From positions 1 through 38,370 of the forward strand of contig PEVT01000018.1 in assembly GCA_002780175.1 (NCBI GenBank): 38,370 bases of DNA, given 5' to 3'. Shown piece by piece: positions 1 to 38,370 of the stretch; position 1 is the first letter of the stretch; every line of letters begins with the position of its first letter. This DNA comes from Candidatus Moranbacteria bacterium CG06_land_8_20_14_3_00_40_12. Lineage in GTDB: Bacteria > Patescibacteriota > Minisyncoccia > Moranbacterales > UBA2206. Made by a program: the position numbers and the translations under genes. Below the pieces are notes generated by a model, which searched no databases, was not told the origin of the DNA, and saw only the letters and a list, made by a program, of their open reading frames with translations.

Positions 1-88
1 CCGCCAACTGATTTTTTCGCCCAAAATCCCTTACAATTTGGTCGCCGAGCGAAGCGAGGCGAACCCAAATCGCTTGCAAATTCCTTAC

Positions 89-165
89 TGGTGCGCCCAC
101 TAGGATTCGAACCTAGGACCCTCTGCTTAAAAGGCAGGTGCTCTACCAGGCTGAGCTATAGGCGC
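89..165 (-). tRNA. tRNA-Lys (anticodon UUU), CCA encoded
   Basis: The reverse complement reads GCGCCTATAGCTCAGCCTGGTAGAGCACCTGCCTTTTAAGCAGAGGGTCCTAGGTTCGAATCCTAGTGGGCGCACCA. It has a 7-bp acceptor stem (one G-U), a D-arm AGCTCAGCCTGGTAGAGC, an anticodon loop CTTTTAA, a T-arm GGTTCGAATCC and a 3' CCA. Confidence 0.9.
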
Positions 166-237
166 TTCTGGTATAATTTCTAAAAATAAAAACGACTTTG
201 CCCATTATATCACTTCTCTTTTGGGCGTCAATGATTT

Positions 238-732
238 CTAGTTGTAGCGCCGGCGGCCGAAGAAAAACATAAAAATAAGCGGCGCGATCATCCAGAATAT
301 CTGCGACCAGCCTGAAACCAAACAGCTGTAAGCCGTGGCGGAAACATAATTAAGCGCCTCTTCAGTTGGCAAAAAAGAAAGCCCGATGCTTAAGATTAAG
401 ACGATTTCCAAAAAACTGATGAAATAAACTTTTCCCAGAAAACTGGAACCGGGAAAATAAACATCCAGAAATCTTTTATTGGCTAAAGTCAAAACAGCCG
501 CGATTCCCAAAAAAGCAAAAAATTGATAGCTGTAGCCAAGCCAGAAAGTTCCCGGAACAGCGCTGATTAAGGCAAAAGAAACATAGGTGCTGATGAGCGC
601 CGCCATTATCCGATGCCGTCCGATGAGCATGCCAAATAGAAAGCTCGCCAAGAAAATGATGATTATCAGCGAGACATCTTGAGTCAACTGCTGGGAAATT
701 CCTATTTTTGAAAGTAGCGCGCTAAGGTTCAT
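238..732 (-). CDS. Hypothetical multi-pass membrane protein (164 aa)
   Basis: ATG-initiated ORF with several long hydrophobic segments (IIIIFLASFLFGMLI, ISAVPGTFWLGY, FAFLGIAAVLTL, FISFLEIVLILSIGL, IFWMIAPLIFMFFF). I recognise no family. Confidence 0.55.
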   Translation of the reverse strand: MNLSALLSKIGISQQLTQDVSLIIIIFLASFLFGMLIGRHRIMAALISTYVSFALISAVPGTFWLGYSYQFFAFLGIAAVLTLANKRFLDVYFPGSSFLGKVYFISFLEIVLILSIGLSFLPTEEALNYVSATAYSCLVSGWSQIFWMIAPLIFMFFFGRRRYN

Positions 733-790
733 TTTGTTTTTTATTTTCTTATAAACTTATTGTAATACAAATCGCTTCAAAAATAAACTG

Positions 791-1930
791 CTACAATCCC
801 TCCTCTTCCAATTCGCGCAGTAGTTCTTCCTGCCGGCGGCTGACTCGTTTGGGAATTTCCACGATAATTTTAATCAACTGATTTCCCCGGACGCGTTTTG
901 AGGAAGAATAAATGCCGGAATTTTTAAGACGAAAAACTTCTCCCGACTGGGTTCCGGACGGAATTTTTAAAATTAATTTTTCCGCGAGCGTTTCTACTTC
1001 GACTTTCCCTCCCAGAGTTGCTATGGAAAAAGGAATTTTTTCCGAACTTAAAATATCCTGACCCTGGCGGGAAAACTTTTTGTCCTTTTCCACGCGCACT
1101 ATAATGTATAAATCTCCGGCAGCCGCGCCCTTTTCTCCGGCTTCCCCCTGGCCTTCCAGCACCAATGTTTGCCCGTCTTCAATGCCGGCGGGAACAGGAA
1201 TTCTGATTCGGCTTTCTTCCTTTATTCGTCCGTCCCCTCCGCATTGAGAGCATTTTTTCTTAAAAATCCGTCCAAATCCTTCGCATCGCGGACATTCGCT
1301 CACTTGGGAAAAAACGCCAAAAAAACTGCGGGTGGTTTTTTTCACTTGTCCGGTTCCCCGGCATTGGGAACAAGTTTCCTGGCCGAATCTCGGATCGCCT
1401 CCCGATCCTCCGCAGCGCCGGCACGCGACTCCTTTATACAATTTAATTTCTTTTTCCACTCCCGCCACCATTTCCCTGAAACTTATTTCCAGATCCACCT
1501 GAATATTCTGGCTTTGATTCCGCCTTCGGCGGCCGCTCTGACTAGAACCGGCGCCAAAAATATCGGAAAAAATATCTTCGAATCCGCTACTCTGATTAGA
1601 AAAACCGGAACGGGAAAAAATATCGTTAAAATCCCAGCCCGAGGCTGGTCCGCCTTGGGCGGAAAAATCACCAAAACCGGAAAATCCGGCGCCGCCGGCC
1701 TGGCCTCCATTTCGCGCTTGCTCGAAAGTCTGGCCAAATTGGTCGTATTGGCTTCTTTTGCTTTTGTCCGAAAGCACCTGATAAGCTTCGTTGATTTCCT
1801 TGAACTTCGCCTCATTGCCGCCGGACTTGTCCGGATGATACTGGTGCGCCAATTTGCGGTAAGCCTTTTTGATCTCATCGTCGCTCGCGCCCTTATTCAC
1901 ACCTAAGATATCGTAATAATTCTTTGCCAT
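791..1930 (-). CDS. dnaJ: Molecular chaperone DnaJ
   Basis: J domain ([11 protein letters not shown]...HPD), a G/F-rich linker, four CxxCxGxG zinc-finger repeats ([32 protein letters not shown]) and a C-terminal substrate-binding domain. Confidence 0.96.
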
Positions 1931-2004
1931 ATTTTTTAATATATTCGTATATTCGTAAACAATTCGTAATTCGTAAAAGAAATAATTCTACAATTATGAT
2001 TTTA

Positions 2005-2033
2005 ACTATAGCACCATTAACAAAAATTAGCAA
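2005..2033 (-). promoter_or_regulatory. Putative sigma-70-type promoter of dnaJ (-35 TTGCTA, 17-nt spacer, -10 TATAGT)
   Basis: The minus strand reads GATTGCTAATTTTTGTTAATGGTGCTATAGT. The -35 hexamer lies inside the right arm of the CIRCE element. This was found by reading only and has not been scored. Confidence 0.45.
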
Positions 2034-2053
2034 TCTCGTGCTTCGAGTGCTAA
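2027..2053 (-). promoter_or_regulatory. CIRCE operator (HrcA binding site) upstream of dnaJ
   Basis: TTAGCAATC-N9-GAGTGCTAA matches the CIRCE consensus TTAGCACTC-N9-GAGTGCTAA with 1 mismatch. It lies 97 nt upstream of the dnaJ ATG. Confidence 0.85.
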
Positions 2054-2059
2054 AAAGAT

Positions 2060-2992
2060 TCAGTCCAATATCTCCCGTTCGAAAGCCATGTAAGACAGCC
2101 GGATCAAGCCGATTCTAAGCAAAGAATAAAAAATAATATAAGCTAGGGCGATCCAGACATACAGCAAAACCGAACCCAGCGCCACTAAGGAAAAAAACAA
2201 CCCCGCGGCAACCGCTAAAAAAATAGGCGAAAAATTGCCTTGATTATTTTCCAAAGTGGGAAGAATGGCGACGATTTTTTGATTGATAATTTGAGAAATG
2301 ACGTCCATTATCTTTTCTTCTCCGCTCAAATAAATTCCGGCGATTTCCGACAGTTTTTTCCGGCTTTCATCCATGATCAGCGCCTGTTTCATTTCTTCCA
2401 GCGGCTCCGGCGCTTTGATGGCCGACGGATATTGATTTTCCGCGATAAACTGATCGACGGTTAAATTTTCTTCCTTGATTTTTTGAAAAGAAGGATTAAC
2501 CCTGGAAAGAACATTGAAAGTTATCGACTCGGCCATCCCTTCCAGTTTGAATTTTAAAATCGGATTGGCCATTTCATTTTTCTGCGAAACCAGATAATAA
2601 TGGCTGGCCACGGCAAAAGACCAGGCCAGAATAAACATTAAAGCTCCCGAGCGGATGATGCGGCGCAAATTTATTTTGCTGCCGTAAGCGATTTCCCCTC
2701 TTACCCGCCAAATTACCAGAAACTCTATAAGAAAACTGATGATATTGAAAATGGGGAAAAAGAAGAGCTCTCCCAAAAAAGAGCCCAGCGCCGTAAAAAA
2801 AATCAGATACTTGACTTTGATGACGGTTAAGTCCAAAAAAAATAAAGTCGCAAAAAGCGAAAACCAGATAATCGGCATGAGCCAGACGCTGGCCGCGGGA
2901 TTAATCATGGCCTGATCGACCGCCCGCCAAAACAACACGGAAAAAAGCAGCGTCAGGAAAGCCAGAGAATAATCTAAAATTTTTCTTTTCAT
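2060..2992 (-). CDS. Hypothetical integral membrane protein (310 aa)
   Basis: ATG ORF with about 6 hydrophobic helices at the N and C termini, flanking a soluble middle segment. I recognise no family. Confidence 0.55.
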   Translation of the reverse strand: MKRKILDYSLAFLTLLFSVLFWRAVDQAMINPAASVWLMPIIWFSLFATLFFLDLTVIKVKYLIFFTALGSFLGELFFFPIFNIISFLIEFLVIWRVRGEIAYGSKINLRRIIRSGALMFILAWSFAVASHYYLVSQKNEMANPILKFKLEGMAESITFNVLSRVNPSFQKIKEENLTVDQFIAENQYPSAIKAPEPLEEMKQALIMDESRKKLSEIAGIYLSGEEKIMDVISQIINQKIVAILPTLENNQGNFSPIFLAVAAGLFFSLVALGSVLLYVWIALAYIIFYSLLRIGLIRLSYMAFEREILD

Positions 2993-3052
2993 AATTTGAA
3001 TTTTACCACATTTCCCGTGCCGCGGTCGAGAGCGGTTGGTAATTTGAGCCGG

Positions 3053-3340
3053 TCAGACCTGAAAGCCGATGTTGTTTTTGGGAGCTTCCGATTCGGAAAT
3101 TTTGCCAAACTGCGTTTCGTATTTTTTTAAGTTTTCTTCCATCGCTTTCATCATTCTTTTAAAATGTCCAGGAGAGAGAATTACTCTAGAATTTAAGGTT
3201 CCAGTTGGAGGAAAAATATTGAGGAAATCCAGCACGAATTCTTCCTTAGTGTGCATAATTTGCATCATATTGGAATATTCCCCTCTTAATTTTTCATCGG
3301 TGGCTTTGATTTGAATTTGGCTTTGGTTTGGTTGGTTCAT
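3053..3340 (-). CDS. DUF3467-family small protein (95 aa)
   Basis: The motif series GEYSNMMQIMHTKEEFVLDF...SRVILSPGHFKRMMKAMEENLKKYETQFGKI matches my memory of DUF3467. Confidence 0.65.
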   Translation of the reverse strand: MNQPNQSQIQIKATDEKLRGEYSNMMQIMHTKEEFVLDFLNIFPPTGTLNSRVILSPGHFKRMMKAMEENLKKYETQFGKISESEAPKNNIGFQV

Positions 3341-3386
3341 AAAATTTATAGTTTATTGATTACAGGTTAATTATACACTAATTTTA

Positions 3387-3425
3387 AAAGGGTATCATTG
3401 GAAATTGAAATGATACCCTTTTTAT
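3387..3425. terminator. Bidirectional rho-independent terminator-like hairpin
   Basis: AAAAGGGTATCA-loop-TGATACCCTTTTT, with an A-run and a T-run on either side. It lies just downstream of the 73-aa gene. Confidence 0.55.
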
Positions 3426-3447
3426 TCGGCTTTTTACGGCATTGGGA

Positions 3448-3669
3448 TTAATCTCCCGCATTGCGGGATTTCCACGCGATCAACCCCCCGCTCTTTTTCC
3501 AGCTTTTATACATTATCGCGAACAAAAAGAATAAAACAACACTGGAAAATATGGCAACATTGATCGGAAGACTTTTCCAAAAGAAGTAAAAAATAAACGC
3601 TGCCGCGACGACTAGAGCAATATCTGTCGCCATAATGAAAACTCGCGCAAAACCCATAAAATATTTCAT
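3448..3669 (-). CDS. Small two-helix membrane protein (73 aa)
   Basis: ATG preceded by AGGAGGATAAGAAG, the strongest Shine-Dalgarno site in this area. It has two hydrophobic helices. Confidence 0.55.
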   Translation of the reverse strand: MKYFMGFARVFIMATDIALVVAAAFIFYFFWKSLPINVAIFSSVVLFFLFAIMYKSWKKSGGLIAWKSRNAGD

Positions 3670-3802
3670 CTTCTTATCCTCCTTTCAGCGGATGTTATGT
3701 TAAACAACTTCCCTTGTTTATTTTAATACTTACTCAAGTATATACTTAAGTACTTACTTTTTTCAAATTAATCTGCGTGTGTCTCAATTTCATAATTAGT
3801 GA

Positions 3803-4363
3803 TTAAAACTTTGTTCCCCTAAATTGGCTTCTTTGCTGATAAAGTCTTTCCGTAAAGCCGCCTTGATTCAGAAAATCTTCCGAGAGTTTTTGGATTTGGC
3901 GGTCGAGGAGATAATTGGTCTGATGGATGAGACAGATGAGCAGGTTGGCGAAACTTTCTTGATTGGACGCATACGACATATAGGTCGAATTTGACTTATT
4001 TTTCACATAGGCGAGCTTGCGAATCTCTTTCACTTCGACCGAATTTTTGTCCCAAAGTTTCAATTTATTCTGCCGTAAAAAATCTTCGTAATCCAAAAGC
4101 AATTCTTCCAAACTCGCCCGCGCCACATTGGTCAATTTAATTTCCGTTTTTTTGGAAGTGGCCGCGGCCTTGCTGCCTTCGGCGATGTTCTGTCGGCCGG
4201 AACGCGCCGCCTGTTCCATTTGATCCTTGGTGCGACTTTTGAAATCAATATGTTTCTGGCAAAACTCGATGGTAAAATCATAAACCAGAGTCGCCATTTT
4301 GAAAGATTCCAACTGGCGGTAACCGCCGTGAGTGAAGGTGAGATTTTGGTTTTGGTTTTCCAT
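3803..4363 (-). CDS. Four-helix-bundle protein (23S rRNA intervening-sequence protein family) with a suffix domain
   Basis: Diagnostic segments are YRQLESFKMATLVYDFTIEF...QMEQAARSGRQNIAEGS...LTNVARASLEELLLDYEDFL. I prefer the ATG at 4363. The ORF-track start at 4402 is a TTG inside a 9-bp repeat tract. Confidence 0.7.
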   Translation of the reverse strand: MENQNQNLTFTHGGYRQLESFKMATLVYDFTIEFCQKHIDFKSRTKDQMEQAARSGRQNIAEGSKAAATSKKTEIKLTNVARASLEELLLDYEDFLRQNKLKLWDKNSVEVKEIRKLAYVKNKSNSTYMSYASNQESFANLLICLIHQTNYLLDRQIQKLSEDFLNQGGFTERLYQQRSQFRGTKF

Positions 4364-4370
4364 TTTTTTG

Positions 4371-4448
4371 ATTGGACAAATCAGATTGGACGAATCCGAC
4401 AAGTTGGACTAATTGGACATATTTGTCCTATTGGTCAAATCCGTCCTA
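4371..4448. repeat. Tract of about 8 degenerate 9-bp-periodic TTGGAC/GTCC units
   Basis: attggacaa..attggacgaa tccgacaag ttggactaa ttggacata tttgtccta ttggtcaaa tccgtccta, read directly from the sequence. Confidence 0.6.
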
Positions 4449-4463
4449 TTTTAATCTTACCAC

Positions 4464-4494
4464 AAAAAAGCTCCGACTAAATCGGAGCTTTTTT
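4464..4494 (-). terminator. Rho-independent terminator of dnaK (bidirectional shape)
   Basis: AAAAAAGCTCCGA-ctaaa-TCGGAGCTTTTTT, immediately after the dnaK stop codon. Confidence 0.75.
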
Positions 4495-4498
4495 AAAG

Positions 4499-6442
4499 TT
4501 ACTTCTTTTCCTCTTTCTTTTCCGTCTCCGCTTCTTTCGGAGCCTCTTTTTTATCTGCTTCGCCCGACGAAGCCTTGGCGGAGTCGGGGCCTGCCTGACT
4601 TTCCGCTGCTTTAGCGGAGGCGGCAGCTTTTTCGGCTTCTTGCGCCGCTTGGTAGAGCTTTTGGCCGATTTTTTGGGCTTCCTGTGAGAGCTCTTCGGTG
4701 GCTTTTTTGATGGCTTCAACGTCGGTGCCGTCCTTGACCTTCTTTAAGGCCTCTATTTTCTCTTCCACGGGCTTTTTCTCGTCCGGAGTAATCTTATCCC
4801 CAGCCTCTTTCAAAGCTTTCTCTGTGGTGAAAATGAGGGTATCAGCCATATTTTTGGTTTCCACCGCTTCCTTCTTTTTCTTATCTTCTTCGGCGTGCAA
4901 TTCCGCGTCTTTCTTCATTTTCTCAATTTCGTCTTTGGAAAGTCCGGTTGAAGCTTCAATCCTGATTGACTGCTCCTTGTTAGTCGCCCTATCTTTGGCT
5001 TTGACATTTAAAATGCCATTAGCATCGATATCGAAAGTCACTTCAATCTGTGGAATGCCGCGCGGCGCGGGCGGAATGCCGTCCAGAATAAATCTCCCGA
5101 GAGTTTTATTATCGGCGGCCATTTCCCGTTCGCCCTGCAAAACATTGATTTCGACCGAAGGCTGGCTGTCAGCCGCGGTGGAAAATATTTGTGATTTGGA
5201 AGTCGGCACCGTGGTATTGCGATTAATAAGCGGAGTGCGGACGCCGCCCAAAGTTTCAATGCCCAGTGTCAAAGGCGTAACATCCAAAAGCAAGATGTCT
5301 TTGACATTCCCCTGCAAAACGCCTCCCTGAATCGCCGCGCCGAGAGCCACCACTTCATCCGGATTAACGGTAATGTTGGCTTTTTGGCCGAAGAATTTTT
5401 CAACAGTCCGGATGACTAAAGGCATTCTGGTCATCCCGCCCACTAATACTATTTCATTAATATTGCTCACCGTCAGTTTGGCGTCTTCCAGCGCTTTTTT
5501 GGTCGGACCCAGTGTTTTTTCCACCAGATCGCCCACTAATTCTTCCAATTTGGCGCGCGTGATTTTCATCACCAAATGTTTCGGCCCATTAGCATCGGTC
5601 GTAATAAACGGCTGGTTGATTTCCGTTTCCTGGGCTGTCGAAAGTTCGATTTTGGCTTTTTCCGCCGCTTCCTTGACTCTTTGGAGCGCCATCGGATCTT
5701 TGCTCAAATCGATGCCTTCCTGTTTTTTAAATTCCGCGATAATCCAATTAATAAGAATCTGATCGAAGTCATCGCCACCCAAATGCGTGTCGCCGTTGGT
5801 GGATTTCACTTCCACTGTGTCGGCGGAAACTTCCAGAATGGAAATATCAAAAGTGCCGCCGCCTAAATCGTAAACCGCGATTTTTTCATCTTTCTTTTTA
5901 TTGAAGCCGTAAGCCAGAGCTGCGGCGGTCGGTTCGTTGATAATCCTTCGGACTTTCAGTCCCGCGATTTCACCCGCTTCTTTAGTGGCTTTCCTTTGCG
6001 AGTCGTCGAAATAAGCCGGCACGGTAATCACCGCTTCTTCGATTTTTTCGCCGAGCTTTTCTTCCGCGTCCGTTTTGAGCTTGGCCAAAATCATCGCTGA
6101 AATTTCTTGCGGCGAATATTCTTTGCCGCTCATCACGACTTTTACTCCGCCATTAGATTTGACGATTTTATACGGCATTAATTTTAAGTCTCTTTGCACT
6201 TCGGAATCGGTAAAAGCGCGTCCAATCAGGCGCTTGATGGAAAACAAGGTGTTTTCCGGATTGGTGACCGCCTGGCGCTTGGCCAAAAGCCCTACTAATC
6301 TTTCGCCATTTTTGGAAATGGCTACCATCGAAGGAGTGGTTCTGGCTCCTTCCTTGTTCTCGATAATTCCGGGCGAACCGCCTTCCACGATCGCCATCGC
6401 GGAATTGGTCGTCCCCAAATCGATACCTAGTATTTTGGACAT
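4499..6442 (-). CDS. dnaK: Molecular chaperone DnaK (Hsp70)
   Basis: Full-length Hsp70: [27 protein letters not shown], the substrate-binding domain, and an acidic/lysine-rich tail. Confidence 0.98.
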
Positions 6443-6574
6443 ATATTTATTTTAGCAATAATCCAGTAAATAATTTGCTGAATCACGCTTTAAAATTATT
6501 GATTACTTAATTAATTTCTAATTTTTAATTTTGTAACCTCGCCTAACGGCAGGCAGGTTTTAAAATAATTTTTT

Positions 6575-6695
6575 CCCCCTTTGTAAAAGGGGGCTGGGGG
6601 GATTTTTATTCCATTGTTTTTACAAATCCCTCCCCGCTTCGCTCGCCTCGCTAAAGCTTTGGCGGAGCGGGCGGGACTCCCTTTTCTAAAGGGAG
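6575..6695. repeat. Short (non-coding) copy of the KGG-hairpin element family
   Basis: CCCCCTTTgtAAAAGGGGG (6575-6593), GGGGGATTTTT, an AT filler, AAATCCCTCC, a GC-rich middle hairpin, and CTCCCTTTtctAAAGGGAG (6677-6695). In reverse orientation it aligns with the dus insert at 13147-13236. Confidence 0.7.
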
Positions 6696-6720
6696 AATTT
6701 TTTTAATTTAATTTAAAATT

Positions 6721-7650
6721 CTACTCCACTATAACTCTAGCCGCCCGGATGATTCTTTCTTCCATCCAGTATCCTTTGAGCGTTACTTTGGCTATTTTGT
6801 GCCGGCCTTCCTTCTCTTTTTCCTGCTGGCTGTTATGCACCGCTTCATGGATCCGCGGATCAAAATCATCGCCCGTTTTCGCTTCTATTTCCTTGACTCC
6901 GTTGTCTTCCAGAATTTTTTCCAATTGCTTTTGAATATACATAATGCCAATCACCCAGGGATTTTCCTTTTGGTCGGCCGGAATATGGTCGGTGGAAGCG
7001 TAAAAATTATCCAGGACCGGCAAAATTTGCATAATCAGGTTGAGCCCTGAATATTTGGCCAACTCCCATTGCAATGTTTCCTGCCTTTTTTTATAATTTT
7101 CAAAATCCGCCTGACAGCGCTTCCAACCTTCCAGATATTCCTCTTCTTTGGTTCTCTTTAGCTGGTTTTTTTCTAAATACTTTTTTATTAAATCAATCTT
7201 GCCCTTATCATCTTTCATAAGTTTTTCTTGCCGATAGTTATCTCTTAACATAAACTCATAAACTTTTAAGTATTGCTCGGGAGAAAGTTCTTTGAATTTT
7301 ATTCCTGTTAATTCAGATATTTCCAGTTCTTCAATTGAAATATCTGTCATTTCTTTCAATTCTTCTTCTTTTCCAAAGGCAATTCTTTCTTCTTCTCTTA
7401 TAAATTCATGCTCTTTTTCGTTTTCTAATTTAAAATTAATTTTCCCCATTAAAGCAATCAGCTTCTTCCATTTTTTATCCAGCCATTCTGCCGGAACAAG
7501 AAAATCTACATCTTGCGCTTGTTTAAATTCTCCGATTTTACGAAAGAGACCCACTGATCCAAAAAGAATTGGAATAATATCTAATTTATTTAATTCTTTC
7601 GTAACTTCCAAAAAAATTTCGAATTTCTTTTTATTTGCTTTTAATTCCAT
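6721..7650 (-). CDS. grpE: GrpE nucleotide-exchange factor with an about 165-aa N-terminal nucleotidyltransferase-like domain
   Basis: The C-terminal half is canonical GrpE (ADFENYKKR...LPVLDNF...FDPRIHEAV...KGYWMEERIIRAARVIV). The N-terminal half has a Pol-beta-type G-S-x-G ... D-V-D signature (LFGSVGLFRKIG...DVDFLV). It is one uninterrupted frame. Confidence 0.85.
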   Translation of the reverse strand: MELKANKKKFEIFLEVTKELNKLDIIPILFGSVGLFRKIGEFKQAQDVDFLVPAEWLDKKWKKLIALMGKINFKLENEKEHEFIREEERIAFGKEEELKEMTDISIEELEISELTGIKFKELSPEQYLKVYEFMLRDNYRQEKLMKDDKGKIDLIKKYLEKNQLKRTKEEEYLEGWKRCQADFENYKKRQETLQWELAKYSGLNLIMQILPVLDNFYASTDHIPADQKENPWVIGIMYIQKQLEKILEDNGVKEIEAKTGDDFDPRIHEAVHNSQQEKEKEGRHKIAKVTLKGYWMEERIIRAARVIVE

Positions 7651-7676
7651 TTTATTTTTTCTTTTTCATATTTTAT

Positions 7677-8426
7677 TTAAAACACCGCCTGCATTCCTCC
7701 TGCCACAATTACTATCACAGACGAACCGCTCAAAAGTTTCTTCATATAATCAATCAGTGATTTGTTCTTGGCGTATTTCATCCGCTTGGGACCGATAAGC
7801 GCCAATACCGCTTTTTCTCCGGATTTGGTTTTATAAGGAGAAACCAGCATGGAACAATTGGGCAGTTGCTTTAGCGGATTTTCCTTCCCGATAAAAATCC
7901 GGGTTTCGCCTTCTTTGACGCTTTTAAGTAAGACATCAATATTTTCATCGATATAATCCATAACATCCGCGATTTTGCAAAATTCATCCGAGTTTTTAAA
8001 TTCCGGATTTTCCAAAAGCTCGTGCATTCCGAAATCCGACAGGTCTTCTTTGCCGCCGCTGATGGCCAGACTGCCGGAAAGCGAAGACAGGAGTTTCGCC
8101 GTGGTGCGGGAAAGCCTGGTTTTTTGGGCGCGTAATTTTAAAATTTCCACCTGCAGTTTTTTCTGCTGGGCGAGCGTGAGTTTCTGCTCCGGCATGATTT
8201 TCTCCACAAAATAGCGGTAGCCTTTGTCCGTCGGAATGCGGCCGGAACTGATGTGCGGCTGGTATAAAAGACCCGCTTTTTCCAAATCGTTCATATCGTT
8301 GCGGATCGTGGCCGGGCTGATGCGCAGGCCGTATTTTTCACCCAGGATTTTCGAGCCGACCGGAATAGCCGTGTTGGTATATTCATTCACCACCGCCGCC
8401 AAAATTTTTTGCTGTCTTTGATTCAT
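7677..8426 (-). CDS. hrcA: Heat-inducible transcription repressor HrcA (short, 249 aa)
   Basis: N-terminal wHTH (RQQKILAAVVNEYTNTAIPVGSKIL...SPATIRNDMNDLEKAGLL.QPH.SSGRIPTDKGYRYFV). It sits in the hrcA-grpE-dnaK context with CIRCE upstream. Confidence 0.9.
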   Translation of the reverse strand: MNQRQQKILAAVVNEYTNTAIPVGSKILGEKYGLRISPATIRNDMNDLEKAGLLYQPHISSGRIPTDKGYRYFVEKIMPEQKLTLAQQKKLQVEILKLRAQKTRLSRTTAKLLSSLSGSLAISGGKEDLSDFGMHELLENPEFKNSDEFCKIADVMDYIDENIDVLLKSVKEGETRIFIGKENPLKQLPNCSMLVSPYKTKSGEKAVLALIGPKRMKYAKNKSLIDYMKKLLSGSSVIVIVAGGMQAVF

Positions 8427-8435
8427 AAAATTTTT

Positions 8436-8512
8436 GTCATTCCTGGTTTGACCAGAAATCCAGTAAATAAATTAATCTAGTTTGCTGGATCCCGCATCAA
8501 ATACGGGATGAC
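8436..8512. repeat. Composite palindromic element (GTCATTCC ... GGGATGAC) in the hrcA 5' leader
   Basis: Outer arms are GTCATTCC/GGGATGAC. Inner hairpins are CTGGTttgACCAG, ATCCAG...CTGGAT and CCCGcatcaaataCGGG. It shares the ATCCAGTAAATAA core with 6459-6488 and 9937-9960. Confidence 0.6.
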
Positions 8513-8528
8513 ACTTTATATAATCTTC

Positions 8529-8557
8529 ATTATATACACTCCTTTAGCAGTCGTCAA
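8529..8557 (-). promoter_or_regulatory. Putative sigma-70-type promoter of hrcA (-35 TTGACG, 17-nt spacer, -10 TATAAT)
   Basis: The minus strand reads CTTGACGACTGCTAAAGGAGTGTATATAATG. The -35 hexamer and the spacer overlap the CIRCE element. Confidence 0.55.
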
Positions 8558-8570
8558 GTCCGAGTGCTAA
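8544..8570 (-). promoter_or_regulatory. CIRCE operator upstream of hrcA-grpE-dnaK
   Basis: TTAGCAGTC-N9-GAGTGCTAA, one mismatch from the consensus and with perfect 9-nt spacing. Confidence 0.9.
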
Positions 8571-8668
8571 TCCTAGTTTAAGCAATTTCTATAAGCCTGT
8601 CAAGGGCCACCGCTTTAGCTTTTCTTCGCCGAAAAACAGAAGTTGCGCTTCTGCAAAATATACTCCTT

Positions 8669-8764
8669 GTCATTGCGAGAGAGCGTAGCGACCGTGGCAA
8701 TCTAAATAATAATTAATTAGATTGCTTCGCGGAGTTTATCCGCCTTCGGCGGGCTCGCAATGAC
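8669..8764. repeat. 96-nt palindromic element, family GTCATTGCGAG ... CTCGCAATGAC (copy 1)
   Basis: Terminal inverted arms are GTCATTGCGAG/CTCGCAATGAC, with inner arms GGCAATCTAA/TTAGATTGC. The 40-nt run TTAGATTGCTTCGCGGAGTTTATCCGCCTTCGGCGGGCTC plus the following GCAA is identical to copy 2 at 17613-17711. Confidence 0.8.
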
Positions 8765-8770
8765 ATATTT

Positions 8771-8801
8771 TAAAAAAATCCGCCTTTTGGGCGGATTTTT
8801 A
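8771..8801 (-). terminator. Rho-independent terminator of the lipoprotein gene
   Basis: AAAAAAATCCGCC-ttttg-GGCGGATTTTTATTTT. On the minus strand a T-run follows the stem. Confidence 0.7.
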
Positions 8802-8810
8802 TTTTCTGGC

Positions 8811-9464
8811 TTATAAACCGACGCCTTCCGGAATTTCCGGCATTTCCCCGCCGCCCGGAATTTTTATATCCTTAAAGTTATCCTGCATCTTTTTTATATT
8901 TTCCATTTGAACTTTCATCTGCTCGCACTGATCGGCAAACACGACTCCGGAAGGCAACGAGAAATCTATCGAAGCCACCGGCTGGCAATTAGCTTCGGGT
9001 GCGTCATCAAAAGCGTCCTCCCCCAAATCTTCCACTGACGGCAAATCTCTTTCTTCTCTCTTGGCCTCTTTTTCAGGAAAAATATCTTTGAGTCCTTCCA
9101 TGCATTTTATCGATATTTTTGTTCCAGTCTGGTTTTCTTCCGACCAGTTATACATCAGATCTTCGCCGTCAAAAAGGGAATAGCTTTTCTTGCCATCAAC
9201 GATTGTTTCTCCGCGGTATTTTTTGCCTTCCGTCCAAACTTTGGAAATGAATTTCTCTTTTCCGATTTCCATCTCGTAAGTGCATTCCATTTTTTGGCTC
9301 AAACCCATAGCGTCTTTAATGGAATTGACCACTTTGGATCCGGCGGACTCTTCCTTGTTTAGCCGGTTTGCGCCTCCATCTTGGCCGGTTTCCGATTTTT
9401 TTCCGCAACCGGAAAAAACCAGGACCACGGCAGTTAAAATTAACAGATAACTAATTTTTTTCAT
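8811..9464 (-). CDS. Putative lipoprotein (217 aa)
   Basis: Signal peptide with a lipobox, MKKISYLLILTAVVLVFSGC. The mature part is acidic and has no recognisable family. Confidence 0.7.
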   Translation of the reverse strand: MKKISYLLILTAVVLVFSGCGKKSETGQDGGANRLNKEESAGSKVVNSIKDAMGLSQKMECTYEMEIGKEKFISKVWTEGKKYRGETIVDGKKSYSLFDGEDLMYNWSEENQTGTKISIKCMEGLKDIFPEKEAKREERDLPSVEDLGEDAFDDAPEANCQPVASIDFSLPSGVVFADQCEQMKVQMENIKKMQDNFKDIKIPGGGEMPEIPEGVGL

Positions 9465-9560
9465 TTGTTTATAATTATTACTTATATCTAGAATAAATTA
9501 TATCAAAAAGAAGAAAAAATAAAAAGAGCCGGATATTCTAAAACTTTATAACTTTATAAA

Positions 9561-9794
9561 CTATTCTACCGGGTCATATCCCCCGTCATTCCAGGGATGG
9601 CAGCGGCTGATTCTTTTCAGCCCCAGCCAGCTTCCTTTTAAAACTCCGTATCTGTCGATGGCTTCATAAGTATACTGGCTGCAAGTCGGATGAAATCGGC
9701 AAAGCCTTTCCCCATAAAAAAACGATAACATTCCATGATCGAGGGAAAAAGTCTTTTGGTAGAATTTAATCAGAAACAAAGCCGCTTTTTTCAT
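9561..9794 (-). CDS. yidD: Membrane protein insertion efficiency factor YidD
   Basis: [10 protein letters not shown]...[34 protein letters not shown] is the YidD signature. The ATG at 9794 gives 77 aa. The longer track ORF (to 10133) runs through a repeat and overlaps corA. Confidence 0.85.
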
Positions 9795-9896
9795 AACTTT
9801 GATTAATTTTAACGCGAAGCAGATCTTTTTGTCAAAAAATCCTTTTACTGATAGAATAAAAGGCATGACCATATAAAATATTTGAGCATCTTCATT

Positions 9897-9960
9897 GTCA
9901 TTCCCGCGAAAGCCTTGCTTGCCGACAGGCAGGCGGGAATCCAGTAAATTAATTAATTTC
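9897..9960. repeat. Half-element of the GTCATTCCCG / GGGAATCCAGTAAAT family with an embedded GCAGGCAGG-type palindrome
   Basis: GTCATTCCCGCgaaagCCTTGCTTGCCGACAGGCAGGCGGGAATCCAGTAAATTAATTAATTTC, with hairpin ATTCCCGC...GCGGGAAT. Confidence 0.55.
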
Positions 9961-9993
9961 TGACAGATTATTTTAAAATATAAACATAAATAT

Positions 9994-10902
9994 ATGCAAG
10001 AAGTCCAATCGGAAAAAATAACCTGGATTAATTTTGAATCTCCCGGCGCGGATGATGTCCTATATCTGAAGAAAAATTTCGACCTGCACCCCCTGGTTCT
10101 GGAAGAATTTTCCACCCCCACTATCCGGCCCAAAGCCGCCGAATACGAAACCTGCCTTTATCTCACCATTCATATTCCGCTTTTTGATTTGGAATCGCGA
10201 ACCACTTATCCGGGAGAAATAGACATTGTAATGAATAAAAATACTCTGATTACCTCTCACACCAAGAAAATTCCCCAACTGGCTGATTTTTTTAATGAAC
10301 TAAAAACCGACCCCGCCAAAAGAGAACTCTACATGAATGAATCCCCGGGCGCCCTGCTGCGCTTCGTCATTGAAATGCTTTTTGAATCCTGCTTTCCCAA
10401 ACTGGATCATATTTCGGAAAAACTGGATTATATCGAAAAAGAAATTTTTGCCGGCCACGAAAAAGAAATGGTTTTTGAATTGTCTTTGGTTAAAAGAGAC
10501 ATTCTCAATTTCCGCCGCACCATGAAACCGCAGCGATCGGTTTTGGAGTCTTTGATAAAAACCGACTACCGTTTTATCGAGCCGGAACTTAAGCCTTATT
10601 TTCAAGATTTAATCGGCACCAATATCCGCATCTGGAATAACCTGGAAAGCACCAAGGAAACCATCGAATCATTGGAAGCCACCAATAATTCCCTGCTTTC
10701 CAACAAGCTGGATATGACGATGAAAGTTTTAACCCTCTTTTCGGCTATTATGCTTCCGCTCACGGTTTATTCCAATATTTTGGCTATGAGCGCGGAAATT
10801 CCTTTTGGCCGGAACCCTCACGGCTTCTGGATTCATTTAAGCATTATGCTTTTTATTTCACTTTTCACGATGACTATTTTTAAAATTAAAAAATGGCTCT
10901 AG
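9994..10902 (+). CDS. CorA-like divalent-metal transporter with a non-canonical AMS in place of GMN
   Basis: CorA architecture: a soluble N-domain, a long helical stalk and two C-terminal TM helices ([26 protein letters not shown] ... [16 protein letters not shown]). The signature position reads A-M-S. Confidence 0.75.
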
Positions 10903-10967
10903 GATAGCTTATAGCTTTTAGGTTATAGCTTATAGAATTTATTTTAGTTTTTAGTTTATGAAAGTTT

Positions 10968-12392
10968 ATGCTGAAAATATATAATACGCTGACAAAAAAG
11001 AAGGAGCAATTCAAACCGATCAATGAGGGTAAGGTTAGTTTATATACCTGCGGACCGACGGTTTATGATTTTGTCCATTTGGGCAATTTTAAATCATATC
11101 TTACCGCTGATATTTTACGCCGCTATTTGGAATATTCGGGCTATGAAGTGCGCCATATCAAAAATATCACCGATGTCGGCCATTTGACGGAAGACGATAT
11201 CGCTCAAGGCGATTCCGGCGAAGATAAGATTGCCCAGAAAGCCTTGAGTGAAAAAAAGACGCCCAAAGAAGTGGCTGATTTTTATGAGGAATATTTTAAA
11301 GCGGCGGAAAAAAAATTAAATATTTTGCCGGCGCATTATTTTCCCCGCGCCACCGCCCATATTCCGCAGATGATCAAAATCATCGAAAAGCTTCTGGAAA
11401 AAGGCCTGGCTTATGAAAAAAACGGCAATGTTTTTTTCGATGTCACCAAATTTCCGGAATATGGAAAACTTTCCGGCAATACTCTGAAAAATCTGAAAGT
11501 GGGCGCCCGCCTGGAGGAACACCCAGACAAAAAAAATCCCTGGGATTTCGCGCTGTGGCTCAAAGCCCCAAAAGTTCACCTGATGAAATTTTCTTCGCCC
11601 TGGTCGCTAGGTTATCCCGGCTGGCATATCGAATGCACCGCCATGAGCCTGGAATATCTGGGAGAAACCATTGACATCCATACCGGAGGCGAAGATAATA
11701 TTTTCCCCCACCACGAAGCCGAAATCGCCCAATCCGAAAGCTATACTGGCCAAAAATTCGTCAATTTCTGGGTACATACCCGTTTTCTTCTGGTCGACGG
11801 AGAAAAAATGTCCAAATCCAAGCATAATTTTTATAAACTGGAAGATGTTTTGGGGAAAGGCTTTTCACCGATGGAATTGCGACTGGCGCTGCTTTCTTCC
11901 CAGCATTGCAATCAACTCAATTTTAGCTGGAATCTTTTAAGCCAATCCCGGGCTAACCTGGAAAGTATTAATGATTTTTATACGCAATTATTTGCTTATG
12001 AGCCAAAAATCGAAGAAGCGAAATTGGCCAATTTTACGCTGGATGCTTACAAGCAGGAATTTACGGCGGCCATGGATGACGATTTGAATACGCCTAAAGC
12101 GCTGGCGGTAATCCTAAAATTAGTCAGCGACGGCAACAAGATGATGGCTGAAAAACTGCTGGGCAATCCGGCCGAAGTCAAATTACTGCTGGAAGATTTT
12201 GCCCAAGTTCTGGGCTTGATTTTGGAAAAAAGGGAAATTCCGGAGGAGATAAAACAGCTGGCCGAAGAAAGAAAAAAAGTGCGGGAAAACAAAGACTTTG
12301 CGTCTTCCGATGATTTGCGCCAAAAAATCGAAAAACTGGGATACTTGGTGGAAGATTCCAAGGATGGAGAGTATATTATAAAAAAGAAATAA
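10968..12392 (+). CDS. cysS: Cysteine--tRNA ligase
   Basis: Class I motifs HLGN (HIGH) and KMSKS, plus GWHIEC, with a typical length of 474 aa. Confidence 0.96.
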
Positions 12393-12397
12393 AACTT

Positions 12398-12868
12398 TCT
12401 CCCTTTTATAAAGGGAGATGTCCCGGAGGGACAGAAGGATTTTTATAATGTAATGCGATTATATTACAAACCGCATCTAAAAGATAACTCTCAAAAATTA
12501 AGAAAGACGATGACAGAATCAGAGGTTATCTTATGGAATAAGATTAGAAGAAAACAACTAAAAAATTTGCAATTCAATAGGCAAAAACCACTAGGAAAAT
12601 ATGTCGTTGATTTTTATTGCCCATTAAAAAAATTAGTTATTGAAATAGACGGCGGGCAACATTATGATAACGGGAAAATTACAAAAAAAGACCTAGAAAG
12701 AGAAAAATTTATTAAAGAAATACTTGGCTTAAAAATTGTCAGATTTACCAATATAGAAATAAAACAAAATCTAGCAAGCGTGATAGATAAAATATTGGAA
12801 ACATTAAAATAAAAATCCCCGTGAATACTGCGCCCGCTCGCATCCACTCCCCCTTTTTCAAAGGGGGA
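12398..12868 (+). mobile_element. Hairpin-bounded cassette carrying a DUF559 nuclease gene (candidate autonomous member of the KGG-hairpin element family)
   Basis: Left hairpin TCTCCCTTttataAAGGGAGA (12398-12418), GTCCCggaGGGAC (12420-12432), GGATTTTT (12437-12444), the ORF, AAAAATCCCC (12811-12820) and right hairpin TCCCCCTTTttcAAAGGGGGA (12848-12868). The short copies at 6575-6695 and 13147-13236 have the same end modules. Mobility is inferred, not shown. Confidence 0.45.
12453..12812 (+). CDS. DUF559 endonuclease-domain protein (Vsr-like PD-(D/E)XK fold)
   Basis: MTESEVILWNKIRRKQL...FNRQKPLGKYVVDFYCPLKKLVIEIDGGQHY...REKFIKEILGLKIVRFTNIEI is the classic DUF559 pattern. Confidence 0.85.
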   Translation: MRLYYKPHLKDNSQKLRKTMTESEVILWNKIRRKQLKNLQFNRQKPLGKYVVDFYCPLKKLVIEIDGGQHYDNGKITKKDLEREKFIKEILGLKIVRFTNIEIKQNLASVIDKILETLK

Positions 12869-12881
12869 AATTTATTATCTT

Positions 12882-14009
12882 ATGAAAAATTTTTGGCAAA
12901 AATTAAAAAAGCCAATTTTAGCTCTGGCTCCGATGGCCGGCATTACCGACAGCGCTTTTCGCTTGATTTGTCGGCGTTATGGCACGGATGTCGTTTATAG
13001 CGAAATGGCTTCGGCAAGCGCGCTTTACTACAAGCCGAAAAAAACTTTGGAATTATTAAAATTTAATCGGAAAGAACGGCCGTATGTCGTCCAACTTTTC
13101 GGAAAAAATCCCGAACATTTCGCCAAAGCAGCGAGAATTCTAGATTCTCTCCCTTTAGAAAAGGGAGAGTTGGAGAGGGATTTTCATCCAAAATTAAAAC
13201 AAAAATCCCCCTTAATCCCCCTTTTCCAAAGGGGGAAAATTTATAGGCCCGACGGCCTTGATATCAATTTCGGCTGCCCGGCCAAAAAAGTTTTTAATCA
13301 CGGTTCCGGCTGCGCTTTGATGTTGGATATCAAATTGACCCGGGAAATTATTGAAGCGGTTTTAAGGAACACTTCCCTGCCTGTTTCCATTAAAATCCGC
13401 GCCGGCGTCAAAAAACAAACTGCCTTGAATTTTATCAAGAAACTTAAAGATCTTCCCTTTCAAGCCATTATGCTCCATGGCCGGACTTATGAAGGCGGTT
13501 TTGGCGGTCCGGTAGATTTTGCTTTGGCGCAAAAAATCAAACAAAGCGTTCCGGAAAAAATCGTTCTCTTAAACGGCGGCATTACCGATCCCAAGCAAGC
13601 TCGAGAAATTTTAGACCAATACCCGCTAATTGACGGTTTAGGTATCGGCCGCGGAGTTTTGGGCCGGCCGTGGTTGTTTGAGGAAATCAAAAATCTCTTA
13701 CAAAATCCATCTCTCCTTATCAAGGAGAGATGTCGCGAAGCGACAGAGAGGTATAATTTCGAAAAAAATCACCCTGTTAAATCCCCACGAAGCGAGGTCG
13801 TCCGCCCACTGGCGGACGAATTTAACAGGGTAAAGAAAGTCATTATGGAACACGCTAAATTAATTTATAAAAACAAGCCGCGAACCGGGGCTTTGGAAAT
13901 CAGAAAACACTTGGCCTGGTATGTCCGCGGATTTCCCGGCGCTTCCGAAATGAGAAAGAAACTCGTGCGAACCGAAAGCTTGGAAGAAATAAAGCGAATT
14001 TTGAAATAA
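12882..14009 (+). CDS. dus: tRNA-dihydrouridine synthase (Dus) with two in-frame repeat-derived insertions
   Basis: LAPMAGITDSAFR, VQLFG, DINFGCPAKKV, IKIR, HGRT and GIGRG..GRPWLF are Dus TIM-barrel motifs. Two extra segments (about aa 90-122 and about aa 277-318) are encoded by palindromic repeat DNA. Confidence 0.9.
   Translation: MKNFWQKLKKPILALAPMAGITDSAFRLICRRYGTDVVYSEMASASALYYKPKKTLELLKFNRKERPYVVQLFGKNPEHFAKAARILDSLPLEKGELERDFHPKLKQKSPLIPLFQRGKIYRPDGLDINFGCPAKKVFNHGSGCALMLDIKLTREIIEAVLRNTSLPVSIKIRAGVKKQTALNFIKKLKDLPFQAIMLHGRTYEGGFGGPVDFALAQKIKQSVPEKIVLLNGGITDPKQAREILDQYPLIDGLGIGRGVLGRPWLFEEIKNLLQNPSLLIKERCREATERYNFEKNHPVKSPRSEVVRPLADEFNRVKKVIMEHAKLIYKNKPRTGALEIRKHLAWYVRGFPGASEMRKKLVRTESLEEIKRILK
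13147..13236. repeat. KGG-hairpin element copy inside dus (insert 1, in frame)
   Basis: CTCTCCCTTtagaaAAGGGAGAG (13147-13169), GGAGAGGGATTTT, an AT filler, AAAAATCCCCC and TCCCCCTTTTccaAAAGGGGGA (13216-13236). It is translated as LPLEKGELERDFHPKLKQKSPLIPLFQRGKIY. Confidence 0.7.
13710..13830. repeat. Second palindromic element inside dus (insert 2, in frame)
   Basis: TCTCTCCTTatcAAGGAGAGA (13710-13730) and TGTCGCgaaGCGACA (13731-13745) parallel the left end of the DUF559 cassette. A long hairpin ACCCTGTTAAAT...ATTTAACAGGGT (13771-13830) follows, with inner CGTCCGCCcactGGCGGACG. Confidence 0.6.
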
Positions 14010-14086
14010 AAAAAGAGGTGACTGGTTTTATTGACTGTATTTTTGCTACCCTTTAGAAAAACTTTTGGATTATTTCGAATATGAAA

Positions 14087-14127
14087 AGGAGCAATAATTG
14101 ACTAGGCAATCATTGCTCCTGTTTTTT
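14087..14127. terminator. Bidirectional terminator between dus and the convergent 62-aa gene
   Basis: AGGAGCAAT-N16-ATTGCTCCT followed by GTTTTTT on the plus strand and TTTTCAT on the minus strand. Confidence 0.65.
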
Positions 14128-14142
14128 ATAGCGCTTGTTCTT

Positions 14143-14331
14143 TTATGATAAGAGCAAAATGAGAGCAAAGCGCTTTTTTCTTTCCTCCGACGCCTTGGTA
14201 CGCGTATCGGGGCTTTTCAACAGCAAATCCATCAATTCCTTGCTTTTCCCCTCTTTCACGTGCTTTTTTATTTCATCGGCGCTTTCCGGAAACGCCGATG
14301 TCAATCTTTGCGCCAGCTCCCGTGAAATCAT
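14143..14331 (-). CDS. Hypothetical small charged protein (62 aa)
   Basis: ATG preceded by AAAAAGGAGGCATT (strong Shine-Dalgarno site), with a terminator downstream. I recognise no family. Confidence 0.5.
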   Translation of the reverse strand: MISRELAQRLTSAFPESADEIKKHVKEGKSKELMDLLLKSPDTRTKASEERKKRFALILLLS

Positions 14332-14406
14332 AATGCCTCCTTTTTCGTTTTATTGGCGTTATTTTCAATTGTGCATAATCATCGCATAAGCTGGGTAAAA
14401 GTCAAG

Positions 14407-14435
14407 TTGATTTAATGCTTGAGATTTAATATACT
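14407..14435 (+). promoter_or_regulatory. Putative dnaB promoter (-35 TTGATT, 17-nt spacer, -10 TATACT) ending 3 nt before the ATG
   Basis: TTGATTtaatgcttgagatttaaTATACTagtATG, found by reading only. It implies a leaderless or near-leaderless transcript. Confidence 0.3.
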
Positions 14436-14438
14436 AGT

Positions 14439-15803
14439 ATGACTATGGCGAATGATTCCAATGAAAATTTAAAAGTTCCGCCCCAAAATATCGAAGCGGA
14501 AAGATCGGTTCTGGGATCTTTGATGCTCGACAAAGACGCTATCGTCAAAGTGGCTAATTTAATCCGCCTCGGCGATTTTTATAAAGACGACCATAATTCA
14601 ATTTATGAAGCCATGGTGGAGCTTTATGAAAAACGCGAACCCATCGATGTTTTAAGCCTTTCCAATCAATTAGAGGAAAAAAAACAATTGGATAAAATCG
14701 GCGGATCAAGCTATCTGACTTCCCTGGTTAATTCCGTGCCGTCCAGTTCCAATGTGGAACATTACGCCAAAGTAGTTCAAAAAAAATCCACTTTGCGCAA
14801 ACTTATCACCGCTTCCGGAGAAATAACCGAAATGGGCTATAAAGAATCGGAGGATGTGGAAAAGATACTGGATCAAGCGGAACAAAAACTATTTTCTGTT
14901 TCCCAAAAATATATCAAGCAAGATTTCGTCTCCATCAAATCCATTTTAGAATCGGCTTTTAATCGCATTGACGAACTGCACAAGGGCGATCACAAGTTGC
15001 GCGGCATTCCCTGCGGCTTTCCCGATTTGGATAATTTGCTGGCCGGTTTTCAAAAATCCGACTTGATTATCATCGCCGCTCGCCCGTCTATCGGAAAAAC
15101 TTCTTTGGCTTTGGATCTGGCCCGCCAAATAGCCGTTCAGCAAAAAGTGCCTCTCGGCGTGTTTTCCCTGGAAATGTCTTCCGACCAATTAATCGACAGG
15201 ATGCTGGCCGCCCAATCCGGCGTGGATCTTTGGCGGTTGCGGACTGGTCGGCTTAAATCCGAAGAAGGAGACGATGATTTTCAAAAAATCGGCGAAGCCA
15301 TGGGTATCCTAAGCGAGGCTCCGATTTTCATTGATGACGCCGGTTCTTCCAATGTGATGGAAATGCGCACGATGGCGCGCCGGCTGCAATCGGAACATAA
15401 TGTCGGTTTGATTATTATCGATTATTTGCAACTAATGGAAGGCCGCTCCGGCGGAGACAACCGCGTCAATGAAATCTCGGAAATTTCCCGCGCCTTGAAG
15501 CAACTGGCGCGCGAGCTTAATATTCCCATTATCGCCTTGTCTCAATTGTCCCGCGCCGTGGAATCCCGCAGCCCGCAAATTCCCAAATTATCCGATCTCC
15601 GCGAATCCGGATCTATTGAACAAGACGCCGACATCGTGATGTTTCTCTATCGCGAAGACCGCGAAAAACCGGATACGCCCAATAAAAATATCGTTGAACT
15701 GCATATCGCCAAGCACCGCAACGGTCCGGTCGGCAAAATTTCGCTTTATTTTGACGAAAGAATCACTTCTTTCAAATCGCTGGAAAGAGCGCACACCGAA
15801 TAG
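14439..15803 (+). CDS. dnaB: Replicative DNA helicase DnaB
   Basis: N-terminal PPQNIEAERSVLGS, Walker A ARPSIGKTS, Walker B IIIDYLQL, SQLSR and RESGSIEQDAD. Confidence 0.96.
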   Translation: MTMANDSNENLKVPPQNIEAERSVLGSLMLDKDAIVKVANLIRLGDFYKDDHNSIYEAMVELYEKREPIDVLSLSNQLEEKKQLDKIGGSSYLTSLVNSVPSSSNVEHYAKVVQKKSTLRKLITASGEITEMGYKESEDVEKILDQAEQKLFSVSQKYIKQDFVSIKSILESAFNRIDELHKGDHKLRGIPCGFPDLDNLLAGFQKSDLIIIAARPSIGKTSLALDLARQIAVQQKVPLGVFSLEMSSDQLIDRMLAAQSGVDLWRLRTGRLKSEEGDDDFQKIGEAMGILSEAPIFIDDAGSSNVMEMRTMARRLQSEHNVGLIIIDYLQLMEGRSGGDNRVNEISEISRALKQLARELNIPIIALSQLSRAVESRSPQIPKLSDLRESGSIEQDADIVMFLYREDREKPDTPNKNIVELHIAKHRNGPVGKISLYFDERITSFKSLERAHTE

Positions 15804-15927
15804 GCAATTTTAAATTTTTAATTTTAAATTTTAATTAAAATCTGAATGAATAATTTTTTAAAATTTAAACATTTAGCAATTCGAATTGATTCAAAATTCA
15901 TAATTCATAATTCGAAATTCAAATATA

Positions 15928-16515
15928 GTGTTTCCCAAAGCTTTTAAAAAACTTATTGAAAATTTTTCGGCGCTGCCTTCCATCGGCCCTAAAATGGCCG
16001 AGCGCCTGGTTTTATATCTTTTCAAGCAAGACAACGCCCAATTAGCAGAATTCGCGGAAAATCTTTTATCCATCAAAAAACTGGGGTTTTGCCGAAGATG
16101 TTTTAATATCGCTGAAAACGATCTATGCGAAATCTGCCGAAATGACGGGAGAAATCCCAAAATAATCTGCGTGGTGGAAGAACCGCTGGATATTATTTCC
16201 ATTGAAAAAACTCGCGCCTTTAACGGAATTTATCATGTTTTAGGCGGAGTAATTTCCCTTAATCGGGAAGTTATGCCCCTTAAAATAAACGAGCTGGTTA
16301 AGCGCGCGACTCAAGAAAAAATTGAAGAAATCATCATTGCCACCAATCCGACCACCGAAGGCGACGCCACCGCGCTTTATCTTAAAAATCAGCTTAAAAA
16401 CTTGCCGGTGAAAATAACCCGTCTGGGCCGCGGACTTTCCACCGGCGGCGATATTGAATACGCCGATGAAATTACCTTGAGTTCCGCCCTCTCCAACCGT
16501 AAAGAAATAAAATAA
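15928..16515 (+). CDS. recR: Recombination protein RecR
   Basis: LPSIGPKMAERL helix-hairpin-helix, a C4 zinc finger (CRRC...CEIC), and Toprim/C-terminal motifs. It has a GTG start. Confidence 0.92.
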   Translation: MFPKAFKKLIENFSALPSIGPKMAERLVLYLFKQDNAQLAEFAENLLSIKKLGFCRRCFNIAENDLCEICRNDGRNPKIICVVEEPLDIISIEKTRAFNGIYHVLGGVISLNREVMPLKINELVKRATQEKIEEIIIATNPTTEGDATALYLKNQLKNLPVKITRLGRGLSTGGDIEYADEITLSSALSNRKEIK

Positions 16516-16538
16516 CTTTTAAAAAATTCAACTAAACT

Positions 16539-16666
16539 CCGCCTTAGCGTAGTAAAGCGTCAAAAATTCGAGACGATGCAAGCGTAAAAAAACTTCTCTT
16601 TTAGCGTAAGCGTTTTGAGAAGTTTTAGCGAGCGAGTCCGAATTTATCGCTTTACGAGCTGGGCGG
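16539..16666. repeat. 128-nt nested palindrome (family AGCGTAAAAAA ... TTTTAGCGAGCGAG), copy 1
   Basis: Outer arms are CCGCCTTAGCGTAGTAAAGCG/CGCTTTACGAGCTGGGCGG, and the inner hairpin is AAAACTTCTC...GAGAAGTTTT. The right arm supplies the last codons and the stop of the 315-aa gene. Confidence 0.65.
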
Positions 16667-17599
16667 CCTTTTTTCTTTTCTACCGCTTTTCTTTTGGGCA
16701 AAAGAAAAGCGGGAAAGAATTAATTCTGACTTTTCCTTCTTGGATAATCGCTTAATCCGATATTCTTCTTTAGAGGCCGCTGACCGATTACGGAATTTTT
16801 TGGCATAAACTAATCTAACTGGTCGGCGGGCGGCAGTATACTTAGAGCCCAGCTGGGAAGAATTATGCTCGCGTATCCTTCTTATTAAATCCACTGTAAT
16901 ACCCGTATATAAAGTCTTATCTCGACATTTGAGAATATACAAATAATAACGCTTATTCTTACCGCTACTGGGATTATTTTTGCCTTTCTCCGGCTTCCAT
17001 TCTGTTATCTTCCCCGCTTCAATTTCAATTGGTTCGGCTTTTCGCAAATTCCGGATTTGTTTCTGATTTAAAATTGGAAAGTGCTTGACTTCGACCAGAT
17101 ATTCCGGGATATAATCAATTTCTTCTTTCGTCGTCATCCAGCCCAATTTATCAAAACGTTTGAGATTGACCGCCGGCGAAAAGCTCCGTAAATTTTTCCG
17201 GCCCCGGTTGTCCAGATATTCATGAAAATAACTCATTGCCAGTTCCCGCAAAGAATTATAAATCGGCTCCCGATAACGCAACGCAGCGTGATTAGTCTTG
17301 GAAATAGCGCCCCATCGGCCGTCTTTTTGGTAAACCGCGACCACATGGTCGAAATCATTTTTATTAGCCGTCAAGTCCAGCACCAGCGGCGGATAGCCCT
17401 GGACGCGCAAAGCCAAAGCGGCCAGCGCCGCGCCTTCCGTGCAATGGCAAGTCTTTTTTTCCAACACTGACATCGGCGATAAATTAGTTTCGCCTTTTTT
17501 TTCAAAATTCATCGGCATCCGGTTAAGAAAATTTTGAATTTTAGCCGGAGTGTTTAATTGCCTTAAAATTTTCAGTTCTTTTTTTTCTAATCCAAACAT
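16652..17599 (-). CDS. Fusion protein: N-terminal transglutaminase-like Cys-His domain plus C-terminal GIY-YIG nuclease domain
   Basis: C-terminal aa 217-293, RYYLYILKCRDKTLYTGITVDLIRRIREHN...RPVRLVY...EEYRIKRLSKKEK, is the GIY-YIG (UPF0213-like) pattern. The N-terminal CHCTEGAALAALAL...DFDHVVAVYQKDGRWGAISKTN resembles a papain/transglutaminase-fold Cys...His core. The family assignment is from memory and has lower certainty. Confidence 0.7.
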   Translation of the reverse strand: MFGLEKKELKILRQLNTPAKIQNFLNRMPMNFEKKGETNLSPMSVLEKKTCHCTEGAALAALALRVQGYPPLVLDLTANKNDFDHVVAVYQKDGRWGAISKTNHAALRYREPIYNSLRELAMSYFHEYLDNRGRKNLRSFSPAVNLKRFDKLGWMTTKEEIDYIPEYLVEVKHFPILNQKQIRNLRKAEPIEIEAGKITEWKPEKGKNNPSSGKNKRYYLYILKCRDKTLYTGITVDLIRRIREHNSSQLGSKYTAARRPVRLVYAKKFRNRSAASKEEYRIKRLSKKEKSELILSRFSFAQKKSGRKEKRPPSS

Positions 17600-17612
17600 T
17601 TTTTATCCAATT

Positions 17613-17711
17613 GTCATTGCGAGCCCTGAAAGAGCGTGGCAATCTAATTAATATTTAAATTTATTAGATTGCTTCGCGGAGTTTATCCGCCTTCGGCGGG
17701 CTCGCAACGAC
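17613..17711. repeat. 99-nt palindromic element, family GTCATTGCGAG ... CTCGCAACGAC (copy 2)
   Basis: It has the same termini as 8669-8764 and matches it at 46 of 47 nt in the right half. It fills the spacer between mnmA and the start of the GIY-YIG fusion gene. Confidence 0.8.
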
Positions 17712-17746
17712 ATAAAATAAAACTTTTTTAATATAATAATGAAAAA

Positions 17747-18859
17747 TCACTTCAAGCTGATTATTCCTCCGCCCAAGACCAAGTCTTTCTGGTAAAACAC
17801 CGCCGATTGGCCGGAAGTTATGGCGAATTGGGGTTTTTTTAATATTACTTTCCAACGACCTTCCTCTGGAATAATATCGCACGCGTAGCGTTCTTGACTG
17901 GAACGCACTTTAACTTCAGCCGCCATTTTTTTGTTTAAATTGCTAAAAGCGATCCAATTAGCATCTCGAATAAAAAAAGTATCCGCGTAGGCTGCTGATT
18001 TTTTGCCGGCCACTACCTTATTTTCACAGCGGTTAATGGCCAAGACGTAATATGGTTCAGTTAAACCGCCCAAATTCAATCCCTTTCTCTGCCCAATGGT
18101 AAACTTATGGATTCCTTGATGGCGTCCCAGTGTTTTACCTTTTTCATCCACAATTTTACCCGGCTTTTTGGAACTAGCGCCAAAAAGTTGATCGTAATTA
18201 TCGCCTTCAATAAAATCCTGGCTTTCCGCTTTTTTGGCGTAAGCGCCAAAACCTGATTTTACCGCTAATTTTTTTACTTCTTCTTTTTTTAATTCACCCA
18301 GCGGAAAAATGGTTTTTCGAAGCTGATTTTGTTTTAAGCGATAGAGAAAATAAGATTGATCTTTTCTTTCATCTTTACTCGCCAAAAGCAGCCAACGTTT
18401 TTTTGATTGGTCGTATTTTATTCGCGCATAATGTCCAGTCGCGAAATAATCGAATTTTATTCCCCCGAAAATGATTTTTTTAAGCAGAAATCCGAATTTC
18501 AATTTTTGATTGCAAATAACGCACGGATTGGGAGTTTGACCGGACAAATACTTTTTCTTAAAATAAGCCAGAATATACTTGTTATATTCCTTGGCTAGAT
18601 CGACCACTTGATGCTTGATTGCCATTTTTTCCATAGCTCTTTTTCCATCTTGGATATCGTTTTCTTTTCCCGGACCATAACAAACGCCCTTGCCGGATCT
18701 AAAGTTTTTCTGGTTATCGTCCCGGATTTTCATGGTAACGCCTATTACATCATAACCTTGCTGCTTCAATAAATAAGCCGCCATCGTAGAATCCACTCCG
18801 CCACTGATTCCCACCGCCACGACCAGTCTTTTCTTTAATTTTTTCTTCTGGACTTTCAT
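17747..18859 (-). CDS. mnmA: tRNA 2-thiouridine(34) synthase MnmA
   Basis: PP-loop VAVGISGGVDSTMAAYLL, conserved Cys residues (NPCVICN), ATGHYAR, and the typical length. Confidence 0.93.
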   Translation of the reverse strand: MKVQKKKLKKRLVVAVGISGGVDSTMAAYLLKQQGYDVIGVTMKIRDDNQKNFRSGKGVCYGPGKENDIQDGKRAMEKMAIKHQVVDLAKEYNKYILAYFKKKYLSGQTPNPCVICNQKLKFGFLLKKIIFGGIKFDYFATGHYARIKYDQSKKRWLLLASKDERKDQSYFLYRLKQNQLRKTIFPLGELKKEEVKKLAVKSGFGAYAKKAESQDFIEGDNYDQLFGASSKKPGKIVDEKGKTLGRHQGIHKFTIGQRKGLNLGGLTEPYYVLAINRCENKVVAGKKSAAYADTFFIRDANWIAFSNLNKKMAAEVKVRSSQERYACDIIPEEGRWKVILKKPQFAITSGQSAVFYQKDLVLGGGIISLK

Positions 18860-18928
18860 ATTTTTACCTGCAATATAATTCGATTCTAAATTAGATCTAT
18901 CCCTTTAGTAATAATAAATAAAAAAAAT

Positions 18929-19059
18929 CAGCCTCACGGAAGACTTGGGAACAAATTCAATCGAATGAGCGTAAAAAATCCGCATGATCTTTTTGCGAAG
19001 CAAAAATTAGGAATTTTAGCGAATGAGATTTGAATTTGTCCAAGTCTGCAGTTGGGCTG
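18929..19059. repeat. 131-nt nested palindrome (family AGCGTAAAAAA ... TTTTAGCGAATGAG), copy 2
   Basis: Outer arms are CAGCCTCACGGAAGACTTGGGAACAAATTCAATC/GATTTGAATTTGTCCAAGTCTGCAGTTGGGCTG. The core motifs are shared with 16539-16666. Confidence 0.65.
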
Positions 19060-19105
19060 AGAGTTCTTTTGCAACTTTTCTTGCGGAAAGAAAAGTTGAA
19101 CAAAA

Positions 19106-19411
19106 TTAAATTATTTTAGTAATTTCCACTTCTGTCATAATCTGACGGTGTCCAAATTTTACCTTATACCTTTTTTTCGGCTTAAATTTGATACCAGTTA
19201 CTTTTTCACCTGAAAAAGTTTTGATTATTCTTCCCTCCACTTTAACACCCTTTAACGCGGCACCGATTTTTATTCCTTTTTCATCTCCCATAAATAAAAC
19301 ATCCTCAAAGACAATTTTACCGCCTTCTTTTCCTTCTAATTTCTCTACTTTTATCTTGTCGCCCGCTTTAACTTTATATTGTTTCCCTCCGGTTTTTATG
19401 ATAGCTAGCAT
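19106..19411 (-). CDS. rplU: 50S ribosomal protein L21
   Basis: MLAIIKTGGKQYKVKAGDKIKVEKL... is the canonical L21 N-terminus. The protein is 101 aa. Confidence 0.93.
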   Translation of the reverse strand: MLAIIKTGGKQYKVKAGDKIKVEKLEGKEGGKIVFEDVLFMGDEKGIKIGAALKGVKVEGRIIKTFSGEKVTGIKFKPKKRYKVKFGHRQIMTEVEITKII

Positions 19412-19580
19412 AATGGTAATAAAAAAATTATCTAATCCATTTTAGCCCTTTTCCCGCTAGGTGTCAACGGTTGGACCGTTCCGATTTTATTCATCATAAA
19501 TCTGCTGATAATTTTGTCAAAGCTAATCTGGACAAAAATCCGTTAACGCGTTAGCATTAAACTTAGATAAAAAATACCTT

Positions 19581-21053
19581 ATGGAAAAAATAAAAAGATC
19601 GATCTTTTTTTGGACGCTCACCCTTCTTTTTTTTGTTATAGCGCCTTCCCTGGTTTTATACGCCCGGGGATACCGCATTGATTTTCAAAAAGGTGTTTTT
19701 GTCCATAGCGGAACAATTACGCTTAAAACTAATCCGGAAAACGCGCAAATCGCGCTTAATGGCAAATTGGAAAAAGCCACTGCCAGTCGCATTAATAATT
19801 CTCTGAATATCTCCGGTTTAATACCGCGGGAATATCGCTTAACCGTTTCCGCTCCCGGTTTTAATGATTGGAATAAAAAAACCGAGGTGCACAGCGGAGT
19901 TTCCAGTGAATTTTGGAATATTCTGCTAACCCGAAAAGAATATGCCAAAACCGCCTATGCCGCCGGTCTGGTAGAAAAATTTTTTATTTCGCCTGAAGAT
20001 AAATTGATTGTTTTGGAAAATTCTCAAAATGAAACCGTATTTATCAATATCCTGGATATAAAAAACGACGCAATCACGCAAACTTATTCTTTCCCGGATT
20101 GGCAGTTTATCCCGGAAGAACGGAAAGAAAATATCGAATGGTCCCCCAAGGAAGATTATCTGCTCATTCCCCTGCAAAAAAAGACGCTTCTTGAAAATAA
20201 AGCCGAAATGGTTTTTTCTTATTTTGTGATTAATCCGGAAAAAGAAACATTTTTTAATCTTAATGAATTTTTAGAAAAAGAAAACCTTAAAAACGCCCGC
20301 TGGCATCCCGAGGATAAAGATTATATCTTTTTTCTTTCGGAAACCGATCTTTTCCGCGCCAGTATTACTGACAAAAACGACCTGACTTTAATCGATCGGG
20401 ATGTTTCCAGTTTTGATTTGGCTGAAAACGGCGTTTATTATTCCCAGCTTCCCAACGAACTGGTCTTCCGGAAAGATCTTGACGGAATAAGCGGAAAAAA
20501 TCAGATAACTTTTGCCTCCCCTAAAAAAAACCGGAGTTCAAATGAAAAATTAATTGTTTATGACGAAGCCCGAATCGCCTTTTTAGACAAGGATAAAAAT
20601 CTTTTTCTTTTTAACAAGGGCCAACATCAAGAATATCTCCAAAAAATCGGCAGCCCGGTGGAAGGAATCCAATTTTCGGATGATGGAAAAAAATTGCTTT
20701 TTTGGAACACCAACGAAATTTCCGTTCATTTCTTAAGAGATTGGAATGTTCAACCGTTTCGCATTGAAAATGAAACTAAAGAAATTACCCGCTACGCGGA
20801 AAAAATCAGCAATGTCCAATGGTTCAAAGATTATGAGCATGTTGTTTTTAATGTCGGATCTTTTGTCAAAATAATCGAACTGGATAATCGCGATTATCGG
20901 ATTTGCAATGATTTGCTGACAACCGGAACTAATAATTCTCAAATAGTTTATAACCACTATCTGGAAAAACTGTTTTTTTCCGATCCAGCGAAGGAAAACG
21001 GTTTCTTCTCTTCGATTGATATTCCGGAAAAAACCAATTTCCTGGGCTTATAG
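19581..21053 (+). CDS. Membrane-anchored PEGA-domain protein with a probable beta-propeller C-terminal region (490 aa)
   Basis: An N-terminal TM helix (IFFWTLTLLFFVIAPSLVLY) is followed by a PEGA-like module (ITLKTNPENAQIALNG...YRLTVSAPGFNDWNKKTEV). The remainder is rich in repeated beta-strand-like segments. Confidence 0.6.
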   Translation: MEKIKRSIFFWTLTLLFFVIAPSLVLYARGYRIDFQKGVFVHSGTITLKTNPENAQIALNGKLEKATASRINNSLNISGLIPREYRLTVSAPGFNDWNKKTEVHSGVSSEFWNILLTRKEYAKTAYAAGLVEKFFISPEDKLIVLENSQNETVFINILDIKNDAITQTYSFPDWQFIPEERKENIEWSPKEDYLLIPLQKKTLLENKAEMVFSYFVINPEKETFFNLNEFLEKENLKNARWHPEDKDYIFFLSETDLFRASITDKNDLTLIDRDVSSFDLAENGVYYSQLPNELVFRKDLDGISGKNQITFASPKKNRSSNEKLIVYDEARIAFLDKDKNLFLFNKGQHQEYLQKIGSPVEGIQFSDDGKKLLFWNTNEISVHFLRDWNVQPFRIENETKEITRYAEKISNVQWFKDYEHVVFNVGSFVKIIELDNRDYRICNDLLTTGTNNSQIVYNHYLEKLFFSDPAKENGFFSSIDIPEKTNFLGL

Positions 21054-21093
21054 CTAATTTTCAAAAAGTTTTAAATCGGCGATAAATTTCTTA

Positions 21094-21651
21094 TCAGGCA
21101 TTTTTTATTTCTTTTCGGCGCTGTTTGTAATCCGGCAGAGTTTGCGCCACCAGATCCCAAAATCTCCGGCTATGATTGAATTCTTTGAGATGGCATAGCT
21201 CATGCACGATGATATAATCCGCCAATCTTGCCGGCAAGAAAATTATTTTATAATTATAACTCAAATTTCCCAATTTAGAACAGCTCCCCCAGCGGGTTTT
21301 TTGGTTGCGGATGCTGATACAATGATACGGCAAATTATACCACTGGTTAAATTGCGACGCCTTTTTTTGCGCCAATTCCAAGGCGGCTCTTTTAAATTGA
21401 AAATAATCTTTTGTCGTATTTTTGCTAAAAATACTATTTGCCGATTTCTCTTTAAATATTTTTAATTTTGCTAACACCCAATTGGATTTTTGCAAAATAT
21501 AATTTTCAATATCGCCCAAAGCCAAACGCCGGGGCGCCGAAACCGAGAAACTGCCATCGCAATAGATGGTTAATCTTAATCTTCTGGCTCTTCGACTTTT
21601 TCTCAAATTGTAATTTATTTCTTCGCCTTGCAATTTTATTCTACGTTGCAT
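21094..21651 (-). CDS. YgjP/DUF45-family (M48-like) zinc metallohydrolase
   Basis: RWGSCS...IIVHELCHLKEFNHSRRFWDLV (HExxH) matches DUF45. The ATG at 21651 is preferred. The TTG at 21684 lies inside a repeat. Confidence 0.8.
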   Translation of the reverse strand: MQRRIKLQGEEINYNLRKSRRARRLRLTIYCDGSFSVSAPRRLALGDIENYILQKSNWVLAKLKIFKEKSANSIFSKNTTKDYFQFKRAALELAQKKASQFNQWYNLPYHCISIRNQKTRWGSCSKLGNLSYNYKIIFLPARLADYIIVHELCHLKEFNHSRRFWDLVAQTLPDYKQRRKEIKNA

Positions 21652-21658
21652 ATTATTT

Positions 21659-21708
21659 GTCATTCCCGTGAAAACGGGAACCAAGAAAAATAAATTAAAT
21701 TTATTTAC
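21659..21708. repeat. Half-element GTCATTCCCGTgaaaaCGGGAA plus AAATAAATTAAATTTATTT
   Basis: It has the same GTCATTCCCG head as 9897 and 8436, followed by an AT-rich palindrome. Confidence 0.45.
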
Positions 21709-21726
21709 TAAGTATAACAGAAAAAA

Positions 21727-21756
21727 TAAAAAACGCCGTTTTTGAGGCGTTTTTTA
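21727..21756 (-). terminator. Rho-independent terminator ending the ribosomal protein block
   Basis: The minus strand reads AAAAAACGCCtcaaaaaCGGCGTTTTTTATTTTTT, directly after the rpsI stop. Confidence 0.7.
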
Positions 21757-21771
21757 AAGTATTAAGATTTT

Positions 21772-22338
21772 CTATCTTTTTGCCCATTGAGGCGCCCGGC
21801 GGGCTTTTTTGAGTCCCGGTTTTTTTCTTTCCACTTTGCGAGAATCGCGAGTTAAAAATCCATTATCTTTAAGCGCTTTTCTGGAATTTTCATCCGCCAG
21901 CACCAGGGCTCTGGCTAAACCCAATTTTATCGCGTCCGCCTGACCGTTTATTCCGCCTCCCGAAACTTTAATTGAAACGTCGAATTTTCCTTCTAATCCG
22001 AGACGAGTTAAGGGAGAATTAGCCGCGATTTGAAATCTTTTCACGGTTAAATACTGAACTAAATCTTTCCCGTTTATCTTAAATTTACCCTCCTGGCCGG
22101 AGAGCGGATAAATTCTCACTTGAGCAACGGAAGTTTTTCTTCGGCCAAGAGCGTAAAAATATTTTCTTTTTTTCACTTCTTCTTTTTGAGAAAAATTTTT
22201 TTCTTCCTCAATGGTTTTTGGCGCGACAGTTATCTTTTTCGTTTTTTTCGTTTCGGCAATTTTAACTTTAGCCGCTTTTTTAGGAGCAATTTTTTTGACA
22301 GCCTTTTTCACTTTTTCATTTTCTTTAATTTTAATCAT
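21772..22338 (-). CDS. rpsI: 30S ribosomal protein S9 with an about 55-aa K/E-rich N-terminal extension
   Basis: The C-terminal 130 aa are canonical S9 (GRRKTSVAQV...GGGINGQADAIKLGLARAL...TRDSRKVERKKPGLKKARRAPQWAKR). Confidence 0.94.
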   Translation of the reverse strand: MIKIKENEKVKKAVKKIAPKKAAKVKIAETKKTKKITVAPKTIEEEKNFSQKEEVKKRKYFYALGRRKTSVAQVRIYPLSGQEGKFKINGKDLVQYLTVKRFQIAANSPLTRLGLEGKFDVSIKVSGGGINGQADAIKLGLARALVLADENSRKALKDNGFLTRDSRKVERKKPGLKKARRAPQWAKR

Positions 22339-22364
22339 ACGAATGCCGCTTTGAAATTTTTTAA

Positions 22365-22763
22365 TTAATGAATTACTTCAATCTTATGCGAATGTTTTTC
22401 ATCTTTATAAACCAGAAGCCGGGTCATCATCGGTTTTCTCAATTTGTTTTTCGCCAGCATATTATAAACCGAATGAACGACAACTTTTCTGGAATCTTTT
22501 TTCATTTGATCTTTAAGCTTGATGGAAGTTATGCCTCCCGGATAACCGCTGAAATGGTGATAAATCTTGTTTTCCATTTTTTTTCCGGTAACCGCTAACT
22601 TGTCTGAATTAATCACCACGACAAAATTTCCGCCGTCAATATTAGGCGTAAAATCAACTTTATTTTTGCCCCGTAAAATCAGCGCTACTTCCGTGGACAG
22701 GCGACCCAAAATTTTTCCTTGAGCATTGAACAAATGATATTTTCTCACTATCGCTTTTGGCAT
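22365..22763 (-). CDS. rplM: 50S ribosomal protein L13
   Basis: GKILGRLSTEVALILRGKNK..FTPNIDGGNFVVVINSDK...YHHFSGYPGG. Confidence 0.94.
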   Translation of the reverse strand: MPKAIVRKYHLFNAQGKILGRLSTEVALILRGKNKVDFTPNIDGGNFVVVINSDKLAVTGKKMENKIYHHFSGYPGGITSIKLKDQMKKDSRKVVVHSVYNMLAKNKLRKPMMTRLLVYKDEKHSHKIEVIH

Positions 22764-22873
22764 ATTTTAAATTTAGTTAGGAATATTAAACTGGAGTAAA
22801 CTTTATATTCTATTTTTTACAACAAGCTTATAATGTATCATCTGACAGACTTGCCCGCCGTCTTTGGCGGGAG

Positions 22874-23239
22874 TTAATCGACAAATTCAATAACCGCCAT
22901 TTCGGCATTATCATTTCTTAACGAGTTGAGTTTCGCTATTCGCGTGTAACCGCTGTTTCTTTTAATAAAACGCTTAATAAATTCTCCTGTTAATTTCTTG
23001 ACAGCGGTTTGGGATAAATCGTTATTCAGATTTCTTAAAACAACGACTTCAAGAGCCTTGTCTTCCAGTTTTTTGGCCTTATTGATAAGCGGATCGATTT
23101 TTTTCTTAATTTCCTTGGCTTTCGCTTCGGTAGTGGTAATTTTCCCCTTAATAATCAAGCTGCTTAGCAAAGAACGCAGCAGGGCTTTTCGCTGGCTGGC
23201 CGGACGTCCGAGTTCTCTGGCTTTTTTCTGATGTTTCAT
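22874..23239 (-). CDS. rplQ: 50S ribosomal protein L17
   Basis: MKHQKKARELGRPASQRKALLRSL...TTTEAKAKE...GYTRI. Confidence 0.93.
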   Translation of the reverse strand: MKHQKKARELGRPASQRKALLRSLLSSLIIKGKITTTEAKAKEIKKKIDPLINKAKKLEDKALEVVVLRNLNNDLSQTAVKKLTGEFIKRFIKRNSGYTRIAKLNSLRNDNAEMAVIEFVD

Positions 23240-23258
23240 GTTATTTCAAAATTTCAAT

Positions 23259-24245
23259 TTACTTTTCCTGTTTTAAATTCAAACCGAAGTCTCCAATGGC
23301 TTTTTTAATTTCCTTGACTCCTTTGGCTCCGATACCAGCCAAATCAGAAAGTTGCGCTTCGGTCATTTTGACAATATCCCCCACTTTAATTATTTTGCCT
23401 TTTTCCAAAACATTCAAAGTCCGGGTGGAAAGATTTTTCAAATCAACTACCTTAACTGCTTCGGGATTTTCTTTTTTGTCGTTCTTTTTTTCTTCCGGAA
23501 CAATGTCTTTGATTTCTTCTTTGATTGATTTAGTTTCTTTGGCTGATAATTTTTTCATATCTTCCAATTCAGACAAAATAGAAAATTGTTCCACTAAAAT
23601 AGCCACAGCCCGGGCAAAAGCTTCGCTGGGAGTAACGCTGCCATCGGTAGAAATTTCTAAAGCTATTTTTTCGTAATCCGTTTTTTTGCCCACCCGCATA
23701 TTTTCCACTGAATAATTAACTCTGCGAATCGGAGTATAAATAGCATCGATGGCAATTCGGCCAATTTCTTTTTCTCCTCTTTCTTGTTGTTCCACCGGAA
23801 CATAACCAATTCCTTTGCCCACTTCTAATTCTATTTCCAGTTCTCCTTTAGGACTGGTAATGGTAGCGATATGCGCGTCCGGATTTACCACTTCAATTTC
23901 CGAAGAGCATTTGATCATTCCGGCTTTAATTTCTTTTTCACCTTTAACCCTAAGGGTTACTTTTATCGATTCTTCCCGAAAAAGACGAAACCTCACTTGT
24001 TTTAAATTAAGAATGATTTGAATAACATCTTCCAAAACATTAGGAATGGTGGAAAATTCATGAGTAACTCCTTTAATTTTAGCTGAAATAACAGCCGCCC
24101 CTTCCAAAGAAGACAGCAATACCCTTCTTAAAGCATTACCTAAAGTCGTTCCATAACCGGGATAGCAACCTTCGATTTCAAATTTTCCGGTTTTTTCATC
24201 CAATGAAGTAAACTTGGGTTTTTGAGGAATTGCGATGGATTGCAT
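23259..24245 (-). CDS. rpoA: DNA-directed RNA polymerase subunit alpha
   Basis: NTD GYGTTLGNALRRVLLSSLEGAA, and a CTD with LSTRTLNVLEKGKI..VGDIV. The true start is the ATG at 24245 (MQSIAIPQ). The track extension to 24332 reads through a GC palindrome. Confidence 0.93.
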   Translation of the reverse strand: MQSIAIPQKPKFTSLDEKTGKFEIEGCYPGYGTTLGNALRRVLLSSLEGAAVISAKIKGVTHEFSTIPNVLEDVIQIILNLKQVRFRLFREESIKVTLRVKGEKEIKAGMIKCSSEIEVVNPDAHIATITSPKGELEIELEVGKGIGYVPVEQQERGEKEIGRIAIDAIYTPIRRVNYSVENMRVGKKTDYEKIALEISTDGSVTPSEAFARAVAILVEQFSILSELEDMKKLSAKETKSIKEEIKDIVPEEKKNDKKENPEAVKVVDLKNLSTRTLNVLEKGKIIKVGDIVKMTEAQLSDLAGIGAKGVKEIKKAIGDFGLNLKQEK

Positions 24246-24276
24246 TTGTTTTTTCTGTCCATAATCCCGATAGATT

Positions 24277-24302
24277 CCCCGCCTTGCCTGCCGGCAGGCA
24301 GA
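24277..24302. repeat. CTGCCTGCCGGCAGGCAG-type palindrome directly upstream of rpoA
   Basis: CCCCGCCTTGCCTGCCGGCAGGCAG contains a perfect 18-nt palindrome. Related copies lie at 26531-26565, 9913-9937 and 6536-6560. Confidence 0.7.
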
Positions 24303-24350
24303 TTTAGCGGAGCAAGTCGGAATTTGGAACAAAATTAAAATTTTAACCTG

Positions 24351-24989
24351 TTATCTGGAATAATATTCCACGACCATTTGAATATCCACGTCGATTCCGG
24401 AATCCCGCTTAGTGGGTATATTCACGATTTTCCCTTCCAAATTTTCCTTGTTAAAACTGATCCAGTTGGGAAAATTAGTTTTATTTTTTAAAACCTGGCT
24501 CAAATTTTTAAAATAATTTTTTTCTTTTTTAAAAGGATTAATGGAAATGACATCTCCGACCTTGACCGCGAAAGAAGGAATATTCACTCTTCTTCCATTG
24601 ACCATGATTAATCCGTGATTAACGATTTGCCTGGCTTGCGATCGGGAAGAGGCAAAATTAATTCGATATACCGCGTTATCCAGACGCAATTCCAGGCGCG
24701 CAAGCAGCAAATCTCCGGTTATTCCCGGTCTGTTTTTAACCTCATCGAAATGTTTTCTGAATTGCCTTTCCAGGATTCCGTATATCCTCTTGATTTTTTG
24801 TTTAGCCATCAGCTGCATCCCGTATTCGCTTATTCCGGATTTGGATGTTTTATTTTTGCCATGGACTCCAGGAATGGAAGCTCTCCTCACTAAACCGCAT
24901 TTAGCAGTCGCGCAACGATCGCCTTTAAGAAAAAGTTTTTCCATGGCCCGGCGGCATCTTCTGCATTTGGCTTCAATATATCTTCCCAT
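24351..24989 (-). CDS. rpsD: 30S ribosomal protein S4
   Basis: MGRYIEAKCRRCRR...LFLKGDRC...YG.QL..KQK.KR.YG..E.QF, and an S4 RNA-binding domain RLDN.VYR..FA.SR.QARQ.V.HG. Confidence 0.95.
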   Translation of the reverse strand: MGRYIEAKCRRCRRAMEKLFLKGDRCATAKCGLVRRASIPGVHGKNKTSKSGISEYGMQLMAKQKIKRIYGILERQFRKHFDEVKNRPGITGDLLLARLELRLDNAVYRINFASSRSQARQIVNHGLIMVNGRRVNIPSFAVKVGDVISINPFKKEKNYFKNLSQVLKNKTNFPNWISFNKENLEGKIVNIPTKRDSGIDVDIQMVVEYYSR

Positions 24990-25085
24990 AATTAATTAAA
25001 ACAAAATTTAGATTATCAATTGGATTATCAAAAAGTATCGGCGCTGAACAATTATTAAATTCGCTTTTAACGAAATTAAATTAAA

Positions 25086-25595
25086 TTAAACTCTTCTGGG
25101 TTTTTTCGGCCGGCAACCATTATGAGGAATCGGGGTATTATCTTTGATTGAAACCAATTCAAATCCATTGGCGCTTAAAGCCCGAATGGAAGCTTCCCGC
25201 CCGCTGCCCACTCCTTTGACTGATACTTCCAATTCCCTGACTCCGTATTTTTTCGCTTTTTCGCTCACATTAGCCACTACTTGAGTCGCCGCGTAAGGAG
25301 TAGCCTTTTTGGCGCCTTTAAATCCTAAAAGCCCCGAAGAAGACCAGCCTAAAATATTTCCGTTTAAATCAGAAATATTTATCAAGGTATTATTGTAGGT
25401 GCATTGGATATTGACCCGGCCTTTCAAAATTTGCGCCTTGTTTTTTTTGCTCTTTTTTTTCTTTATTTCTTTAACTGCTGATTTTTCTTCGTTTTCTTTT
25501 TTTCCATCATCCAAAGCTCCTGATTTTTTTTCAGTTTCAGCCAATAATTTTTCTTCTTTTTCAATTTTTTCTTTGGACTCTTTTTCTTCCGGCAT
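25086..25595 (-). CDS. rpsK: 30S ribosomal protein S11 with an about 50-aa K/E-rich N-terminal extension
   Basis: The canonical S11 core is NIQCTYNNTLINISD..GN.L.WSS.G..GFKGAKK.TPYAA ... PIPHNGCRPKKPRRV. Confidence 0.94.
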   Translation of the reverse strand: MPEEKESKEKIEKEEKLLAETEKKSGALDDGKKENEEKSAVKEIKKKKSKKNKAQILKGRVNIQCTYNNTLINISDLNGNILGWSSSGLLGFKGAKKATPYAATQVVANVSEKAKKYGVRELEVSVKGVGSGREASIRALSANGFELVSIKDNTPIPHNGCRPKKPRRV

Positions 25596-25671
25596 AAAAT
25601 TATATTCTTTGTCTATAAATTTATTCGCGAGTATTTGAAAAGTAATTTGCGTTGATTCGCGATTTATATCC

Positions 25672-26058
25672 TTAAGTCTTTTCCACCCTTACTCTTCCGC
25701 TACCCATGGTTTTTCTTACATTGCCTCTCACTGTCCGGGTATTGGTTTTGGTTCTTTGCCCGCGGGTGGGCAATCCTTTTTGATGACGAATTCCGCGATA
25801 ACAACTAATTTCCTTAAGACGCTTGATATTGGAGCGGGCGATATGCTTAAGTTCTCCTTCCACGCGTATTTTTTTCTCCACGTATTCCCGAATCCGGTTT
25901 TTTTCTTCTTCCGTCAAATCTCTGGTTCTTTTAAGGCTGGATATCCCTAATTCTTCTAAAATTCGTTTAGCCGTAGTATGACCTATGCCATAAACATAAA
26001 TCAAAGAAACCGCTATTCTTTTTTCATCAGGGATATTAACGCCGGCGATTCTTAACAT
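25672..26058 (-). CDS. rpsM: 30S ribosomal protein S13
   Basis: RIAGVNIP..KR...SL.YVYGIG...A..IL...GI ... YRGIRHQKGLPTRGQRTKTN. Confidence 0.95.
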   Translation of the reverse strand: MLRIAGVNIPDEKRIAVSLIYVYGIGHTTAKRILEELGISSLKRTRDLTEEEKNRIREYVEKKIRVEGELKHIARSNIKRLKEISCYRGIRHQKGLPTRGQRTKTNTRTVRGNVRKTMGSGRVRVEKT

Positions 26059-26113
26059 ATTTTTTTATAAAAATCTTAACCTAAAAGCTAAAACCTATAA
26101 GCTAAAAGCTGTC

Positions 26114-26227
26114 TTAGCCTTGCCTCTGTTTATGTTTAGGATTGGAGCAAACAACAAAAAGTTTGCCTTTTCTCTTGACCAATTTGCATTTATCGCAAAT
26201 TTTTTTCACTGAAGACCTTACTTTCAT
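26114..26227 (-). CDS. rpmJ: 50S ribosomal protein L36 (37 aa; not in the ORF track)
   Basis: Hand translation of the minus strand gives [37 protein letters not shown] plus a stop. This is the canonical L36 with its CxxC...C...H zinc motif, in the expected slot between infA and rpsM. Confidence 0.92.
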
Positions 26228-26228
26228 A

Positions 26229-26450
26229 TTATTTTATCCTCTGGGTTATCCGGCCTTTAGTTAAATCATAGGGACTCATTTCCACTAGCACGCGATCTCC
26301 CGGAATCAAGCGAATATAATTGACTCTCATCCGGCCTGAAATATGAGCTAAAATAAAATGGCCGTTGTCTAATTTAACTTTAAAAGTAGTGCTCGGAAGA
26401 GTTTCCTCCACTATTCCCTCCAGTTTAATTAATTCTTTGTTTTCCGGCAT
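26229..26450 (-). CDS. infA: Translation initiation factor IF-1
   Basis: The S1-like fold is EGIVEETLP...[44 protein letters not shown] prefer the ATG at 26450. The TTG at 26525 is next to a repeat. Confidence 0.92.
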
Positions 26451-26530
26451 ATAAATAATTAGCGTTAATCCGGAATAAAATCCGGAGTTTATTTCTTTGG
26501 AAAGCCGCGAGATATTAACCAGCAAGCTTG

Positions 26531-26565
26531 CCCGCCCTGCCTACCGGCAGGCAGGCTCTGGCGGG
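26531..26565. repeat. Nested palindrome CCCGCC-CTGCCTACCGGCAGGCAG-GCTCTGGCGGG upstream of infA
   Basis: Outer arms are CCCGCC/GGCGGG, around a member of the CTGCCNNCCGGCAGGCAG family. The outer arms are shared with 22850-22873 (CTTGCCCGCCgtctttGGCGGGAG). Confidence 0.65.
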
Positions 26566-26833
26566 AAAAATTATTCCAATAAAAAAATAGACGGATTTAA
26601 TTCTCACGAGCTGTTATGGCCCCGAGAATCAAAACATTCCTAATTCCTGAATCCGGCCTTACCCGCTATTTTGCGTTCTAAATATTAATTTTTCTAAAAT
26701 TCAATTTTGGACCTTATTTTAATCCCGCTTCGCAGAGCTTTGAGGGACGAGCTCACTTTGAACAAATTCCCGGTTTTTGACGAGGAAATGAATTTAAAGC
26801 TTACTTGAAAGTTAATACTATTTTAACAGCTCT

Positions 26834-28786
26834 TCAGCTATTGTCAAGAGTTATTTCCACCCGGCTTTCATAAGCCGGGATTTTACTGGAAAAAATCAGG
26901 GATGGCCAATATTTAACTTCGACTCCGGTAATTTCCCCGTAATGGCTTAATTGCTCCTTGAGTTCATCTTCGTTTTTACCCAAAATTTCCTTTTTGATGG
27001 CAACCAAATCCAAATCCGCGTTCAGTTTGCCTGTTCCATGAACGCGCACTAAAATTTTCCCGTTAACAAAATCTATATCGGCTTTGCCAAATTCCAGCGC
27101 GAGAGATTCTTCGGAAATTTGATTTTTCCCGTTATTTTTTTCCGTAAAACTTTCAAGGATAACTTTTTTCAAATCGTTTTCGTTAAAAACCAGCGCCGAT
27201 CCTTTGCTTTTTAAATTAAGCGTGAATTTTCCCCCGGTTTGTTCCGTCGGATTAGAAACCGTAAAAGTTAACTCGTCGGAATTTACGGCTTCATCCAAAA
27301 ACACGCTGCCTGCTTCGGCTTCAGCCTTAAGCTTGTCCAGGATTTTGACATTCAATTCTTGCGTCGCTTTGGTTTTCGCCGAAGAGATGTCTTGCTCGGA
27401 AGCCGAGGTGATTTTTTCCAAACTTTCTCCTCCGCCCGTCATGGCTTTAAAAGATTTGCCGTAAAATTTAGTGTATTTGTCGTTGCCGCTGTTTTCGAAT
27501 CCTGGAATAGTAAAATCCGTCGGATTGATATTAAAACTTTCTCCCGCTTCATCCGCCACCACTTCCGCTTCAATCGCCCCCGGCTTGGTTTCTGTTCCCG
27601 ATTTAATCATTCCCGGAACCACTACATTTTGAGACAGACGAAACAGCTTGCCTTCCCGGCTTAAAAACCGGGTAGTCGCCACCAGCGGCTGGCTTTGAAC
27701 GCCGTATTCGTTATAAATAGTGATGGTTCCCCTGGCTTTCTTGCTTAAGGAATTTTTTTCACCGGTAGCGGTGAAAGCGTAGGACAGCTCTTCGGAAACG
27801 GAAATTTTTTTGGCGGGAATTGATTTTGTTTCCGCATTAACCGCTGAATTGCCGACATCGGCTGTGATTTCCGCGTCCACGCTTTGACTTTTCGTTTGAG
27901 AGAGAATTTTCACTGAAGCTTTGGGTAAAAAAAGATACAGCGCCGTTATGATAATCGCCCCGGAAATCAAGCCTCCGAAAATCGGATAAAATTTCCAGGA
28001 ATTTCGGGGAAGCGAAGCGCTGCTTTCTTTTTTCCGGTCATTGTCATCCTTTTTTGGGGAAAAGAATTTTTCCAATTCATCCTTTTTTTTGTTTTCAAAT
28101 TTTTCCGAAATATCCTCCGCTGAAAAAAGCGGTTCCTTTTGGCTGTTTTTTTCCATCCGGGGAAAGTCAATGCTTCTTTCGTTTTTTCTCGTTTCCGGTT
28201 GAAAATCAGCGTTCCCTTTTTGCCGAATATCAATATTTTTGATTAAATCCGCTGAATTGTCATCAAAAAAAATATCTTTTTTAAAGCTTTTTTTATTTAT
28301 TCTTGCTCCAGCAACCAGCTCCCTGTTAATAATTTTTTCTTCCGGAAAAAATTCTTCTTTTGGCGGAGTTTTCTCCATCAGTTGTTCTTCTCCGGTCGCG
28401 AAAAAACTGGCGGAACCGATTCTTTTTATTTCACTTTTGAGATTTTTTTTCTCCTGATCGATATTAACAATCCCTTCCATTCCGATTTTTTCCGATTTTT
28501 GTTTTTCCGCTTCTTCCCATTCCCAATCAAAATCGCTTAATTTCTGACTTACGGTAATACCCGCTTTTTCCACGAGCATTCTTCCCAGTTTGTCTTGAGT
28601 AATTATTAAAATTTCTTTGCCTAAATCATTGGCTTCTTTCTTCAAAAGCTTCAGATTGATTATGCTCTGAATCAGGAGCGCCCGCTTGGGAACAACAATA
28701 AAAACCTCAGTTGATTGAGTTTTTTTAAGTTTTTCAATAATTGAAGTTATTTCCTCATCAATTTCGATATAAAATGTTTCGTGCAT
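26834..28786 (-). CDS. Hypothetical bitopic membrane protein (650 aa): N-terminal cytoplasmic domain, K/E-rich linker, one TM helix, about 360-aa extracytoplasmic domain
   Basis: TM segment WKFYPIFGGLISGAIIITALYLFL near aa 262-285. The extracytoplasmic part (GTITIYNEYGVQSQPLVATTRFLSREGKLFRL...PGAIEAEVVADEAGESFNI) reminds me of segments labelled baseplate-J-like in Patescibacteria. That assignment is unverified. Confidence 0.6.
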   Translation of the reverse strand: MHETFYIEIDEEITSIIEKLKKTQSTEVFIVVPKRALLIQSIINLKLLKKEANDLGKEILIITQDKLGRMLVEKAGITVSQKLSDFDWEWEEAEKQKSEKIGMEGIVNIDQEKKNLKSEIKRIGSASFFATGEEQLMEKTPPKEEFFPEEKIINRELVAGARINKKSFKKDIFFDDNSADLIKNIDIRQKGNADFQPETRKNERSIDFPRMEKNSQKEPLFSAEDISEKFENKKKDELEKFFSPKKDDNDRKKESSASLPRNSWKFYPIFGGLISGAIIITALYLFLPKASVKILSQTKSQSVDAEITADVGNSAVNAETKSIPAKKISVSEELSYAFTATGEKNSLSKKARGTITIYNEYGVQSQPLVATTRFLSREGKLFRLSQNVVVPGMIKSGTETKPGAIEAEVVADEAGESFNINPTDFTIPGFENSGNDKYTKFYGKSFKAMTGGGESLEKITSASEQDISSAKTKATQELNVKILDKLKAEAEAGSVFLDEAVNSDELTFTVSNPTEQTGGKFTLNLKSKGSALVFNENDLKKVILESFTEKNNGKNQISEESLALEFGKADIDFVNGKILVRVHGTGKLNADLDLVAIKKEILGKNEDELKEQLSHYGEITGVEVKYWPSLIFSSKIPAYESRVEITLDNS

Positions 28787-28875
28787 AAAATAATTATATT
28801 AAAAAATTTTACCTCCGCGCCCGCGTTGCTCCTTGCGTCTGCCGACAAAACAAGCAAATCCGCGAGCGTGGAAAT

Positions 28876-30144
28876 CTATTTTTGAATCATTTTAACGGCT
28901 CTTCTTAAAATTCCCGAGAGAATTTTTTCTTCGCCGACAATATCCAGGGCTAAATTAGCCAGGCTCATGGGAGTGATGTCTTGCGGATCTTTTAATTTGC
29001 CTGTTTCGTCGACAATATTCACCACGTCTCTGGGCTGCAGAAAACTCACCTGCAGACTTTTGGAGAAATTCAGGTTTTGGCCGAAACCGTTTTGCGTCAA
29101 AACTTTTTTAATTCCCGGCAAACCCGAGCCGCCTCCGCACAGAAAAAATTTAGAAGGCAAAACATCCGATTCGGCGAATTCTTCCAATGAAAGCTCCACT
29201 CCGCTGCGCCAGACCTGGCAATCATTTTCCAAAATTTTATCTATTTTAAAACCGACGTCCCGGCCTAATTTTCCCTCGGCATATTTTATTTTTAAAACTT
29301 CCGCTTCTTCAAAACCAATGCTTAGTTCCGAAGCCAAACGTTTGGTAAAAGCCCGGCCGCCGAGAGCAAACATTTTAGTTCCTTCCAATCCCCCGTTCCT
29401 CACAACGGCGATGTCTGTGGTTCCTCCGCCGATATCGATAAAAACAGCGCTGAAATCGGAAATATCTCCCACACCCATGGATTTAGCGACGGCATACGGT
29501 TCATCGGCAATGCTCAAAAGATCCAAATTCAGATCTTCGCTGATTGTTTGCAGCGCTCCCAAATGGATCATGGGGGCGTAAGCGTTGAAAACCGAAATGG
29601 AAACATCTTTGCCCTGGAATCCCAACGGATTGCTCACCCGATAACCGTCAATGCGGACGTCCACAATGGCCGCGTTAATCAGCTTGACTTCAATTTCATT
29701 ATGGCCGGTTTCCCAAGCCAGTTGCTGACGAATCCGGTCAAAAGCTTTCCATTGAACTTTCTGAATAATATTCTTCAATTCCGGCAGATCGATTTTTATT
29801 TCCGATTTGATTCTTTCGTAATGAACTGTCGTGGTAGTCCCCTTGACCAGCTCTCCGGCAATGCCGATAACCGCTTTTTCCACTTTTTTTATTCCAGCCA
29901 TTTTATTGGCTTGCGCGATAGCCCTTTGGCAATTTTCCACCACGCCCTTAATGTCCGATACGGCTCCGCTTTGCATATCTTTGAGTCTTTGCCGGACCCG
30001 GCCTACGCCTTTGACTATTCCGTTGCCGGTTTTTTCGTCAATCACAAAAACTAAGGCCTTCGCCACTTCCGTGCCGATATCCAAAGAAAGCAAATAATCG
30101 GAAGGCGAGCCTTTAAAACCTAAAATTTTGGAAAAAATTCCCAT
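28876..30144 (-). CDS. ftsA: FtsA-like actin-fold ATPase
   Basis: Actin/Hsp70-fold phosphate motifs (LSLDIGTEVAKALV, VFIDIGGGTTDIAV, FLCGGGSGLPG), an SHS2-like insert, and a C-terminal amphipathic tail (ILSGILRRAVKMIQK). A PilM-type assignment cannot be excluded. Confidence 0.8.
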   Translation of the reverse strand: MGIFSKILGFKGSPSDYLLSLDIGTEVAKALVFVIDEKTGNGIVKGVGRVRQRLKDMQSGAVSDIKGVVENCQRAIAQANKMAGIKKVEKAVIGIAGELVKGTTTTVHYERIKSEIKIDLPELKNIIQKVQWKAFDRIRQQLAWETGHNEIEVKLINAAIVDVRIDGYRVSNPLGFQGKDVSISVFNAYAPMIHLGALQTISEDLNLDLLSIADEPYAVAKSMGVGDISDFSAVFIDIGGGTTDIAVVRNGGLEGTKMFALGGRAFTKRLASELSIGFEEAEVLKIKYAEGKLGRDVGFKIDKILENDCQVWRSGVELSLEEFAESDVLPSKFFLCGGGSGLPGIKKVLTQNGFGQNLNFSKSLQVSFLQPRDVVNIVDETGKLKDPQDITPMSLANLALDIVGEEKILSGILRRAVKMIQK

Positions 30145-30238
30145 ACTGAAAAAACTTTACACCTATTTTCTAAGTTTATTATACAATAAAAAAGCCGCTA
30201 ATACAACAATAATGGGCAACGAGGGTTTTAAAAGAGAT

Positions 30239-30273
30239 GCATCACCAAAATACGGCCGTTGCTGAAATGACAC
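30239..30273. repeat. ACGGCCGT-centred palindrome, site 1 (mosaic half-sites A plus B)
   Basis: GCATCACCAAAATACGGCCGTTGCTGAAATGACAC. The left half resembles site 2 and the right half resembles site 3. Confidence 0.65.
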
Positions 30274-30282
30274 ATTGGTATT

Positions 30283-30843
30283 TCAAACAGATTTAAAAAA
30301 ATGTTTTTTAATCTTATCTTCATTGTCAACTTTAGTAGCCGTGATCACCCGCACATAAGGTTTTGCGGAATAAAGCGCCACTAATTCTAAAATCGGCTTC
30401 TCAAATGGATACGGAGAAATAAAAACACTATATTGGAGTTTGAAAAAATCCAGAGCGCGTAAATGTTCCCGCAAAATATCGCGGAATACCCGGTCTTTTT
30501 CCGGAATATCAAAAAGGACAATCCGCCATTTTCCATCCCAGCGCTTAGGCTTTGGAAAATTTATATAATTACCTAAAAGACTCGCAATTTTTGCTTGCTT
30601 TTTCCCTTCTTCCGTCAATTCCAGCTTGAAAGAACCGTTTGGCAAAATTTTCTCTTCAATTAATTTTTCCCGGGAAAGCCGATGAATTGAGCGCTCAAAA
30701 TTGCGCTGATCTGTCTCTTTCCACTCTTTTTTAATTTTACGAAACGTCTGAAAATATTGCCGGGGCGAAGCGGAAAAACCCAACGCCACACCGCCTAAAA
30801 GCGTTAAGACGATTTTCTTTTGCACCGGTCCGAATTTATACAT
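30283..30843 (-). CDS. wHTH plus Cas2-fold (PaaX-type) putative transcriptional regulator (186 aa)
   Basis: WDGKWRIVLFDIPEKDRVFRDILREHLRALDFFKLQYSVFISPYP is the beta-alpha-beta pattern shared by Cas2 and the PaaX central domain. The N-terminal part looks like a winged helix. Confidence 0.65.
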   Translation of the reverse strand: MYKFGPVQKKIVLTLLGGVALGFSASPRQYFQTFRKIKKEWKETDQRNFERSIHRLSREKLIEEKILPNGSFKLELTEEGKKQAKIASLLGNYINFPKPKRWDGKWRIVLFDIPEKDRVFRDILREHLRALDFFKLQYSVFISPYPFEKPILELVALYSAKPYVRVITATKVDNEDKIKKHFFKSV

Positions 30844-30852
30844 AAATCTATC

Positions 30853-30886
30853 GTATCACCAAACCACGGCCGTAGATTGGTGATAC
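30853..30886. repeat. ACGGCCGT-centred palindrome, site 2 (A plus A')
   Basis: GTATCACCAAACCACGGCCGTAGATTGGTGATAC, with arms GTATCACCAA/TTGGTGATAC. It lies in the spacer upstream of the PaaX-type gene. Confidence 0.7.
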
Positions 30887-30921
30887 ATCAAAGTCTTACT
30901 AAAGTCCGGATCCTAAAAAGC

Positions 30922-31278
30922 TTAATCTGCGTCTTTTAAATCATCAAAAATAGTCACCTTGCCTTTTTCTTCATACTCTCCGGCTTCCCAGCCGTCATAA
31001 ACAAATTTATCTCCGTCTTGATCAAAAAAAAGAGCGGTTTTTTGGTCGATAATAATTTTAAATCCACGACCATGACCTTTGGCCGGAATAAGATCAATTC
31101 GCCGGCTTTGAGAAAAAATCTCGTGAAGTTTTTCCGCTTGTTCTGTTTTCGCTCCATATTTCCATTTTAAAATCAATACTATGAGACGCGGACAATATTT
31201 AGCCAAAAAGCGCATTGTATGGGATTTATATCGCGGCAACTCAATATCTTCATCCTCTGAATTTTCTGCGTCAAACAT
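30922..31278 (-). CDS. Hypothetical acidic protein (about 118 aa; start uncertain)
   Basis: The ORF is open from a GTG at 31305, and the first ATG is at 31278 (MFDAENSEDED...). I recognise no family. Confidence 0.45.
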   Translation of the reverse strand: MFDAENSEDEDIELPRYKSHTMRFLAKYCPRLIVLILKWKYGAKTEQAEKLHEIFSQSRRIDLIPAKGHGRGFKIIIDQKTALFFDQDGDKFVYDGWEAGEYEEKGKVTIFDDLKDAD

Positions 31279-31310
31279 AAATTTACTAAAAATATTTATT
31301 CGCACAAATT

Positions 31311-31344
31311 GTCATTTCAACAACGGCCGTTGTTGAAACGAAAC
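31311..31344. repeat. ACGGCCGT-centred palindrome, site 3 (B plus B')
   Basis: GTCATTTCAACAACGGCCGTTGTTGAAACGAAAC contains the perfect 24-nt palindrome TTTCAACAACGGCCGTTGTTGAAA. Confidence 0.7.
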
Positions 31345-31396
31345 ATTTTATTACATATTTAAGTATGTAATAAAATTTTCCGCTGGATAAAAATTA

Positions 31397-33253
31397 TTAT
31401 TCTAAAACCGCTTTGATCCTTCTCACGCCCGCGCTGGAAGATTCTTCTTTCCGGATTTTGAAAATTCCCAGCTCTCCGGTATTTTGCACATGCGGGCCGC
31501 CGCAAATTTCTACGGAGGACAGTCCTCCGTTTTTGTCGGTTATACTGTAAACTTTCACCCGCTCTCCGTACTTGGATTCAAAAACTCCCATCGCGTTTTG
31601 CTTTTTGGCTTCTTCCAGTGTCATTTCTGCGCAAGCCACCGGTAATTTTTTCCGGATTTGCTCGTTAACCAAATTTTCCACGCTTTTAATCTGTTCCGGT
31701 GTCATTTTGGCGTTATGAGCAAAATCGAAGCGCAGACGCTCCCTGGTAATATTACTCCCTCTTTGAATTACTTCTGTTCCTAAAACCTGGCGCAAAGCCG
31801 CCAGCATCAAATGCGCCGCCGTGTGCAATTGCGTAGTTTTTTCCCCGGCGTCCGCCAATCCCCCTTTGAACATTCCGGCGGAAGCAGTGCGGGAAAGTTC
31901 CTGGTGTTTTTTTAATTCTTCTGCAAATTCTGCTTTACTTATATTAATTCCCTTTTCTTTCGCTAATTCTTCCGTCATTTCAACAGGAAAGCCGTACGTT
32001 TGGTATAAATTAAAAGCATCTTTTCCGGTAATAATGGATAATTTTTCAAATTCTTTTAATCCACTGGTTAAGGTTTCTCTGAATTTATTTTCTTCTTTTT
32101 CCAACTCTGCCAAAATTTTGGATTTATTTTTTTCCAGTTCCGCGTAAGTATCCTGATAAATTTTTATGGCTTCTTCCGCCACTTTAAAAGTAAAACCGCC
32201 ATCGATGCCCAGCTGTTTGCCATAGCGAACCGCCCGCCGAATCAGGCGCCGCAAAACGTAGCCCGCGCCGACATTGGACGGCGCCAATCCCGCCTTGTCG
32301 CTTAAAATAAAAGTCGCGGCTTTGAGATGGTCGGCGATAACGCGAAAACCGTATTCTTGGCCCGCGTATTTTTTTCCGGAGAGCTCTTCTATTTTATCAA
32401 TTAAAGGCCGGAATAAATCTGAAGCGAAAATATCGGGATTGTCATTTTTGGCCGCTATCATTCTTTCCAGTCCTCCGCCGAAATCAATATTGCCCTTGGG
32501 CAGAGGCTCAAAGCCTTTTTCCGTCTTCACATATTGCATAAAGACATTATTGCCAATTTCCAAAAACCGCCCGCAATCGCAGTTGATATGGCACGGTTGG
32601 TCTTTATAGGCGGAATTTTCGTGAATTTTTAATTCCGCGCCGAAATCCCAAAACATTTCGCTGTCAGGCCCGCCGGGCTCTCCGACAGGCATCTGTCCGG
32701 GATCCAAAACGCGCGCCCACCAATTTTTTTTCTTGTCATAATAAAATATCCGGCCTCCCCGCATCCCGTCGCGTTCGGCAAAATCAATGTCTTGGGCTTC
32801 AATATCAACTTTGGCAAACCGCTCTTTCCAATAATTCACCGCTTCGGCGTCCCGGGGAATGCCCAGTTTCTCATCGCCCCGAAAAACAGAAACATATATT
32901 CTTTTCGGATCCAGACCGATTTCTTCGGTTAAAAATTCAAACATCCATTCCACTTGTTCTTTTTTGAAATAATCCCCGAAAGACCAGTTTCCCAACATTT
33001 CAAAAAAAGTCGTATGCCGGTTATCGCCGACTTCGTCCATATCCTGCGCCCGGAAACATTTTTGCGAATCAACTATTCTCGCGCCTAACGGATGCTTTTC
33101 TCCCAACAAATAAGGCACCATCGGCTGCATTCCCGAACCGGAAAAAAGAGTCGTCGGATCGTTTTCCGGAACCAAAGAAGCCGAAGGGACAATCGCGTGC
33201 CCTCGGGACTTAAAAAAATCCAAATATTTTTGACGCAGTTCTTTGGCGGTCAT
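31397..33253 (-). CDS. alaS: Alanine--tRNA ligase, short form (618 aa, no C-Ala domain)
   Basis: AlaRS N-terminus (ELRQKYLDFFKSRGH..VPS.SLVP.NDPTLLF..SGM.P..PY, FEMLGNWSFGDYFK), and editing-site motifs HTAAHLM and CGGPH near the C-terminus. Confidence 0.94.
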   Translation of the reverse strand: MTAKELRQKYLDFFKSRGHAIVPSASLVPENDPTTLFSGSGMQPMVPYLLGEKHPLGARIVDSQKCFRAQDMDEVGDNRHTTFFEMLGNWSFGDYFKKEQVEWMFEFLTEEIGLDPKRIYVSVFRGDEKLGIPRDAEAVNYWKERFAKVDIEAQDIDFAERDGMRGGRIFYYDKKKNWWARVLDPGQMPVGEPGGPDSEMFWDFGAELKIHENSAYKDQPCHINCDCGRFLEIGNNVFMQYVKTEKGFEPLPKGNIDFGGGLERMIAAKNDNPDIFASDLFRPLIDKIEELSGKKYAGQEYGFRVIADHLKAATFILSDKAGLAPSNVGAGYVLRRLIRRAVRYGKQLGIDGGFTFKVAEEAIKIYQDTYAELEKNKSKILAELEKEENKFRETLTSGLKEFEKLSIITGKDAFNLYQTYGFPVEMTEELAKEKGINISKAEFAEELKKHQELSRTASAGMFKGGLADAGEKTTQLHTAAHLMLAALRQVLGTEVIQRGSNITRERLRFDFAHNAKMTPEQIKSVENLVNEQIRKKLPVACAEMTLEEAKKQNAMGVFESKYGERVKVYSITDKNGGLSSVEICGGPHVQNTGELGIFKIRKEESSSAGVRRIKAVLE

Positions 33254-33260
33254 TGCTTAT

Positions 33261-33530
33261 TTAATAGCTTAAAAAACTGGACAACTTGCTGCGAATTTCG
33301 CCTTTTATTTTTCCAAATTCCGAATCCAGTCCGCTTTCGTGCATTTTATTTTTCAATCTGTTTAGATCATCTCCTAATTTGTCCAAGGTATTATCCAGTT
33401 CCCTGGCGGCCGACGGAAGCTCGCTGGAAATTTTTTTAGTTCCTTCTTTTTCTTCCCCTTCTTTTTTTTCCCCTTCTTTTTCCCGAATTATTAACTCCAC
33501 TTCGCGGGAAACATCAATGTCTATATGCAT
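33261..33530 (-). CDS. Hypothetical small acidic protein (89 aa)
   Basis: ATG ORF 7 nt upstream of the alaS start, E/K-rich with a predicted helical C-terminal half. There is no Shine-Dalgarno site and no family. Coding status is uncertain. Confidence 0.4.
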   Translation of the reverse strand: MHIDIDVSREVELIIREKEGEKKEGEEKEGTKKISSELPSAARELDNTLDKLGDDLNRLKNKMHESGLDSEFGKIKGEIRSKLSSFLSY

Positions 33531-33549
33531 ATTTTTTAAAAATTAAAAA

Positions 33550-33825
33550 TTAAATCGCGTTTAATTTCTTTTGGAGCCCTTTAACGGAAACCTCCATTGC
33601 GGCTATTTCCTGTTCTATCTTTTTTAATTCTAACTGGTTGATTTGCAGTTCGACTTCCGCTCTTTCCCGGGCTTTTTTCGCCTCTCTGATTTCCGCGCCT
33701 AACTGCATTTTTTGCGCGTTCTTTTTCCCCTTGTCCGCTTCCAACATGATGATGTTTCTTTGAATTTCGCTTCTTTGGCGAGATTTGTCCGCGGCGCTTT
33801 GGCCGGCGGGATTCTGATAAGCCAT
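33550..33825 (-). CDS. Hypothetical coiled-coil protein (91 aa)
   Basis: Heptad-like charged helix (EIREAKKARERAEVELQINQLELKKIEQEIAAMEVSVKGLQKKL). It lies 40 nt downstream of the ATPase gene on the same strand. Confidence 0.5.
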   Translation of the reverse strand: MAYQNPAGQSAADKSRQRSEIQRNIIMLEADKGKKNAQKMQLGAEIREAKKARERAEVELQINQLELKKIEQEIAAMEVSVKGLQKKLNAI

Positions 33826-33864
33826 AAAATTAAAACCTAATTTTTAGTTTCTTATTATACCTGT

Positions 33865-35673
33865 TTATTTATCATTTATCAATCGCCTCACTTCCTGAAG
33901 ATCAACCAGTGGTTTTTTTCTAATCGGCTTGAATTTTTTGGACGCCATGTGGGGAATCTGGGAAAGACTAAGCGGCTTTTCTTGAGCCGTAAAAGTCACC
34001 GGCTCGGTTTTCGGGGACGCGATTTTATTTCCGGCTGCCGGAAAATCATTTCCAGCCGGCTTGTTAACCGCCGGCTCCTTGTCCTGGCGATTCCTGGCTA
34101 CCATTCTTTGATAATCTTTCAAACATTCCTTGCAAAAAGTCGGGCGTTGGGAATCCGGCTTGAAAGGCACCAGAATTTTCTCCTCGCAAGTGCTGCAAAC
34201 GGCTTCATGCATTTCTCTCGACTTTGGCGCGTTTTCAACTTCTTCTTTTTTAATCAGAATATCTTCTGTCTTCACCGCCGGAATATTTTTTACGGCGGCG
34301 GGAGCCATTGGAATATTGCCGGAAGCGGCCGGAGCGGCGGAAACCGGTTTATTTCTAATGTTTTTTACGGGAATATCCTTTCCAATCATTACTCCGCTCC
34401 AGCGGGAAATTTTTTCTTCTATTTCCGCCCGGCTGCGGCCGTATCTTTCCCGGGAAATGCGGATGACTTTCTCGGCGTTTTTTTCAGTTTCGCTCAAATT
34501 AAAAGGCGGAAGGGTGACGGCGGAAAAAGCGTCTCCGGCGATTCCATCGATCATCAATTTCAGATAAATATAATATTTGGACAAATTGACTATGTCATTG
34601 AGCAGAAAAACCGGATCGAATTCTTTTTCCAAAAATTCCGCGTCTTCCGCTCCCACCCGGAAAGAAATAATGGTGCCGACATTGCCGAAAATCGCGTCCC
34701 GCATGCTGGTATTATTGTCAAAAATCAGCTGGTTGATATATTGATGGGTTAAAATCAGATTTAAGCGGTATTTGCGCGCTTCCGATAAAATTCCGGCGAA
34801 GGATTCATTGGCAAAATTCTGGAATTCGTCCACATACAGATAAAAATCTTTTCTTTGTTCTTCGGGTATGTCCACCCGGCCCATAACGGCCAGTTGCAAT
34901 TTGGTAATCAGCATCCCGCCCAAGAGCCGCATGGAATCTTCGCCAATCCGGCCTTTGGATAAATTAACAATCAAGATCTTCTGATTATCCATAATATCCC
35001 GCAAATCAATGCTGGATTTGGGCTGGCCCACCACATGGCGGATAACCGACGAAGAAAGAAACTGGCCGACTTTGTTTTGAATGGCCGCCACCGCTTCCTT
35101 GCGGAACTTATCATCCCATTTATCAAACTCGTTGATCCAGAAACCCTTGACCACCGGATCTTTGATGGCCGGATAAACACGTTTCCGAAAATCGCTATCC
35201 GACATCATGCGGCTCACACCCAGCATCGTGGAACCGGGATAATCTAAAAGAGCCAAAATGGTATTATTGAGAATGTATTCCATTCGGGCGCTCCAAACAT
35301 CCGGCCAGATTTTTTTAAAGACTCCCATCATGCCGGAAGCTATCAGGTTTTTTTTATCTTCTTCCACCGCTTCCAGAATATTGAAAGCGATGGGATATTC
35401 CACATCCGCCGGATTAAAATAAATAACATCATTAATGCGCTGCGCGGGAACCGCTTTTAACATTTTGTCGGCGAATTCTCCGTGCGGATCAATCACGCAA
35501 ACGCCTTTGCCGTTCTGGATATCCTGAATGGCCATATTTTCCAGCAAATTGGATTTGCCCATGCCGGTTTTGCCCACCACATACATATGGCGCCTCCTGT
35601 CGTCCGCTTTGATGCCAAAAATCCTTTCCTGATTTCTGAAATTAGTTGTCGCGAAAAAATTAATTTCACTCAT
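33865..35673 (-). CDS. TraD/VirD4/TrwB-type (FtsK-HerA superfamily) P-loop ATPase lacking TM helices, with a C-terminal CxxC-x17-CxxC zinc ribbon
   Basis: Walker A VVGKTGMGKSNLL, Walker B DFYLYVDEFQNFA, ARKYRLNLILTHQYINQL (coupling-protein-like), and a C-terminal CSTC-EEKILVPFKPDSQRPTF-CKEC (34123-34197). Confidence 0.75.
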   Translation of the reverse strand: MSEINFFATTNFRNQERIFGIKADDRRRHMYVVGKTGMGKSNLLENMAIQDIQNGKGVCVIDPHGEFADKMLKAVPAQRINDVIYFNPADVEYPIAFNILEAVEEDKKNLIASGMMGVFKKIWPDVWSARMEYILNNTILALLDYPGSTMLGVSRMMSDSDFRKRVYPAIKDPVVKGFWINEFDKWDDKFRKEAVAAIQNKVGQFLSSSVIRHVVGQPKSSIDLRDIMDNQKILIVNLSKGRIGEDSMRLLGGMLITKLQLAVMGRVDIPEEQRKDFYLYVDEFQNFANESFAGILSEARKYRLNLILTHQYINQLIFDNNTSMRDAIFGNVGTIISFRVGAEDAEFLEKEFDPVFLLNDIVNLSKYYIYLKLMIDGIAGDAFSAVTLPPFNLSETEKNAEKVIRISRERYGRSRAEIEEKISRWSGVMIGKDIPVKNIRNKPVSAAPAASGNIPMAPAAVKNIPAVKTEDILIKKEEVENAPKSREMHEAVCSTCEEKILVPFKPDSQRPTFCKECLKDYQRMVARNRQDKEPAVNKPAGNDFPAAGNKIASPKTEPVTFTAQEKPLSLSQIPHMASKKFKPIRKKPLVDLQEVRRLINDK

Positions 35674-35810
35674 TTTAATTTATTAAAATGGGTGAAATTA
35701 TCCCGAGCGAAGTCGAGGGATCTCTTGCTTTTTCTATCCCGCTTCCTCAAAATAATTTCAACTGTTGGATTAAATTAATAAAATACGCTCTATCCTTTGC
35801 CGCTTAAAAA

Positions 35811-37073
35811 CTATTTTACCGGCAAATTGAAAGGCGCCGAACCTTTTTTGGATTCCACTCTGGTCAGCGATGGAGCTTTGATATTCATATTGGGGAAATG
35901 AAAAAGCGTGGCCAGCTCCGTCGTGGAAAGCACCATTTTATATCCGTCCATATCCCGATCTCTATACCGGCGATAAATTTTTCTCTGGCGGTAAGCAACT
36001 CTGGCATCCGGAGCCACATAGAGGGCGTAGGTTTTGCTTTGATTGTCGGGAGCCAGGGAATTGGAATTTAAATCATGAAACTGCTTTATCGCTCCAAACA
36101 AGGCGCTCACATTGGCGCTGTCAAAACCTTCTTTCCTGCCGATATAAATGACGCGCATCTTGGTCCGAAAGGCGTTTTTGCCCAAATTTTCTTCCAGAGC
36201 CTTGAGTTTTTCTTTTTCCACCGGCGTTAACCGGAATTCCAGCGGAGCTTCTTCTTTTTTTTCGGTTTTGGGAAATTCCACCGGACCAAACATCCCCTGA
36301 AAAATATGCGTGATAACATCCGTCAAATCGCTTAAAATCCCTCTGGTTTCTCCGTTTATCCGGCCGGCCAATTTCTGGACTTCTTTCATTTCATCCACGC
36401 GCCAGGTTTCCATCAAGGGGCATAAAATCCACTGGATCCAGATATTCTGGCCGGGAGGCAAAGTGTTAAAGAGTTCGACAAAAGCTCCGACCGGATCAAT
36501 TGTTTCTCCCGTGATGCTTTCTTCGAATTTATCGTAAGTCTTTATCGGATAAGGATCAGGATCGGTTAATTTCACGTCCGTTCCCCATAGATTCCATTTT
36601 TTATTCGGGACTACTTTGGGAAAGTTTTTCGTGTAGTCTTCCACTTCGATTATTTCCGCGTCCGGATACTGGGCGTAAATTTGCGATTCAATCAAATTCC
36701 GGTATTTGGTTTGCGTGCGGATGTAATAATGCGCCTCTCCGCCCAAGCCTACCAGCTCCAAAGAAAAACGATCCGTGAATTTTCCCAATAAATGAGTCTC
36801 AAAAACACTAAGCGTTTTCAGCACGCCGGACATTCCCTGAAAAATGGCTTCCATCGGCTGGGGGCCTTTTTCCAAATCTTTGGGAGGAATAATTTCCAAA
36901 TAAGTCCACTTCAAAGATTTCAGCCAGGAAAACCGGGAATAAAGGCTGACGAAATCCATCCATAATATTTTGAATAAATAAAAAAGCATCACGGGAAAAA
37001 CTATCCACCAAAATTGAATTAAGGCTTTTCCTATGACGCTATATGGTTTCCAAAAATCCGTTAAAATTTCCAT
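35811..37073 (-). CDS. Hypothetical membrane-anchored protein (about 420 aa), partner of the ATPase
   Basis: N-terminal hydrophobic helix FWWIVFPVMLFYLFKILW, then a large soluble domain. I prefer the ATG at 37073 over the TTG at 37184. I recognise no family. Confidence 0.55.
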   Translation of the reverse strand: MEILTDFWKPYSVIGKALIQFWWIVFPVMLFYLFKILWMDFVSLYSRFSWLKSLKWTYLEIIPPKDLEKGPQPMEAIFQGMSGVLKTLSVFETHLLGKFTDRFSLELVGLGGEAHYYIRTQTKYRNLIESQIYAQYPDAEIIEVEDYTKNFPKVVPNKKWNLWGTDVKLTDPDPYPIKTYDKFEESITGETIDPVGAFVELFNTLPPGQNIWIQWILCPLMETWRVDEMKEVQKLAGRINGETRGILSDLTDVITHIFQGMFGPVEFPKTEKKEEAPLEFRLTPVEKEKLKALEENLGKNAFRTKMRVIYIGRKEGFDSANVSALFGAIKQFHDLNSNSLAPDNQSKTYALYVAPDARVAYRQRKIYRRYRDRDMDGYKMVLSTTELATLFHFPNMNIKAPSLTRVESKKGSAPFNLPVK

Positions 37074-37165
37074 TTTTTTGTCGTTGCAAAAAATAAACGC
37101 GAAAAATATTTCTAAAAAATCGGCTAAAAAAGTTTTTATGAAAAGGTGCCGGGTTGACGCGGGAT

Positions 37166-38248
37166 TTATTTCAAACGATAACAATTATTCTCTTTGACAA
37201 AAATATTATCATTATTAAGATTGATAAGCACGGTGGCCTTTTTTACCTGCCGGATTTTGAGAATTTCATTGAGAATGTCTTCTTTTTTCAAGGGAGTCCG
37301 GCTGTTTTTAATTATTTTTTTCAGAACATCCCTAACCGTGCCTTCCGGATACCCCCATTCTCTAAGGGCGTAAATTCCCCTGCCGATCAGAACAAACTGG
37401 TTGTTTTTTATTAATTCATTGTGAATGGTTTGGGGATGGGCTTTCTTTTTCCCCAGTTGAAAATAGTCGATTAATTTGGCTATTTGCGCAAAATGCAGAG
37501 GTTTTTTCTTTTCTTGCAGCACGGAATAAATTTTTTCGCGAGTGCCGTTGGGATTAATTTCTTTCCAATCAGCCATCCCCCACTTTCCGAACTTGTTAGG
37601 CTTGATCTTTTTAAGAACTCGCAAAAAATCGAGAATTTCTTTTTGAGTTAAATCGCTTTCCGGTATTTTTCGCCGGATTTCATCAACGAAAATCTCTTCT
37701 TTAAGCGGTTTCTTTTTTTCAGCTAAAATCGTTTCCGCCGCGTTTTTCACCTGCTCCACTTTTTCCACTACCGTCTTGCGCAAAATCCAGGATTCTTCAA
37801 TATCTTCACTTTCAAAAAATAAATCGCTGGAACAGCAGGAGCTGAAAAAAACAAGCGCGTTGGCTTCTTCTTCTTTTCCCTGACTGAATTTACGCACAAT
37901 GTCAACTTTTTTCATTATACCACTATTTTGGCCGATTGTAAAAAATAAAACGCTCTGGGCTCTGGCAAAGTCGGGATGATCCTTTTTTTGAGAAATTTTC
38001 TTGACGGAATCGGTAATTATCTGGCGCACTCTTTCCCGGGTTATGCCAAAAATATTTCCGGTTTTTTCCAAGGTCCGGGGTTTTTCCTTCAAAAGTCCGA
38101 TGCGATTTTTGATTATGGATTGAGAGCGTTCCGGCAGCTGTTTAAGCAAGTTTTCCAGGGCTAAAAAGAAGCTAAAACTGCTTTTTTTACCGCTTCCGGC
38201 TTTTTTCGCTTCTTTCAACGCCGGTTTCTTTTTTTGATTATCTAACAT
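37166..38248 (-). CDS. DNA-binding protein with a sigma-70 region-4-like HTH and C-terminal HARE-HTH-like modules
   Basis: LPERSQSIIKNRIGLL...RTLEKTGNIFGITRERVRQIITDSVKKI resembles sigma region 4. KKPLHFAQIAKLI...AHPQTIHNELIKNNQFVLIGRGIYALREWGY resembles HARE-HTH. The ATG is at 38248 and the track start at 38287 is a GTG. Confidence 0.6.
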   Translation of the reverse strand: MLDNQKKKPALKEAKKAGSGKKSSFSFFLALENLLKQLPERSQSIIKNRIGLLKEKPRTLEKTGNIFGITRERVRQIITDSVKKISQKKDHPDFARAQSVLFFTIGQNSGIMKKVDIVRKFSQGKEEEANALVFFSSCCSSDLFFESEDIEESWILRKTVVEKVEQVKNAAETILAEKKKPLKEEIFVDEIRRKIPESDLTQKEILDFLRVLKKIKPNKFGKWGMADWKEINPNGTREKIYSVLQEKKKPLHFAQIAKLIDYFQLGKKKAHPQTIHNELIKNNQFVLIGRGIYALREWGYPEGTVRDVLKKIIKNSRTPLKKEDILNEILKIRQVKKATVLINLNNDNIFVKENNCYRLK

Positions 38249-38370
38249 AAAAATCGGGTCATTTTTTAGGTTAGATAATATTAGCACATAACCAATATTT
38301 TTGTCAACCCCGCAGCCCTACATTCTACCCACAAGTGCAACATTGGGATGAAAAAGAAACTGCAATCGGT

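Follow-up and report, generated by a model that had tools for sequence, protein, structure and literature searches.

A cassette of about 470 bp, in which hairpins enclose a single gene for a DUF559 protein, occupies the spacer between cysS and dus in the window, i.e., the whole stretch of 38,370 nucleotides that was analysed. We consider it probable that this is a discrete mobile element whose Vsr-fold nuclease acts on the hairpins and which spreads by a repair-mediated route. The same cassette is present at unrelated loci in other genomes, it is accompanied by miniature copies which have lost the gene, and hairpins of this general type flank DUF559 genes in many phyla.

The cassette between cysS and dus

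The cassette takes up the entire spacer; all that is left over are 5 nt towards cysS (10968-12392) and 13 nt towards dus (12882-14009). The spacer is one discrete unit which consists of a left terminal hairpin (HP1), a small GC hairpin, a GGGATTT module, the DUF559 ORF, an AAATCCC module and a right terminal hairpin (HP2), as listed in Table 1. The preliminary description had put these modules between the two genes, and a check of coordinates, folds and the Pfam match of the ORF found each of them in its place. The left inner module of the GGGATTT type reads GGATTTTT at 12437-12444, and the right inner arm overlaps the stop codon of the ORF. Between HP1 and HP2 there is a consistent difference of one compensated base pair. 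The small GC hairpin recurs in the three homologous cassettes described below (L175, L176, L179), in the human-gut group and in the miniature copy of L093.

Table 1. Coordinates of the cassette, its modules and its miniature or partial copies in the window
Feature	Position	Strand	Sequence or layout	Basis or remark
Complete DUF559 cassette, ~470 bp	12398..12868	+		aligned with three homologous cassettes at unrelated loci
HP1, left terminal hairpin	12398..12418	+	TCTCCCTTT-tat-AAAGGGAGA	pattern search, fold; stem invariant and loop variable in four cassettes
Small GC hairpin	12419..12433	+	TGTCCC-gga-GGGACA	fold
Inner inverted repeat, left arm	12437..12446	+	GGATTTTTAT	alignment of cassettes
DUF559 ORF, 119 aa	12453..12812	+		Vsr-like PD-(D/E)XK nuclease fold; Pfam PF04480
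Inner inverted repeat, right arm	12811..12820	+	AAAAATCCCC (also given as AAATCCCC)	100% identical in four cassettes
HP2, right terminal hairpin	12848..12868	+	TCCCCCTTT-ttc-AAAGGGGGA	95% identical in four cassettes
ORF-less miniature copy	13148..13236	+	HP1, GGGATTTT, 17-nt loop, AAAATCCCC, CTTAA, HP2	inside dus, in frame
ORF-less miniature copy	6574..6696	-	larger GC hairpin replaces the small one; GGGATTT and ATAAAAATCCCC kept	between grpE and dnaK
Partial left end	13710..13745	+	HP1-like TCTCTCCTT-atc-AAGGAGAGA and small hairpin TGTCGC-gaa-GCGACA	inside dus, in frame

When up to three mismatches are allowed, TCYCCCTTTNNNAAAGGGRGA is matched six times in the window against 0.13 expected, a number reached in 0 of 100 shuffles. 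The six matches form three pairs (6574/6676, 12398/12848 and 13148/13216). The hairpin and inverted-repeat modules are best explained as the cis-acting ends of the cassette. In an Rfam scan of 6400-14100 nothing passed the gathering score, and the long hairpin 13147-13237 gave only spurious hits to microRNA precursors.

The DUF559 protein

The assignment of the ORF to DUF559, made earlier from the letters alone, is borne out by Pfam: PF04480 matches residues 9-118 with 115.2 bits against a cut-off of 20.6 (E=1.7e-33). D53, E64, D66 and H70, the catalytic acidic/histidine core, are invariant in 36 homologues, and the AF2 model has a pLDDT of 88. A profile search retrieves PDB 3HRL (E=9e-28), which also leads the Foldseek ranking, followed by I-Bth0305I (PDB 3R3P) in second position. 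The latter, a homing endonuclease, is the closest characterised structural neighbour at a sequence identity of only 17-19%; MTES_1575 has no more than a sub-threshold Pfam match. The match to the NCBIfam YcjD equivalog is well under its cut-off. DUF559 is the only ORF of the cassette, and no transposase match to it was found in PHROGs, NCBIfam or PADLOC. Proteins which are 45-56% identical to that of the window are scattered over many phyla.

Vsr and DUF559 belong to the same fold superfamily, and some sources annotate homologues as Vsr. Membership in the Vsr repair endonucleases is nevertheless rejected: Pfam returns DUF559 and not Vsr, the neighbours are cysS and dus with no dcm-type methyltransferase, and Vsr ranks 15th in Foldseek. 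Membership in a defence system is likewise rejected, the PADLOC matches being weak, partial and confined to nuclease cores (of a methyl-directed restriction enzyme and of DpdF). No enzymatic assay of any DUF559 family member was found in the literature searched.

Homologous cassettes and empty sites

The three closest homologues (about 70-76% aa identity) reside in the same cassette at atpF|atpH, uvrD|x and x|smc. In an alignment of the four cassettes, i.e., the window, L175, L176 and L179, similarity spans exactly the stretch from the outermost base of HP1 to that of HP2. The cassette of L175 begins 1 nt past the atpF stop, within the atp operon. The terminal modules are 88-100% identical, versus 47-61% at third codon positions and about 45% in the outside flanks. 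The cassette is thus a sharp-ended unit at unrelated loci, with ends conserved beyond the level of synonymous sites. The DUF559 ORF itself has a dN/dS of 0.05-0.13 among the cassette homologues.

Empty cysS-dus junctions, which had been suggested as something to look for, exist in close relatives: the spacers of the syntenic L091 and L092 measure about 115 nt and contain neither the hairpins nor DUF559. Presence/absence polymorphism was also found at a second site, within dus, among orthologues. Near-identical units in differing or partly co-converted contexts suggest recent movement. For L109/L112, the single pair with such a tract, near-identity covers the unit together with about 95 nt at the 3' end of groEL and is lost farther upstream in that gene. 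The best explanation is that the cassette has moved between loci and between lineages. The exact DUF559 protein of the window is carried by 16 contigs, all of them with a filled cysS-dus site; because of this there is no sign of current activity in the population of the window. A Dus variant of 358 aa (P0127), considered as a population polymorphism, differs only in the start codon that was called.

The flanks of seven elements share no direct repeat which could represent a target-site duplication, and no target consensus was found at element flanks. The left flanks of these seven end in T and the right ones mostly begin with AA.

Miniature copies without the ORF

Two shorter elements in the window, 6574-6696 and 13148-13236, have the module order of the cassette, as the preliminary description had maintained, and the terminal inverted repeats (HP1 plus GGGATTT versus AAATCCC plus HP2) are common to the cassette and the ORF-less copies. 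It had escaped that description that 13148-13236 and 13710-13831 lie in frame within dus and that 6574-6696 has the opposite orientation; in this reversed copy the HP1-type hairpin is at 6676-6696. For the fourth element which it had listed, the left-end modules (HP1 and the small hairpin, 13710-13745) are real, whereas the remainder, 13771-13831 on the 3' side, is a different, unrelated palindromic repeat; all of 13710-13831 is within the dus ORF.

The dus frame stays open across 13148-13236 because the TAA of the cassette reads CAA there. The same dus site is filled in L093, P0134 and P0138, and the miniature copy is missing from the closest Dus orthologues. HP1 and HP2 of this copy are 100% identical between Dus proteins of only 65% identity.

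In L175, two ORF-less elements retain 15 nt of the 5' leader and about 18 nt of the 3' end of the ORF, namely GGGATTTTTATAAAT and TTTAAGATAAAAATCCCC of the cassette in the same genome. The miniature copies of the window retain ATAAAAATCCCC, or ATAAAAATCCCC with TAA changed to CAA. The miniature copies are internal-deletion derivatives of the ORF-bearing cassette, and the earlier notion of an autonomous element with MITE-like derivatives holds on the strength of these leader and ORF-end remnants. Solo hairpins and ORF-less elements are also found far from any DUF559 gene; conversely, some DUF559 genes (L048) merely adjoin an ORF-less element. In other phyla, 17 of 64 distant hairpins lie within open frames of at least 250 aa.

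Hairpins beside DUF559 genes across bacteria

The association was examined at 160 loci from many phyla, comprising 80 stand-alone DUF559 genes from a genome set and 80 from a metagenome set. A pyrimidine-arm hairpin is present upstream in 53 and downstream in 57 of the 80 genome loci; the metagenome loci gave 46/80 and 45/80. Each flank is therefore hairpin-positive in about 60-70% of the stand-alone genes, and about 30-40% of the flanks are without a perfect canonical hairpin. Among 559 other intergenic regions of the same loci only 4.5% have such a hairpin, which is more than 10-fold rarer. Thus the flanks seen in the window recur at other DUF559 genes in the clade and in many other phyla, and the proposition that hairpins might be similarly frequent beside arbitrary genes does not hold. 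A GGGAT-type motif on both sides of the ORF was found at 43 of 134 loci versus 1.5% in controls. Proteins of the same hairpin class share a higher identity (0/500 permutations reached the observed difference). The association of DUF559 with hairpins holds across phyla, and the hairpin type co-varies with the protein clade. Apart from this, the neighbourhoods are heterogeneous: 243 neighbouring proteins fall into 222 clusters.

Viral contigs served as negative control. They contain 24 DUF559 relatives, and of the best 11 a single one has a canonical hairpin; phages are not an obvious vector. A count concerning the acting strand in hairpins with one mismatch gave four T.G versus five C.A, too small a number to favour either strand.

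Escherichia coli ycjD

E. coli YcjD is a DUF559 protein of 117 aa, 35% identical to that of the window. Its gene takes the place of the eef operon, lost at least twice (PMC12817139). ycjD is a single-copy accessory gene at one fixed locus in 3378 of 5426 E. coli genomes (62%). It is followed by a GC-rich repeat, a hairpin with a pyrimidine and a purine arm, which is dispersed in about 16 copies per genome and has a sequence unlike HP1 and HP2 of the window cassette. Genomes with the ycjD locus have 12-26 copies of the repeat versus often 1-5 in those without it, a difference confounded by phylogroup. The repeat may be BoxC, which was first described beside envM (fabI).

Proposed mechanism and alternative explanations

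As judged from the sequences, DUF559 would bind or cut the hairpins and thereby drive the spread of the element via repair. The nuclease may recognise its own hairpins with their pyrimidine and purine arms as palindromic duplex, as extruded cruciform or as single-strand hairpin, and would nick or cut at these cognate sites. Break repair or recombination could then copy the cassette elsewhere in a homing-like gene conversion, aided by the common end modules. The same activity, supplied in trans, might propagate or maintain the ORF-less internal-deletion copies, which would resemble MITEs in their behaviour and could be accommodated in frame within genes, dus being an example. A lone PD-(D/E)XK nuclease can cut but is by itself incapable of strand transfer or strand joining; homing or a route via repair is therefore more plausible than transposition of the classical kind.

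The inability to join strands equally suits the possibility that DUF559 is a passenger, i.e., that host recombination, slippage of replication at the hairpins or an unlinked transposase spreads the palindromic element, and that the nuclease is carried because it is useful in another way, e.g., for defence of a restriction-like kind, for repair or for addiction. The solo hairpins and the ORF-less elements away from DUF559 genes fit this, as does the presence of a GIY-YIG protein in the window (16652-17599). The PADLOC matches mentioned above have some bearing too, yet they are weak and limited to the catalytic core. Against a passenger role stands that no protein other than DUF559 has a consistent link to the hairpins, given the diversity of its neighbours, and that the sole ORF of a 470-bp element usually is its own enzyme. 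Furthermore, the covariation of hairpin type and DUF559 clade would be expected if the protein reads the hairpins. We regard the passenger role as unlikely, but as the most serious competitor of a hairpin-directed nuclease.

Slightly less likely still is a domesticated, RAYT-like system in which a single-copy, mostly vertically inherited DUF559 maintains hairpin repeats for the benefit of the host, e.g., in mRNA stability, termination or genome structure, and in which the gene lies amid its substrates. The E. coli situation resembles this, with one gene at a fixed locus and its dispersed repeats, and so does the constant site of the exact protein of the window in 16 contigs. The upstream gene is co-directional with DUF559 at 92 of 106 loci, and REPs likewise are located at gene 3' ends; moreover, HP2 on the + strand and HP1 on the - strand have terminator-like scores. 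Domestication is, however, difficult to reconcile with the unrelated loci of the closest homologues, the empty sites in syntenic relatives and the spread of 45-56% identical proteins over many phyla, and even ycjD is absent from more than a third of E. coli genomes and replaces an operon.

The terminator-like scores and the position of the spacer between two co-directional genes could also be those of an ordinary gene whose hairpins have a common regulatory role (as terminators, insulators or an operator), the other repeats being coincidental. HP2 (+) and HP1 (-) do pass a loose terminator scan. A simple terminator is disfavoured because copies of the same hairpins lie within dus, in frame, and their sequence is conserved across phyla. 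The same hairpin sequence is found beside homologues in unrelated phyla, four unrelated loci share sharp ends, hairpin matches in the window far exceed expectation, and ORF remnants are kept in ORF-less copies. The ordinary-gene explanation is already contradicted by these results and is extremely improbable.

Comparison with known elements

Like REP/REPIN-RAYT systems, the DUF559 elements comprise short palindromic repeats dispersed in the genome and a nuclease gene flanked by its own repeats, the repeat type co-varies with the enzyme clade, and often one enzyme gene serves many repeats, as in the case of E. coli ycjD, with a preference for gene 3' ends. The RAYT enzyme, however, is an IS200/IS605-type HUH tyrosine transposase, whereas here it is a Vsr-fold PD-(D/E)XK nuclease with only DUF559 as Pfam match. 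In contrast to REPs, the hairpins have pyrimidine-only left arms and lack a GTAG/CGTC tag, gene and ends move as a cassette between loci and phyla, and copies are in frame in genes. With MITEs and their autonomous parents the elements share terminal inverted repeats, ORF-less internal deletions in the same genome and several copies per genome; they differ in that neither a recognised transposase (DDE, HUH, serine or tyrosine) nor a target-site duplication is seen and that each end forms a local hairpin of its own.

Free-standing homing endonuclease genes also have a small nuclease gene as sole cargo and same-site presence/absence among relatives, and the near-identity tract reaching into a flanking gene may be homing-like (L109/L112 only). 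Unlike such genes, the cassette is in neither intron nor intein, Rfam indicates no ribozyme, the ORF is separate from its neighbours, and the insertion sites are many and unrelated. The end modules survive insertion, so that, unlike in classical homing, there would be no immunity to the own nuclease, a consideration which speaks against a hairpin-directed nuclease as the driver.

Rickettsia palindromic elements (RPEs; PMC10969869) of about 90-150 bp are inserted in frame in housekeeping genes which are not destroyed, much like the miniature copies in dus. RPEs are confined to Rickettsia and are without a known associated enzyme, whereas an ORF-bearing parent exists here and the family spans many phyla. 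Coxiella QMITE1/2 were rejected as relatives since size and tags differ, and an integron-cassette/attC reading was discarded as the cassettes are single, the sites scattered and the hairpins at both ends. A literature search for an association of DUF559, PF04480 or ycjD with palindromic hairpins found no description.

Significance

The DUF559 family is large, with 21,245 clusters at 50% identity matching at E<=1e-3. It has no known function despite a solved structure (3HRL) and a member in E. coli. The cross-phylum link to one hairpin family would be a first functional lead, suggesting the hairpins as nuclease substrate, and E. coli lineages with and without ycjD are a tractable model. The cassette and its gene-less miniatures in many phyla point to an undescribed kind of selfish DNA. 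If the nuclease does drive the spread, this would be a mobile-element design absent from current classifications, in which a Vsr-fold nuclease is the only protein, hairpins are the ends and miniatures insert in frame.

More tentatively, and with somewhat less than even confidence, we propose that stand-alone YcjD-like DUF559 proteins at large are dedicated nucleases of pan-bacterial palindromic mobile elements, i.e., hairpin-bounded cassettes and their miniatures. Repeats that have long lacked an explanation, such as the BoxC-like one by ycjD, might then be non-autonomous derivatives, and the REP/RAYT lifestyle may have been invented a second time, independently, with a PD-(D/E)XK nuclease.

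Such elements would account for many stretches spuriously added to the N- or C-terminus of predicted proteins (SPFxKGG, PLFQRG and similar ones) and for insertions found within conserved enzymes when genomes are reduced, as in Patescibacteria. The miniature copies, when translated, give peptides of the form PPFxKGG..GGI.

The cassette in the cysS-dus spacer

The spacer between cysS and dus had been described as a single organised unit, hairpin, ORF and hairpin, and its modules were indeed found in the claimed order (see table). The ORF encodes a DUF559 protein (PF04480, E = 1.7e-33). With up to 3 mismatches, the hairpin pattern has 6 matches in 38 kb against 0.13 expected; 0 shuffles reached 6. 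The matches form three pairs, i.e., those of the cassette, of an 89-nt element (13148-13236) and of a 123-nt element (6574-6696). Of the further elements claimed in the preliminary description these two share the hairpin pairs, whereas the fourth (13710-13745) is partial only. HP1 and HP2 are one compensated pair apart (T-A vs C-G) in every copy; therefore the two ends are distinguishable.

Modules of the DUF559 cassette and its neighboring genes
Feature	Position	Remark
cysS end	12392	
HP1 TCTCCCTTT-tat-AAAGGGAGA	12398-12418	left terminal hairpin
Small hairpin TGTCCC-gga-GGGACA	12419-12433	
GGATTTTTAT	12437-12446	between small hairpin and ORF
DUF559 ORF	12453-12812	119 aa
AAAAATCCCC	12811-12820	overlaps stop codon of DUF559 ORF
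HP2 TCCCCCTTT-ttc-AAAGGGGGA	12848-12868	right terminal hairpin
dus start	12882	

A perfect TATAAT is located at 12444-12449, 3 nt 5' of the DUF559 ATG, and no Shine-Dalgarno sequence precedes this ATG; the mRNA of the gene may be leaderless. A simple promoter scan did not call this TATAAT because a -35 element is absent.

Cassettes at unrelated loci

The cassette is a discrete unit present at unrelated places. Genes of the closest homologues are positioned between atpF and atpH within the ATP synthase operon (P0002, 69% aa identity), after a UvrD helicase gene (P0009, 76% over 84% of the query) and upstream of smc (P0014, 72% over 84% of the query), in all three loci with the module order of the window. 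When the window cassette is aligned with those of these three loci (L175, L176, L179), the region of similarity runs exactly from the outermost base of HP1 to that of HP2. Two relatives, L091 and L092, are syntenic with the window (gene order hrcA-yidD-corA-cysS-dus-dnaB-recR). Their cysS-dus spacers are AT-rich, about 115 nt long and contain neither hairpins nor DUF559; throughout 15 kb no canonical hairpin was found in either locus. The identical window protein is present on 16 contigs (Crystal Geyser samples plus one Moranbacteria-type assembly), in 16/16 in the cysS-DUF559-dus context, i.e., among these contigs no filled/empty polymorphism was detected.

In the four cassettes the ORF DNA is 70-76% identical, third codon positions 47-61%, with a dN/dS of 0.05-0.13. 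The left non-coding module is 88% identical and its changes are nearly all in loops; AAATCCCC is 100% and HP2 95% identical, and the sequence immediately outside the cassette about 45%. Judged by this conservation, the cassette ends are functional sequence.

Other pairs of loci bear on recent movement. The DUF559 units of L139 and L145 are 95% identical, whereas their flanks are unrelated. A 99%-identical unit follows groEL in two organisms (L109, 3650-4480; L112, 143-973); the last ~95 nt of groEL are also nearly identical, and further upstream groEL diverges. This single case suggests a co-conversion or recombination tract. In the pair L160/L169 the break is within the HP1 loop. An apparent left junction at L157 1-48 was discarded as an artefact, as this human-gut metagenome contig starts with a Nextera adapter (AGATGTGTATAAGAGACAG).

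In L175, a related Patescibacteria contig, the element family occupies three ATP synthase operon spacers (1939-2045, 2981-3430, 4578-4669); the one copy which bears DUF559 begins 1 nt past the atpF stop. Locus L035 (5930-7200) carries two cassettes 770 nt apart with 93%-identical proteins, a truncated 5' end copy between them and a duplicated downstream flank, an arrangement which identifies them as products of a segmental tandem duplication and not of separate insertions.

ORF-less copies and insertions in dus

The two ORF-less elements of L175, in other atp operon spacers, retain 15 nt of the cassette leader of the same genome (GGGATTTTTATAAAT) and about 18 nt of the ORF 3' end (TTTAAGATAAAAATCCCC). 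In the window, element 6574-6696 retains ATAAAAATCCCC; the copy at 13148-13236 retains this stretch with TAA changed to CAA, and therefore the dus frame stays open. From these remnants we conclude that the short elements are derived from the cassette. The preliminary description had overlooked that 6574-6696 is reversed with respect to the cassette, co-directional with grpE and dnaK, and that 13148-13236 and the partial copy 13710-13745 are within the dus ORF, in frame.

The window Dus (gene 12882-14009) has 375 aa vs 309-316 aa in most orthologues, and its Pfam Dus match is divided in two. The excess consists of two in-frame palindromic insertions (13148-13236 and about 13710-13831) at surface-loop positions. 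The 30-aa insertion SLPLEKG...PLFQRGK is not present in the closest orthologues (77-80% identical); three more distant orthologues have it in the identical position. The window and L093 agree in every base of HP1 (23 nt) and of CTTAA+HP2 (26 nt), at 65% identity of the Dus proteins. Empty dus alleles have GTCACCGAAAAAATCAAG at the insertion site; no target-site duplication was seen. At both sites the Dus proteins of other Moranbacteria have different insertions, thus the two loops are insertion hotspots shared by several repeat families. A second palindromic element, in frame in dus at 13771-13831 (ACCCTGTTAAAT ... ATTTAACAGGGT, inner GTCGTCCGCC/GGCGGACGA hairpin; z = -8.9), has related peptides (NYDFxKIHPVK...EFNRV) in P0144 and twice in P0179.

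DUF559 and hairpins across bacteria

The association of DUF559 with hairpins is general. We surveyed 80 species-representative genomes with homologues 38-56% identical (Patescibacteria, Chloroflexota, Zixibacteria, Thermodesulfobacteriota, anammox Planctomycetota, Nitrospirota, Ignavibacteriota, Bacteroidota, Coxiella, Acinetobacter), scoring perfect stems (7 bp or longer) whose left arm consists of pyrimidines only. Within 150 nt a hairpin is present upstream in 53/80 (median end 28 nt before the match), downstream in 57/80 (median start 10 nt past the stop) and on both sides in 41/80. Eighty independent metagenome loci gave 46 upstream and 45 downstream, with variant arms such as CCCCTCCTT/AAGGAGGGG and CCCTCTCCC/GGGAGAGGG. 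The controls were 25/559 (4.5%) for other intergenic regions of the surveyed loci and 1/11 for DUF559 homologues on viral contigs.

Proteins from loci of the same hairpin class are 50% identical vs 44% otherwise, a difference reached in 0/500 permutations. The inner GGGAT.../...ATCCC bracket flanks the ORF on both sides in 43/134 loci vs 1.5% of control positions. A GC-rich human-gut lineage has the full architecture including the small hairpin, and loci of Thermodesulfobacteriota, Geobacter and WOR-3 contain ORF-less three-hairpin elements of like design. In 92/106 loci the gene upstream of DUF559 is co-directional; 243 flanking proteins fall into 222 clusters, i.e., there is no conserved partner gene. 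Among the best 150 cluster representatives of a 1.84-billion-protein library 80 are over-long predictions. In 29 of these the extension contains hairpin-encoded peptides (PPFxKGG, PLxQRG), after which GGI or GDF, encoded by GGGGGATT, often comes.

One common hairpin class (L094-L173), CCTCCTT/AAGGAGG, is an anti-Shine-Dalgarno paired with a Shine-Dalgarno sequence; AAAGGGGG is predicted to pair with the 16S 3' end too, via one G.U.

The DUF559 protein and possible mechanisms

D53, E64, D66 and H70 are invariant in the homologue alignment. The sole solved relative by sequence, 3HRL from Neisseria gonorrhoeae, has no described function and is also the best structural match of the AF2 model (pLDDT 88). 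It is followed by the catalytic domain of the homing endonuclease I-Bth0305I and then by the Vsr-like domains of AbaSI and PvuRts1I; Vsr itself ranks 15th. Searches of PADLOC, NCBIfam and PHROGs with the window protein returned nothing decisive.

The unit has sharp, selected ends, has changed place and has internal-deletion derivatives. Probably, the nuclease recognises the hairpins of its own cassette and cuts them, and break repair would then copy the cassette or its short derivatives, aided by the common end modules. A homing or repair route suits a nuclease that cannot join strands better than cut-and-paste transposition does. Against this proposal count the hairpins which are incomplete at a third of loci, the persistence of the end modules after insertion, hence no obvious self-immunity, the absence of polymorphism within the window's population, and the absence of a target consensus. 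Alternatively, the nuclease may be a passenger on an element moved by something else, or the cassette a domesticated RAYT-like system. A reading as plain regulatory hairpins is contradicted by the copy in frame inside dus, by 17/64 distant hairpins within open frames of 250 aa or more, by the sharp common ends in the four-way alignment and by the excess of matches in the window.

REP/REPIN-RAYT systems and MITE families with a parent are closest in their working, yet the cassette fails their defining enzyme test as it has no HUH or other transposase. With homing endonuclease genes it has site polymorphism and fold in common, but no intron or intein surrounds the DUF559 ORF. Rickettsia palindromic elements (PMC10969869) have similar in-frame copies; they are without a known enzyme. 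We rate the DUF559 cassettes as akin to nuclease-associated palindromic repeats with miniature derivatives, a known kind. Full-text literature searches yielded no description of the DUF559-hairpin association. DUF559, a large DUF, gains a testable candidate substrate and a tractable model organism.

The ycjD locus of E. coli

E. coli YcjD is 35% identical to the window protein. A 2026 paper (PMC12817139) reports that its gene replaces the eefRABCD operon in the interval from fabI to sapF and that eef was lost at least twice. In K-12 (L174, NC_000913.3 1351040-1351830) a partial duplicate of the ycjD 3' end and a dispersed GC-rich hairpin repeat with pyrimidine/purine arms come after the gene; a 91-nt query on this repeat located 16 places per genome (median). 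ycjD, a single-copy gene, was found in 3378/5426 complete E. coli genomes (62%). In a spread sample the repeat has 12-26 places with the full ycjD locus vs 1-13, many 1-5, without it, a contrast confounded by phylogroup. Judging by the site at which BoxC was first described, the repeat is probably BoxC. For BoxC, 22-32 copies are given in PMC2267715.

Other repeats in the window

A third repeat family has two ~105-nt copies (8667-8775 and 17609-17722) with the ends TGTCATTGCGAG / CTCGCAATGACA; the D6 core is 92% identical, and mean column identity across the wider alignment is 84%. Both copies are intergenic, on the side of a minus-strand gene. Short GC-rich palindromes with the core GCCTGCCGGCAGGC are located at 24261-24301, 26514-26554 and 6540-6560.

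Follow-up and report, generated by a model that had tools for sequence, protein, structure and literature searches.

The dus gene (tRNA-dihydrouridine synthase, DusB-like) of Candidatus Moranbacteria bacterium CG06_land_8_20_14_3_00_40_12, a groundwater Moranbacterium, contains a 90-nt hairpin-bounded element, inserted in frame just before the strand that carries the DINFGCP motif. We consider it likely that this segment represents a non-autonomous miniature of a selfish, hairpin-bounded element whose full-length form encodes a DUF559 protein, and that it is tolerated as a translated loop of the enzyme. Comparable in behavior are the Rickettsia palindromic elements (RPEs), short palindromes found in intergenic DNA as well as in frame in unrelated housekeeping genes (Ogata et al. 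2000, 2002, as reviewed in PMC10969869). In-frame palindromes of this sort have mostly been regarded as a peculiarity of Rickettsia and are now seen in a bacterium of the Candidate Phyla Radiation (CPR), where a single gene holds two inserts and one Dus loop has been struck by at least six insert types. Our analysis covers a stretch of 38,370 nucleotides (positions 1 to 38,370 of contig PEVT01000018.1, assembly GCA_002780175.1), henceforth termed the window.

The Dus protein of the window matches Pfam PF01207 (E 1e-59), with the match split in two stretches, and its AlphaFold model superimposes on the Thermotoga maritima enzyme 1vhn with a TM score of 0.85 and on DusB with 0.80. All catalytic motifs are invariant in the ORF; the D127-I-N-F-G-C132-P motif, on the conserved strand of the catalytic cysteine, is invariant in an alignment of 32 orthologues, and the frame is open around the intact Cys132 motif. 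Between QLFG and D-I-N-F-G-C-P, the window Dus has 63 aa. Of the 78 Dus loci from GTDB species representatives at which the site can be read, 66 have 33 aa there and no insert. The extra segment lies between helix alpha3 and the DINFGCP strand, and in PDB matches residues 89-125 of the query stand opposite 5 residues only in T. maritima 1vhn and E. coli DusB 6ei9. A preliminary description of this DNA, made from the sequence alone, had located a palindromic element at this point in dus, and positions 13147-13236 were confirmed as its extent (Table 1). It had counted about 33 extra codons; extra codons are indeed present, but their net number is 30. Its statements that no stop is introduced and that the gene stays open over its full 375 aa also hold, the ORF being intact and the Dus core being under purifying selection (dN/dS = 0.05-0.13), and its identification of the insert DNA as a short copy of a hairpin-bounded element agrees with the same architecture elsewhere in the window and beyond it. 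In this architecture hairpin A, a GAGAGGGATTTT box, 16 nt, a AAAAATCCCCC box and hairpin B follow one another, and three hairpins form when the insert is folded as single-stranded DNA (-23.6 kcal/mol, z -3.1). The uninterrupted dus site reads ATTGTTTCAGAAAAAATTAAGCCC, and peptides expected at the insert junctions of the window Dus include ILDSLPLEK and GKIYRPDGLDINFGCPAK.

Table 1. Coordinates of dus, its two inserts and the related element copies in the window.
Feature	Position	Strand	Details
dus (tRNA-dihydrouridine synthase, DusB-like)	12882..14009	+	375 aa, intact ORF, two in-frame palindromic inserts
Short hairpin-bounded element, in frame in dus	13147..13236	+	90 nt; encodes S89 to ~Y121 (SLPLEKGELERDFHPKLKQKSPLIPLFQRGKIY); net +30 codons
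Short element, hairpin A	13147..13169	.	CTCTCCCTTT aga AAAGGGAGAG; 10 bp stem, 3 nt loop
Short element, left box GAGAGGGATTTT	13173..13184	.	mirror image of the hairpin A purine arm; pairs with the right box
Short element, central remnant CATCCAAAATTAAAAC	13185..13200	+	16 nt; with the right box, matches the last DUF559 codons (ATTAAAAtAAAAATCCCC)
Short element, right box AAAAATCCCCC	13201..13211	.	belongs to a module found in >120 metagenome and >120 viral loci
Short element, hairpin B	13216..13236	.	TCCCCCTTT tcc AAAGGGGGA; 9 bp stem, 3 nt loop
Second in-frame palindromic dus insert, composite	13708..13831	+	~30 extra aa, linker between barrel and helical domain
Long element copy between cysS and dus	12398..12868	+	471 nt, encloses the DUF559 gene
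Long copy, hairpin A	12398-12418		followed by a small hairpin at 12419-12433
Long copy, left box GGATTTTT	12437-12444
DUF559 (Vsr-like PD-(D/E)XK) endonuclease gene	12453..12812	+	119 aa; cargo of the long element; stop overlaps the right box
Long copy, right box AAAAATCCCC	12811-12820		after the DUF559 ORF; then a 27-nt spacer
Long copy, hairpin B	12848-12868
Intergenic short copy, dnaK/grpE	6575..6695	.	121 nt: hairpin, GGGGGGATTTTT, AAATCCCTCCCC, GC-rich spacer, second hairpin

The window holds six perfect pyrimidine-to-purine hairpins, against 0.06 expected from shuffles, and these form three elements; a contig extension of ~14 kb added no further copy, which leaves three elements in ~52 kb of genome. 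Besides the dus insert and an intergenic short copy, they comprise a long copy that encloses a gene for a DUF559 protein (Pfam PF04480, E 1.7e-33; closest solved structure PDB 3hrl, E 4e-17), whose homologues bear the name ‘very-short-patch-repair endonuclease’ in JGI annotations. The association of end module and gene is consistent: the same module brackets 8/8 distinct DUF559 genes examined, which are 43-100% identical to one another and sit between operon genes, for example atpF/atpH and two POR subunit genes. No DUF559 gene was detected in 1.3 Mb of Moranbacterial dus loci or in 1.07 Mb of module-bearing viral loci. An alignment of 22 complete elements revealed a common architecture with conserved ends that start with YCTCCCTTT. 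The left and right ends, each a hairpin plus a box, are inverted images of one another and are common to the short forms (69-121 nt, no transposase ORF) and the DUF559-bearing long forms (447-493 nt), every one of which encloses a DUF559 ORF in metagenome and genome loci. The elements lie in A/T-rich flanks (left ...TT, right A/G-A...), and no consistent direct repeat indicative of a target-site duplication could be recognized around the 22 aligned copies.

Several short copies retain sequence that matches the nuclease gene. Codon by codon, the dus copy can be aligned with the 3' end of DUF559, where the dus frame reads CAA in place of the stop TAA; the corresponding repeat family (D7) pairs 12800-12826 with 13190-13216 at 85% identity. 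Since the last DUF559 codons are kept and the stop is altered, we read the dus copy as a MITE-like deletion derivative. The same 3' remnant occurs in two further loci, L217 and L221; in the latter, a long copy is accompanied by two short ones, both of which retain ‘..AAGATAAAAATCCCCC’. The insert-bearing dus alleles of L211 and L020, in turn, keep a stretch that resembles the DUF559 5' leader. The full-length form, of ~450-490 bp, consists of hairpin A, a purine box ending in ATTT, a DUF559 gene for 100-120 aa, an AAAT-pyrimidine box and hairpin B, one such copy lying 330 bp upstream between cysS and dus. We propose that the short form arose from it by internal deletion, in the manner of a MITE. 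In the case of the dus copy, this deletion would have removed nearly the whole nuclease ORF, sparing the last codons, and the TAA stop would have mutated to CAA.

The reverse order of events, in which the short palindromic element is primary, DUF559 entered its central loop in the manner of a homing endonuclease, and the dus copy represents a target that was never invaded or has healed, seems unlikely to us, although several observations point towards it. Modules vastly outnumber DUF559 genes, one of which lies nearby in 1/120 metagenome and 0/120 viral module loci among the matches listed; that most modules do not sit beside a nuclease fits MITE-like amplification but also DUF559 as a secondary invader. 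In several copies the DUF559 ORF exactly fills the space between the boxes, its stop overlapping the right box, and ORFs of homing endonucleases often overlap their host element. Viral loci also have unrelated small genes between two modules, and Vsr-like PD-(D/E)XK nucleases form an established homing-endonuclease family (PMC2677866, PMC3239194). On the other hand, short copies from three independent genomes (the window, both copies of L221, and L211/L020) keep sequence matching either the last ORF codons with the stop or the 5' leader with the start, which makes internal deletion the simpler explanation, and different short copies retain different parts of the ORF, as independent deletions predict.

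Under the favored reading, a DUF559 parent with deletion derivatives, the spread of the element might be driven by the nuclease or by recombination that it provokes. To our knowledge, no transposase or homing activity has been demonstrated for DUF559; the literature searched contained no report of a transposase activity, and no transposition or excision event was observed.

In the AlphaFold model, residues 95-117 have pLDDT <50 and no secondary structure; they are flanked by a helix (H77-89) and a strand (E125-129), and the 10-residue blocks adjoining the low-confidence segment have mean pLDDT values of 87-94. The model suggests that the insert is probably a disordered surface loop compatible with the fold. 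As the insert has a length divisible by three and no stop codon in the dus frame, it would be translated as ~30 extra residues, which the model puts in the alpha3-to-beta4 loop. In TIM barrels, alpha-to-beta loops are found on the face opposite the active site, and by this general topology the insert would face away from the site of FMN and the catalytic cysteine. Within the insert, dN is 0.34-0.37 and dS 0.36-0.38, a dN/dS of ~1 as estimated from about 31 codons, which shows that the insert peptide is not under purifying selection, unlike the host gene; core dS in the filled-allele comparison is saturated (at least 2.1). Indels in filled alleles of other species are multiples of three and keep the frame, indicating selection on translation through the insert, the peptide itself presumably having no function of its own.

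This neutrality, together with the modelled disorder, bears on the notion that the segment is a lineage-specific functional Dus extension or a regulatory mRNA structure, favored by selection in its own right, for instance one that contacts tRNA or pauses translation, whose likeness to intergenic repeats would be secondary. We regard this as highly improbable, even though the hairpin arms are nucleotide-identical across hosts with Dus genes of only 66-69% nucleotide identity (hairpin A of the window is identical, loop included, to those of the L020 and L211 filled alleles), inserts have been gained repeatedly in the same Dus loop, and the insert RNA has a stable fold (-41 kcal/mol, z -3.06). 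The closest relatives do without the insert, unrelated sequences occupy the same site, the same DNA recurs between genes and on both sides of a nuclease gene, and the loop would lie opposite the active site if it follows the general barrel topology.

That the insert is absent from the mature product, as an intron, an intein or a ribosomally bypassed segment, is hardly credible. In-gene mobile elements often gain tolerance through removal, and a mobile element of T4-like phages that encodes a translational bypass provides a precedent (bioRxiv 10.1101/2022.08.31.505936). However, Pfam recognizes Dus only, with no Hint/intein domain, and Rfam returned no riboswitch, intron or sRNA family and no intron model, the only matches being sub-threshold ones to microRNA precursors, as for a generic long hairpin. 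Moreover, a stop-free insert of 90 nt in frame makes removal unneeded, and the frame-preserving indels of other species' alleles point the same way.

Population data further document the integrity of the locus. The insert is present without variation in 10/10 metagenome contigs (L001-L010) from several samples, which share an identical 1.8-kb region with only 2 SNPs, none of them in the insert; contigs cross both insert junctions, no empty allele was detected among the ten contigs, and no joint skipping 13147-13236 in the groundwater runs. This uniformity argues that the insert is not an assembly artefact. Assemblies of the groundwater runs break at hairpins, and the community contains the module in many copies: word depth over 13154-13275 reached 800-1600 versus ~10 in the flanks in 3/4 groundwater runs and 200-350 versus ~7 in the fourth, and the right end of the element appears in about 100 contigs per run. 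Despite such breaks and repetition, a decaying pseudogene or a chimera assembled at a repeat has a negligible chance of being correct, given the ten concordant contigs, the contigs across both junctions, the intact ORF with its invariant catalytic motifs and constrained core, and the orthologous filled alleles in other species. On the evidence of Pfam, Rfam, core dN/dS and the ten contigs, intein, intron, pseudogene and assembly artefact were rejected.

The distribution of filled and empty alleles is patchy. The closest Dus orthologues (75-81% identity) have an empty site, and the four filled alleles are dispersed over the Dus tree, each beside an empty sister. Palindromic in-frame inserts in dus were seen in the window, L020, L211 and L058; P0014 is the fourth filled allele, and comparison at the DNA level covers the three sequenced ones. 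These three have identical hairpin loops at the same codon and may stem from one old insertion with conserved hairpins rather than from repeated events. The filled allele L211 and the empty allele L222 show 97-100% identity except in a divergent tract of ~2 kb, which ends ~100 nt past the insert; in the sequence adjoining the insert, L211 shares 90% identity with the window allele versus 58% with its own sister. Filled alleles thus appear to travel with short recombination tracts, possibly by homologous recombination between related lineages; as the divergent tract also replaces an upstream gene, the element need not have triggered the recombination. The dus site is a hot spot for palindromic inserts, with at least six unrelated sequence types (at least five besides the window element), conceivably because only permissive loops survive selection.

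The preliminary description had compared the in-frame insertion to that of RPEs, a comparison that empty orthologues, further copies, core selection and the AlphaFold loop all support. It had recommended aligning orthologues to look for uninterrupted alleles, which exist in close relatives, and predicting the structure, which yielded a low-confidence loop between well-modelled core elements. Dus proteins from unrelated lineages, which it had thought might hold a homologous segment of non-palindromic coding DNA at this position, have none. It was aware of no report of such behavior for this element type or lineage, and the literature searched likewise contained no account of the element, of DUF559 as cargo of mobile elements or of RPE-like insertions in CPR bacteria; the DUF559 parentage appears to be undescribed.

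The module is not lineage-specific and was found in very diverse metagenomes, on viral contigs and on an Acinetobacter plasmid from a cultured host (NZ_CP090068.1), the latter making experiments feasible. In frame, it occurs in at least 11 other enzyme families; the host genes are those for a methyltransferase, IspA, CarA, GuaA, QueA, HisF, RsmE, WecB, a GH57 protein, an ATP-citrate-lyase-like protein and another Dus (10 of the 11 hosts confirmed by Pfam, the Dus recognized by sequence motifs), as well as in an annotated Nostoc PKS. A HMMER search for the encoded peptide over all representatives gave 4 matches, all of them spurious ORFs that translate tandem module arrays.

Compared with known systems, the element is RPE-like in behavior but is probably not a member of the RPE family, whose ten types (RPE-1 to RPE-10) are defined by consensus sequences and by their occurrence in Rickettsia: the host is a Moranbacterium, for which descent from RPEs is not expected, and there is no curated Rfam match. 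Both share an ORF that stays open, a predicted surface peptide and a patchy presence between relatives. They differ in host range (a CPR bacterium here, related modules being known from cyanobacteria, viral contigs and Acinetobacter plasmids), in sequence, in length (69-121 nt versus about 100-150 for RPEs) and in the two pyrimidine/purine hairpins with mirror-image boxes. We know of no autonomous parent of RPEs, whereas the present element has a protein-coding full-length relative in the DUF559 element, a candidate parent of the sort that RPE-like repeats have lacked.

Bacterial MITEs with in-frame intragenic copies include ERIC/RU elements (Delihas 2007, PMC2759123), Correia elements and Anabaena MITEs. 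The present element resembles MITEs in being small and non-coding, in its inverted-repeat ends, many copies, apparent longer coding parent and occasional in-frame ORF fusions. It differs in that no target-site duplication was recognized around it, each end is itself a hairpin instead of a plain terminal inverted repeat, and the putative parent encodes a nuclease of ~100-120 aa instead of a DDE or HUH transposase. A precedent for a non-transposase parent is a Ca. Thiomargarita MITE inside a metabolic gene, for which a PD-(D/E)XK (YhgA/Rpn-like) parent was proposed; its domain, however, is PDDEXK_2 and not DUF559, it has 10-bp direct and 19-bp inverted repeats, and it disrupts the gene (PMC4853749). 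REP/BIME sequences with RAYT (REPtrons) likewise flank a single small gene with hairpin repeats that greatly outnumber it, but REPs are 20-40 nt long, extragenic, headed by GTAG or CGTC and associated with a Y1 (HUH) transposase (PMC3733652), while the present element has no such head, a DUF559 nuclease and copies inside genes.

Vsr-like homing endonucleases of the I-Bth0305I family also combine a small Vsr-type PD-(D/E)XK nuclease with a selfish insert, and the co-conversion-like pattern near the dus insert may be a further likeness, the tract here also covering an upstream gene. According to PMC2677866 and PMC3239194, these enzymes reside in group I introns, inteins or by split genes and have extra DNA-binding domains. 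The DUF559 gene, in contrast, is free-standing, intergenic and hairpin-bounded, and is a putative relative of the homing enzymes by its Pfam match.

A broader proposal, which we put forward tentatively and think somewhat doubtful, is that these copies belong to an unrecognized cross-phylum class of ~450 bp DUF559 elements with MITE-like derivatives and the nuclease as mobilizer, a general counterpart of RPEs. At each end, a pyrimidine/purine hairpin would be followed by a mirror-image box, an arrangement that could fold into an intramolecular triplex. The derivatives, often open in 1-4 of 6 frames, would thus be able to colonize permissive loops of housekeeping enzymes in many phyla, in addition to intergenic DNA, phages and plasmids. 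In uncultivated bacteria, short selfish palindromes may quite generally give rise to loop insertions and to differences in length among orthologues. For the large DUF559 family, named as a ‘domain of unknown function’, the regular bracketing by the same ends provides a concrete role that can be tested.

The second dus insert is composite, with a module resembling the left end of the element (13708-13751) and a different inverted-repeat element (13770-13831), and its residues 276-306 again have pLDDT <50 in AlphaFold. A terminator role of the two dus-internal hairpins was rejected, as they lack a T tail on the sense strand. In practice, inserts of this kind split Pfam matches, their hairpins break assemblies, and module arrays give rise to spurious ORFs.

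The window Dus protein exceeds solved Dus structures in two places: residues 89–125 face only five residues in T. maritima 1vhn and E. coli DusB 6ei9, and residues ~277–317 face about ten, so dus has two extra segments. The interval from QLFG to DINFGCP is 63 aa long in the window protein but 32–33 aa in 66 of the 78 GTDB species-representative Dus loci where the site could be read, so the window gene is longer by a net 30 codons. The preliminary description had placed an in-frame, hairpin-bounded insert of about 33 extra codons in this stretch. The insert is real, as the extra residues, the uninterrupted alleles in 66 loci and its identical recurrence in 10 metagenome contigs from several samples attest, and only its size needs correction, to 30 codons relative to orthologues. 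Folded as single-stranded DNA, the insert yields three stems that exactly match its hairpins and boxes (−23.6 kcal/mol, z −3.1); as RNA, it yields a single long imperfect hairpin (−41 kcal/mol, z −3.06).

Coordinates of the dus gene, its inserts and related features in the window
Feature	Position	Strand	Details
dus ORF	12882-14009	+	375 aa; Pfam PF01207, E 1e-59, two matching stretches
dus copy (first dus insert, site 1)	13147-13236		90 nt
Hairpin A	13147-13169		CTCTCCCTTT-aga-AAAGGGAGAG, then TTG
Left box of dus insert	13173-13184		GAGAGGGATTTT, then 16 nt
Right box of dus insert	13201-13211		AAAAATCCCCC, then TTAA
Hairpin B	13216-13236		TCCCCCTTT-tcc-AAAGGGGGA
Copy between dnaK and grpE	6575-6695		intergenic; 121 nt
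Long copy between cysS and dus	12398-12868		471 nt; DUF559 gene at centre
DUF559 (Vsr-like) nuclease gene	12453-12812		ORF, 119 aa; PF04480, E 1.7e-33
Second dus insert	13708-13831		composite, in frame, ~30 extra aa; linker after EIKNLLQNP
Second dus insert, first part	13708-13751		hairpin (CATCTCTCCTTatcAAGGAGAGATG), small hairpin (TGTCGCgaaGCGACA), box GAGAGG
Second dus insert, other part	13770-13831		different element: CACCCTGTTAAAT ... ATTTAACAGGGT around hairpin 13798-13819
Second palindromic repeat family	17606-17712 and 8680-8775		TGTCATTGCGAGCCC ... GCAATCTAAT ... ATTAGATTGC ... GGGCTCGCAAYGACA
23S_rRNA_IVP four-helix-bundle gene	3803-4402	-	PF05635; between dnaK and DUF3467 gene

Shuffled sequences predict 0.06 perfect pyrimidine-to-purine hairpins of this kind; the window has six, which pair into three elements: the dus copy, the dnaK-grpE copy and the long cysS-dus copy. 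The layout of the long copy is common to all eight distinct DUF559 genes examined, namely the window gene and seven from unrelated contigs (43–76% identical), a subfamily picked for similarity to the window gene. Upstream lie a hairpin, sometimes a second small hairpin (TGTCCCgaaGGGACA), and a purine box that closes with ATTT and is separated from the start codon by a few bases; downstream, a box starting with AAAT, often overlapping the stop codon, is followed by a further hairpin. These genes are located between operon genes (atpF/atpH, two pyruvate:ferredoxin oxidoreductase subunit genes, glycosyltransferase genes), a placement characteristic of selfish inserts. A rule-based scan of metagenome and genome loci returned two size classes, a short one of 69–121 nt plus one element of 188 nt, and a long one of 447–493 nt in which every element carries DUF559, with one further 206-nt pair set aside; the viral loci add three larger module pairs, which enclose unrelated genes. 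Among metagenome contigs, the long copy shows two SNPs, at 12493 (Q14R) and at 12859 (hairpin B loop).

The 3' end of the neighboring DUF559 gene can be aligned to the dus copy (AACATTAAAATAAAAATCCCC in DUF559, AAAATTAAAACAAAAATCCCC in dus; repeat family D7). The two are in codon register, CAA (Q107) of dus facing the DUF559 stop codon TAA (12810-12812); the short copy therefore retains the last codons of the nuclease ORF, its stop lost by mutation. Locus L221 carries one long and two short copies inside 3.4 kb of an ATP synthase operon, and both short copies retain '...AAGATAAAAATCCCCC', the end of the DUF559 ORF of the same genome; in L211 and L020, by contrast, the filled (insert-bearing) dus alleles retain a stretch resembling the DUF559 5' leader and start codon. 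Different copies have different remnants, as independent internal deletions of a long DUF559 element would leave, and we take the short forms to be MITE-like products of such deletions. That DUF559 was instead a homing-type invader of pre-existing short elements would agree with its presence near just 1 of 120 metagenome and 0 of 120 viral module loci among the matches listed, but is unlikely in view of these differing ORF-end and 5'-leader remnants.

Like MITEs, the element is small, multi-copy and shares its inverted ends with a longer element; unlike them, it is without a recognized transposase. Across 22 aligned elements, the flanks are A/T-rich, and no consistent direct repeat that could mark a target-site duplication was recognized. 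Precedent for a possible nuclease-driven route comes from Vsr-like nucleases, an established class of homing endonucleases (PMC2677866, PMC3239194), and from a MITE in Thiomargarita for which a PD-(D/E)XK origin has been proposed (PMC4853749). Our literature search found no paper that associates mobile elements with DUF559. A REP/RAYT system, an intein and an intron were all rejected as the identity of the element.

The host protein is conserved around the insert. All catalytic and FMN-site motifs of Dus are invariant, and the core has a dN/dS of 0.05–0.13 (295 core codons, against five relatives). Within the insert, dN (0.34–0.37) and dS (0.36–0.38) among filled alleles give a ratio of about one, over only ~31 codons; for the same genes, synonymous divergence in the core is saturated (dS 2.1 or more). 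Between hosts whose Dus genes are just 66–69% identical, the hairpins match nucleotide for nucleotide in both arms and loop. Taken together, the ratio and the identity of the hairpins between divergent hosts argue that the insert peptide is free of protein-level constraint; the DNA of the element ends would be either constrained or young. In an AlphaFold run on 32 sequences (mean pLDDT 74), the barrel is modeled well and superposes on Dus structures with TM 0.85 and 0.80, and residues 95–117 and 276–306 lack structure (pLDDT < 50). As the preliminary description had asked of a structure prediction, the first insert is predicted to be an unstructured loop that leaves the barrel intact; it sits between helix 77–89 and strand 125–129, an α-to-β loop. 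In TIM barrels, such loops lie on the face opposite the catalytic face.

This insert type occurs in four Dus proteins (window, P0014, P0018 from L020 and P0019 from L211), which are scattered in the Dus tree, each with an empty sister. In the three filled alleles with available DNA, the insert occupies the same codon with identical hairpins and loops, and the centers have diverged, with indels in multiples of three between them. L058 carries another copy of the same family at this site, with different loops and in a different frame. In other Moranbacteria, unrelated palindromic inserts of at least five further types are found there. These inserts mark the α3-to-β4 loop of Dus as a hot spot for coding palindromes. 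Other site-1 inserts lie in loci L013, L021, L025, L028, L037, L047 and L058 and in proteins P0024, P0037, P0046, P0067 and P0070; examples are the perfect palindrome TGTAGAGACGCATCGCGATGCGTCTCTACA (L013) and CCCGCCCGC...GCGGGCGGG (L025, L047).

L211 (filled) and L222 (empty), from one species, are 97–100% identical outside a ~2-kb divergent tract (locus ~8650-10500) that begins at the end of cysS, stops ~100 nt beyond the insert and includes the 5' third of dus. Within it, the cysS end is replaced and the intergenic genes are swapped (a 180-aa ORF versus 123- and 233-aa ORFs), a pattern that points to a recombination import. Across the whole gene, dus of L211 is 66% identical to the window allele and 90% to its sister L222; beside the insert, the values reverse to 90% and 58%. 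From this reversal and the tract, homologous recombination seems to carry filled alleles, together with short stretches of flanking DNA, from one lineage to another.

In-frame copies are not confined to dus. Of 156 module occurrences (hairpin plus adjacent box) in the listed metagenome loci, 23 lie inside an ORF reaching at least 60 aa to either side, and the ten checked against Pfam are ordinary enzymes with domains flanking or split by the module: an O-methyltransferase, a polyprenyl synthase, CarA, GuaA, QueA, HisF, RsmE, WecB, a GH57 enzyme and an ATP-citrate-lyase-like protein. A further Dus, identified from sequence motifs, has a module at its site 2, and a two-hairpin module (...ITPLNPPFPRGEKEKSSSLPFTRGGLGWG...) forms part of the open frame of an annotated type I PKS (WP_179070242.1; L349, Nostoc sp. 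C052 plasmid NZ_CP040275.1). Short elements have 0–4 of six frames open, typically 1–3, so in-frame survival is not improbable. The preliminary description had likened the dus insert to Rickettsia palindromic elements (RPEs), and its in-frame behavior does match theirs (PMC10969869), whereas its lineage, sequence, size and architecture all differ and it has a coding relative, the DUF559 form. Our search found no report of RPE-like inserts in the Candidate Phyla Radiation.

Scanning with an end-module pattern of 24 specified bases (AAATCCCC, up to 30 nt, CCCCCTTTnnnAAAGGGGG), for which we roughly estimate < 1 chance match in the metagenome collection, returned at least 120 metagenome and at least 120 IMG/VR viral-contig loci; the pattern fixes part of the sequence, so that not all matches need be homologous. 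Assembler word depth over 13154-13275, the right end of the element, reaches 800–1600 in groundwater runs X1, X2 and X5, where the flanks have ~10, and 200–350 in X3, where they have ~7; a near-identical right end (~40-nt module, 2–4 mismatches) is present on ~100 contigs per run. About 52 kb of this Moranbacterium genome was covered. Its contigs in these runs end at hairpins (12849/12877 and 13207/13231). A complete short element is intergenic on a plasmid of the cultured Acinetobacter sp. SH20PTE14 (L348, NZ_CP090068.1, 20687-20774), and plasmids of Nostoc, Pseudanabaena and Allocoleopsis carry partial matches. Modules also form tandem arrays (L226, 1250-1500 and 1860-2100; P0241-P0244), which gene callers turn into spurious repeat 'proteins' such as KSPSIPLFQRGK, or LPPLKKGDGRGI five times in P0242.

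At 13160-13184 and at other element ends, the box is the mirror image, not the complement, of the neighboring hairpin arm (AAAGGGAGAG ttg GAGAGGGA; AAGGGAGG tta GGAGGGA; ATCTCCCTC tag CTCCCTCTTT) and co-varies with it among sequence variants. Such a layout would be that of an intramolecular triplex-forming (H-DNA-type) sequence.

The first part of the second dus insert has the architecture of the left end of the DUF559 element, and its peptide SLLIKERCREATERY is common to the orthologues P0008, P0009, P0021, P0025, L011, L015 and L023; the other part is common to P0014, P0022, P0024 and P0059. The two copies of the second repeat family share a 65-nt core that is 92% identical, and one copy directly adjoins the beginning of a minus-strand ORF (16652-17599; 315 aa, GIY-YIG domain), which may represent another nuclease-palindrome pairing. 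Another 23S_rRNA_IVP gene lies upstream of DUF559 in L213/L214, with a pyruvate:ferredoxin oxidoreductase subunit gene between.
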